Positions 1-42,576 of a stretch of DNA of 42,576 bases are shown here, piece by piece. The stretch comes from Clostridia bacterium (GTDB lineage: Bacteria > Bacillota > Clostridia > UMGS1883 > UMGS1540). Where the stretch lies: positions 1 through 42,576 of the forward strand of contig JAZSDW010000070.1 of NCBI GenBank assembly GCA_045531355.1. The letters run 5' to 3'. Position 1 is the stretch's first letter. Each line of letters begins with the position of its first letter. The notes below the pieces were generated by a model, which worked only from the letters and a program-made list of their open reading frames with translations, did no database searches and was not told where the DNA came from. The position numbers and the translations under genes were made by a program.

Positions 1-33
1 TCCCTTTTCCGCGATATTCTTCGCCGTCAAACC

Positions 34-915
34 CTACATCAGGAGAAGCGGAGCAGGCTTGCCGCTCCTACCGAATTTGACCATGATGCCCCCGCGTGTG
101 AGCGGTGTGGGCGCATTTTCGGAAAGAACTTCTGCAACTGCCGAGCCAAGGCCGCCGATGATGTTATGCTCTTCCGCCGTCACAACCGCGCCGGTCTTTC
201 TGGCGCTCTTTACGAGCAGCTCTTTGTCAATCGGCTTAATGGTGTGGATGTTAATGACCTCTGCCGAAACACCTTTCTCTGCCAGAATCTTTCCGGCTTC
301 GATGGCTTCCTGCACCATCAGGCCTGTTGCAACAATCGTAACATCTGTGCCTTCGGAAAGCACAATGCCTTTTCCGAGTTCGAACTTATAGCTTGCAGCA
401 TCAAACAATGTGGGAACAGACAGACGACCAAAACGCAGATAGAAGGGGCCACTCGTTTCAATTGCAGCTTTTACTGCCGCGCGGGATTCTACCGCATCCG
501 CAGGGCTGATAACCGTCATGCCCGGCAGCGCACGCATCAGCGCAATGTCTTCAATTGCCTGGTGTGTCGGCCCGTCTTCCCCGACAGAAATGCCGGCGTG
601 CGTGGCGCCGATTTTTACATTGAGTTTCGGATAGCAGACAGCATTCCGGATCTGCTCAAAGGCTCTGCCGGAAGCAAACACCGCAAACGAGCTTGCAAAT
701 ACAGTTTTTCCTGCGGCGGCGAGGCCTGCGGCCGTTGTCATCATATTGGCTTCCGCGATGCCCATGTTGAAAAAGCGCTCCGGGAAAACCTTTTTAAATG
801 TATCCGTTTTGGTGGACTTAGAAAGGTCAGCATCCAAAACCACAAAGTCATATTGTGCGCCAAATTCCGCCAGCGCTTCTCCGTATGCTTCTCTTGTAGC
901 TTTCTTATCAGCCAT
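34..915 (-). CDS. Transketolase C-terminal subunit (pyrimidine-binding and C-terminal domains); homology appears to continue past the TAG at 34-36 to the window edge
   Basis: Motifs ATREAYG, DADLSKST, NMGIAEAN, THAGISVGEDGPTHQ, TAEEHNIIGGLG; overlaps the N-terminal subunit gene; ATG at 915 follows GGAGG (alternative start 921). Confidence 0.93.
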   Translation of the reverse strand: MADKKATREAYGEALAEFGAQYDFVVLDADLSKSTKTDTFKKVFPERFFNMGIAEANMMTTAAGLAAAGKTVFASSFAVFASGRAFEQIRNAVCYPKLNVKIGATHAGISVGEDGPTHQAIEDIALMRALPGMTVISPADAVESRAAVKAAIETSGPFYLRFGRLSVPTLFDAASYKFELGKGIVLSEGTDVTIVATGLMVQEAIEAGKILAEKGVSAEVINIHTIKPIDKELLVKSARKTGAVVTAEEHNIIGGLGSAVAEVLSENAPTPLTRGGIMVKFGRSGKPAPLLLM

Positions 916-1741
916 TTTCAATTACCTCCAAATCCTTCATAGCAATTGCATATTCTTCATCGTTCGGTGCTTTTCCGTGCCAGCCAGCCTGGCCTTCCAT
1001 GTAGGAAACGCCTTTGCCCTTAACGCTCTTTGCGATAACGACGGTGGGCTGTCCTTTCGTGCTCTTTGCTTCTTCCACGGCCTTTTCGAGCGAATCAAAA
1101 TCGTGTGCATCTGCATACACAACATGCCAGCCAAAGGCTTCAAATTTCTTGTCGATCGGCGTGGGGTTCATTACCTTTGTGATGTCGCCATCAATCTGCA
1201 GGCCGTTAAAGTCCACAAATGCCGTTAAATTATCAAGCTTATAGTGTGCCGCGAACATAGCCGCTTCCCACACCTGACCTTCTTCAATTTCGCCATCGCC
1301 CAGAATGGAATATACGCGGTAATCAAGATTATCAATCTTGGCTGCCAGCGCCATGCCGTTTGCAGCACAGATACCCTGCCCTAAAGAGCCGCTGGACATA
1401 TCAACGCCCGGCACACCCTTCATATCCGGATGTCCCTCGAGGTAGCTATCGATACTGCGGAAGCCCTTCAGATCTTCCGTTGGGAAATAGCCGCGCTCCG
1501 CAAGTGCGGCATATAAAGCCGGAGCACAATGTCCCTTGGAAAGTACGAACCGGTCACGATCCGCCTTTTTCGGGTTCTTCGGATCGATGTACATTACATC
1601 AAAATACAGATAGGCCATAATGTCGGCGATACCTAATGAGCCGCCCGGATGTCCCGCGCCGGCGCTGTGTACCTCCGTTACGATATGCTGGCGGATATGA
1701 TTGGCCTTTTCTGCCAGCATTTTCTTCTTGGAATTTTCCAA
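908..1741 (-). CDS. Transketolase N-terminal subunit (TPP-binding)
   Basis: GHPGGSLG, DRDRFVLSKGH, GSLGQG, GDGE TPP motif, WHGKAP; TTG start. Confidence 0.95.
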   Translation of the reverse strand: MENSKKKMLAEKANHIRQHIVTEVHSAGAGHPGGSLGIADIMAYLYFDVMYIDPKNPKKADRDRFVLSKGHCAPALYAALAERGYFPTEDLKGFRSIDSYLEGHPDMKGVPGVDMSSGSLGQGICAANGMALAAKIDNLDYRVYSILGDGEIEEGQVWEAAMFAAHYKLDNLTAFVDFNGLQIDGDITKVMNPTPIDKKFEAFGWHVVYADAHDFDSLEKAVEEAKSTKGQPTVVIAKSVKGKGVSYMEGQAGWHGKAPNDEEYAIAMKDLEVIENG

Positions 1742-1799
1742 AACTTTCGCATCCTTTCAAATCTATTTTCCACCGCGCGCGAATGTGCGCGGAAAGAAA

Positions 1800-2663
1800 C
1801 TATAATAGTGGGCTGAACCCTTGCCCGGTTACCTCACGCGCATCGCTGATAATCACAAAGGCTGCCGGATCGAGTTCCCTGACAATGGATTTTATATGGT
1901 GCATATCGTATCGGTGCATTGTGCAGAGAAGAACGGTTCGCGTTTCCCCTGTATACATGCCAACGCCCTCCAGCTTTGTGACGCCGCGCCCGGTTTCTTC
2001 CATAATGCGTTTTGCAATCTCGTCCCCTTTTTCGCTGATAATGTAAGTGGATTTCGCAGCCGCACCGCCTTCATTTAAAATGTCTACCATGCGGCTGGAA
2101 AGATACATGCCGATTACGGCATACAGCGAAAGCTTCGCATTCCCATAGACCACGCTTTGCAGGGCGATAATCAAAAGGTCGCAAAGCAAGATAGCGCGGC
2201 CAAGCTGCATCGTCGGCTTTTTGGCCTTAATGAGGCACCCCACAATATCCGTTCCTCCCGAGGAGCCGCCCCCGCGAAGCACAAGGCCGTACCCCGCCCC
2301 GATTAAAAGCCCGCCGAAAACGGCGGCAAGGAAAAAATCGTCTCCAATCCCTAAAACCGCAGGGTCAATCTTCCCGACAAGGTCAATTAAAACAGCGTTT
2401 GCAAGCATACCGAAAATGCTTAAAAAGAGAAATTCTCTCCCCAAAACACGCAGGCCCATAATAAAGAGCGGCACATTGATAATGGCATACCAAGTACCAA
2501 CCGAAAGCGGAATCGCCTTAGAAAGCATGTCCGCAAGGCTTGTCGCACCACCCGGCGCAATATGCAGCGGGAGCAAAAAGAAATTTAACGCCAAAGCCGC
2601 CAAAAAGCTTCCCGCAAAAATCAATGCGATGCTTTTAACATACTTCGTCATGTAAAAAATCAA
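1800..2663 (-). CDS. YitT/DUF161 family membrane protein with C-terminal DUF2179
   Basis: IAPGG, GGSSGGTDI, GRGVT..G.GMYTG, DP.AFV motifs; multiple TM segments; start may be ATG 2651. Confidence 0.9.
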   Translation of the reverse strand: MIFYMTKYVKSIALIFAGSFLAALALNFFLLPLHIAPGGATSLADMLSKAIPLSVGTWYAIINVPLFIMGLRVLGREFLFLSIFGMLANAVLIDLVGKIDPAVLGIGDDFFLAAVFGGLLIGAGYGLVLRGGGSSGGTDIVGCLIKAKKPTMQLGRAILLCDLLIIALQSVVYGNAKLSLYAVIGMYLSSRMVDILNEGGAAAKSTYIISEKGDEIAKRIMEETGRGVTKLEGVGMYTGETRTVLLCTMHRYDMHHIKSIVRELDPAAFVIISDAREVTGQGFSPLL

Positions 2664-3021
2664 ACACCTTTCTCAAAAGAAACTCCAGTCTGTCTGCCTC
2701 TCCTTGAAGATACAGATATCCCATCAAGGCCTCCAGCCCTGTCGCATGGCGGTAATGGATAACCTCCGCATGCTTTGGAACTGTGCCGGATTTTGCATTT
2801 CGCCCGCGCCGGAATATCGCATTCTCTTCGTCGGTCAAAAGTGGAAGAATATGTTGCATGGCCCGAAACTGTGCCTCTGCACATACATAATGCGAAGCGC
2901 GCTGGTGTAGCTCGTTTACCTTTGCCGCTTCCATTTCTACCAGACGCTTACGCATATAAAGCCCATAAACCGCATCGCCTACGAAGGCCAGCGGCAGGGG
3001 CGCAGTTACGCTCTGTGCCAT
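2635..3021 (-). CDS. mrnC: Mini-ribonuclease III
   Basis: [32 protein letters not shown]; conserved position after cysS. Confidence 0.92.
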
Positions 3022-4379
3022 TTTACGCCCTCTCTCGTATCTTCTAAAACAATGCCCATGGAAAGAAGCTCGGCACGAATCTCATCCGCTCTGGCAAAGT
3101 TCTTCTCGCGTCTTGCGGCTTGTCGCTCGGAAATGAGCGCCTCCACCGCGGCATCGGCTTCTTCCTCCCGCTTGCCGGATAAAAGCCCTAACACCCCTGC
3201 CAGCTCTTTCAATACCGCAAGGCAGGCGCCGGCCGCAGATTCCCTGCCACCGTCCAACATAACATTGATGCTTCTGGTCATTTCAAAAAGGGCCGCAATC
3301 GCATCCGCAGTATTCAAATCATCATCCATCGCCGCGAGGAATTTCGCGCGCTTTTCAAGGATTTCCGCCGGCGCCGCTTCTGTGCCTTCCGGCAGAGCCT
3401 CCAGGCGTTCCTTCACTTTATAAAGCCGCTCGAGCCCTGTTTTGGCAGCCGTCATCAGTTCATCGCTGAAATTGATGGGACTGCGGTAATGCGCGGAAAG
3501 CATGAAAAAGCGCACAACCTCCGGCGCATATTTAGCTGTAATATCCCGGACCGTAAAGAAATTCCCCTTGGATTTCGACATTTTCACATTGTCAATATTG
3601 ATATAGCCGTTATGAAGCCAATATCTCGCAAACGGCGCGCCGCCGTGCGCACATTCGCTCTGTGCAATCTCGTTTTCATGGTGCGGAAAAATAAGGTCCT
3701 TGCCGCCGCTGTGAATATCAATCGTTTCCCCTAAAAAGCGGCCGGCCATCGCCGAGCATTCAATATGCCAACCGGGTCTTCCCATGCCCCACGGGCTTTC
3801 CCATGCAATCTCGCTTTCCACCTTGCGCTTTTTCCAGAGCGCAAAATCCAGCGGGTCTTCCTTCCGTTCGTCCACACTAATGCGTGCGCCGGACACAAGC
3901 TCCTCCAGCGGCTGGTGGCTGAGCTTCCCGTATTCCTTGAACTTTTTCGTGGAAAAATACACATCGCCATCCACTTCATACGCATAGCCCTTTTCGATTA
4001 AATCCGAAACAAGCGCAATAATCGCATCAATGTTCTCCGTTGCACGCGGATGTACCGTTGCCGGCTCAATACCGAGTGCCTGGGCGTCTTCATAATACGC
4101 CGCAATATATTTTTCTGCCAGAAGCGGCACCGTGGTATCCTCTTCCTCCGCGCGGCGAATCAGTTTATCGTCTACATCCGTAAAATTCTGCACGAAGGTA
4201 ACCTTATATCCCAAAAAGCGAAGGTACCGGCGCAGCGTATCAAACACAATAAAAGGGCGCGCGTTTCCAATATGGAAATAATTATATACCGTTGGACCGC
4301 AAGAATACATTTTGACCTCACCGGGATTCAGCGGCACAAATTCTTCCTTTTGCCTAGTCATCGTATTATAAAGCTGCAT
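3006..4379 (-). CDS. cysS: Cysteine--tRNA ligase
   Basis: CGPTVY, HIGN, WHIECS, HHENE, KMSKS motifs. Confidence 0.98.
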
Positions 4380-4456
4380 ACCAAAAATTCCTTTCGTTTT
4401 AAACGCACAAAAAGCCTTGCCTGCCTTCCGGCAGACAACGCGAGCTTACTTTTAGT

Positions 4457-4485
4457 ATTGTATCATAATTCCCCTAGAAAGTCAA
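4457..4485 (-). promoter_or_regulatory. sigmaA promoter of the cysS operon
   Basis: TTGACT (4485-4480), 17 bp, TG-n-TACAAT (4462-4457). Confidence 0.75.
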
Positions 4486-4588
4486 ACCTTTTTTCGCAGG
4501 ATATGGAAGGGATCTCTTCTGCCGGAAGATGCCGCCGACAAAGCGGTGTGCGTTTACAAAAAATTTACATCCTGTCGTCAAAAAAGCC

Positions 4589-4617
4589 TTGCTTCCCCTT
4601 CTTCCCTATGGTATACT
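4589..4617 (+). promoter_or_regulatory. sigmaA promoter of the 4644 gene
   Basis: TTGCTT, 17 bp, TG-n-TATACT; GGAGG RBS before ATG 4644. Confidence 0.7.
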
Positions 4618-4643
4618 GAATGCGAATGGAGGCGTAATGCAGT

Positions 4644-5291
4644 ATGACGGAAAAGCCAAAGGGTTTTAAGCAAAAATGGGAAAATTATTGGTATCATCAT
4701 AAATTCGAAACGCTAATTGCTCTCTTTTTCGTTGCCAGCGCACTTGTGCTTGGCATTGATGTTGCGCAGAAAAAGGACCCGGATATGGTGATTGCCTATG
4801 TCAGTGAAGCTTATGGGGATGAGATGCAGTTCCGGCATGTTGAGGATTCCTTCCGCCACATTGTTGGGGATATCAACGGGGACGGGTTCGAAAAAATCAA
4901 CTATCGTTTTATGGTCATCCGCAAAACCTTTATGGATTCCTACAGTCTCAGCCAGGAGCAGCATTTCAACTATTCCTTTTTAGACAAGGATGTGCGTCTT
5001 TATATCATTGAAGAGAAATTTTTTGGAGAAAAAGCGCTCTATTTTGAGCCGCTGGAGGATCTGGTGCCCGCTGATGTTTTGGAGGGCGGTCTCCGAAATG
5101 CCGAGGGTGAAATTTGCGCCGTGCCGCTCCTTTCCTGCGCGCTTGCTGCGGATATGGATTGCGCCCGCGAGGAGCTTTATGTGGCGCTCAAGCGCAAAAT
5201 GGATACGGAAAAGCATGATAAGCTTGTCCCGCTGCAACAGGAAAAAGCCTTTTCACTTTTACGGTATATCATAGAAGGAGAACCCGCATAA
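4644..5291 (+). CDS. Hypothetical membrane-anchored protein (N-terminal W/Y-rich segment, one TM helix, extracellular domain)
   Basis: Promoter and RBS present; KWENYWYHHK followed by a hydrophobic helix; terminator downstream. Confidence 0.8.
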   Translation: MTEKPKGFKQKWENYWYHHKFETLIALFFVASALVLGIDVAQKKDPDMVIAYVSEAYGDEMQFRHVEDSFRHIVGDINGDGFEKINYRFMVIRKTFMDSYSLSQEQHFNYSFLDKDVRLYIIEEKFFGEKALYFEPLEDLVPADVLEGGLRNAEGEICAVPLLSCALAADMDCAREELYVALKRKMDTEKHDKLVPLQQEKAFSLLRYIIEGEPA

Positions 5292-5306
5292 ACCTTCCTC
5301 TGTTAC

Positions 5307-5345
5307 AAAAAGCCGACAGGAAATGTCCCGTCGGCTTTTTTTATT
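5307..5345. terminator. Bidirectional intrinsic terminator
   Basis: AAAAAGCCGAC...GTCGGCTTTTT between convergent genes. Confidence 0.85.
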
Positions 5346-8181
5346 TTTTCCACTCTCCGTATAGCATCTTGGATAAAAACTGTCCGGTATACGAATTTTT
5401 ATTTTTGGCAATTTCCTCAGGCGTTCCTTCCGCGATTAATCTGCCGCCGCCGTCACCGCCCTCCGGCCCCATGTCGAGAATATAATCGGCCGTTTTAATC
5501 ACATCGAGATTATGCTCGATGACAATGACCGTGTTGCCGCCTTCTACTAATCGCTGCAAAAGCTCGACAAGGCGGTGCACATCTGCCATGTGCAGACCGG
5601 TTGTCGGTTCGTCCAAAATATACACCGTTTTCCCGGTGCTTCGTCTGGAAAGCTCGGTGGCCAGCTTTACCCGTTGTGCCTCACCGCCCGAAAGCAGCGT
5701 CGACGGCTGCCCCAGTTTAATGTAGCCGAGCCCCACATCGTATAAGGTTTGCAGTTTCCTTCGGATTCGGGGATGGTTTTCAAAAAATCCCAGTGCCTCC
5801 TCCACCGTCATGTCCAGCACTTCAAATATATTCTTACCTTTGTAGGTAACTTCCAGCGTTTCCCGATTGTACCGTTTCCCCTTGCAGACCTCACAGGGTA
5901 CATACACATCCGGCAGAAAGTGCATTTCGATTTTGATAATGCCATCACCTGCACAGGCCTCACAGCGTCCGCCTTTGACATTGAAGCTGAACCGCCCCGG
6001 GGCATAGCCGCGCGCCTTCGCTTCGTTTGCACCGGCAAAAATCGTGCGGATATCCGTAAAAAGCCCCGTATAGGTTGCAGGATTTGAACGCGGTGTTTTC
6101 CCGATTGGCGACTGGTCAATGGCAATCACCTTGTCAAGATGCTCCAGACCTTCTACTTTATCACAGGCGCCCGGCACGCACTGGGCACGATTGAGCTCCG
6201 CCGCCAGCGTCTTGTAGAGAATTTCATTGACAAACGAGCTTTTCCCGGAACCGGATACCCCTGTCACACACACAAGCATGCCAAGCGGTACGGAAATATC
6301 TATATTTTTAAGATTGTTCTGTCTTGCGCCCGTGACCTTTAAAACCCGTCCATCCGGCTTTCGCCGCATCGCAGGGACACCGATTTTCTTCTTACCGGAA
6401 AGATACAGACCCGTTTCCGAAGCGGGATTGGCCTTGATTTCTTCCACGGTACCCTCTGCGACAATCTCGCCGCCATGCACACCCGCCCCCGGACCAATGT
6501 CCACAATATGGTCGGCTTCATACATCGTCTCCTCGTCATGCTCTACCACAATCAGCGTATTTCCCATATCGCGCAAATTCTTAAGCGCGGTAAGCAATTT
6601 CTGATTATCCCGCTGATGCAGTCCGATGCTCGGCTCGTCCAGAATATACAAAACACCCATAAGGCCGGAACCGATCTGCGTTGCCAGCCGAATCCGCTGC
6701 GCCTCACCGCCGGAAAGTGTGCCGGCAGAGCGGGAAAGTGTTAAATAGGAAAGTCCCACATTCTGCAAAAAGCCAAGGCGGGCACGGATTTCTTTTAAAA
6801 TCTGTGCCGCAATGGCGCTCTCCTTTTCTGAAAGCTTCAAATCATCAAAAAACTGCAGAATTTTGTCAACCGAGAGGTCCGTAAGCTGGCGGATGTTGAG
6901 CCCGCCGACCGTTACTGCCAGAATCTCCGGGCGCAGGCGCGCGCCGTGGCATGCCGCACACGCTCTGTCCAGCATGTATCCTTCTAGCTCTGCCTTGGCC
7001 CATTCCGAGGTCGTTTCCCGATACCGCCGCTCCAGGTTCGGTATAATGCCCTCATAGGGGGCCTGATAGGTGCCGCTCCCGTAGGCGCGCGTATAGGAAT
7101 AGGTGATTTTTTCCTCTCCGGTGCCATATAAAATTTTGTCGACAATTTCCGGCGGAAGCTTTTCTACCGGCGTATCCAGACTAAACCCATAGTGCGCGGC
7201 CAGCCCCTGAAAATACATATTCGCCATGGCGCCGCCATGGTCTCCCACTACCCAGCCGCCAGCCGAAAACGCTCCCTCCAAAATGGATTTTTCGGGACTG
7301 CGCAGAACGAGCTTTGGGTCAATCCGCTTTAAAACGCCAAGTCCGGCACAATCCGGGCAAGCCCCGAAGGGGCTGTTAAACGAAAAGGAGCGTGGGGTCA
7401 ATTCTTCAATATTGATGCCGCAAGCCTCGCAGGCATAGTTCTGGCTGAAGGTCATGCACGCACCATCCACAATCTGCACGAGGCAAAGCCCTTCTGCAAG
7501 CGAGAGCGCCGTTTCGAGAGAATCGGCAAGCCGTGCGCGTATATCCGGCCGGATTACAAGCCTGTCTACCACAATTTCAATGGTATGTTTTTTCTTTTTA
7601 TCCAGCGCGAAGGTTTCATCCAGTTCGTGCATTTCGCCATCAACCCGGACGCGCACATAGCCGGCTTTTCTTGCCGACGCAAACACCTTCTGGTGCTCCC
7701 CTTTTTTTGCACGGATGACCGGCGCTAAAAGCAGAATCCGTGTACCCTCCGGAAGATTCCGAATCGTATCCACCATCTGGTCGATTGTCTGCCTTTGGAT
7801 TTCCTTGCCGCACTTTGGACAATGCGGCACGCCGATCCGCGCGTAGAGAAGGCGCAGATAATCATAAATTTCCGTGACCGTCCCCACGGTGGAACGCGGG
7901 TTTTTGCTCGTCGTTTTCTGGTCAATCGAAATCGCAGGGGAAAGCCCTTCAATGTATTCCACATCCGGTTTTTCCATCTGTCCCAAAAATTGCCGCGCAT
8001 ACGAAGAAAGGCTTTCAACATACCGCCTTTGCCCTTCGGCATAAATCGTATCGAACGCCAGCGAAGTTTTTCCGCTCCCGGAAAGCCCTGTAAAGACAAT
8101 CAGTTTGTTGCGCGGCAATGTAATATCTATGTTTTTCAGGTTGTGCACCTTGGCACCGCGAATCACAATTTTATCCTGCAT
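5341..8181 (-). CDS. uvrA: Excinuclease ABC subunit A
   Basis: Two Walker A motifs ([16 protein letters not shown]), LSGGEAQR twice, CxxC zinc fingers, 946 aa. Confidence 0.99.
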
Positions 8182-8204
8182 GCTTTTTCATTCCTTATCG
8201 GTTT

Positions 8205-9464
8205 TTACTTTTTGAGTTCTTCCATAAAGGCATGTATGGCGCTCTCAAATTTATTGTCGCCCGGCTTATAATACACCTTATCCAAAAGCACATCCGGCAA
8301 GTACTGCTGGCGGACATAATGTCCCGGGAAGGCATGGGGATACTGATAGGTAAGCCCGCGCCCCATTTTCGCCGCCCCCGCATAATGTGCATCGCGAAGA
8401 TGTGCAGGAATCTCCCCTGTTTTTCCATTTTCCACATCAGAAAGCGCTGCATCGATAGCCGAGATGGCGCTATTGCTTTTTGGCGCCGTTGCCAGAAGCA
8501 GTACGGCCTCCGCCAGCGGGATCCGCGCTTCCGGAAAGCCCAACTGTAGCGCGCTATCCACACACGCTTTCGTAACCGAAACGGCCTGCGGATAGGCAAG
8601 ACCAACATCCTCTGCCGCAATAACCAAAAGTCGCCGGCAAATGCTGATTAAATCGCCTCCGGCCACAAGGCGGGCCAGATAATGCACCGCCGCATCCGGA
8701 TCGCTCCCACGGATCGATTTCTGAAAAGCGCTCAAAATATCATAATGGCTGTCGCCGTCCCGGTCATACCGCATACCGCGGCCGGAAAGACATTCTGCCG
8801 CAAGTTCTGCTGAAATTGAAATTTCGCCTTTCTCGTTCATCGGCGCCGTCCGCGCCGCGACCTCCAGGGCTGTCACCGCCTTCCGGACATCGCCGCCGGC
8901 CGCCTCCGCCATATACGCACAAACCGATTCCGTTAACATTACCGGCATGCCTTCCTTTTGCAAAATCGAGACGGCGCGCCAAAGCGCTTCCATAATGTCG
9001 GCAGGCTCTACCGGGCGAAACTCCAAAACCGTAGAGCGGGATAGTATGGCATTGTAAATATAAAAATACGGATTTTCCGTTGTGCTGGCGATGAGTGTGA
9101 TGCGGCCGTCCTCAATAAACTCAAGAAGGGACTGCTGCTGTTTTTTATTGAAATTCTGAATTTCGTCGAGATATAAAAGCACACCGCCGAGACCTGCAAA
9201 ACCGTCCAGCTCTGCAACAATCGCCTTGATATCCGCTACCGACGCATTGGTAGCATTCAGGCGATGCAGGCGTTTCCCCGTCCGCTCTGCAAGCATCGAG
9301 GCAACTGTTGTTTTCCCCGTGCCGCTCGGGCCGTAAAATATCATATTGGACACCTGTCCGGTAGAAAGCATGCTGTTTAAAAGCTTTCCTTCTCCCAGAA
9401 GATGTTTTTGCCCCACAACTTCCTCGGGCGTTTTGGGGCGTATTCTGTCTGCAAGTGGCTGCAT
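8205..9464 (-). CDS. rarA: Replication-associated recombination protein A (AAA+, MgsA/RarA)
   Basis: [49 protein letters not shown]; start moved to ATG 9464, which follows an AGGA/GAGG RBS. Confidence 0.95.
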
Positions 9465-9495
9465 ATCCCTCTTCCTTTCTGCACACAATATGAAA

Positions 9496-9524
9496 AGTAT
9501 ATCATATTTACAGAAAAAATACAA
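9496..9524 (-). promoter_or_regulatory. sigmaA promoter of rarA-uvrA
   Basis: TTGTAT, 17 bp, TG-n-TATACT. Confidence 0.65.
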
Positions 9525-9557
9525 GAAAAAAGGGAGATATGTCCGGAAAAATCTGCA

Positions 9558-9592
9558 AAAAAGAGGAGCGTACATCGCTCCCCTCTTCTTTA
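9558..9592 (-). terminator. Probable spoIVB terminator
   Basis: AAGAGGAGCG/CGCTCCCCTCTT imperfect stem; A-run on the plus strand gives a U-tail on the minus strand. Confidence 0.6.
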
Positions 9593-9613
9593 TAATTCTC
9601 TTTTCCCTTTCTT

Positions 9614-10816
9614 CTATGCGTTTTCCAGCATGTTTTCTATAAAAATTCCATAGCCCCGCGCTGGGTCATTCACAAACACATGCGTAATGGCACCGATAAG
9701 TTTTCCGTTTTGTTCGATGGGGCTGCCACTCATTCCCTGAATAATGCCGCCTGTATATGCCAGAAGTCTTTCGTCGGTAATCCGCAGGCACATACTTTTG
9801 GTTTCCTCGCTCTGGCGTGGATACACCGCCTCAATTTCAGCCGCATACGCACGGGGCTTGCCGCCTTCAATGTCGCTATACACGATGCAAGGCCCCTTTT
9901 CCACCTCATTGGAAAGCCCCAAAGGCAAGATTTTGCCTCCTGCCGCGCCGGAAAGCGTGCCATAAATGCCGACAGCTGTATTTTCGGCAATGGTTCCGAT
10001 TTCCTCGCCAAAGACTCCTTGTACGGCGCCGGGTGCACCCCGCTCCCCTTTTTGAATGTGGGTAATATCCATGGCCGTTACGGCACCCTTTTCAACCGAT
10101 ACCACGGTTTTGGTGTCCGCATCCGCGATGGCATGTCCCAGTGCACCAAAACGCCCGCTTTCCGGTCGGGAAAAAGTCAGCGTGCCGACACCGGCAGCAC
10201 TGTCCCGTACCCAAAGCCCCAGTTTATATGCCGCACCCTCCGCATAATAGACCGGCTGAATCGAAAGCGTTTGCTTCTGTCCGTCACGCTCGCGTTCGAT
10301 TTCAAGCGGCATTCCTGCGCTTTCAGCAACAGTCTTTGTCAGCATTTCGCTGTTTTGAATCGGTTTGCCGTTCACCGTGAGAATACGGTCACCCGCCCGG
10401 ATGCCGGCTTTCTTTCCCGGTGCAATGCCGGTGCCAGGAATTTCCGAAAGGCCAATCACCAAAACGCCATCCATATACATTTTAATTCCTACGAGCTCAC
10501 CTAAAACCTCTACTGCATCTTCCTCAACCACCCGCACATTCACAGTCTTACCAAAAAGACCAAGCGAGGAAAAGCGGAGCTGAAAATCGCCGGGCGTGGT
10601 TGGTGTCACACTTAAATTCGGCCCATTTTTTGCAAACAAAAAGCCGGCCTCCGTCGCCGAAGGTGCGACGAAAGCCGGAAGTGTGTGCGCCTTGCCTTTC
10701 AGGAGTGTCAACGCCGGCGGCAACCCCGAAAGCTGCCCAAAACCGCACATCGAAACTAAAAGCGCGCCCGCCACTACATACAACACGATTCGTTTAAAAA
10801 ATCGCAACTGTCTCAC
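9614..10816 (-). CDS. spoIVB: SpoIVB serine peptidase (PDZ plus S55 domain)
   Basis: GLWVRDSAAGVGTLTF, FGALGH, GIIQGMSGSP, GAITHVFVNDP; start may be TTG 10807 after GAGGTG. Confidence 0.95.
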   Translation of the reverse strand: MRQLRFFKRIVLYVVAGALLVSMCGFGQLSGLPPALTLLKGKAHTLPAFVAPSATEAGFLFAKNGPNLSVTPTTPGDFQLRFSSLGLFGKTVNVRVVEEDAVEVLGELVGIKMYMDGVLVIGLSEIPGTGIAPGKKAGIRAGDRILTVNGKPIQNSEMLTKTVAESAGMPLEIERERDGQKQTLSIQPVYYAEGAAYKLGLWVRDSAAGVGTLTFSRPESGRFGALGHAIADADTKTVVSVEKGAVTAMDITHIQKGERGAPGAVQGVFGEEIGTIAENTAVGIYGTLSGAAGGKILPLGLSNEVEKGPCIVYSDIEGGKPRAYAAEIEAVYPRQSEETKSMCLRITDERLLAYTGGIIQGMSGSPIEQNGKLIGAITHVFVNDPARGYGIFIENMLENA

Positions 10817-10898
10817 CTCGCCATTATTTTTTCCGTCTTTGACGAGGATATGAGCATTAAATTTTGTTAATTTGTTTTTGGGAAAATTTGTTAAACTT

Positions 10899-12266
10899 CT
10901 ATGCAGCTACCGGTGGCGCACCCTTTTCCCTTGCGCGTTTTCGCACCACGAGGTAGGTGACAAAATGTGTCGAGCCTGTTAAAATCCAGCTGACAACATA
11001 GGAAATCAAAAGCGATTCTATTGTGCGATAGTGGGCAAATACTGTGTACACCCATACAATTCGCAATACGCACGCGCCCATCAGCGAAACACACATGGGA
11101 AACACGGAATAGCCGAGGCCGCGCACCGCGCCCATAATCGTTTCCATGACGCCGCAGATGAAATAAGGCAGCGCAAGGAATAAAAATCGTTTCGCGCCCC
11201 AGAAGACTACCGCCGGGTCATTGGTGTAGATAGATAAAATCTGCTCGTCAAACAAAATGACGAGTCCTCCAAGAAGAATGCCGATGACCGAAACCGTAAT
11301 ACAGCTAATGCCAAGGCCACGGTCGATACGCTTAAATTGGCGGGCTCCCATATTTTGTCCTGTGAAAGTCAGCATCGTCTGGTACACCGCGTTCATAGCC
11401 GTATACACAAACCCTTCTACATTCGCCGCCGCCGCATTTCCGGCTACCACGACCGCACCAAAGGAATTGATGGAAGACTGGATAATCATGTTGGAAACCG
11501 AAAAGAATGAACTTTGCAGACTTGCCGGCACGCCGATTGTGATAATGGAAACCGTTTCCGCCTTATGCAAACGCAGCTTTTGCAGCTGCAGCCGCAGAGG
11601 GCCTTCCTCGTGCAGGAGGCAAAGAAGCACCAAAATTGCCGAAACGAACTGGGAAGTTGCCGTAGCAACGCCAACGCCTACAGCACCCATTTGAAAGACA
11701 AGCACAAAAATCAAATTGAGGCAGACATTGAGAACACCGGCCACAATCAGAAAGTAAAGCGGGCGCACCGTGTCTCCTTTTGCCCGCAAAATCGCCGTGC
11801 CGAAATTATAAACGACGCTCGCCGGAACCCCAACGGCATACGCACGCAGATACGCAGTTGCACTCGGCAGAATATCGAGCGGCGTATCCATTAGATTTAA
11901 AAAGAGCTTCGCCATAAAAAAGAGAACAGCACCGCCAAGGATGCCGATGATAGCACTCAAAGAAATGGCACTATGTACGGTGCGGGAAACGCCTTGCATA
12001 TCCCTGGCACCGATATACCGTGCCGCCAAAACATTTGTTCCGATGCTGAAGCCGATACAAAGGTTGACAATTAAATTCACCGTGGAACTGGTCGCGCCCA
12101 CTGCTGCAAGCTCCAACTCCCCGGCGAATTTGCCGACTACGATGATATCAGCAGCATTAAACAAGAGCTGTAAAATTCCGCTGAAAATCAAGGGAATTGT
12201 AAATAAAAGCATATTTTTCAGTATCGGACCGTCCAGCAAATTGGCTCTGGATATTTTCATGTGCAT
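10899..12266 (-). CDS. MATE family efflux transporter
   Basis: About 12 TM segments; LQLLFNAADIIVVG, RAKGDT.RPL, GQNMGA motifs; start may be ATG 12260. Confidence 0.93.
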   Translation of the reverse strand: MHMKISRANLLDGPILKNMLLFTIPLIFSGILQLLFNAADIIVVGKFAGELELAAVGATSSTVNLIVNLCIGFSIGTNVLAARYIGARDMQGVSRTVHSAISLSAIIGILGGAVLFFMAKLFLNLMDTPLDILPSATAYLRAYAVGVPASVVYNFGTAILRAKGDTVRPLYFLIVAGVLNVCLNLIFVLVFQMGAVGVGVATATSQFVSAILVLLCLLHEEGPLRLQLQKLRLHKAETVSIITIGVPASLQSSFFSVSNMIIQSSINSFGAVVVAGNAAAANVEGFVYTAMNAVYQTMLTFTGQNMGARQFKRIDRGLGISCITVSVIGILLGGLVILFDEQILSIYTNDPAVVFWGAKRFLFLALPYFICGVMETIMGAVRGLGYSVFPMCVSLMGACVLRIVWVYTVFAHYRTIESLLISYVVSWILTGSTHFVTYLVVRKRAREKGAPPVAA

Positions 12267-12290
12267 TGCTATTCCTCCGTTCCCGCTTGT

Positions 12291-12319
12291 ACTCTATCAC
12301 ATTTTCCCTCCTCTGTCAA
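12291..12319 (-). promoter_or_regulatory. sigmaA promoter of the MATE gene
   Basis: TTGACA, 17 bp, TG-n-TAGAGT. Confidence 0.65.
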
Positions 12320-12368
12320 GACATCCCATGCCTTTTTCGAACGCCTTCCGATTTTTGCTATTAAAAGT

Positions 12369-12397
12369 TTGACTTTTTCTACAAGATATAGTATAAT
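12369..12397 (+). promoter_or_regulatory. sigmaA promoter of the topoisomerase B gene
   Basis: TTGACT, 17 bp, TATAAT. Confidence 0.8.
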
Positions 12398-12421
12398 GGA
12401 TTTTATAGAAAGGTGGTATAT

Positions 12422-14383
12422 ATGGCAACTTACGGAAACGATAGTATCAAATCCTTAAAAGGGGCAGACCGCGTCCGGAAGCGTCCCGGCGTTATTTTCG
12501 GCTCGGACGGGCTGGAAGGCTGTCAGCACGCTTTTTTTGAAATTGTATCGAACTCCATAGATGAAGCCAGAGAAGGCCACGGTAAAGTGATTGAGGTCAC
12601 GCGCTTTCTGGATAAGTCGATTGAAGTGCGCGATATGGGGCGCGGCATCCCGATGGAATATAATCCCAAAGAAGAACGCTATAATTGGGAGCTTGTATTC
12701 TGTGAGATGTATGCTGGCGGCAAATACGAAAACAATTCCGGCCAGAACTATGAATACAGCCTCGGCCTCAACGGTCTCGGAAGCTGTGCAACGCAGTATG
12801 CCTCGGAATACATGGAGGTCACCGTACAAAGGGATGGCTATCGGTATCAGCTTTTCTTTGAAAAAGGGGAAAACCAGGGCGGTCTTTATAAAGAACAGGT
12901 GCGCTATCGGCATACGGGGACGACGATTAAGTGGCGGCCGGACCTTGATGTTTTCACCTCCATCGACATCCCGCTCGAGTATTTTCAGACCGTTCTGAAA
13001 AAGCAGGCCGTTGTCAATGCCGGTATCACCTTCAAGCTGAAAAATGAAACCCGGGAAGGCATGGAGGAGTTCGTGTATGTATACGAAAACGGCATTACGG
13101 ACTATTTAGCGGAAGTTGCAGGACAGGATGCGATGACCGGAATCGCCCGCTTTGAAACGGAATGCACCGGGCGCGACCGCGAGGATATGCCGGACTATAA
13201 ACTGCGCATGGAGACGGTGTTTTGCTTTAACAATTTAAATCCGATTTTGGAATACTACCACAATTCCAGCTTTCTGGAGCATGGCGGCTCGCCGGACCGT
13301 GCAGTAAAAAGTGCGTTTGTTTCAGCGATTGATGCCTACATCCGTTCAGCCGGAAAATATACAAAGGGTGAATCAAAAATCACTTTTACGGATGTGCAGG
13401 ACAGTCTTTGCCTCATCATGAATTCTTTTTCGACGATGACGAGCTATGAAAACCAGACGAAAAAGGCCATTACAAATCCCTTTATCGCAGAAGCGATGAC
13501 CGCGTTTTTGCGGAAAAATCTCGAAATTTATTTTATTGAGAACCGGATTGAGGCGGAGAAAATTGCCGAGCAAGTGCTTCTCAATAAACGAAGCCGCGAA
13601 ACGGCTGAAAAAACGAGGGTAAACCTCAAAAAGAAATTGGCAAAAAATATAGATGTCACCAACCGCGTGCAAAAGTTTGTGGATTGCCGCACGCGGGACA
13701 CGGAACGGCGTGAACTGTATATCGTGGAAGGCGACTCGGCACTCGGCTCCGTAAAGCTTGCCCGAAACGCGGAATTTCAGGCAATTATGCCGGTGCGCGG
13801 TAAAATTCTGAATGTTTTAAAATGCGATTTACCCCGCATTTTTAAAAGCGATATTATTATGGACCTCATGCGTGTTTTAGGTTGCGGCATCGAGGTGAAG
13901 GCAAAGGACTTTACGGCCTTTGATATGGACAACCTTCGTTGGGATAAAATTATTATCTGCACCGATGCGGATGTCGACGGATATCATATCCGCACCCAGA
14001 TTCTCGCTATGCTCTTCCGCCTGACTCCTACGCTGATTCGGGAAGGAAAGGTCTATATCGCCGAATCGCCTCTGTTTGAAATCACGACAAAAAATGATAC
14101 CTTCTTTGCCTATACCGAGCAGGAAAAAACGCAGATTCTGGAGAGCCTCGGCAATACCCGCGCCACCATTCAGCGCTCGAAGGGACTTGGTGAGAACAAC
14201 CCCGATATGATGAGCAAAACTACGATGAATCCGGAGTCCCGCCGCCTTATCAAGGTGCTCCCTGAGGATGTGGAGAAAACGGCAGAAGTCTTTGAACTCC
14301 TTTTAGGTGACAACCTGCAGGGCCGGAAAGACCATATTGCCGCCGTGGGCGCGCAGTATATAGACCTTGCGGATGTTATGTAA
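12422..14383 (+). CDS. Type IIA DNA topoisomerase subunit B (GyrB/ParE-like, divergent)
   Basis: GHKL ATPase (EIVSNSIDE, DMGRGIP, GTTI) and TOPRIM (EGDSA, PVRGKILN, DADVDG, KGLGE); ATG 12422 after AAAGGTGG. Confidence 0.92.
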   Translation: MATYGNDSIKSLKGADRVRKRPGVIFGSDGLEGCQHAFFEIVSNSIDEAREGHGKVIEVTRFLDKSIEVRDMGRGIPMEYNPKEERYNWELVFCEMYAGGKYENNSGQNYEYSLGLNGLGSCATQYASEYMEVTVQRDGYRYQLFFEKGENQGGLYKEQVRYRHTGTTIKWRPDLDVFTSIDIPLEYFQTVLKKQAVVNAGITFKLKNETREGMEEFVYVYENGITDYLAEVAGQDAMTGIARFETECTGRDREDMPDYKLRMETVFCFNNLNPILEYYHNSSFLEHGGSPDRAVKSAFVSAIDAYIRSAGKYTKGESKITFTDVQDSLCLIMNSFSTMTSYENQTKKAITNPFIAEAMTAFLRKNLEIYFIENRIEAEKIAEQVLLNKRSRETAEKTRVNLKKKLAKNIDVTNRVQKFVDCRTRDTERRELYIVEGDSALGSVKLARNAEFQAIMPVRGKILNVLKCDLPRIFKSDIIMDLMRVLGCGIEVKAKDFTAFDMDNLRWDKIIICTDADVDGYHIRTQILAMLFRLTPTLIREGKVYIAESPLFEITTKNDTFFAYTEQEKTQILESLGNTRATIQRSKGLGENNPDMMSKTTMNPESRRLIKVLPEDVEKTAEVFELLLGDNLQGRKDHIAAVGAQYIDLADVM

Positions 14384-14400
14384 CCGCAAGTTTTGGACTT

Positions 14401-14441
14401 AAAAAAGATACGACGCATGCTTTTTGCATGCGTCGTTTTTT
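14401..14441. terminator. Bidirectional terminator between topoisomerase B and aroQ
   Basis: Perfect 11-bp stem ACGACGCATGC/GCATGCGTCGT with A and T runs nearby. Confidence 0.88.
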
Positions 14442-14904
14442 AATATAAAGGAATGTATTCGTCTTGCACGGATTTCCCGAAATGCTCCTTAAGATACAAA
14501 ATCGCACGGCGGTATCCGTCAAAGCCAAGCCCCATAAAGGTTTTAACGGCCACAGCCCGCACATACGAAATCTGACGGAAAGCTTCGCGCCGCCGTACAT
14601 CCGAAATATGTACCTCTACCGTGGGCAGGCTGACCGCTTCGATTGCATCGGCAATTGCGATGCTCGTATGTGTGTATGCCGCAGGATTGATTACAATGCC
14701 GTCCGCTTTACCATAAGCTTCCTGAATTTTCGTAATGATTTCGCCTTCGGAATTGGACTGGAATACCTCAATTTCAATTCCCTCCGCTTCCCCGACACCC
14801 AAAAGGAACGCCACCAGGTCCGCATAGGTTTGTGTCCCGTAAATTTCCGGTGCACGAATGCCCAGCATATTGAGATTGGGGCCGTTAATCACAAGAATTT
14901 TCAT
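14440..14904 (-). CDS. aroQ: Type II 3-dehydroquinate dehydratase
   Basis: NGPNLNMLG.R.PEIYG, INPAAYTHTS, EVHISD. Confidence 0.96.
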   Translation of the reverse strand: MKILVINGPNLNMLGIRAPEIYGTQTYADLVAFLLGVGEAEGIEIEVFQSNSEGEIITKIQEAYGKADGIVINPAAYTHTSIAIADAIEAVSLPTVEVHISDVRRREAFRQISYVRAVAVKTFMGLGFDGYRRAILYLKEHFGKSVQDEYIPLY

Positions 14905-16123
14905 AAAGCCGTATCACCCTTTCTGTTATTTCTGCCTCCGAAGCCTGATTTTCAATTTCAATGTCGGCAAGTGCCGCATAAAGCGGCGCCCGTGCCTGAT
15001 ACATGACCGCAAGGTCGGCAGTTTCCGAAAGCGGTCGCCCGCCGCGTGCCAGCTGATTTATATCACGCTGCACCCATAGAATTACGCCGTTTTGTCGAAG
15101 ATGCGGCGCATTTTCCGCTCTGGTTACGCATCCGCCACCGGTGGCCAGAATTAACCCGCATTCCTTCCCGTACTGTTTTATAATCTCGGTCTCTCTTCTG
15201 CGGAAGCCTTCCTCTCCCTCGTTTTGAAAAATCTCCGGAATGCGCATACCGGCTGCTGCCTCGATCTCCGCATCCGTATCGACCATCCGTCGCCCCATTT
15301 TTTCGGCGACAGCGCGGGCGATGGTGCTTTTCCCGCAGCCGGGCATCCCAATCAGCACCAGATTTTTCTGTTTCTTTTTAAGACCTGACAAAATTTTTTC
15401 TATTTGCTCGTCCCCAATCGGTGTGCCTGCAAAAAGTTCTGCACTTTCCTTCGCCTGCGCTACCAGCATGGGAAGGCCGTTTTGACACGGAATCCCAAGC
15501 GTCTCCGCCTCTAGAAGAAGCGCCGTTTTGTCCGGATTATAAAGGATATCTAATACGGCGCTGCACTTTGGAAATTTCAAAAGGGAAACAGGTGCTTTTC
15601 CCGTTTCGGGATACATGCCGACCGGCGTGGTATTCACCAAAATTTCAGCATCCGCATGGTTTGAAAGATTCCCATAATGGTTTTCCCCGCTTCTGGAAAT
15701 GATGACGACTGCGCCGGCGCCCATATCACGGCAGACGGCCTCGGCCGTGGCTGCCGCGCCACCGCTTCCTAAAATGACCACCTTTTTTCCCGCCGGGGAA
15801 GCGCCCATTTTTGTCAGCATATAAGAAAATCCGAAATAATCGGTATTGTGCCCATAGAGCCCGCCGTCTTTCGTCCGCACGATGGTGTTAACGCTCTGAA
15901 GGCGCTCGGCAAGCGGGGAAAGCACCGTGCAATAGGGCAAAACTGCCTTCTTATAGGGAATAGTGACATTGATACCATCAAAATCTCTCGCCTGCAAAAA
16001 GGCGGGAAGCGCCTCCTTTGCAATTTCAAAAAGCGAATAGGAATACGCGCCCAGCGCCGCATGAATCTGCGGCGAATAGCTGTGCGTGAGTTTTTCGCCA
16101 ATTAGACCACACTTTTTCATCAC
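14885..16123 (-). CDS. Fused shikimate dehydrogenase-shikimate kinase (AroE-AroK)
   Basis: HSYSP.IH, NVTIPYK, NTDY.G, GSGGAA, NTTPVGM, then GMPGCGKST, FR..E, ATGGG, RPL. Confidence 0.93.
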   Translation of the reverse strand: MMKKCGLIGEKLTHSYSPQIHAALGAYSYSLFEIAKEALPAFLQARDFDGINVTIPYKKAVLPYCTVLSPLAERLQSVNTIVRTKDGGLYGHNTDYFGFSYMLTKMGASPAGKKVVILGSGGAAATAEAVCRDMGAGAVVIISRSGENHYGNLSNHADAEILVNTTPVGMYPETGKAPVSLLKFPKCSAVLDILYNPDKTALLLEAETLGIPCQNGLPMLVAQAKESAELFAGTPIGDEQIEKILSGLKKKQKNLVLIGMPGCGKSTIARAVAEKMGRRMVDTDAEIEAAAGMRIPEIFQNEGEEGFRRRETEIIKQYGKECGLILATGGGCVTRAENAPHLRQNGVILWVQRDINQLARGGRPLSETADLAVMYQARAPLYAALADIEIENQASEAEITERVIRLYENSCD

Positions 16124-16129
16124 ATTCCC

Positions 16130-17284
16130 TCAAATCGTTTCCGTATAGCTTCCAAGATACCGGAATTCTTCACTCATTTTCTCGAGCGCGCAAACAAGCT
16201 GCGCAAACGCTTCGCCGTAAATGCTCGTTTCCAAATCAAAGTAAAACATGAACTCAAAATTACGCTCCGGCATCGGGCGGCTTTCCAGCTTGACGAGATT
16301 GATACCGAGACTGTAAAAGCAGGAAAGCACCTTATAAAGTGCACCCGGCTCGTGCGGCAAAACCATCATGATACTCGTTTTGTCCGCCCCCGGATAAATT
16401 TCGAGTTTCCGGGAAATGCAGATAAAACGCGTATAGTTATTGCCGGAATCCTGCACGGCTTCTTCGAGGCACGAAAGTCCATATAACGCCGCACAATGTC
16501 TTGCACTTAGTGCCGCAACATCGCTTCTTTCCGATTCCGCCACCATTTTGGCCGCCATCGCCGTATTTTCGCAAGGCGTTACGCGGATATCCGGCCCGAG
16601 CGCGGAAAGAAATCCGCTGCATTGCCGGATGGCCTGCTCATGCGTAAAAATTTCGCGGATATCGGATTTTTTCGCGCCTTTCTTTGCCAGAAGGGTATGA
16701 TCGACCTTAATGCGTGTGCTTTTTACAATATAAAAATTATGCGCCCGCATTTTATCATACACTTGATTGACAGAGCCGGCCGTGCTGTTTTCAATCGGCA
16801 AAACGCCGTAGCGGCACAGTCCCTTCTCGATGGCGGAAAATACGCCGTCAAAAGAATTAAAATATAAAATATCCGCTCTTTGCAGCATTCTGTCACAGGC
16901 CATTTGCGCGTATGCGCCCTCCACGCCCTGACATGCTACCGTTGCCTTCTGCGGAAATTCGCAATTTTCCATTTCATGTCTCGCGGCCAAAATCGTATCA
17001 TAAAGCGGACTTTCCGGCTCCATCAGTTTTGCCTGATACGCACGGCTGAGTGCAAAAATCGAGCTGTATAAGGTCCCTACATAAGACGAAAACGCCTCGC
17101 CGGCCTCCGCTTCCACGGCCGCCAGCTTTTCCCGCTCCCGCTTCACATCTAAAACCGGAAGCCCTTGTTCCTTCTTATAGGCCGCAATATCCCCAGCAAT
17201 TTCCATTCGTTTTGTAAAAAGTTCCACGAGCTTTGTATCAATTGTATTGATTTCGTCCCTATACTGTGTAAGCTTATTTTCCAT
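16130..17284 (-). CDS. pheA: Chorismate mutase / prephenate dehydratase (P-protein)
   Basis: N-terminal CM domain, PIENS..GSV, NYTRF, ACT domain with LESRP. Confidence 0.94.
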   Translation of the reverse strand: MENKLTQYRDEINTIDTKLVELFTKRMEIAGDIAAYKKEQGLPVLDVKREREKLAAVEAEAGEAFSSYVGTLYSSIFALSRAYQAKLMEPESPLYDTILAARHEMENCEFPQKATVACQGVEGAYAQMACDRMLQRADILYFNSFDGVFSAIEKGLCRYGVLPIENSTAGSVNQVYDKMRAHNFYIVKSTRIKVDHTLLAKKGAKKSDIREIFTHEQAIRQCSGFLSALGPDIRVTPCENTAMAAKMVAESERSDVAALSARHCAALYGLSCLEEAVQDSGNNYTRFICISRKLEIYPGADKTSIMMVLPHEPGALYKVLSCFYSLGINLVKLESRPMPERNFEFMFYFDLETSIYGEAFAQLVCALEKMSEEFRYLGSYTETI

Positions 17285-17287
17285 CTT

Positions 17288-18391
17288 CTATATCTCCTTC
17301 CAAACACTTTTCGGGTCTAAGAGCGCATCCAAAAGCACGAGCGCTGTCATCGCTTCCAGAACGGGGACTGCTCTCGGCACAATGCATGGGTCATGTCGAC
17401 CTGTAACCGTCAAGGTTTCAGCCGTTTTGTTCACTATGTTCACGCTCTCCTGCGGCATGGAAATCGAAGGCGTAGGCTTTACTGCCACCTCGTATACAAG
17501 GGGCATGCCCGTTGTAATGCCGCCCAATGTGCCGCCATGACGGTTGGTGCAGGTTTTTATCTGCCCGGCTTCGTCCATATAAAAGGCGTCATTATTCTCG
17601 CTTCCATATAAATCTGCTGCCGCAAAACCATTCCCGAAGGCAATTCCGCGTATCGCCGGAATCCCAAAAATCGCTTCGGCCATACGCCCCTCTATGCGGC
17701 GGAACATGGGTGCCCCCAGCCCTGCCGTTAGGCCTATGGCCGCGACCATAACCGTACCACCGACCGAATCACCCCTAAGGCGCGCCGTTTCAATTTCGTG
17801 CTGCATTTCTTCACCGGCCGCATCGTCATAGGTCGGAAACGCTTTCGCCGCAATGCGCCGCAGCGCCGGCATGTCTTCCGCTCCATAGGTCGGGGCTTTC
17901 CCTTCTATACCATGAATGCGCTGCACATGCGCAAAAATCTCAATTCCTTTTTTCTGAAGCATCTGCATTGCAATTCCGCCGGCAATGCAAAGCGGTGCCG
18001 TCAGCCGGCCGGAAAAATGGCCGCCGCCGCGCCTGTCCTGAAACCCGCCGTATTTGATCTCCGCCGAAAGGTCCGCATGGCCGGGACGCGGCACTTCCTG
18101 ATGCGCCGCATAATCGCCGGAACGCGTATTTGTATTTTGTATTGTGGCAAGAATCGGTGCGCCAGTTGTGACATTGTCCATAAGACCGGATAAAAAGGTC
18201 GGCACATCCGCTTCTTTACGGGGCGTGGAAAACCGGTTTTGTCCCGGCGCCCGGCGCTTTAGAAAAGCGGAAAGCGCCTCCATATCGACCGTAAATCCGG
18301 CCGGAAGCCCGTCTATAATAACGCCAAGCGCTTCCCCGTGCGACTCACCGGCTACCGATACCCGGATGTTGTTTCCAAAACTACTGCTCAT
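17288..18391 (-). CDS. aroC: Chorismate synthase
   Basis: GESHG, PRPGHAD, GGGHFSGR, GDS.GG, KPTPSI, GRHDPC. Confidence 0.97.
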   Translation of the reverse strand: MSSSFGNNIRVSVAGESHGEALGVIIDGLPAGFTVDMEALSAFLKRRAPGQNRFSTPRKEADVPTFLSGLMDNVTTGAPILATIQNTNTRSGDYAAHQEVPRPGHADLSAEIKYGGFQDRRGGGHFSGRLTAPLCIAGGIAMQMLQKKGIEIFAHVQRIHGIEGKAPTYGAEDMPALRRIAAKAFPTYDDAAGEEMQHEIETARLRGDSVGGTVMVAAIGLTAGLGAPMFRRIEGRMAEAIFGIPAIRGIAFGNGFAAADLYGSENNDAFYMDEAGQIKTCTNRHGGTLGGITTGMPLVYEVAVKPTPSISMPQESVNIVNKTAETLTVTGRHDPCIVPRAVPVLEAMTALVLLDALLDPKSVWKEI

Positions 18392-19656
18392 CTTACTACC
18401 TCCTCAATCCCGCCGCCAAGAAATTGAAACTGCTCCCAGAAGTCGGGATACGATTTTTGCACAGCCTCTGCACCCTTTATGTAAACTTTCTCTCGGCAAA
18501 GGAGGGAAGCAATGGCCGCCGCCATGCAGATTCTATGGTCCCCTGCGCTATCTACGCGTCCGCCTTCCAGTGGTACACCGCCAGTAATGAGAAGGCCGTC
18601 CGCCATTTCTGTAATTTCTCCGCCAAGGTTTGAAAGCATTGTGGATACCGATCGCAAGCGGTCGCTTTCCTTAAGTCGAAGGCGTTTCGCCCCATAAATG
18701 CGGGTTTTGCCCGTGGCGGCCGCCGCCAAAACTGCCAGAATCGGTACAAGATCCGGAATTTGCATCGCATCAATTTCCAAAGCGGCGAGCGGTGCTTTTT
18801 TCACCGTTATCCCGTCTGTTTCCGTTTGTACTTGTGCGCCAAACGCCGCAAGAAGCCTGTAAATTTCTTTATCGCCTTGCAGAGAATCCATGGAAAGTCC
18901 CCGCATTGTAATGCCATTCCCAAGTGCGCCGGCCGCAAGGAAGAAAGCCGCATTCGACCAGTCCCCTTCTACCCAAAGCGGCGCGCCGCTTTCATTTCGA
19001 TACTGCTGGGCGCCCGGAATGTGCCAAAAATCCCCCTCGCGCTCAATGCGGATTCCAAAACGCCGAAGCACTTCTATCGTCATTTCGACATATTGGGCGG
19101 ATTCCAGTTCCCCCGCCAGAACGAGCCGGCTATCTGTCTCTAAAAGCGGCAACGCCAGAAGAAGCCCGCTGATAAACTGTGAGGACACATCCCCCGGAAG
19201 CCGGTAGGTACCGCCCGTAAGCTGCCCTTCACAAGCAAGGATCGTTTCGGTTTCCCACCAAAGCTTCATCCCATGCGCCTCCAGCTCTTCCCAAAGCGGG
19301 GAAAGCGGCCGTTTCGGGAGACGCCCGGAAAGCAGAAACCGAGTGGAAATACCCTTTGCGCCGGCTACCGGCAGAAGAAAACGGAGTGTGGAGCCACTTT
19401 CGCCGCAATCGGCCCATGCCACCTTGTCCCGCTCACCCAGCGAAACGGAAAACCCGTCGGCCTCTCGCCGCACGACATGCCCCATTGCCGTAAGACACCG
19501 GGCTGTGGCATCAATATCCTGTGAGGTTTCCCTGCAAAGGACTTTGTGTGCTTCTCCGGAAAGTGCTGCACAAATGAGTAGCCTGTGCGCCTGTGATTTC
19601 GAAGCAATCGCCCCTATCGTTCCCGAAAGACTCCGTGGTGAAATACATAGTTCCAT
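18388..19656 (-). CDS. aroA: EPSP synthase
   Basis: SKS.AHR, GESGSTLRF, SSQFISGLL, LRLKESDR, DHRI.M, KSYPDF. Confidence 0.97.
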   Translation of the reverse strand: MELCISPRSLSGTIGAIASKSQAHRLLICAALSGEAHKVLCRETSQDIDATARCLTAMGHVVRREADGFSVSLGERDKVAWADCGESGSTLRFLLPVAGAKGISTRFLLSGRLPKRPLSPLWEELEAHGMKLWWETETILACEGQLTGGTYRLPGDVSSQFISGLLLALPLLETDSRLVLAGELESAQYVEMTIEVLRRFGIRIEREGDFWHIPGAQQYRNESGAPLWVEGDWSNAAFFLAAGALGNGITMRGLSMDSLQGDKEIYRLLAAFGAQVQTETDGITVKKAPLAALEIDAMQIPDLVPILAVLAAAATGKTRIYGAKRLRLKESDRLRSVSTMLSNLGGEITEMADGLLITGGVPLEGGRVDSAGDHRICMAAAIASLLCREKVYIKGAEAVQKSYPDFWEQFQFLGGGIEEVVR

Positions 19657-19671
19657 ACGCGCTTCCTTCCT

Positions 19672-20721
19672 TTACATTCCGCTTTCTAAAAAGGCCGGCA
19701 ATTCCCCGATGGGGACCGGATATAGTCGGCATCGTCCGATGTCTTCCGGAACCACCAGTGTTATTACATCCCCCTGCCTTTTTTTATCGCCAAGCATCGC
19801 CGCATAAAGCGATTCTTTTGTATACGCCGTTTGGGTTGGCAGCCCAAACTGCCTGCAAACGGAGGCAATTTTGTCCCCAAGTGTTCTTTCGCAAAGACCG
19901 TTTGCCGTTGCACACGCTGCCATCATCACCATGCCCATGGCTACAGCCTGTCCATGCGAAACTGCATATCGGCTGCATGCTTCTATCGCATGGCCGAAAG
20001 TATGTCCCAAATTTAAAAGCTGACGGTTTCCCTTGTCAAACTCGTCTTCTTCGACAATTTTACTTTTCATTCTGATGCAGGCAGCAATCACCCGTTCCCT
20101 ATCAAAAGCTATGCCGGCTTCCTCCAGATGCGCAAAAAGCGCCGTATCCCCGATAACACCGTATTTGATAACTTCAGCACAACCGTCCGAAAAAGTTGCT
20201 TTTGGAAGCGTTTTTAATACCGCTGTGTCGCAGAGCACGGCTTTGGGCTGGTAGAAAGCCCCTGCCAGATTTTTCCCTGCTGCAAGATCAATGGCTGTTT
20301 TCCCACCAACCGACGAATCCACCATCGCCAGAAGCGTTGTTGGAATCTGGATAAAGGGAATCCCGCGCAAATAGGTGGCTGCCGCAAATCCTGCCAAATC
20401 ACCAACCACGCCGCCGCCAAACGCCAGAAGTAAATCCGCGCGCGTAAGCTTCTCTTCGGCTAGAAATTCTAAAAGTCTTATATATTGTGCTGCCTGTTTC
20501 GAGCCCTCTCCCGGCGGAATCACAAATTTTACAAACCGAATCCCACTTCGGGAAAGAGAAGACTCCAGCGTTTTCCCGTGCAAGGCATCCACCGTCTGAT
20601 CCGTCACAATCGCGACATATCGTCCCGGACAAAACGGCAAAAGAAATTCTCCAGCCACCTCGAGCGCGTTTTCCTCCAGAAATACTGTATAGGGCTTCGC
20701 CGTTTTTACCTGTATTTTCAT
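19672..20721 (-). CDS. aroB: 3-dehydroquinate synthase
   Basis: GGGVVGDLAGF, PTTLLAMVDSSVGGKT, LNLGHTFGHA. Confidence 0.97.
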   Translation of the reverse strand: MKIQVKTAKPYTVFLEENALEVAGEFLLPFCPGRYVAIVTDQTVDALHGKTLESSLSRSGIRFVKFVIPPGEGSKQAAQYIRLLEFLAEEKLTRADLLLAFGGGVVGDLAGFAAATYLRGIPFIQIPTTLLAMVDSSVGGKTAIDLAAGKNLAGAFYQPKAVLCDTAVLKTLPKATFSDGCAEVIKYGVIGDTALFAHLEEAGIAFDRERVIAACIRMKSKIVEEDEFDKGNRQLLNLGHTFGHAIEACSRYAVSHGQAVAMGMVMMAACATANGLCERTLGDKIASVCRQFGLPTQTAYTKESLYAAMLGDKKRQGDVITLVVPEDIGRCRLYPVPIGELPAFLESGM

Positions 20722-21566
20722 CCGTCAATCTCCCCTTTTATTCGGCGCCCATCCTCTAAAAGCTGCCATAAGGTCTCTGCGTCTTCCTTCGTGAGCGCCT
20801 CCCGATATGCTTCTAAATTTTCCATAAGACAATCGATTTCCTTTAAAAGCGGCTCCCGATTTTCCAAAAACAGCTCTGTCCACATATCCGGCTGCAAATG
20901 CGCCACACGCGTTAAATCGCGATAACTGCCGGCAGAATGGCCCTTGTGCTGCTTCGCCGTTGGCGATTTTACATATGCGTTCGACACCAGATGTGCAAGC
21001 TGCGAGGTGAACGCAATCCGCGTATCGTGCGCCGCCGCGGTGGTCACGCTCATGAACCCGAAGCCAAGTGGCAGAAGACATTCCTTCACCCTGTCGAGAA
21101 GAGCAATATCGTCAAATACCGGTGGGACAACCACCATGGTAGCGCCTCTGTATAAATCTGCACGGCTATGCTTAAAGCCGGAACGGTGTGTGCCGGCCAT
21201 AGGATGCCCACCGACAAATACGAATCCGTGCGCCTTTGCCAGCGCAAATCCTTTTTCGCAAACGCTCTGCTTTGTGCCGCAGAAATCGACTACCAGCGTA
21301 TTCTTGCCAAAATTCGCAGCGTTTTCCTCCAAAAATGTGACCGCCGCTTTCGGATAGAGCGCAATAATAATCATATCGCACGCCGCCATTTTTTCCGGCG
21401 AAAGCGTATCATCCACCGCGCCGCAAAGGATGGCATATTCGAGCATCAGCTTGTCCCGGTCATCTGCGAAAACCGTATGTCCTGCAAGCTTATAAGCTCT
21501 TGCGGCGCTTCCGCCCATAAGCCCAAGACCTACAATTCCAATCTGCATCCTCATCCCTACCTTCAT
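20718..21566 (-). CDS. tyrA: Prephenate dehydrogenase
   Basis: GLGLMGGS, GHPMAG, HD...A.TSQL.H, RDLTRVA. Confidence 0.93.
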   Translation of the reverse strand: MKVGMRMQIGIVGLGLMGGSAARAYKLAGHTVFADDRDKLMLEYAILCGAVDDTLSPEKMAACDMIIIALYPKAAVTFLEENAANFGKNTLVVDFCGTKQSVCEKGFALAKAHGFVFVGGHPMAGTHRSGFKHSRADLYRGATMVVVPPVFDDIALLDRVKECLLPLGFGFMSVTTAAAHDTRIAFTSQLAHLVSNAYVKSPTAKQHKGHSAGSYRDLTRVAHLQPDMWTELFLENREPLLKEIDCLMENLEAYREALTKEDAETLWQLLEDGRRIKGEIDG

Positions 21567-21584
21567 TTTATAGTGCCGTATACC

Positions 21585-22583
21585 TTACAGAATTTCCCGT
21601 ACCTTTTGAATTTTATTGGAAAGGTGGCAAAACGCATCCGGCGTCAGGGACTGGGCCCCGTCGCAAAGCGCATGCGCCGGGTCGTTATGCACCTCTATCA
21701 TAAGCCCGTCAACACCCGCAGCCGTCGCGGCCATTGCCATAGGCTCTACCAGGCGGGCTTTTCCGGTTGCATGGCTCGGATCTGCAATCACCGGCAGGTG
21801 CGAAAGCTCATGCAAAAGCGGAATGCTGGAAATATCCATGGTGTTGCGTGTGTAAGTTTCATAGGTCCGGATGCCGCGCTCACACAGAATTACATTGCCG
21901 TTGCCACCAGCCATAATATATTCCGCACTCATCAGGAACTCCTTGAGCGTATTGGCAAGACCACGCTTTAAAAGAACCGGCTTTTTCGTTCTGCCCAGTT
22001 CCTTTAAAAGATCAAAGTTCTGCATGTTCCTGGCACCCACCTGAATCAGATCCACCTCTTCAAAAAGGTCCAAATGATTCGCATTCATAATTTCCGTTAC
22101 AATCGGCATCCCGGTAACTCGTTTTGCCTCAAGAAGCAGTTCAATCCCATCTGCTCGAAGGCCTTGAAAATCATAGGGAGAGGTGCGGGGTTTGAATGCG
22201 CCTCCGCGCAAAAGGCTGGCACCTGCTGCTTTGACCTTCTCTGCTACCTCGATAATCTGGTCATGCGATTCCACAGAACACGGCCCTGCAATCATGGCAA
22301 AATGTCCGCCGCCGATTTTTACACCACCTACATCCACCACGGTATCCTCAGGATGGAATTTCCGGTTGCACTGCTTAAACGGGTCGGACACGCGCTTGAC
22401 AGATTCGATAATTGCGAGGCTGTCCAAAAGCTCCATATCAATTTTGGAAGTGTCTCCCACCAGCCCTAAAACCGTATAATCCACGCCGCATGAACGGTGT
22501 ACCTCAACGCCCTGTTCCTCAAGCCATTGGACAAGATGGGCAATCTGCTCTTCGCTGGTTTTCTTTTTGATAACTGCGATCAT
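21585..22583 (-). CDS. aroF: DAHP synthase type I-beta with N-terminal ferredoxin/ACT-like regulatory domain
   Basis: AGPCSVES, GAFKPRTSPY, QVGARNMQNF, LKRG, CERGIR, DPSH; start is ATG 22583 after AGGAGG. Confidence 0.96.
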   Translation of the reverse strand: MIAVIKKKTSEEQIAHLVQWLEEQGVEVHRSCGVDYTVLGLVGDTSKIDMELLDSLAIIESVKRVSDPFKQCNRKFHPEDTVVDVGGVKIGGGHFAMIAGPCSVESHDQIIEVAEKVKAAGASLLRGGAFKPRTSPYDFQGLRADGIELLLEAKRVTGMPIVTEIMNANHLDLFEEVDLIQVGARNMQNFDLLKELGRTKKPVLLKRGLANTLKEFLMSAEYIMAGGNGNVILCERGIRTYETYTRNTMDISSIPLLHELSHLPVIADPSHATGKARLVEPMAMAATAAGVDGLMIEVHNDPAHALCDGAQSLTPDAFCHLSNKIQKVREIL

Positions 22584-22597
22584 TTTTATTCCTCCTG

Positions 22598-22635
22598 AAA
22601 AAAATAAGGCTACACAGAGGATTTCTGTGTAGCCT
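22598..22635 (-). terminator. Attenuator terminator (3:4 hairpin) upstream of aroF
   Basis: Perfect 12-bp stem AGGCTACACAGA-aatcc-TCTGTGTAGCCT followed by TATTTTTTT, just before the aroF RBS. Confidence 0.9.
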
Positions 22636-22657
22636 GCTATACGAACCGCGTTTGCCT

Positions 22658-22753
22658 TTAGTTCAAACTGTTTGCAACACAAAAACCCTTTACTTTGGTG
22701 CTGTTAAAGTAAAAGTAAAAGTAATATTTGTTTGCAAACAGATTGTTGTGCAT
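22658..22753 (-). CDS. Tyr/Phe-rich leader peptide of the aro operon, 31 aa, MHNNLFANKYYFYFYFNSTKVKGFCVANSLN
   Basis: Hand translation from ATG 22753 to TAA 22658; AGAAGG RBS 9 nt upstream; codons 10-16 are TAT TAC TTT TAC TTT TAC TTT; lies between promoter and terminator. Confidence 0.85.
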   Translation of the reverse strand: MHNNLFANKYYFYFYFNSTKVKGFCVANSLN

Positions 22754-22784
22754 GGCAAAAGACCTTCTTTCTTTGTATGAATTT

Positions 22785-22813
22785 AGTATACGCCTAAAAA
22801 ATTTTTTTGTCAA
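22785..22813 (-). promoter_or_regulatory. sigmaA promoter of the leader peptide and aro operon
   Basis: TTGACA (22813-22808), 17 bp, TATACT (22790-22785). Confidence 0.85.
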
Positions 22814-22837
22814 GAACTTTTTTTAAATTTTTTTGGA

Positions 22838-22866
22838 TTGACACCTTCCTATAAATAGCGTATAAT
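22838..22866 (+). promoter_or_regulatory. Consensus sigmaA promoter
   Basis: TTGACA, 17 bp, TATAAT. Confidence 0.88.
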
Positions 22867-22891
22867 AGGGAAAACAGAAGTGGAGGCATTT

Positions 22892-24121
22892 ATGAGAAAA
22901 AGAATTTTATCCATCCTTTTATGCGGGTTCCTTTTCGCGATGCCGGTTTCGGCCTCCGTTTGTGAACTCAACATCGGCGATCGTTCTCTTCGTACCTTTG
23001 AAGATGGCGCCATCGGCGAAATCCCACTCGACGCCCCGGCCTTTTTAAGCCCTGAAGGGCGCACAATGGTTCCCATCCGGGCCATTGCCACGGCGCTCGG
23101 CGCCGAAGTAGGCTGGGTAGACGAAACGAAAACGGTTACGCTTACAAAAGGCGACACCACCCTGTCGCTTACGATAGGCGCAAATATGGCGTTTCGAAAT
23201 GGGGAGGCTATGCAGCTGGATAGCCCGCCGTGCATTGTAGAAAAGCGTACAATGGTGCCGCTTCGCTTTATCAGCGAAGCCTTTCTGGCCGAGGTTTCTT
23301 ATCTGGATGCGACAAAGTGTGTTTTAATTGATGCTAGTGGCGTCATTATGCGTACCGCGTCTTCGTGTCTGACGAAAGCCCAGCTGGATACACTCTGTGG
23401 CCTTTTGCACCACCAAAACCAGGCGGATGCGGCTGCATATGGTATCGACAAGGAAACCTTCACAAAACTTTGTGTTGAAGCCGCCTACGAACACGGCATG
23501 GAGCTTCTGAAAATGGAAGCCGCCTTCCCGGAAATTACGGCCGACGCTGAAACAATGCAAAAGATTTCCGAAGAAGCTGCAGCGCTTTCTTCTGGTCCCT
23601 ATATGCCGCTTCCAGGCATGCGCGCGCTTCTCCATCTGCGCATGTATCAAACAGGCAGCCAGATGGTCTATGCACATTTCATGGAAAAGAAGGCAGACTT
23701 TCTGGACACCTATCTGCAGAATTATATCTGTGCAAAGCATGTTTTATGTCAAGACGAAGAAACAGCGAAGCTCGTCTATGAAAAAGCGATTGGCGGTGAA
23801 TCGTTTGATGCGCTGATTTCTGCCTATAATATAGACCCCGGCATGTCCGCAAATCCCGATGGCTATGTGTTTACGCGCGGCGAAATGGTGCTTCCTTTTG
23901 AAGAAGCTGCCTTTTCCGCCCGAGAAGGTGAAATCACCCCGCCGGTAAAAACAGATTATGGCTACCATGTTCTCCAGCGTCTGCCACTGCCAAAGATGAG
24001 CGACGATACGCTTATTCAGCTTGCGTATCCCGTCATTTTGGCACGCTACCAGGCAGCAGAAACGCCGCAGTGCTTTAAAACCGTAGAGGAACTGCTTCCT
24101 CTGTATCAAACCGCAGAATAA
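22892..24121 (+). CDS. Secreted protein with a copper-amine-oxidase-like N-terminal (stalk) domain and a C-terminal parvulin/PpiC PPIase domain
   Basis: Signal peptide; GRTMVPIRAIA..LGA.V.W and RTMVPLRFISE repeats; AKHVL..., GEMVLPFEEAAF, PVKTDYGYH; ATG 22892 after GGAGG. Confidence 0.85.
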   Translation: MRKRILSILLCGFLFAMPVSASVCELNIGDRSLRTFEDGAIGEIPLDAPAFLSPEGRTMVPIRAIATALGAEVGWVDETKTVTLTKGDTTLSLTIGANMAFRNGEAMQLDSPPCIVEKRTMVPLRFISEAFLAEVSYLDATKCVLIDASGVIMRTASSCLTKAQLDTLCGLLHHQNQADAAAYGIDKETFTKLCVEAAYEHGMELLKMEAAFPEITADAETMQKISEEAAALSSGPYMPLPGMRALLHLRMYQTGSQMVYAHFMEKKADFLDTYLQNYICAKHVLCQDEETAKLVYEKAIGGESFDALISAYNIDPGMSANPDGYVFTRGEMVLPFEEAAFSAREGEITPPVKTDYGYHVLQRLPLPKMSDDTLIQLAYPVILARYQAAETPQCFKTVEELLPLYQTAE

Positions 24122-24124
24122 GGT

Positions 24125-24156
24125 AAGAGCCGGGAAGCATTCCCGGCTCTTCGTTT
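24125..24156. terminator. Terminator between convergent genes
   Basis: Perfect 12-bp stem AAGAGCCGGGAA/TTCCCGGCTCTT. Confidence 0.8.
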
Positions 24157-24162
24157 ATTCTC

Positions 24163-26250
24163 TTACTTTTCCTGCTCAGCTTCAGCCTTCGCCTTATCAA
24201 TGATAACCTGCGCTACATTCTGAGGGGCTTCCTCGTACCGCTCAAAAGTAAGGCGGAAGGAGCCGCGTCCCTGCGTCATGGAGCGAAGGTCGGTCGCGTA
24301 CTTGTGCATTTCGCTCATTGGCACCTCAGCCTCTACGCGTCCCTGTCCTTTTCCCAAATGATCCATGCCTAAAATTCTGCCGCGACGCTTATTCGCATCG
24401 CCTACGATATCACCCATGTAGCTCTCCGGCACGAACACCTCCAGCTTTCCGTACGGCTCTAACAGAACCGGTCCCGCCTGCTTTAACCCTTCTTTATAAG
24501 CAAGAGAAGCCGCTACCTTAAAGGCCATTTCGGAAGAATCAACCGGATGGTACGAGCCGTCTACGAGCGTGGCCTTCAGACCGACTACGGGATATCCGGC
24601 CAGCACGCCCTTCTGGATACATTCTCTGAGCCCCTTTTCTACGGCCGGGAAAAAGTTCTTGGGAACCGCACCGCCGAAAATATTGGTTTCAAACACGAGA
24701 TCGTCCCCTTCGGTCGGCTCAAACTCAATCCATACATCCCCGAACTGTCCGTGTCCGCCGGATTGCTTTTTGTGGCGGCCTTGTACCTTTACTTTCTTGT
24801 GAATGGTTTCTCGGTAAGCCACCTTCGGCTCAATCAAATCCACCGAAACACCAAACTTTGTTTTCAGCTTACTGATAATAACATCAAGATGCTGCTCGCC
24901 AATACCGGAAATGACCTGCTGGCGTGTTTCCGTGTTGTTCTCAACCTTAAAGCACGGATCCTCCTCCTCAAGCTTATGGAGCCCGCTGCTGATTTTTTCT
25001 TCGTCGCCCTTCGCCTTCGGCACAATGGCGAGCGAAAGATTTGGCTCCGGAAATTCGATGCCGGGCAGCGTGAGCGGTTCGGACGGGCTACATAAAGTCT
25101 GCCCCGTTTTCGTTGTGGCGAGCTTCGTCACCGCGCCGATGTCGCCAGCAGAAATGGAATCCACCTCTATTTGCTTCTTACCGCGAAGCACAAAAAGCTT
25201 CCCGATTTTCTCCTGCGCACCAGTAGCCGTATTGAGCACGGTGGAATCTGCCTTCAAAACGCCGGAATATACACGGAAAATAGAAATTTTTCCAACAAAC
25301 TGGTCCGCAATGGTTTTAAATACAACTGCCGCAAGCGGGCCTGCCGGATCTGGCGGCAACACCTTATCTTCGCCCGCCTTGTCCTTGGCAACGACCTCAT
25401 TTAAATTCAGTGGCGTGGGGAAATAATCGGCAATGGCGTCCATGACTTTCATAACACCCATATTGGTTGTGGCACTTCCGCAGAAAACAGGCACAATGCC
25501 TTCCTGCTTGAAACTGGTCTTGATTGCCGTCGCAATTTCTTCTACCGTGAATTCTTCGCCGGCAAAATATTTTTCCATCAGTTCCTCGCTCGTTTCTGCC
25601 ACTGCTTCCAGCAGAAGCTCGCGAGCCTTTTCGAGCGCCTCTTTGCAGCTTTCGGGAATCGCATCCATCTGAACACGCTTCAGTCCTTCAAACCGATAGG
25701 GAATCATTTTCACTACATCGACATACCCGATGAACTTGCCGTCCTCACGGATGGGCACCTGGAACGGCGCAACTGCCTTACCGAAAGTCGCATCCAGTTC
25801 TTCCATCGTGCGCATGAAATTGGCGTTTTCATCATCCATTTTATTCACAAAGAAGGCGGCCGGAATATGTGCCTGACGCGCATATTCCCAAGCTTTTTCC
25901 GCACCAACGGAAACGCCGCTCCGGCCGGAAACAACAATAATCCCTGCGCCCGCTACCCGGATGCCCTCTTTGACTTCTCCCACAAAGTCAAAAAATCCCG
26001 GCGTGTCAATTACATTGATTTTTGTTCCGTTCCACTCACAAGGGATAAGCGATGTATTAATCGAAATTGCGCGTTTTCCTTCCTCCGGATCATAGTCCGA
26101 AATCGTGCTGGCATCGCTGATCTTTCCGAGACGATCCGTTATGCCCGCATTAAAGGCCATAGCCTCGGCAAAAGATGTCTTTCCTGCTCCGCCGTGGCCT
26201 AAAAGCACAATATTTCTGATTTTGTCAATCGCATACTTGTTCATATCCAT
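24163..26250 (-). CDS. Elongation factor G paralog (EF-G2 type)
   Basis: Five-domain EF-G layout (YRETI, KQSGGHGQFG, GSYH.VDSSEMAF, LRSMTQGRG) with divergent G motifs GHGGAGKT, RAISI, DTPGFFDF; not in an rpsL-rpsG-tuf operon. Confidence 0.92.
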   Translation of the reverse strand: MDMNKYAIDKIRNIVLLGHGGAGKTSFAEAMAFNAGITDRLGKISDASTISDYDPEEGKRAISINTSLIPCEWNGTKINVIDTPGFFDFVGEVKEGIRVAGAGIIVVSGRSGVSVGAEKAWEYARQAHIPAAFFVNKMDDENANFMRTMEELDATFGKAVAPFQVPIREDGKFIGYVDVVKMIPYRFEGLKRVQMDAIPESCKEALEKARELLLEAVAETSEELMEKYFAGEEFTVEEIATAIKTSFKQEGIVPVFCGSATTNMGVMKVMDAIADYFPTPLNLNEVVAKDKAGEDKVLPPDPAGPLAAVVFKTIADQFVGKISIFRVYSGVLKADSTVLNTATGAQEKIGKLFVLRGKKQIEVDSISAGDIGAVTKLATTKTGQTLCSPSEPLTLPGIEFPEPNLSLAIVPKAKGDEEKISSGLHKLEEEDPCFKVENNTETRQQVISGIGEQHLDVIISKLKTKFGVSVDLIEPKVAYRETIHKKVKVQGRHKKQSGGHGQFGDVWIEFEPTEGDDLVFETNIFGGAVPKNFFPAVEKGLRECIQKGVLAGYPVVGLKATLVDGSYHPVDSSEMAFKVAASLAYKEGLKQAGPVLLEPYGKLEVFVPESYMGDIVGDANKRRGRILGMDHLGKGQGRVEAEVPMSEMHKYATDLRSMTQGRGSFRLTFERYEEAPQNVAQVIIDKAKAEAEQEK

Positions 26251-26415
26251 TCCTCCTCTATTCTTAATTAATTATATCCGGAAAGGCGAGTCAACGACTC
26301 ACGGCCGTCACGCACCCGTTCTCCGCATATTTTTATTATAATATAAAAAAGGAATTTGCGAAATGCCTATTTTAAACAATATTTTTTAAATTTTTTTGTA
26401 TATATTGCACAAACA

Positions 26416-27192
26416 TTACCTGCGTGCGTCCAGATAACGGGTTTCTCCTTCCCCAGCCCGGATTGCCCAGACGGGAATGGCATCTGCAGCACGATAGCCG
26501 TCATCTTCTACAAAAATGGCGTATCCATATTCTACCGTCGTAATTTCGCTGGCTGCTCCTGTCTGCAAAAAGGTCAAAAGTGCATCTGCCGCGCTGGTAA
26601 TCTGCACCTTTTCTCCTGTGCGGTCTGTAATATTCGCCCAGTTTCCCGAAATCCGGCTTATCGTTCCGTCGGCCGCAATCTGCACACACATTTCGCAGTC
26701 AAAGAGCCGCGCCCCATCGACCTCCTGCCGAAAGACGACGGCGTCGCCCTCCAGACTTCCCTTTGCATACTCCATAGAAAAGCCCATCGCCGAAAGTGCC
26801 TCCCGGCTTTCGCGGATGTTTTTGCTGAGAGGCGTTACACTTTCCAGCCCGCTCTCATAAATGAATCCCTTTTCTAACAACCGTACTTCCTTGCCGCCGC
26901 GGCGATAGGTTTCTCCAAATCTTGTTGCCTTGCCGCCTAAAATCCGCGCCGCGAATTCCAGCGGGTCTGCCTTGGGGTTTTCCAGCCGCAACCCGCCTAG
27001 ACGCACCGTTTTATGCGGCACCGCAGCAGAAACAGAAATACCATTTTGAGAAAGCACCTGTGTCGCCGCTTCTATTTTTGCAATTTCCTGCCGCGTGTTG
27101 CGATACTGTGTCACACCCAAAAGTGCAACCAAAAACAAATTGATGGCCGCAAATAAACAAATCAGAACGCTTTTAATATGATACCAATTCAT
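26416..27192 (-). CDS. YycI-like membrane-anchored protein
   Basis: N-terminus MNW..IKS.LI..F...N.FL TM anchor and C-terminal IPVW.I, as recalled for YycI. Confidence 0.65.
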   Translation of the reverse strand: MNWYHIKSVLICLFAAINLFLVALLGVTQYRNTRQEIAKIEAATQVLSQNGISVSAAVPHKTVRLGGLRLENPKADPLEFAARILGGKATRFGETYRRGGKEVRLLEKGFIYESGLESVTPLSKNIRESREALSAMGFSMEYAKGSLEGDAVVFRQEVDGARLFDCEMCVQIAADGTISRISGNWANITDRTGEKVQITSAADALLTFLQTGAASEITTVEYGYAIFVEDDGYRAADAIPVWAIRAGEGETRYLDARR

Positions 27193-27210
27193 TCGCTTTC
27201 TCCTCCATTT

Positions 27211-27942
27211 TTACGATTGCCCTCTGGAAATCAAAAAGAAAATGCCGAATATGACCGGCTGGTGTATAAGATAGAACAAAAGACTGTGCCGACCGCAAAA
27301 GGCCAGAAATGCACTATGCGTTTTTCCGGCCGGAAGCGGCAACCGCCCCAGAAAAAAGCCGCCGGCAAAGAGAAAGATATTCGGCAAAAGCGGGACAAAG
27401 TCCAAACTCTGAAAAAAAGCATCCGGGAAGCCGAGAGGTGTGAAAAGTCCGCCCACATACAGCGCTTCCAAAAGCGGAAGCTGCACAAGATATCCCATGG
27501 GAATCCGGAAGGTGATTGCAAAAAACAACAAGCAACAGGCAAGCCCCTGCACGGGCGGAATTTTTACAAGATACCGCCCCAGTCCCCAGAATAACAGCAT
27601 GCAGACGGCCAGACAGTGCAAAACTCCGAACCAAATGGTTTCTTCCGGAAACAGAATATAGGTTATGACAGTCACCGCCGCCGCAGCAAGCGCTACCCGC
27701 AAGGCCCTATAAAGTGGGCGACGCGTAAAATGGCAGCAGATGCCGGAAAGTCCTAAAAATACCGCAACAAAAAGCGTATGCAAAACAGATAGACTCCGGC
27801 TCTCCATCACGCGGGAAAGCCAGGGCAAATCCAGCTCTAAAAAATACAGAAGATTGAATGCAATGTGATACAGAATCATGGCCCAGACGGCCAGCCCGCG
27901 CAATTCGTCCATCCACGCAAGGCGTTTCCCCTCTTGGTGCAA
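27211..27942 (-). CDS. DUF1624 / HGSNAT-like membrane acyltransferase-domain protein
   Basis: R...DELRGLA..AMI.YH, FGVLH.L, DFVPLLP, GRHSL..YL.HQP; TTG 27942 after AGGAGG. Confidence 0.85.
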   Translation of the reverse strand: MHQEGKRLAWMDELRGLAVWAMILYHIAFNLLYFLELDLPWLSRVMESRSLSVLHTLFVAVFLGLSGICCHFTRRPLYRALRVALAAAAVTVITYILFPEETIWFGVLHCLAVCMLLFWGLGRYLVKIPPVQGLACCLLFFAITFRIPMGYLVQLPLLEALYVGGLFTPLGFPDAFFQSLDFVPLLPNIFLFAGGFFLGRLPLPAGKTHSAFLAFCGRHSLLFYLIHQPVIFGIFFLISRGQS

Positions 27943-27962
27943 AAAAATCCCCTCCTTCTGTA

Positions 27963-27991
27963 AGTGTACCACAAAAAGGAAGGGATTGCAA
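27963..27991 (-). promoter_or_regulatory. sigmaA promoter of DUF1624-yycI
   Basis: TTGCAA, 17 bp, TG-n-TACACT. Confidence 0.65.
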
Positions 27992-28009
27992 TTCTTTATC
28001 AAAATGTTT

Positions 28010-28978
28010 TTAGAGAAGGCGCTTGCGAAGCGATGCCCCGTCCTCCGCGCTTAAATATGCCGGCGGGATATCCAAAACGGTTTTGCAGCCCTGGTCACCG
28101 GCTTTGGCCATACGAAAGGCCGCCCGCGCATAAGCGCAGAGTACCGACGCCGTAAACGACGGATTCGATTCGAGTGACAGGGAATACTCGATTTTATGCT
28201 TCGCCCCATCCCCAGTTCGGCCGGTACGAATCACAAGGCCCCCATGCGGAAGACCGCTATGTTGCTTTTGAAGTTCCTCGGCGGAAATGAAATGTACCGT
28301 GGTGTCATAGTCCGCAAAATAATTCGGCATCTCCACAATTTCCTTCTCGATGCGCGCAAGATCTGCCCCTTCCTCTGCTACAACGAAGCATTCCCGCGTG
28401 TGCTTTTCCCTTGTAGAAAGCGTGGGATCCTCACCGGCACGCACTTTTTCCAGCGCCAACGGCACCGGTACCGTATATTGTCGCGCGTCTAAAACGCCTT
28501 CGATTCTGCGGATAGCATCGGAATGCCCCTGACTGACACCCTTACCCCAGAAGGTATACACAGAGCCGACCGGCAAAATCGCCTCTCCATATACACGGTT
28601 TAAAGAAAACAGGCCGGGGTCCCAGCCCACCGAAATTATCCCAATATTCCCGCCCTTTTTTGCAGCCGCATCCACCGCTTCAAAATGCCCGGGGATATTC
28701 GCGTGGGTGTCAAAGCTATCCACCACATTGAAATATTCCGCAAGCTGCGGTGTTTGCACCGGCAAATCCGTTGCGCTTCCGCCGCAGAGAATCATTACAT
28801 CAATTTGATTCTGCATAGAAATTGCATCCTCTGCCCGAAAAACGGGGGCTTTTGTACAAAGCGTTTCCGGCGCTCGCCGTGTAAACACGCCCGCAAGCTC
28901 CATATCCGAATTTTGCGAAATGGCCGTTTCCACGCCGCGTCCCAGATTCCCATAGCCATAAATTCCGATTCTAATCAT
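28010..28978 (-). CDS. ddh: meso-Diaminopimelate dehydrogenase
   Basis: GYGNLG, DSFDTH, GWDPG..S, TFWGKGVSQGHS, HGG, NP.FTASVL; ATG 28978. Confidence 0.95.
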   Translation of the reverse strand: MIRIGIYGYGNLGRGVETAISQNSDMELAGVFTRRAPETLCTKAPVFRAEDAISMQNQIDVMILCGGSATDLPVQTPQLAEYFNVVDSFDTHANIPGHFEAVDAAAKKGGNIGIISVGWDPGLFSLNRVYGEAILPVGSVYTFWGKGVSQGHSDAIRRIEGVLDARQYTVPVPLALEKVRAGEDPTLSTREKHTRECFVVAEEGADLARIEKEIVEMPNYFADYDTTVHFISAEELQKQHSGLPHGGLVIRTGRTGDGAKHKIEYSLSLESNPSFTASVLCAYARAAFRMAKAGDQGCKTVLDIPPAYLSAEDGASLRKRLL

Positions 28979-28982
28979 GTTT

Positions 28983-29870
28983 TTAAGTCCTCTCTTTTTT
29001 AAAATCAGGTACCTGCGAAAGCAAAATGGCGCCGAAAGTAAGCACACACCCGCCAATCTCCCGACTGGTAAAGCTTTCGCCCAAAAGTATCACCCCGCCT
29101 AAAAGCGCAAAAACGGATTCCAGACTGCAGATAAGCGCCGCCGAAGTTGCATCCGTGTCCTTTTGCGCCACAATCTGCAAGGTATACGCCACGCCGCTCG
29201 ACAAAATCCCCGTATAGAGAATCGGAACGCCGGCCGCCGTAATATCCGCAAGGCGGATTTCCTCCGTGCAGATCGCTACTACGAGTGCAAAAAGACCCGC
29301 AAAGAAAAATTGCAGGCACGCCATGCGCACACAATCCACCTGCGGCGCGAAAAAATCAATCACCATAATATGTACAGCAAAGAGAGCGGCGCAGCCTAGA
29401 AGCAGAAGGTCGCTCGTTCCTACCGCAAAGCCGGTTTTTTCGATGCACAGAAGGTACATCCCGAAAAGCGCCACAAAAACGCTCGCCCACGCAAGAAGCG
29501 TTGTTTTTTTCTTGAGAAAAATGCCGAATACCGGCACCAAAACTACATAGAGCGCCGTTATAAAGCCCGCCTTGCCGGCACCGGCGTCGATAATGCCAAT
29601 TTGCTGGAGCGCAGACGCTGCAAAGAGCGCCGCTCCGCAGCAAAGCCCGCCCAAAATCGGCCAGCGGCTCTTCTCCCTTTTTTGTCCCGCGCGCTTGTCC
29701 AGCGCAAAAATAACCGGCAAAAGCACTGCGCTTCCCAGAAGATAGCGCACGCCGTTAAAGAGAAACGGCCCACAATCCTCCATGCCACGGCTTTGCGCCA
29801 CAAAGGCCATACCCCAAATTAGTGCCGTTAGGAGCAGCATGCCGTCGGCGCGTAATTTTTTATTTTGCAT
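28983..29870 (-). CDS. DMT/EamA family transporter
   Basis: IWG.AFVAQ, KAGFITALYVV.VP, AYTLQ..AQK, SLESVF; about 10 TM segments. Confidence 0.92.
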   Translation of the reverse strand: MQNKKLRADGMLLLTALIWGMAFVAQSRGMEDCGPFLFNGVRYLLGSAVLLPVIFALDKRAGQKREKSRWPILGGLCCGAALFAASALQQIGIIDAGAGKAGFITALYVVLVPVFGIFLKKKTTLLAWASVFVALFGMYLLCIEKTGFAVGTSDLLLLGCAALFAVHIMVIDFFAPQVDCVRMACLQFFFAGLFALVVAICTEEIRLADITAAGVPILYTGILSSGVAYTLQIVAQKDTDATSAALICSLESVFALLGGVILLGESFTSREIGGCVLTFGAILLSQVPDFKKERT

Positions 29871-31038
29871 GAGAAAGTACCACATCCCGAATAATATCCA
29901 TCGCCTCGTCCAGAAGTTCTTCCGTATGCGTTGCCATGAGACTGGTGCGAAGCAAACACTCGCCCTGCGGCGTTGCAGGTGGCAGAACGGGGTTTACATA
30001 TACGCCTTCTTCATACAGCTTCTTGGCAATCATAAGCGTATCTTCCATTTCGTATGTATAAATCGGAACAATCGGCGTTTTCGCTTCCTTAATAGAAAGG
30101 CCTCTTGCCAAAAGTCCCTTCCGCATATAGGCACCAAGTGCCATCAGCCGCTCTACACGCTCCGGTTCTCTTTCGATAACCGAAAGCGCAGCCTTTGCCG
30201 CTGCACACATTGCCGGCGGAATAGACGCGCTGAAAATAAAGGGACGGGAATTATGGCGTGTATAATCCACCACTCGCTCGCTAGCTACCATATAGCCGCC
30301 CAGACTTGCCAGCGATTTCGAGAAGGTCCCCATAATGATGTCCACCTCGTCTGTAAGACCGAAATAATCCGCCGTGCCACGCCCGCCGCGGCCTAATACA
30401 CCAAAACCATGCGCATCATCCACCATCGTGGCCGCGTTATACTTTTTTGCAAGGCGCACAATTGTCGGCAAATCGCAGATATCCCCGCTCATGCTAAACA
30501 CACCGTCGGTAACAATCAGCTTCCCGGCTTCGGCAGGGAGCTTTGCGAGCTGCTTTTCCAGATCCTCCATATTATTATGCTGATAGCGAATCAGATTTGC
30601 GTAGCTGAGCCGACAGGCATCATAAATACTGGCATGATTTTCCCGATCACACAAAATATAATCATTCCGGCCGGCAATTGCGCTGATAATGCCGAGATTC
30701 GACTGGAAGCCGGTCGAAAAGGTCATGCAGGCTTCCTTTCCGATATACGCCGCCAACGCCTCCTCCAGCTCCAAATGTAATTTTAAAGTCCCGTTTAAAA
30801 AGCGGGAGCCGCTACATCCGGTTCCATATTCCTCCGTTGCCCGGATGCTTGCCTCCTTCACCTCGGGGTGCACCGTAAGCCCCAGATAATTGTTCGAACC
30901 GAGCATGATGCGCCGTTTTCCCTCCATAATGACTGTTGTGTCCTGGCGGGATTCCAGATAATGAAAATAGGGATAAATGCCTTTTTCCCGAAAATCCCGG
31001 GCTAAAGTGAAGGCATCACACTTATCAAACAATGACAT
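29860..31038 (-). CDS. PLP-dependent alpha-oxoamine synthase, serine-palmitoyltransferase-like
   Basis: GIYPYF, GSNNYLGL, GSRFLNGT, HAS, DGVFSM, DDAHG, GTFSKSLAS (PLP lysine), IFSAS. Family is certain; SPT specificity is inferred. Confidence 0.8.
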   Translation of the reverse strand: MSLFDKCDAFTLARDFREKGIYPYFHYLESRQDTTVIMEGKRRIMLGSNNYLGLTVHPEVKEASIRATEEYGTGCSGSRFLNGTLKLHLELEEALAAYIGKEACMTFSTGFQSNLGIISAIAGRNDYILCDRENHASIYDACRLSYANLIRYQHNNMEDLEKQLAKLPAEAGKLIVTDGVFSMSGDICDLPTIVRLAKKYNAATMVDDAHGFGVLGRGGRGTADYFGLTDEVDIIMGTFSKSLASLGGYMVASERVVDYTRHNSRPFIFSASIPPAMCAAAKAALSVIEREPERVERLMALGAYMRKGLLARGLSIKEAKTPIVPIYTYEMEDTLMIAKKLYEEGVYVNPVLPPATPQGECLLRTSLMATHTEELLDEAMDIIRDVVLSHAK

Positions 31039-31061
31039 AAAACCAACTCCTTCGAGCTTTT

Positions 31062-31090
31062 ATTATATCATTATTACGCTCCAGAGTCAA
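31062..31090 (-). promoter_or_regulatory. sigmaA promoter of the spt-like/eamA/ddh operon
   Basis: TTGACT, 17 bp, TG-n-TATAAT. Confidence 0.85.
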
Positions 31091-31205
31091 ACATATTTAC
31101 AAAAAAAGTCATTTACAGTCGTCACCTTTAGGAGCCATTTTTAAAAAATCTGCACCGTGCGCCATCGGAATTTTATTTGAAAGGAAAAATTTTTCAAAAA
31201 AATAC

Positions 31206-31253
31206 TTGACAACGCTCGTATCATGTAGTATATTAAAATAGTAATAGTTATCA
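31206..31253 (+). promoter_or_regulatory. perR promoter with a candidate Fur/Per box
   Basis: TTGACA-17-TATATT; TAGTAAT-A-GTTATCA at 31239-31253 matches 11 of 14 positions of TGATAATnATTATCA. Confidence 0.6.
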
Positions 31254-31274
31254 TTTTTATTTTGGAGGTGCCAC

Positions 31275-31664
31275 ATGCAGAAACGAAGTCGTCAGCGCGA
31301 GCTTCTTTTGGAGATTCTGCAGGGAACAACCTGTCACCCCGATGCAGACTGGGTGTACGGCCGAATGCGGGAAAAAATGCCACATGTCAGTTTGGGAACG
31401 GTGTACCGCAATCTGGCGCGTCTTGCGTCAGAGGGTGCAATTTTGCGCCTCGACACCGGCCAACATGCCGCACGGTTTGACGGGAATGCTGTCCCCCACT
31501 ATCATCTTGCTTGTAACACCTGCGGAAAAGTACTGGATTTATCCATGCCCTATATTGAAACTTTAAATGCAGCCGCCCTTTCGGATAGCGGTTGCACGAT
31601 TGAAGGACACTCGCTTTTATTCTTTGGTAAATGCCCGTCCTGTGCGGGAAGTTTATACAATTAA
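31275..31664 (+). CDS. perR: Fur-family regulator, PerR-like
   Basis: [20 protein letters not shown]...HYH..CxxC, CxxC; directly upstream of rubrerythrin. Confidence 0.85.
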
Positions 31665-31683
31665 TTTTTGGAGGTTTTTTATT

Positions 31684-32226
31684 ATGAAAAAATTTGTATG
31701 TGCAATTTGTGGGTATGTCCACGAAGGAAACGAAGCGCCGGCATTTTGCCCCCAGTGCAAAGCGCCCAGCAATAAGTTCTCGGAACAGTCCGGGGAAAAA
31801 TCCTGGGCAGCCGAACATATTGTCGGCGTTGCTAAGGGCGTAGATGCAGAAATCCTGGAAGGTCTGCGCATGAATTTTACCGGGGAATGCACAGAAGTCG
31901 GCATGTATCTTGCCATGGCTCGCATAGCACACCGCGAAGGCTATCCGGAAATCGGCCTGTATTGGGAAAAAGCCGCCTATGAGGAAGCAGAACACGCCGC
32001 AAAGTTTGCAGAACTTTTAGGCGAAGTGGTTACCGATAGCACAAAGGAAAATCTGGCCATGCGTGTAGACGCTGAAAACGGCGCAACCGCCGGCAAATTC
32101 GAGCTTGCAAAACGCGCCAAGGAGCTGGGTCTCGACGCTATTCATGATACTGTGCACGAAATGGCGAGGGACGAAGCTCGACACGGCAAAGCATTCGAAG
32201 GCCTTCTCAAAAGATACTTTGGCTAA
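31684..32226 (+). CDS. Reverse rubrerythrin (NADH peroxidase)
   Basis: N-terminal rubredoxin domain CxxCGY...CPxC, then ferritin-like EEAEHA and DEARHG; ATG 31684 after GGAGG. Confidence 0.93.
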
Positions 32227-32319
32227 GTCACAAACAATATAGAAGAAGAATTTTCCGTATGGGGTGTGATTTTGCAATCATACCCCATGCCCTTGTTTAA
32301 AAGAAACACATGCGCAAAT

Positions 32320-32356
32320 AAAAAAGCGATACCGCAATAAGCGGTGTCGCTTTTTT
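32320..32356. terminator. Bidirectional terminator (rubrerythrin / tRNA operon)
   Basis: AAAAAAGCGATACCGC-aataa-GCGGTGTCGCTTTTTT; a second hairpin lies at 32257-32290. Confidence 0.85.
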
Positions 32357-32447
32357 GGCGGAGAAGGAGAGATTCGAACTCTCGCACCAGTTTCCCAGCC
32401 TACTCCCTTAGCAGGGGAGCCCCTTCGACCTACTTGGGTACTTCTCC
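32356..32447 (-). tRNA. tRNA-Ser(GCT)
   Basis: GGAGAAG acceptor stem, anticodon arm CTCCC-CT-GCT-AA-GGGAG, long variable arm, GTTCGAATC, encoded CCA. Confidence 0.97.
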
Positions 32448-32532
32448 AATTCGATTCAATTTTGCGCCACTCTGCAAGCATGCCGCACGATGCGGCCGCA
32501 AGGGGCGGACAATGCTTTGCAGGAGGCAAATG

Positions 32533-32619
32533 TGGCGGAGGAGGTGGGATTCGAACCCACGGCTCTTACGAGTCACTGGTTTTCAAGACCGGCTCCTTAA
32601 ACCGCTCGGACACCTCTCC
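32533..32619 (-). tRNA. tRNA-Ser(TGA)
   Basis: GGAGAGGTGTCCGAG...CT-TGA-AA...GTGGGTTCGAATCCCAC...GCCA; long variable arm. Confidence 0.93.
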
Positions 32620-32636
32620 CTGCATGAACATAAGCT

Positions 32637-32665
32637 ATTATAGCAAAAAAAAGATGACCTGTCAA
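32637..32665 (-). promoter_or_regulatory. Consensus promoter of the tRNA-Ser pair
   Basis: TTGACA, 17 bp, TG-n-TATAAT. Confidence 0.9.
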
Positions 32666-32716
32666 CTCTTTTTTTAAAAATAATTGTGTCTTACCCATAC
32701 TTTTTTGGAAAAAGTA

Positions 32717-32767
32717 TTGACAAGCTATCGTTTCTGTGGTAAACTAAAGTAGTTAGTTGAGACTAAT
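32717..32767 (+). promoter_or_regulatory. feo promoter with a palindromic operator candidate
   Basis: TTGACA-17-TG-n-TAAACT; GTTAG-N6-CTAAT at 32752-32767. Confidence 0.7.
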
Positions 32768-32816
32768 TCTATTTTCCTACACGAACAACCGACACAAGAA
32801 AGGAGAATCCTTCCCC

Positions 32817-33032
32817 ATGACGCTACGCACAGCAGAAGAAGGAAAAGCTTACACCGTGCAAAAAATTACGGTGGACGATGCTGATCTGGTTGCTTTTTTG
32901 TTTTCGCTGGGCTGCTATAGCGGCGAGCCCATTACGGTTATTTCCCACCGCGCCGGCGGCTGCATTGTTTCCATAAAAGATGGCCGCTACCATGTGGATG
33001 CGCGGCTTGCAGATGCCATTTATATCGCCTGA
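32817..33032 (+). CDS. feoA: Ferrous iron transport protein A
   Basis: FLFSLG..G..ITV, IKDGRY..D..LA..I; ATG 32817 after AAGGAG; upstream of feoB. Confidence 0.9.
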   Translation: MTLRTAEEGKAYTVQKITVDDADLVAFLFSLGCYSGEPITVISHRAGGCIVSIKDGRYHVDARLADAIYIA

Positions 33033-33053
33033 TTTTTTATTTTTTGTTTTTGG

Positions 33054-33069
33054 GTTAGTTATTTCTAAC
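33054..33069. promoter_or_regulatory. Second copy of the operator palindrome, upstream of feoB
   Basis: GTTAG-TTATTT-CTAAC. Confidence 0.6.
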
Positions 33070-33118
33070 TCGCAATACGCCGGACAAGCCCGGCGCGTAT
33101 CCCGACAGGAGGTTCTTT

Positions 33119-35137
33119 ATGAAAATTGCACTCACAGGCAATCCAAACAGCGGCAAAACAACGATGTTTAACGCCCTGACCGGTCAAAATGAGACGGTCG
33201 GAAATTGGGCAGGTGTTACCGTTGAGAAAAAAACGCATGTGCTTCGGAAACGCTTTGCTACAGGCAAAACGCCCGTTACAGTGGTGGATTTACCGGGCGC
33301 ATATTCTATGTCCCCCTTCACCGCAGAGGAAAGCATTACAAGAGATTATGTACTACAAGAAAAGCCGGACATTATCTTAAATATTGTCGATGCGGCAAAT
33401 CTCAGCCGGAGTCTCTTTTTTACTACCCAGCTTTTAGAGCTTGGCATTCCGGTGGTTGTTGCCTTAAACAAAACCGATCTCAACATCAAAAAAGGGACAA
33501 AAATTGATGTGCGCGCATTATCCGCCAGACTCGGCTGTCCGGTTGTTGAAACCATTTCCACCGCTGCTAAAGGTCTCCGGGAAATTATAGAAATCGCCGT
33601 GCGGCAAAACGGCAAGACGCAAAAGCCTCCTTACATACAAGGTAGCATCGACCTTTTAAGTCGCGAGGCTGTGGAAGCGGCAGACCGGGCGCGCTTTGCC
33701 TTCGTTGACGAGCTGGTGGCGCGTGTGGAAACCCGCATCGTGCGCTCCAGCGAAAAAAATGTGCACGATAAAGTGGACGCATTTTTGACAAACCGCTATC
33801 TGGGCATCCCCATTTTTGCATTTGTAATGTTCTTCGTGTTCCAGATTTCGCAAGGATGGCTAGGCCCGTTTTTATCAGATGCCCTTGTATACTATTTAGA
33901 AGCCATGCAAGAGAAGGTGGCGCTCTTTTTCGCCGATGCCTCTCCCCTTCTTTCCACACTTCTCATAGACGGCATGCTCGGCGGTCTTGTCGCTGTGATC
34001 AGTTTCTTGCCACTCGTTATGGTAATGTATTTTCTGATTGCACTTTTAGAGGATTGTGGCTATATGGCGCGCGTCTCGGTTGTGCTGGACCCCATTTTTA
34101 AAAAGGTAGGGCTTTCAGGGAAATCGGTTATTCCCTTTGTAATTGCTACCGGATGCGCCGTTCCTGGTGTCATGGCCTGCCGTACCATCCGCGATGAGCG
34201 GGAGCGCCGTGCGACCGCCATGCTTGCCCCCTTTATGCCCTGCGGCGCAAAGCTGCCGGTGATCAGCCTGTTTGCCGGTGCATTTTTCGAGAACGCCCCT
34301 TGGGTTGGCACTCTCATGTACTTTGCAGGTATTCTGGTTATTTTCTTTGGAGCACTTTTAGTCAACCGCATCACAGGAAACCGCGCCAGAAAATCCTTCT
34401 TTATCATAGAACTTCCGGAATACAAAGTGCCGAGTCTCTGGCGTGCCCTCGGGTCAATGTGCAGCCGCGGCTGGGCGTACATCGTCAAAGCCACCACTGT
34501 GATTCTTCTTTGCAATACAGCGGTGCATCTTATGCAGACCTTTACATGGCAGCTTACTGTGGCTCCGTCGGCCGATGCTTCCATCTTAGCGAGTCTTGCA
34601 ACGCCGTTTTCCTATATCCTGGCGCCGATTGTCGGCGTTTTGTCCTGGCAGCTTGCCGCTGCCGCAATTACCGGCTTTATTGCCAAAGAAAATGTAGTTG
34701 GCACGCTAGCAGTCTGCTTTGTGGGGCTACAAAATCTCGTGGATGCAGAAGATTTTGCGCTTCTGGAAGGTGCGGGAGCCGAGGCCGCGGCGGTTTTGGC
34801 AATTACAAAGGCCGCGGCACTTGCCTATCTTATGTTTAACCTCTTCACGCCCCCTTGTGTTGCTGCGATGAGCGCCATGCGCTCGGAAATGAAGAGCGGA
34901 AAGTGGCTTTTTGGTGGACTTGCCCTCCAGATGAGCACCGGCTATGCAGTCAGTTTCCTCGTCTATCAGCTTGGAACGCTCCTGACCACCGGTTCGCTCG
35001 GATACGCCTTTGTGCCCGGAGCACTTACGGTCATCGCAATCGCCGTCATTTTAGTCCAGCTTTGTATCAATGGCGACCAGAAGGCGGTAAAACAGAAGCA
35101 AAAAAAGGTCATAATGCCAATGAACAGTAAGAGGTGA
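33119..35137 (+). CDS. feoB: Ferrous iron transporter B
   Basis: GNPNSGKT, VGNWAGVTVE, DLPGAYS, NKTD, EDCGYMAR, PFMPC.AKLP, ELPEY, AKENVV, PC. Confidence 0.97.
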   Translation: MKIALTGNPNSGKTTMFNALTGQNETVGNWAGVTVEKKTHVLRKRFATGKTPVTVVDLPGAYSMSPFTAEESITRDYVLQEKPDIILNIVDAANLSRSLFFTTQLLELGIPVVVALNKTDLNIKKGTKIDVRALSARLGCPVVETISTAAKGLREIIEIAVRQNGKTQKPPYIQGSIDLLSREAVEAADRARFAFVDELVARVETRIVRSSEKNVHDKVDAFLTNRYLGIPIFAFVMFFVFQISQGWLGPFLSDALVYYLEAMQEKVALFFADASPLLSTLLIDGMLGGLVAVISFLPLVMVMYFLIALLEDCGYMARVSVVLDPIFKKVGLSGKSVIPFVIATGCAVPGVMACRTIRDERERRATAMLAPFMPCGAKLPVISLFAGAFFENAPWVGTLMYFAGILVIFFGALLVNRITGNRARKSFFIIELPEYKVPSLWRALGSMCSRGWAYIVKATTVILLCNTAVHLMQTFTWQLTVAPSADASILASLATPFSYILAPIVGVLSWQLAAAAITGFIAKENVVGTLAVCFVGLQNLVDAEDFALLEGAGAEAAAVLAITKAAALAYLMFNLFTPPCVAAMSAMRSEMKSGKWLFGGLALQMSTGYAVSFLVYQLGTLLTTGSLGYAFVPGALTVIAIAVILVQLCINGDQKAVKQKQKKVIMPMNSKR

Positions 35138-35143
35138 GTAGTG

Positions 35144-35308
35144 ATGGCAGGGAAAACAATCGTGCTTTTTATCCTTTTAGCGGGAATTTTGTTTTTCGCT
35201 ATCCGGTATGTCCTTCGCGCCCGTAAGGGAGGTGCCGCCTGCATCGGCTGCCCGCACCGAAAGGCGTGCCGGCAAAAAAATTTTGACTGTCAGAAGGAAA
35301 AGGCTTGA
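35144..35308 (+). CDS. FeoB-associated Cys-rich membrane protein, 54 aa (MAGKTIVLFILLAGILFFAIRYVLRARKGGAACIGCPHRKACRQKNFDCQKEKA)
   Basis: Hand translation; TM helix, basic patch and C-x2-C-x5-C-x6-C; GAGGTG RBS; directly after feoB; absent from the ORF track. Confidence 0.88.
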   Translation: MAGKTIVLFILLAGILFFAIRYVLRARKGGAACIGCPHRKACRQKNFDCQKEKA

Positions 35309-35333
35309 CACGCCATGCGTGATGGTGTATACT
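35305..35333 (+). promoter_or_regulatory. sigmaA promoter of the TPP riboswitch and thiT
   Basis: TTGACA-17-TATACT; the -35 box contains the TGA stop of the Cys-rich peptide. Confidence 0.8.
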
Positions 35334-35339
35334 GTGCTT

Positions 35340-35425
35340 ATAAATCCGGGGAGCCGCAAGGCTGAGAGGAAGCGTCCGCTTCGACCCGTAACCTGATTTG
35401 GGTAATTCCAACGGAGGGAGTATAT
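35340..35425 (+). ncRNA. TPP riboswitch
   Basis: GGGGAGC...GCTGAGAGG...GACCCGTAACCTGAT.TGGGTAATTCCAACGGAGGGA matches the TPP core; upstream of thiT. Confidence 0.95.
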
Positions 35426-35434
35426 TGTAGGGAT

Positions 35435-35468
35435 AAACCTGTGCTCTCTTCGGGGCGCAGGTTTTTTA
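35435..35468 (+). terminator. Expression-platform terminator of the TPP riboswitch
   Basis: AAACCTGTGCTC/GGGCGCAGGTTT stem plus T-run. Confidence 0.8.
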
Positions 35469-35489
35469 TTGTTAAGGAGGAAATTTTGT

Positions 35490-36029
35490 ATGACCAAAAA
35501 ACTAACCACCACCGGCATCCTTCTGGCACTTGGGCTGATTCTGTCCATGCTGAAGCTATTTGATGCCCCGTATGGCGGGAGCGTAACGCTCGTATCGATG
35601 CTTCCGATTTTGCTCATTTCTGTTTTGTATGATACGAAATGGGGAGTGCTTTCCGGCATCGTCTTTTCCGTATTGACGATGCTCCTAAGTGGCGTTCCCG
35701 CGCCCCCGACACAAACCGTTTTCTCCTATCTTCTGGTTGTAATCCTTGACTACCTTCTGGCCTTTGGCGTTTTAGGCCTTGCCGGCGGATTATACCGGGG
35801 CCTTTCCACATGCCGCTTTGCCCTGCCGATTGCCACGGGTGCCGTCGTTTTTCTGCGATTTTTGTGTCACTTTCTTTCCGGTATTCTGATTTGGAGCGCA
35901 TACGCACTGCCCGGGTATAGCGCTACGCTCTACTCGCTTTTGTATAATGGCAGCTATATGCTTTTTGAGTTTATCTTAACGGTAGCAGGCGCTTCTCTTT
36001 TGGTGAAGTGGCTCCCAAGGCTCAAATAA
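35490..36029 (+). CDS. thiT: ECF thiamine S component
   Basis: PYGGSVT..SM.P, LDY.LAF...G.AG, RFLCHF.SG...W, YS..YNGSY; TPP riboswitch upstream. Confidence 0.92.
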   Translation: MTKKLTTTGILLALGLILSMLKLFDAPYGGSVTLVSMLPILLISVLYDTKWGVLSGIVFSVLTMLLSGVPAPPTQTVFSYLLVVILDYLLAFGVLGLAGGLYRGLSTCRFALPIATGAVVFLRFLCHFLSGILIWSAYALPGYSATLYSLLYNGSYMLFEFILTVAGASLLVKWLPRLK

Positions 36030-36034
36030 AAAGC

Positions 36035-36063
36035 TTGCATTTTCCCTTTTTTTGTGCTATACT
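36035..36063 (+). promoter_or_regulatory. sigmaA promoter of the cobalamin riboswitch operon
   Basis: TTGCAT-17-TG-n-TATACT. Confidence 0.75.
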
Positions 36064-36074
36064 GAAATTGCACA

Positions 36075-36268
36075 CAGAGTGTCGGGTATGCCGCAAAAGG
36101 GATGCCCGGTGAAAAGGGAATGGGGTGAAAATCCCCTGCGAGCACTGTCGCTGTATGTAGGAAGACATATATCCGCTGGCGAAAGCCGGTCATTGGGAAA
36201 CTGAGAAGGCTAGGGTATGTGTTGCCGGGTTTTACCCCCGAACCTACGAGCCAGAAGACCTGCTCTGG
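36075..36268 (+). ncRNA. Cobalamin (B12) riboswitch
   Basis: TGAAAAGGGAA.GGGGTGAAAATCCCC, GCTGTA, CATTGGGAAAC.GAGAAGG and B12 box GAGCCAGAAGACCTGC; ends approximate. Confidence 0.92.
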
Positions 36269-36355
36269 TGGCCAATTCTTCCCTCTTTTTTTCGTAGGGC
36301 AGGCTATTTCTGCGTGGCATTTTTTTCGCAGGATGTGCAGGTACACAGGAAAAAC

Positions 36356-36393
36356 AGGCTGTGGTAATTTTGATTACCACAGCCTTATTTTTT
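36356..36393 (+). terminator. Expression-platform terminator before ecfT
   Basis: Perfect 13-bp stem AGGCTGTGGTAAT/ATTACCACAGCCT plus TATTTTTT. Confidence 0.85.
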
Positions 36394-36408
36394 GAAGCGG
36401 AGGCACTT

Positions 36409-37290
36409 ATGTATCCTTTTAAAACTTATCATCCCCTTGTCAATTTTCTGTATTTCGTTTTTGTAATTGGCTTTTCCATGCTCCTTTCCCATCCGGTCTG
36501 TCTTCTAATTTCCCTTTTCTCCGGCATCATGAGCATGGGCGTTCTCATTTCATGGCAATCTGCCCGAAAAAAAGCGCTCTGGGGGCTTTTTCTCTTTCTC
36601 TTGCTTACTGCCATCAATCCCCTTTATAGTCATTCGGGCGAAACCATTTTAGGGTATCTGCCCTCGCAAAAGCCCATTACGCTGGAATCCCTCGCCTTTG
36701 GCGCCGGTGCCGCGCTTCTGCTTCTCTCGGTTTTTTTTCATTTTTATGTGTATACATCCCTTATGACAAGCGATAAATGTATGTATCTCTTTAAAAGACT
36801 ACCCGCCCTCTCTCTTGTGCTCACGATGGCATTTTCTCTTTTCCCCCGTCTTTCAAGGCGGGTGCGGGAAATTACCTTCGCGCGGCATTGTATGGGCTCT
36901 CCACCGGAAAAAGGCCTCCGAAGCCGTGCAAAATCAGGCCTTGTGGTTCTTTCGTCCCTCGCAAGTTGGACCCTTGAGGACGCAGCCGTGACGGCTGACA
37001 GCATGCGTGCCCGCGGATATGGTCTTCCTGGTCGCACCTCGTTCTCCCTCTTCCGTTTTTCAAGACGCGACCTTATTGTTCTTCTTATCATCACCTTCCT
37101 TGGTCTTTATGTGGCCATCGGTTTTTTCCGTGGTGCGCTGGACTTTGCCTATTTCCCCACCTTTTCTGCGTTTTCTTCCAGTCTTTACGCAAAAACCCTT
37201 TTCCTCTCGCACTTACTGCTTTGCTTTATTCCAATTCTGATTGATACAAAGGAGGAACTATCGTGGCATGTTTTAGAGTCGAAACGCTGA
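36409..37290 (+). CDS. ECF transporter T component
   Basis: YHP.VNF.YF, NPL.SH.G.T.L, ITLESL.FG, ADSMRARGYG; ATG 36409 after GGAGG. Confidence 0.9.
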   Translation: MYPFKTYHPLVNFLYFVFVIGFSMLLSHPVCLLISLFSGIMSMGVLISWQSARKKALWGLFLFLLLTAINPLYSHSGETILGYLPSQKPITLESLAFGAGAALLLLSVFFHFYVYTSLMTSDKCMYLFKRLPALSLVLTMAFSLFPRLSRRVREITFARHCMGSPPEKGLRSRAKSGLVVLSSLASWTLEDAAVTADSMRARGYGLPGRTSFSLFRFSRRDLIVLLIITFLGLYVAIGFFRGALDFAYFPTFSAFSSSLYAKTLFLSHLLLCFIPILIDTKEELSWHVLESKR

Positions 37291-39824
37291 GCTTTTCCTA
37301 TCCGGGAGCCGATAATGAAGCGCTCTCCGCACTTTCCTTTTCGATTGCGCCAGGCGAATTTGTAACGCTTATCGGCGAGTCGGGCTGTGGAAAAACAACA
37401 CTTTTGCGCCTTTTAAAGCCCTGCCTTTCACCAGAGGGCACACAAAAGGGAAGTATCTTGTTTTATGGCCAACCGCTTTCTTCGCTTTCTCCGCGCGCCG
37501 CGGCAGCCGAAATCGGCTTCGTTGCACAAGACCCTGCGAGTCAGCTTGTGACCGACACCGTCTGGCACGAGCTTGCTTTCGGTCTCGAATCTCTTGGGTG
37601 TGACACAATGGAAATCCGGACGCGCGTGGCAGAAATGGCCTCCTTTTTCGGCATACAAAACTGGTTCCACAAAAAAGTGGACACGCTTTCCGGCGGCCAA
37701 AAGCAAATTTTAAATCTCGCTTCCGTTTTGGTCATGCAGCCGCGTGTACTTCTTTTGGACGAGCCTACAAGCCAGCTGGATCCGATTGCCGCGCGAGAAT
37801 TTCTCGTTCTTTTGCATCGTATTAGCCGGGAGCTCGGTACGGCCGTCCTTCTTAGTGAGCATCGTCTTTCCGAAGCCCTCCCGCTTTCTGATCGGGTGCT
37901 GGTTTTAGAAAACGGCCACCTTCTTGCTTATGATACGCCCCGCCGGATTGGAACGGCACTCCGCGGCCATGCCATAGAGTCGGCTCTGCCTGCTGCGATG
38001 CAGCTCGCTGCCGTGCTTTCCCCTGCAAAGTCCTGTCCGGTCAGCATTTTGGAAGGAAAACAGTTTTTAGAAACTTTACCGGTTTCTCCAGACGCTAGCC
38101 GGATTCCCGTTTCTGCACCGCCACTGCAAAGCGCGCCCATTGTCCGGATGGAACGCGTCTGGTTTCGCTACGAAAAGGCGGGGGCAGACATTCTCCAAAA
38201 CGCAAGTCTTTCCGTTTCAAAAGGGGAATGCTTCGCTATTCTGGGCGGAAACGGAACAGGGAAAACCACGCTTCTCTCCCTCCTTGGCGGTGCGCTTACA
38301 CCCCTTCGCGGTACAGTGTGGCGCGGCGGCCGGTGTGCGATGCTCCCGCAAAATCCTGCGTGTCTCTTTTCAAAAAGTACGGTAAGGGAAACCCTTTGTG
38401 ACAGTGCGGACGCTTCGCGAGGGCTGGAAATGGCGCAGCTTTGTCGCCTTACACATTTACTCCATCGTCATCCGTTCGATTTATCCGGTGGCGAACAGAT
38501 GCGTCTGGCAATCGCGGTTCTTCTCTTATCGTCGCCAGAAATCCTGCTTTTAGACGAACCGACACGCGGCATGGATGCAGGTTTTAAATCCGTTTTTGCC
38601 GATATTCTGCGCACGCTTTCGGAAAAAGGAACTGCCATCATTCTCGTTTCCCATGATATTGAATTTTGCGCAAAATATGCCCACCGCTGCGCGCTCTTTT
38701 TTGATGGTTCGCTCGTTTCCGAGGGTGCACCGCGTACCTTTTTTGCTGATAAAGCCTTCTATACCACGGCTGCAAACCGCATTGCGCGTACAATTCTTCC
38801 CACCGCCATTTTGCCGGAGGATATTCTCGCCGCCTATGGTGCAGCGCCCGCGCTTTCGCCCGTTCCCCCTTCCCCTATACCGACAGAAGAGATTTCTATC
38901 CCGGCACAAGCCCCGAAAAAGAAATTGCATCCACGGTTTTTTCTCGGCACACTTCTTCTTTTCCTTTGCCTTGCCGCCTCGATCTGTCGCAAAGAACTTT
39001 TAAGCGGCTTTACGGCGAAAGCCTATCTTTTTCAAGGGTTTTCGATTCTCGCCTTCGCATTTTCCCTTTTTCTCCTTTTGCCGCATCGTGCGGTCTCGCT
39101 TCCCGAAAAACCGCGCCGGCGGAAAACGCGCCCGCGACGCTTTGCCGTACTCTTTCCGCTTCTTAGCATACCCCTTACCCTCGTTTGGGGACTTCATGCG
39201 CTCTCCGAACGAAAATACTATTTTATCTGCCTTTTGGTGATTTTAGAAATTCTCGTTCCCTTTTTGCTCTCGTTTGAAAAGCGGAAGCCCTCGGCTAAGG
39301 AGATTGTTTGTATCAGTGTCCTTTGTGCACTTACGGCCGCCAGCCGCGCCGCCTTCTCCTTCCTTCCGCAATTTAAACCCGTTTTGGCGCTGGTGCTTTT
39401 GTCCGGTGTGGCATTGGGCGGCGAAACCGGCTTTCTGGTCGGCGCACTTTCCGCTCTTCTATCAAATTTCCTCTTCGGGCAGGGTCCCTGGACACCATGG
39501 CAGATGTTTGCGACCGGCCTCGTTGGCTTTTTAGGCGGACTCCTCTTCCATCGCAACATTCTGCGTCCTTCACGCCTCTCCCTTTCCCTCTTTGGGGCAA
39601 TTTTAACCTTCTTTCTCTATGGCACGATTCTCAACCTCTCGTCACTTCTCCTCTGGTATCCGGAGCCGACATGGGCACTTCTTCTTTCAACGCTCGCAAT
39701 GGGAATTGTGCCGGATGCCATTCACGCGCTTTCGACTGCCTTTTTCCTCTGGTTCCTCTCCGTTCCCCTTCTTAAGACGCTGGAGCGATTCCGGAAAAGG
39801 CACAGCGTGTTCCCGGAAGAATGA
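37263..39824 (+). CDS. ECF transporter with tandem ATPases (A-A') fused to a C-terminal S component; probably cobalamin uptake
   Basis: GESGCGKT/LSGGQ/LLLDEPT and GGNGTGKT/LSGGE/LLLDEPT, then TM region with PQFKP and SNFLFGQGPWTPWQM. Confidence 0.88.
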   Translation: MACFRVETLSFSYPGADNEALSALSFSIAPGEFVTLIGESGCGKTTLLRLLKPCLSPEGTQKGSILFYGQPLSSLSPRAAAAEIGFVAQDPASQLVTDTVWHELAFGLESLGCDTMEIRTRVAEMASFFGIQNWFHKKVDTLSGGQKQILNLASVLVMQPRVLLLDEPTSQLDPIAAREFLVLLHRISRELGTAVLLSEHRLSEALPLSDRVLVLENGHLLAYDTPRRIGTALRGHAIESALPAAMQLAAVLSPAKSCPVSILEGKQFLETLPVSPDASRIPVSAPPLQSAPIVRMERVWFRYEKAGADILQNASLSVSKGECFAILGGNGTGKTTLLSLLGGALTPLRGTVWRGGRCAMLPQNPACLFSKSTVRETLCDSADASRGLEMAQLCRLTHLLHRHPFDLSGGEQMRLAIAVLLLSSPEILLLDEPTRGMDAGFKSVFADILRTLSEKGTAIILVSHDIEFCAKYAHRCALFFDGSLVSEGAPRTFFADKAFYTTAANRIARTILPTAILPEDILAAYGAAPALSPVPPSPIPTEEISIPAQAPKKKLHPRFFLGTLLLFLCLAASICRKELLSGFTAKAYLFQGFSILAFAFSLFLLLPHRAVSLPEKPRRRKTRPRRFAVLFPLLSIPLTLVWGLHALSERKYYFICLLVILEILVPFLLSFEKRKPSAKEIVCISVLCALTAASRAAFSFLPQFKPVLALVLLSGVALGGETGFLVGALSALLSNFLFGQGPWTPWQMFATGLVGFLGGLLFHRNILRPSRLSLSLFGAILTFFLYGTILNLSSLLLWYPEPTWALLLSTLAMGIVPDAIHALSTAFFLWFLSVPLLKTLERFRKRHSVFPEE

Positions 39825-39830
39825 ACATGC

Positions 39831-39863
39831 AAAAAGACACCGACCATTGTCGGTGGCTTTTTT
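39831..39863 (+). terminator. Terminator of the ECF operon
   Basis: AAAAAG-A-CACCGAC/GTCGGTG-G-CTTTTT. Confidence 0.85.
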
Positions 39864-39951
39864 CTATTTCTGTTATTCTGTTTCAAAACGCTCCTCCGCC
39901 CGATTCCCTCCTAAAAAACTTCAACAAGTTGGCAAATGTTTTCATAATAAC

Positions 39952-39994
39952 AAATAAGGAGACAGCGTCACTGAAACTCCTGTCTCCTTAATTT
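39952..39994 (-). terminator. Probable htpG terminator
   Basis: TAAGGAGACAG...CTGTCTCCTTA inverted repeat. Confidence 0.65.
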
Positions 39995-40040
39995 AGGCAA
40001 ACTTATTTCTGTACTGATTCTGTGCTCTGCTTTTTAGGCT

Positions 40041-41933
40041 CTATTTCAGCATGAGATCGCAGACCATATTGCCAAGCTCGGTCGGGTTTTCAATGGCGAG
40101 TCCGCTGATGAGTCGCGCGTGTGCATAGAGGATTTTTGCATACTTTTTCAGTTCCTCTTTGTCGGTCTTTTCCATCGCCTTCAGCTTCTCCGCAATGGGA
40201 TGATTCATGTTGATTTCCAGAATCAACTCTGCCCGTACGCTTCCTTCTTCGCCGCCGGGCAGCTTATTTAAGGTTTTTTCCATGCCTACGGAAATGGCGC
40301 CTTCGCTGGAAAGACAAGCCGGATGGTCTTTTAAAGTGTTCGTAAATTTCACGCCGCTGACCGCCTGGCCGATGCTTTCCCGAAGGAAATCGAGAAGCGT
40401 TTTTGCCGCTTCGTTTTCTTTCTTTACAGCTTCCTTTTCTTCCTCCGTTGCAAGGTCTAAATTTTCCTTGCATACATTCACAAACTCTTTATCTGCGTAT
40501 TTGCCGAGCATCTGGAGAGCAAATTCGTCCACATCCTCTGTCAGATACAGAACCTCAAACCCGCGGCTGGTCACGGCTTCCACCTGCGGCAGAATCGTAA
40601 TTTGCTGGACCGTTTCGCCGGACGCAAAATAGATTGCTTTTTGTTCCGTTTTCATGGCATCCGTATATTCTTTTAAAGTTCTGAAGGCCTGTCCCGCCGA
40701 GGATTTAAACATCACAAGGTCCTGTAAAACCTCCTTGTGCATGCCGTAATCCGAATACAGTCCCCATTTCAGCTGTGCACCAAATGCCGTATAGAACCGA
40801 TCATAGTTCTCGCGGTCTTCCGCCAGCATCTTTTTAAGCTCGGCGGCAATTTTCTTTTCAACGGCCTTTGCGATGGCCTTCATCTGTCTGTCCTTTTGAA
40901 GCATTTCGCGCGAGATATTGAGAGAAAGATCCGCACTATCCACAAGGCCGCGAACGAAGCTGAAATAATCCGGCAAAAGGTCCTTGCATTTTTCCATAAT
41001 GAGTACGCCGCTGGAATAAAGCTCGAGTCCCTTTTCGTAGTCCTTGCTATAATAATTGAAAGGTGCGTGCGCCGGAACGAACATGAGCGCCTCGAAGTTT
41101 ACGCCGCCTTCCGCCTTTTGATGTATGGTTCGGAGCGGCGCTTCATAATCATAGTATTTATCCTGATAGAAGCTCGCGTATTCTTCGGTTTTCACCTCTT
41201 TGGCATTTTTCTTCCAAATCGGTGTCATGCTATTTAAAGTTTCATCTTCCAGAACAGTTTCGTATTCGTTTTCTGCGCCTTCCTTCGGCTTTTGCGTTTC
41301 CGCAAGCATCCGGATAGGGTAGCGGATATAGTCGCTGTATTTCTTCACCAGCATGCGAAGCTTAAACGCCTCTAAAAATTCCGAATAGCGGACATCCTCT
41401 GTATCTTCTTTGAGGGTAATCCGGATTTCGGTGCCCACCTCCGCTTTATTCCCTTCGGAAATCGTGTAGCCGTCAGCGCCGGACGACTCCCAGACAAACG
41501 CCTCCGCGCTTCCATGGGCACGGCTTTCCACAACGATATTTTCCGCCACCATAAAGGCAGAATAGAAGCCTACGCCAAACTGGCCGATAATGTCAATTTC
41601 TTCTTCCTTGTGTGCCGGATCGTTTTTAAAATCAAAGGAACCACTCTTTGCGATAACGCCCAGATTGTTCTCAAGCTCTTCCTTCGTCATTCCGCAGCCG
41701 TTATCCCGAATGGTGAGCGTGCGGCTTTCCTTATCCGGCGTAAGCCTGATTTCATATTCCTCTCTTTTTATCTTTACCGTTTCGTCTGTAAGAGAACGGA
41801 AATATAGCTTATCAATCGCATCGCTGGCATTGGAGATAAGCTCTCTTAAGAAAATTTCGCGGTTGGTATAAATGGAGTTCACCATCATATCCAAAAGCTT
41901 TTTCGATTCTGTTTTGAATTGTTTTTTTGCCAC
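40041..41933 (-). CDS. htpG: Hsp90 chaperone
   Basis: FLRELISNASDA, DNGCGM, IGQFGVGFYSAF, LNISRE; GTG start. Confidence 0.98.
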   Translation of the reverse strand: MAKKQFKTESKKLLDMMVNSIYTNREIFLRELISNASDAIDKLYFRSLTDETVKIKREEYEIRLTPDKESRTLTIRDNGCGMTKEELENNLGVIAKSGSFDFKNDPAHKEEEIDIIGQFGVGFYSAFMVAENIVVESRAHGSAEAFVWESSGADGYTISEGNKAEVGTEIRITLKEDTEDVRYSEFLEAFKLRMLVKKYSDYIRYPIRMLAETQKPKEGAENEYETVLEDETLNSMTPIWKKNAKEVKTEEYASFYQDKYYDYEAPLRTIHQKAEGGVNFEALMFVPAHAPFNYYSKDYEKGLELYSSGVLIMEKCKDLLPDYFSFVRGLVDSADLSLNISREMLQKDRQMKAIAKAVEKKIAAELKKMLAEDRENYDRFYTAFGAQLKWGLYSDYGMHKEVLQDLVMFKSSAGQAFRTLKEYTDAMKTEQKAIYFASGETVQQITILPQVEAVTSRGFEVLYLTEDVDEFALQMLGKYADKEFVNVCKENLDLATEEEKEAVKKENEAAKTLLDFLRESIGQAVSGVKFTNTLKDHPACLSSEGAISVGMEKTLNKLPGGEEGSVRAELILEINMNHPIAEKLKAMEKTDKEELKKYAKILYAHARLISGLAIENPTELGNMVCDLMLK

Positions 41934-41991
41934 CTAAAACACCTCTTATTCTGTTCTCGGGCAATCCTTTCTTTTCTGCCCATTACTATGT

Positions 41992-42020
41992 AGTTTACCA
42001 CGCCTTTCTTCTTTTGTCAA
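41992..42020 (-). promoter_or_regulatory. sigmaA promoter of htpG
   Basis: TTGACA-17-TG-n-TAAACT. Confidence 0.75.
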
Positions 42021-42260
42021 TCTGCTGGGTTCGTTTTTTTATAAAGTATGGCATTTAAAGAAGCCTATAACTCGATTTTTTGTGGAAAGGACTTTGCACC
42101 CTTATCTCGCAAAGAAATTGAATTGCACTAACCAAATGCGTTTATTTTTTAGAATTTGAATCAACATAAAATAATAAATGTTTAAAAGTGTTGGTAAGTT
42201 CTTGAAAAAATACAAAAACTGTAATATAATGTAATAAAAAAAGTATATTGTGGTGATCGT

Positions 42261-42576
42261 ATGGCTAAAAAAGAAATAAAAACAGATTTATGGGTATGGG
42301 AGCTTTTGAAACAAGCGGACATCAGCATGGACGCACAAGGCAGCACCATACTTGAAATAGATACAGCGTTAAAGACTGCCTCCAAGAAAGGCACGGGACG
42401 AGTAGGCTTTCCCGAATATGTGGGGGTAGTTAAAGACTACTTGCTTGTAATAGAGGACAAAGCGGACTTGTCAAAGCATATCAAATTTGACGACGGCGGC
42501 GTTATCAGTCAGGAAGTGCAAGCCGTAACCGACTACGCCGTTAATGGTGCGTTATTCTATGGCAAGCACCTTGCAG
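42261..42576 (+). CDS. 5' part of a BcgI-like (type IIB/IIG) restriction-modification enzyme, truncated by the window end
   Basis: Open frame to the edge: MAKKEIKTDLWV...TASKKGTGRVGFPEY...LVIEDK...DYAVNGALFY; PE-x12-ExK nuclease motif at E52/E65/K67. Confidence 0.75.
   Translation, partial: MAKKEIKTDLWVWELLKQADISMDAQGSTILEIDTALKTASKKGTGRVGFPEYVGVVKDYLLVIEDKADLSKHIKFDDGGVISQEVQAVTDYAVNGALFYGKHLA

What the first reader, a model, noticed from the sequence alone, without database searches (positions are those of the whole stretch)
22584..22813. Candidate ribosome-dependent Tyr+Phe attenuator controlling the whole aro/phe/tyr operon in a Clostridia genome
Seen on the minus strand, in order: promoter TTGACA-17-TATACT; an RBS; a 31-aa ORF (22753-22658) with YYFYFYF (seven consecutive Tyr/Phe codons, 22726-22706); a 12-bp terminator with U-tail (22635-22598); then the aroF RBS. 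The alternative pairings can be read directly. 1:2: CUGUUUGCAA (22741-22732) pairs with UUGCAAACAG (22677-22668), and UUUACUUU within the control codons pairs with AAAGUAAA. 2:3 antiterminator: GGGUUUUUGUGU-U-GC (22688-22674) pairs with GC-U-ACACAGAAAUCC (22633-22619), which sequesters the terminator's 5' arm. 3:4 is the terminator. Established: this is the trpL/pheL logic of enteric bacteria, whereas Firmicutes usually control amino-acid operons with T-boxes or TRAP. I see no T-box (GGTGGnACC) here. Inference: stalling on either Tyr or Phe codons frees segment 2 and allows read-through. This fits an operon that has tyrA and pheA but no trp genes, and a leader with no Trp codon. I cannot confirm novelty without a literature search.
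Basis: partly seen in the sequence, partly recalled or inferred. Interest (0 to 1): 0.92.

Follow-up and report, generated by a model that had tools for sequence, protein, structure and literature searches.

The report
Tyr/Phe leader-peptide attenuator of aro operon
A short upstream reading frame packed with tyrosine and phenylalanine codons, followed by a terminator hairpin, most likely lets this gut-type Clostridia bacterium switch on its aromatic amino acid operon when those two amino acids run short; it is real and widely conserved but belongs to a well-known kind of switch.

Summary
That covers the promoter, the Shine-Dalgarno site, the 31-aa ORF with YYFYFYF, the 1:2 and 2:3 pairings, the terminator and the aroF start.

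It is more than chance. The fold z-score is -5.1. The run of seven Tyr/Phe codons is the longest in any frame of the 1.38-Mb genome.

It is strongly conserved:
- 23 of 24 aroF upstream regions in relatives carry a Tyr/Phe-rich uORF plus a terminator.
- A covariance model finds it in 55 of 87 genomes of the order and 34 of 151 sampled genomes of the class, 22 of 26 examined loci verified.
- A look-alike stands upstream of pheA in Bacteroidales, in 16 of 101 sampled genomes.

The Tyr/Phe run stays in frame while the nucleotides diverge. The conserved stretch 3' of it is read in different frames, or holds the stop codon, so that part is conserved as RNA.

The best reading is a classical ribosome-mediated transcription attenuator. 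The kind is known:
- C. glutamicum aroR-aroF (Phe-Tyr-Phe leader).
- Acholeplasma uORFC-13-1.
- F/Y uORFs near shikimate genes (Stav 2019).

No experiment exists for this family and Rfam has no match. Verdict: a new member of a known kind, of moderate interest.

The parts
22785..22813 (-). sigma-70-type promoter: TTGACA, 17 nt, TATACT
   Evidence: 11 of 12 matches. A TTGACA with a -10 element stands at the same place in most relatives' upstream regions printed.
22763..22767 (-). Shine-Dalgarno site (GAAGG) of the leader ORF, 9 nt before its ATG
   Evidence: A purine-rich GGAG-type site precedes the invariant ATG in the 22 aligned Clostridia leaders. The Bacteroidales look-alikes have an A-rich stretch and no Shine-Dalgarno site there.
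22658..22753 (-). leader ORF, 31 codons plus TAA: MHNNLFANKYYFYFYFNSTKVKGFCVANSLN
   Evidence: An open frame of 17-47 aa with a Tyr/Phe run is present in 23 of 24 relatives' aroF upstream regions.
22706..22726 (-). control codons: seven consecutive Tyr/Phe codons (TAT TAC TTT TAC TTT TAC TTT)
   Evidence: This is the longest Tyr/Phe run in six frames of the whole genome. The run is kept in frame in distant relatives whose nucleotides differ.
22711..22741 (-). segment 1: CUGUUUGCAAACAAA plus the UUUUACUUUU part of the control codons; it pairs with segment 2
   Evidence: minimum-energy structure. Alignment helices 1-3 are 84%, 73% and 95% paired; helices 1 and 2 have 5 and 3 pairs changed on both sides, helix 3 none.
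22668..22695 (-). segment 2: AAAGUAAAGGGUUUUUGUGUUGCAAACAG; it pairs either with segment 1 or with the terminator's 5' arm
   Evidence: The conserved nucleotide motif is read in different frames in different genera.
22619..22633 (-). segment 3: GCUACACAGAAAUCC, the terminator's 5' arm and loop, partner of segment 2 in the antiterminator
   Evidence: the constrained fold with a ribosome on the Tyr/Phe codons gives this helix; duplex -18.2 kcal/mol, z -5.3 against shuffles.
22598..22635 (-). intrinsic terminator: 12-bp stem, 5-nt loop, U-tract
   Evidence: -19.6 kcal/mol. In the alignment 9 of its 12 pairs show changes on both sides and 94.7% of cells are paired.
21585..22596 (-). aroF (3-deoxy-7-phosphoheptulonate synthase, 332 aa) with its AGGAGG ribosome-binding site; first gene of the regulated operon
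   Evidence: NF006421, 486 bits.
14410..21566 (-). rest of the operon: tyrA, aroB, aroA, aroC, pheA (chorismate mutase/prephenate dehydratase), fused aroE/aroK, aroQ, and the end terminator at 14436-14410
   Evidence: for the families. for gaps or overlaps of at most 20 nt between genes and for the terminator after aroQ.

Best explanation
This is a classical ribosome-mediated (leader-peptide) transcription attenuator that senses charged tRNA-Tyr and tRNA-Phe.

Transcription starts at the promoter at 22813-22785. The leader RNA can form 1:2 plus the 3:4 terminator (off), or 2:3 (on).

When Tyr and Phe are plentiful, the ribosome runs through the seven Tyr/Phe codons and through segment 2 to the stop codon. 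Segment 2 is then either occupied or re-pairs with segment 1. The terminator at 22635-22598 forms and RNA polymerase stops before aroF.

When either amino acid is short, the ribosome stalls inside 22726-22706 and covers segment 1. Segment 2 (22688-22674) is left free to pair with the terminator's 5' arm (22633-22619) as soon as that arm is made. The terminator cannot form, and the eight-gene aroF-to-aroQ operon is read through.

Without translation, 1:2 and 3:4 form, which gives termination.

Shown here: all sequence elements, the alternative pairings, and their conservation, covariation and gene context. Inferred: stalling, timing, and the actual response to Tyr or Phe.
For: Anatomy.

Constrained folds of the transcript up to the terminator loop:
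- With no ribosome, 1:2 forms and the terminator arm is 40% paired.
- With a ribosome on any of the seven codons, the 2:3 helix forms exactly as predicted and the arm is 73-74% paired.
- The mean over 23 leaders is 0.52 free, 0.71 stalled and 0.51 with the ribosome at the stop codon.

Conservation:
- A Tyr/Phe uORF plus a terminator stands upstream of aroF in 23 of 24 relatives.
- Model R1 matches 55 of 87 genomes of the order and 34 of 151 sampled genomes of the class.
- Of 26 class loci examined, 22 have a Tyr/Phe- or Phe-rich uORF. Of those 22, 18 are followed by aroF, 2 by pheA and 2 by an ABC importer.

Covariation:
- The off structure is 88.5% paired against 38-50% when partners are slid. 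It has 17 pairs changed on both sides; 0 of 500 shuffles reach that.
- The antiterminator is 79.2% paired against 43-57% when slid.
- The segment 2:3 duplex is -15.9 to -19.7 kcal/mol (z -3.5 to -7.4) in the own genus and g6.
- In leaders not used to build the model, z is -2 or lower in 27 of 35 Clostridia and 10 of 13 Bacteroidales.

Coding against RNA constraint:
- The ATG is invariant.
- The run stays Tyr/Phe where the nucleotides differ, for example FFYYF, YYYFSFNFFF and YFIYFTFTGF.
- The segment-2 motif is read in frame +1 in 11 leaders and +2 in 8. It holds the stop codon in others.

Control: of 80 listed genomic matches to the bare nucleotide pattern, the 30 that match the model lie upstream of aro/phe genes, with few exceptions. 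None of the other 50 has an aro gene downstream on the same strand.

A functional precedent exists in C. glutamicum aroR-aroF.
Against: - No experiment bears on this family.
- At equilibrium, with the whole terminator present, the terminator wins whatever ribosome position is imposed: probability 0.74-0.98 in the own leader, and about the same in most relatives. The switch therefore has to be kinetic, which folding cannot show.
- The antiterminator has little strict column covariation. Only 3 pairs change on both sides, which shuffles match in 488 of 500.
- The antiterminator is weak in genus g12: -8.9 to -10.7 kcal/mol, z -1.1 to -2.0, no better than non-cognate pairs.
- In the own leader the stop codon lies 14 nt past segment 2. 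A terminating ribosome would mask only the last bases of segment 2, so the off state must rely on 1:2 re-forming.
- Bacillota are classed at phylum level as having RNA polymerase that outruns ribosomes. That makes tight timing less certain.
- In C. glutamicum the Phe-Tyr-Phe leader responded to Phe only.
- The only RNA data are one 206-nt metatranscriptome contig that bridges the terminator. DNA carry-over cannot be excluded.
Confidence: 0.85

Rival explanations
1. Same architecture but narrower sensing. The attenuator responds in practice to only one of the two amino acids (Phe, or Tyr). The other codons are tolerated or serve mainly the RNA pairing UACUUU:AAGUAA.
For: In the C. glutamicum aroR leader (Phe-Tyr-Phe), Phe limitation raised transcription while Tyr availability had no effect, as summarised in the review read. 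The strict UUUUACUUUUACUUU nucleotide conservation is partly explained by pairing with AAAGUAA in segment 2 (helix 3). One relative upstream of pheA has a Phe-rich, Tyr-free leader (L071).
Against: Tyr and Phe codons both persist in distant leaders where the nucleotides and the pairing register differ. The operons nearly always hold both tyrA and pheA, or aroF with tyrA.
Confidence: 0.2
2. A translation-independent RNA switch. The conserved hairpins would bind a protein, a tRNA or a small molecule, and the open frame would be incidental.
For: Segment 2 and the UACUUU repeats are conserved as nucleotides, and segment 2 is read in several frames. The 1:2 hairpin is very stable.
Against: No Rfam family, T-box included, reaches its threshold. 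The ATG is invariant and is preceded by lineage-appropriate start signals: a Shine-Dalgarno site in Clostridia, an A-rich stretch without one in Bacteroidales. The frame is open in all verified members, and Tyr/Phe enrichment survives nucleotide divergence. In the +2 frame the same bases would read Leu codons, yet the ATG always selects the Tyr/Phe frame and the downstream genes are aromatic-pathway genes.
Confidence: 0.05
3. A separate small gene. It would encode a hydrophobic aromatic-rich micropeptide with its own terminator that merely happens to lie upstream of aroF.
For: It has a promoter, a ribosome-binding site, an ORF and a terminator. Within a genus the peptide tail is conserved, for example EV[KR]DFCVA.
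Against: The tail conservation is at RNA level, with different frames or a stop codon inside the same nucleotide motif. Only the Tyr/Phe run is shared across families. The element always lies directly upstream of aromatic amino acid genes, in two phyla. Segment 2 inside or just after the ORF is complementary to the terminator arm. aroF has no promoter of its own between the terminator and its ribosome-binding site.
Confidence: 0.03

Closest known systems
Corynebacterium glutamicum aroR leader upstream of the aroF operon (Neshat et al. 2014; seen only as summarised in passages of the review PMC11802643)
   Same: A leader peptide with mixed Phe and Tyr control codons (Phe-Tyr-Phe) upstream of the DAHP synthase gene. 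Ribosome stalling raises read-through, and there is experimental support.
   Different: It is in Actinobacteria. It has three control codons rather than seven. It was reported to respond to Phe and not to Tyr. No sequence relation was tested here, because no sequence of it was at hand.
Escherichia coli pheL-pheA and trpL attenuators (textbook; passages; Rfam name Phe_leader recalled)
   Same: Four-segment logic: control codons in segment 1, mutually exclusive 1:2, 2:3 and 3:4 helices, and an intrinsic terminator before the first biosynthetic gene.
   Different: They are in Gammaproteobacteria and carry Phe-only or Trp-only codons. No Rfam leader family matched the region even at E up to 10. 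Here one leader governs the common pathway plus both the Tyr and Phe branches.
uORFC-13-1 motif upstream of aroF in Acholeplasma (Brewer et al. 2021, PMC8632094; section 26 read in full)
   Same: A uORF with a promoter, ribosome-binding site and Phe codon(s), immediately upstream of a terminator and of aroF. An attenuation mechanism was proposed. It is also in Bacillota in the broad sense.
   Different: It was reported only in Acholeplasma and environmental sequences (24 representatives). It is described as a run of U coding for at least one Phe, and no Tyr is mentioned. Its alignment is in a supplement I could not open, so relatedness is untested.
Two candidate uORFs associated with shikimate metabolism genes, encoding F and Y (Stav et al. 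2019, PMC6429828; Fig. 6b legend and passages)
   Same: uORFs rich in Phe and Tyr next to shikimate-pathway genes, found in a screen of five genomes that included Clostridium novyi NT. This may be the same family.
   Different: Only the figure legend could be read. The figure and Table S1 are not held, so the host genome, sequence and distribution are unknown to me. The text gives no mechanism, covariation or distribution analysis.
Leader-peptide attenuators already predicted or shown in Firmicutes. These are the His leaders in the Bacillus cereus group, Peptostreptococcaceae and Erysipelotrichales (PMC2965389 and PMC9413887, passages), the S. aureus ilv-leu Leu-rich attenuator peptide (PMC5794164, listing only), and the Lactococcus leu/phe leader (Rfam RF01743, recalled).
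   Same: The same kind of switch in the same phylum, which shows that Firmicutes are not restricted to T-boxes and TRAP.
   Different: They concern other amino acids or other lineages. None matched this region in the Rfam scans.

Membership tests
Ribosome-mediated (leader-peptide) transcription attenuator | A short ORF with start codon and ribosome-binding site close behind the promoter and upstream of the structural genes | tested here: met
   The ATG is invariant and a Shine-Dalgarno site is present in 22 of 22 aligned leaders.
Ribosome-mediated (leader-peptide) transcription attenuator | Clustered control codons for the amino acid(s) made by the regulated operon | tested here: met
   There are seven consecutive Tyr/Phe codons. 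The operon holds tyrA and pheA plus the common pathway. The run is conserved in frame in 23 of 24 relatives and in 22 of 26 class loci.
Ribosome-mediated (leader-peptide) transcription attenuator | An intrinsic terminator between the leader ORF and the first structural gene | tested here: met
   In the alignment 9 of 12 stem pairs have changes on both sides.
Ribosome-mediated (leader-peptide) transcription attenuator | An antiterminator (2:3) that excludes the terminator, and an anti-antiterminator (1:2) that overlaps the control codons | tested here: met
   The 2:3 pairing is weaker in genus g12.
Ribosome-mediated (leader-peptide) transcription attenuator | Read-through depends on translation of the leader and rises on starvation for the cognate amino acid | not testable with these tools
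   This needs Term-seq, reporters or ribosome profiling. The only RNA datum is one contig that bridges the terminator.
T-box riboswitch (Rfam RF00230) | A match to the T-box covariance model (specifier loop, T-box sequence, antiterminator bulge) | tested here: not met
   No match in the window at gathering score, nor in 22500-22900 at E up to 10. The same genome has 6 T-box matches elsewhere.
Rfam amino acid leader families (Phe_leader, leu/phe leader, Trp_leader and others; names recalled) | A match to the family covariance model | tested here: not met
   None of the 11 weak matches at E up to 10 is a leader family. There were 0 matches at gathering score in eight relatives' loci from both phyla.
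uORFC-13-1 (Acholeplasma aroF uORF) and the Stav 2019 shikimate uORFs | Sequence or model similarity to the published alignments | not tested
Only the text and a figure legend were read.

The most novel reading that the evidence does not exclude
The window holds one member of a large RNA-plus-peptide family that is still uncurated and, as far as I could find, unnamed. On this reading the family is the main Tyr/Phe sensor of gut and rumen Clostridia and, in a closely similar form, of Bacteroidales.

The two phyla would share it by common descent or horizontal transfer of the leader alone, since their PheA proteins are only about 30% identical.

Its regulon would reach beyond the shikimate pathway. 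It would include an aryl-acid CoA ligase with an indolepyruvate-type ferredoxin oxidoreductase, and a PF04392 ABC importer.

Its wide use in Bacillota would also mean that the first ribosome keeps pace with RNA polymerase over the first roughly 150 nt in these Clostridia, although the phylum has been classed as having runaway transcription.
Probability: 0.25. Interest if true: 0.55.

Novelty: new member of a known kind. Interest (0 to 1): 0.36.

Why it matters
- Regulon prediction. It gives a simple, sequence-readable handle on aromatic amino acid regulation in uncultured gut and rumen Clostridia and in Bacteroidales, where no regulator of these operons is annotated and Rfam has no model. With the two models built here, regulons can be predicted. 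Second copies upstream of an AMP-ligase with a 2-oxoacid:ferredoxin oxidoreductase operon, and upstream of an ABC importer, suggest which accessory genes serve Tyr/Phe supply.
- Coupling in Bacillota. It is a natural test case for whether ribosome-dependent attenuation works in Bacillota, a phylum that a recent paper classes as having RNA polymerase that outruns ribosomes.
- An evolutionary point. The control codons (UAC UUU) fix segment 1. That largely fixes segment 2 (AAGUAA...), and through it the terminator. This may explain near-identical cores in two phyla without homology, which is testable.
- Limits. None of this changes the textbook picture of attenuation, and similar Phe/Tyr leaders are already in print.

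Tried and rejected
- Equilibrium folding of the complete leader with a ribosome footprint imposed. The terminator stays above 0.9 probability in most sequences whatever the ribosome position, so thermodynamics alone cannot show the switch. I changed to transcripts cut at the terminator loop.
- Strict column covariation for the antiterminator. It is weak: 3 pairs changed on both sides, matched by 488 of 500 shuffles. The register differs between genera, so I used per-sequence duplex energies instead. Those controls shuffle single bases only.
- The Rfam sub-threshold match to RF04312 (trpB motif, 25.4 bits against a cut-off of 59) did not reappear when a shorter stretch was scanned. I dropped it as chance.
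- Expression data. Only one RNA run held any of the stretch (share 0.09, contigs only). When laid, it gave one 206-nt contig at 22467-22672 with 1 difference, running from segment 2 across the terminator into aroF. The other pieces were short and 90-95% alike, so probably from other organisms. Contigs cannot show 3' ends and DNA may be present. Parts without cover mean nothing.
- A crude genome-wide scan for other leader peptides (perfect-stem terminators only) gave 5 candidates. Only the aro leader is convincing. This does not show that others are absent.
- Weak model hits. R1 matches of about 33-43 bits are often bare terminators: L075, L078, L079, L080, L205, L206, L215, L216 and L217. The raw tallies therefore overcount slightly at the weak end, while Infernal's strict filters undercount divergent members.
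- L023 (G017) has aroF but no leader. L076 was dropped because no terminator was found, and L082 because it is cut by the contig end.
- Literature. Searches found no paper that describes this Clostridia or Bacteroidales Tyr/Phe leader by sequence. The library lacks most subscription journals. Lopatovskaya et al. 2010 and Neshat et al. 2014 are not held: the first I only recall, the second I know from a review. The supplements of Stav 2019 and Brewer 2021 are closed and may hold this very motif.
Full report

Yes. On the minus strand the elements are:
- TTGACA at 22813-22808, a 17-nt spacer, and TATACT at 22790-22785. The promoter scan scores this 11 of 12.
- GAAGG at 22767-22763.
- ATG at 22753.
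- A 31-codon frame, MHNNLFANKYYFYFYFNSTKVKGFCVANSLN, ending with TAA at 22660-22658.
- Seven consecutive Tyr/Phe codons at 22726-22706.
- A 12-bp hairpin at 22635-22607, followed by TATTTTTTT.
- AGGAGG at 22596-22591 and the aroF ATG at 22583.

The region folds far better than shuffles: -57.2 against -37.3 +/- 3.9 kcal/mol, z -5.1, 0 of 200 shuffles as good. The minimum-energy structure shows the 1:2 helix plus the terminator.

In all six frames of the 1.38-Mb genome this is the only run of seven or more Tyr/Phe codons.

The neighbour upstream is a divergent plus-strand gene at 22880-24121 for a secreted-looking PPIase, with a perfect promoter of its own. The hairpin is therefore not the terminator of a co-directional upstream gene.

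**2. Context**

The eight genes downstream are aroF, tyrA, aroB, aroA, aroC, pheA (chorismate mutase/prephenate dehydratase), a fused aroE/aroK, and aroQ. Gaps or overlaps between them are at most 20 nt, and a terminator follows at 14436-14410. The operon has no trp gene.

No T-box or other Rfam family reaches its threshold in the leader. The same genome has six T-box matches elsewhere, two of them above the cut-off. So this organism uses T-boxes, but not here.

**3. Conservation near the window**

The AroF protein was found in 24 of 41 genomes, counting the window's own genome and its relatives. In 23 of the 24 upstream regions there is an ATG-started frame of 17-47 aa with a Tyr/Phe run, followed by a hairpin and a T-run. 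Examples of the run are YFFYFYF, YFYFYF, YYYFYF, FFYYF, YYYFSFNFFF and YFFYYSWGFYF. L023 is the one exception.

On an alignment of 22 leaders the results for the two structures were:

| Measure | Off structure (1:2 plus terminator), | Antiterminator (2:3), |
|---|---|---|
| Cells paired | 88.5% | 79.2% |
| Cells paired with 3' partners slid | 38-50% | 43-57% |
| Pairs changed on both sides | 17 | 3 |
| Shuffles reaching that number | 0 of 500 | 488 of 500 |

The antiterminator shows few double changes partly because its register differs between genera.

Taken sequence by sequence:
- The duplex of segment 2 with the terminator's 5' arm is -15.9 to -19.7 kcal/mol (z -3.5 to -7.4) in the own genus and in g6.
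- For the own genus it is about 7-11 kcal/mol better than with other genera's terminators.
- In g12 it is only -8.9 to -10.7 kcal/mol (z -1.1 to -2.0).

**4. Does the switch logic hold in folding?**

With the whole terminator present, equilibrium folding always favours the terminator. That is expected for a kinetic switch.

I then cut the transcript at the terminator loop, which is what exists when the decision is taken. In the own leader this gives:
- With no ribosome, 1:2 forms.

Over 23 leaders the terminator arm is on average 52% paired when free, 71% paired with a stalled ribosome, and 51% paired with a ribosome at the stop codon.

**5. Peptide or RNA?**

Both, in different parts.

The ATG is invariant. 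The Tyr/Phe run stays in frame even where the nucleotides differ.

The conserved motif 3' of the run, AAGUAA(A/G)AG..GAUUUGUG.UGCA (segment 2), is treated differently:
- It is read in frame +1 in 11 leaders, giving ...KVRAICVA.
- It is read in frame +2 in 8 leaders, giving ...SKSDLCC.
- In many other members the TAA inside AGUAAG is the stop codon.

So the tail is conserved as RNA and only the control codons are conserved as codons. This speaks against a functional micropeptide. Together with lineage-specific start signals, it also speaks against a translation-independent RNA. Clostridia have a Shine-Dalgarno site, whereas Bacteroidales have an A-rich leader without one.

**6. Distribution**

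Model R1 gave these matches:

| Sample | Genomes with a match | Threshold |
|---|---|---|
| Order | 55 of 87 (9 of 18 genera) | E <= 0.001 |
| Class | 34 of 151 | E <= 0.01 |
| Rest of the phylum | 3 of 151 | E <= 1e-5 |

In the phylum sample, the one match outside the class reads as a true Tyr/Phe leader before an aroF-like gene.

Of 26 class-level loci examined, 22 have a Tyr/Phe- or Phe-rich uORF. The script flagged 21 of them, and I read L071 by eye. Of these 22, 18 precede aroF (17 of those also show tyrA), 2 precede pheA and 2 precede an ABC importer. The other 4 are bare terminators.

- 30 of the 80 loci match R1.
- The 29 examined all have Tyr/Phe uORFs.
- 16 are from MAGs or isolates labelled Clostridia, Oscillospiraceae, Acutalibacteraceae, Sporobacter termitidis or Lawsonibacter. 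Of these, 13 precede aroF, one precedes tyrA-aroB, one precedes aroB-aroA, and one has no match.
- 13 are from Bacteroidales, and 12 of these precede pheA.
- The other 50 loci have the bare pattern but no aro gene downstream on the same strand. This serves as a negative control.

A Bacteroidales model, R2, matches 16 of 101 sampled Bacteroidales genomes. The 11 not seen before all have Tyr/Phe uORFs, and 10 of them precede pheA.

In leaders not used for model R1, the spacer-to-terminator-arm duplex beats shuffles (z -2 or lower) in 27 of 35 Clostridia and 10 of 13 Bacteroidales.

**7. Mechanism**

The best-supported reading is the classical one (confidence about 0.85).
- Stalling on Tyr or Phe codons covers segment 1. 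That frees segment 2 to capture the terminator's 5' arm, so the operon is read through.
- Smooth translation, or no translation, lets 1:2 and 3:4 form, so transcription stops.

Shown here: the parts, the alternative pairings, their conservation and the gene association. Inferred: stalling, timing and the physiological response.

Open points:
- The switch may respond to both amino acids or to one. C. glutamicum aroR responded to Phe only.
- How timing is kept is unclear in a phylum classed as having runaway transcription.
- How the off state is secured in the own leader is unclear, because its stop codon lies 14 nt past segment 2.

**8. Comparison with what is known**

The kind is textbook (trpL, pheL). 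For aromatic pathways specifically, several reports exist.
- C. glutamicum has aroR, a Phe-Tyr-Phe leader before aroF with experimental support (review passages).
- Brewer et al. 2021 describe uORFC-13-1 before aroF in Acholeplasma (section read).
- Stav et al. 2019 show, in a figure I could read only through its legend, two candidate uORFs with F and Y next to shikimate genes. Their screen of five genomes included Clostridium novyi NT.
- Guerin et al. 2021 mention a conserved 5' element before pheA in Flavobacteriaceae, and leader-peptide clues upstream of amino acid operons.
- His and Leu leader peptides in Firmicutes are also in print.

I found no paper that gives this family's sequence, structure, distribution or any experiment. 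Subscription journals and supplements were out of reach.

**9. Verdict**

The element is a well-conserved but so far uncurated member of a known class.

It is useful for annotation and as a test bed for coupling in Clostridia. It is not a surprise to a specialist. Interest is 0.36.

Noticed in passing
L085, L087, L088, L091, L103, L107, L108, L114, L124, L136, L139, L140, L144 and L210-L230 (Bacteroidales loci): A look-alike leader stands upstream of pheA (prephenate dehydratase) in Bacteroidales. Its peptides read like MKSFFGTYFYFYFYFSNE, and it has the same UUUUACUUUUACUUU...AGUAAGAGCGGGA core. Segment 2 (GAGCGGGA) is identical to the terminator's 3' arm. There is no Shine-Dalgarno site. Model R2 matches 16 of 101 sampled genomes of the order. 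PheA is only about 30% identical to the window's, so the leader resemblance is either convergence forced by the codons or transfer of the leader alone.
   Followed up: partly
L201:291-446 and L202:239-394 (second copies in two genomes of genus g12): A second full copy of the leader (MSILVFAAAYYYFYFIYSVSKSDFCCN) precedes an AMP-binding ligase with the AMP-binding_C_2 domain (435 aa). A TPP/ferredoxin 2-oxoacid oxidoreductase (581 aa) follows, resembling indolepyruvate oxidoreductase. Induction on Tyr/Phe shortage would fit making aromatic amino acids from aryl acids. That reading is recalled biochemistry and was not tested.
   Followed up: partly
L207:119-243 and L208:96-214: A leader with YAYYYFYFYF precedes an ABC importer made of a PF04392 substrate-binding protein, a BPD_transp_2 permease and an ATPase. 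The model match ends before any terminator, so this copy may work differently.
   Followed up: partly
alignments A2 and A3; The conserved segment-2 nucleotides are read in all three registers in different lineages: as K-V-R-A-I-C-V-A, as S-K-S-D-L-C-C, or with the leader's TAA stop inside AGUAAG.
   Followed up: yes
window 22838-22866 (+) and 22880-24121 (+): A perfect 12-of-12 sigma-70-type promoter points away from the aro promoter. It leads to a 413-aa protein with a copper amine oxidase N-terminal-like domain and a PPIC-type rotamase domain. The minus-strand ORF at 22849-23235 has no family match and is probably not a gene.
   Followed up: partly
window 14885-16123 (-): Shikimate dehydrogenase and shikimate kinase are fused into one 412-aa protein (aroE/aroK).
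   Followed up: no
window 36060-36281 (+), 35337-35437 (+), 32359-32447 (-), 32536-32619 (-): A cobalamin riboswitch (73.3 bits), a TPP riboswitch (56.6 bits, just over its cut-off of 54.3) and two tRNA genes lie elsewhere in the window.
   Followed up: no
G000 contigs C7, C88, C18, C31, C75 and C86: The genome has six T-box matches, two of them above the Rfam cut-off. It therefore uses T-boxes alongside this leader peptide. The genes they control were not looked at.
   Followed up: no
window 22467-22672: One 206-nt contig of a gut metatranscriptome run (1 difference) runs from segment 2 across the terminator into aroF. It is compatible with read-through RNA, but DNA carry-over cannot be excluded.
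   Followed up: partly
L023 (G017, genus g10): This is the one relative with aroF but no leader. The gene there directly follows another coding region, so regulation must differ.
   Followed up: no
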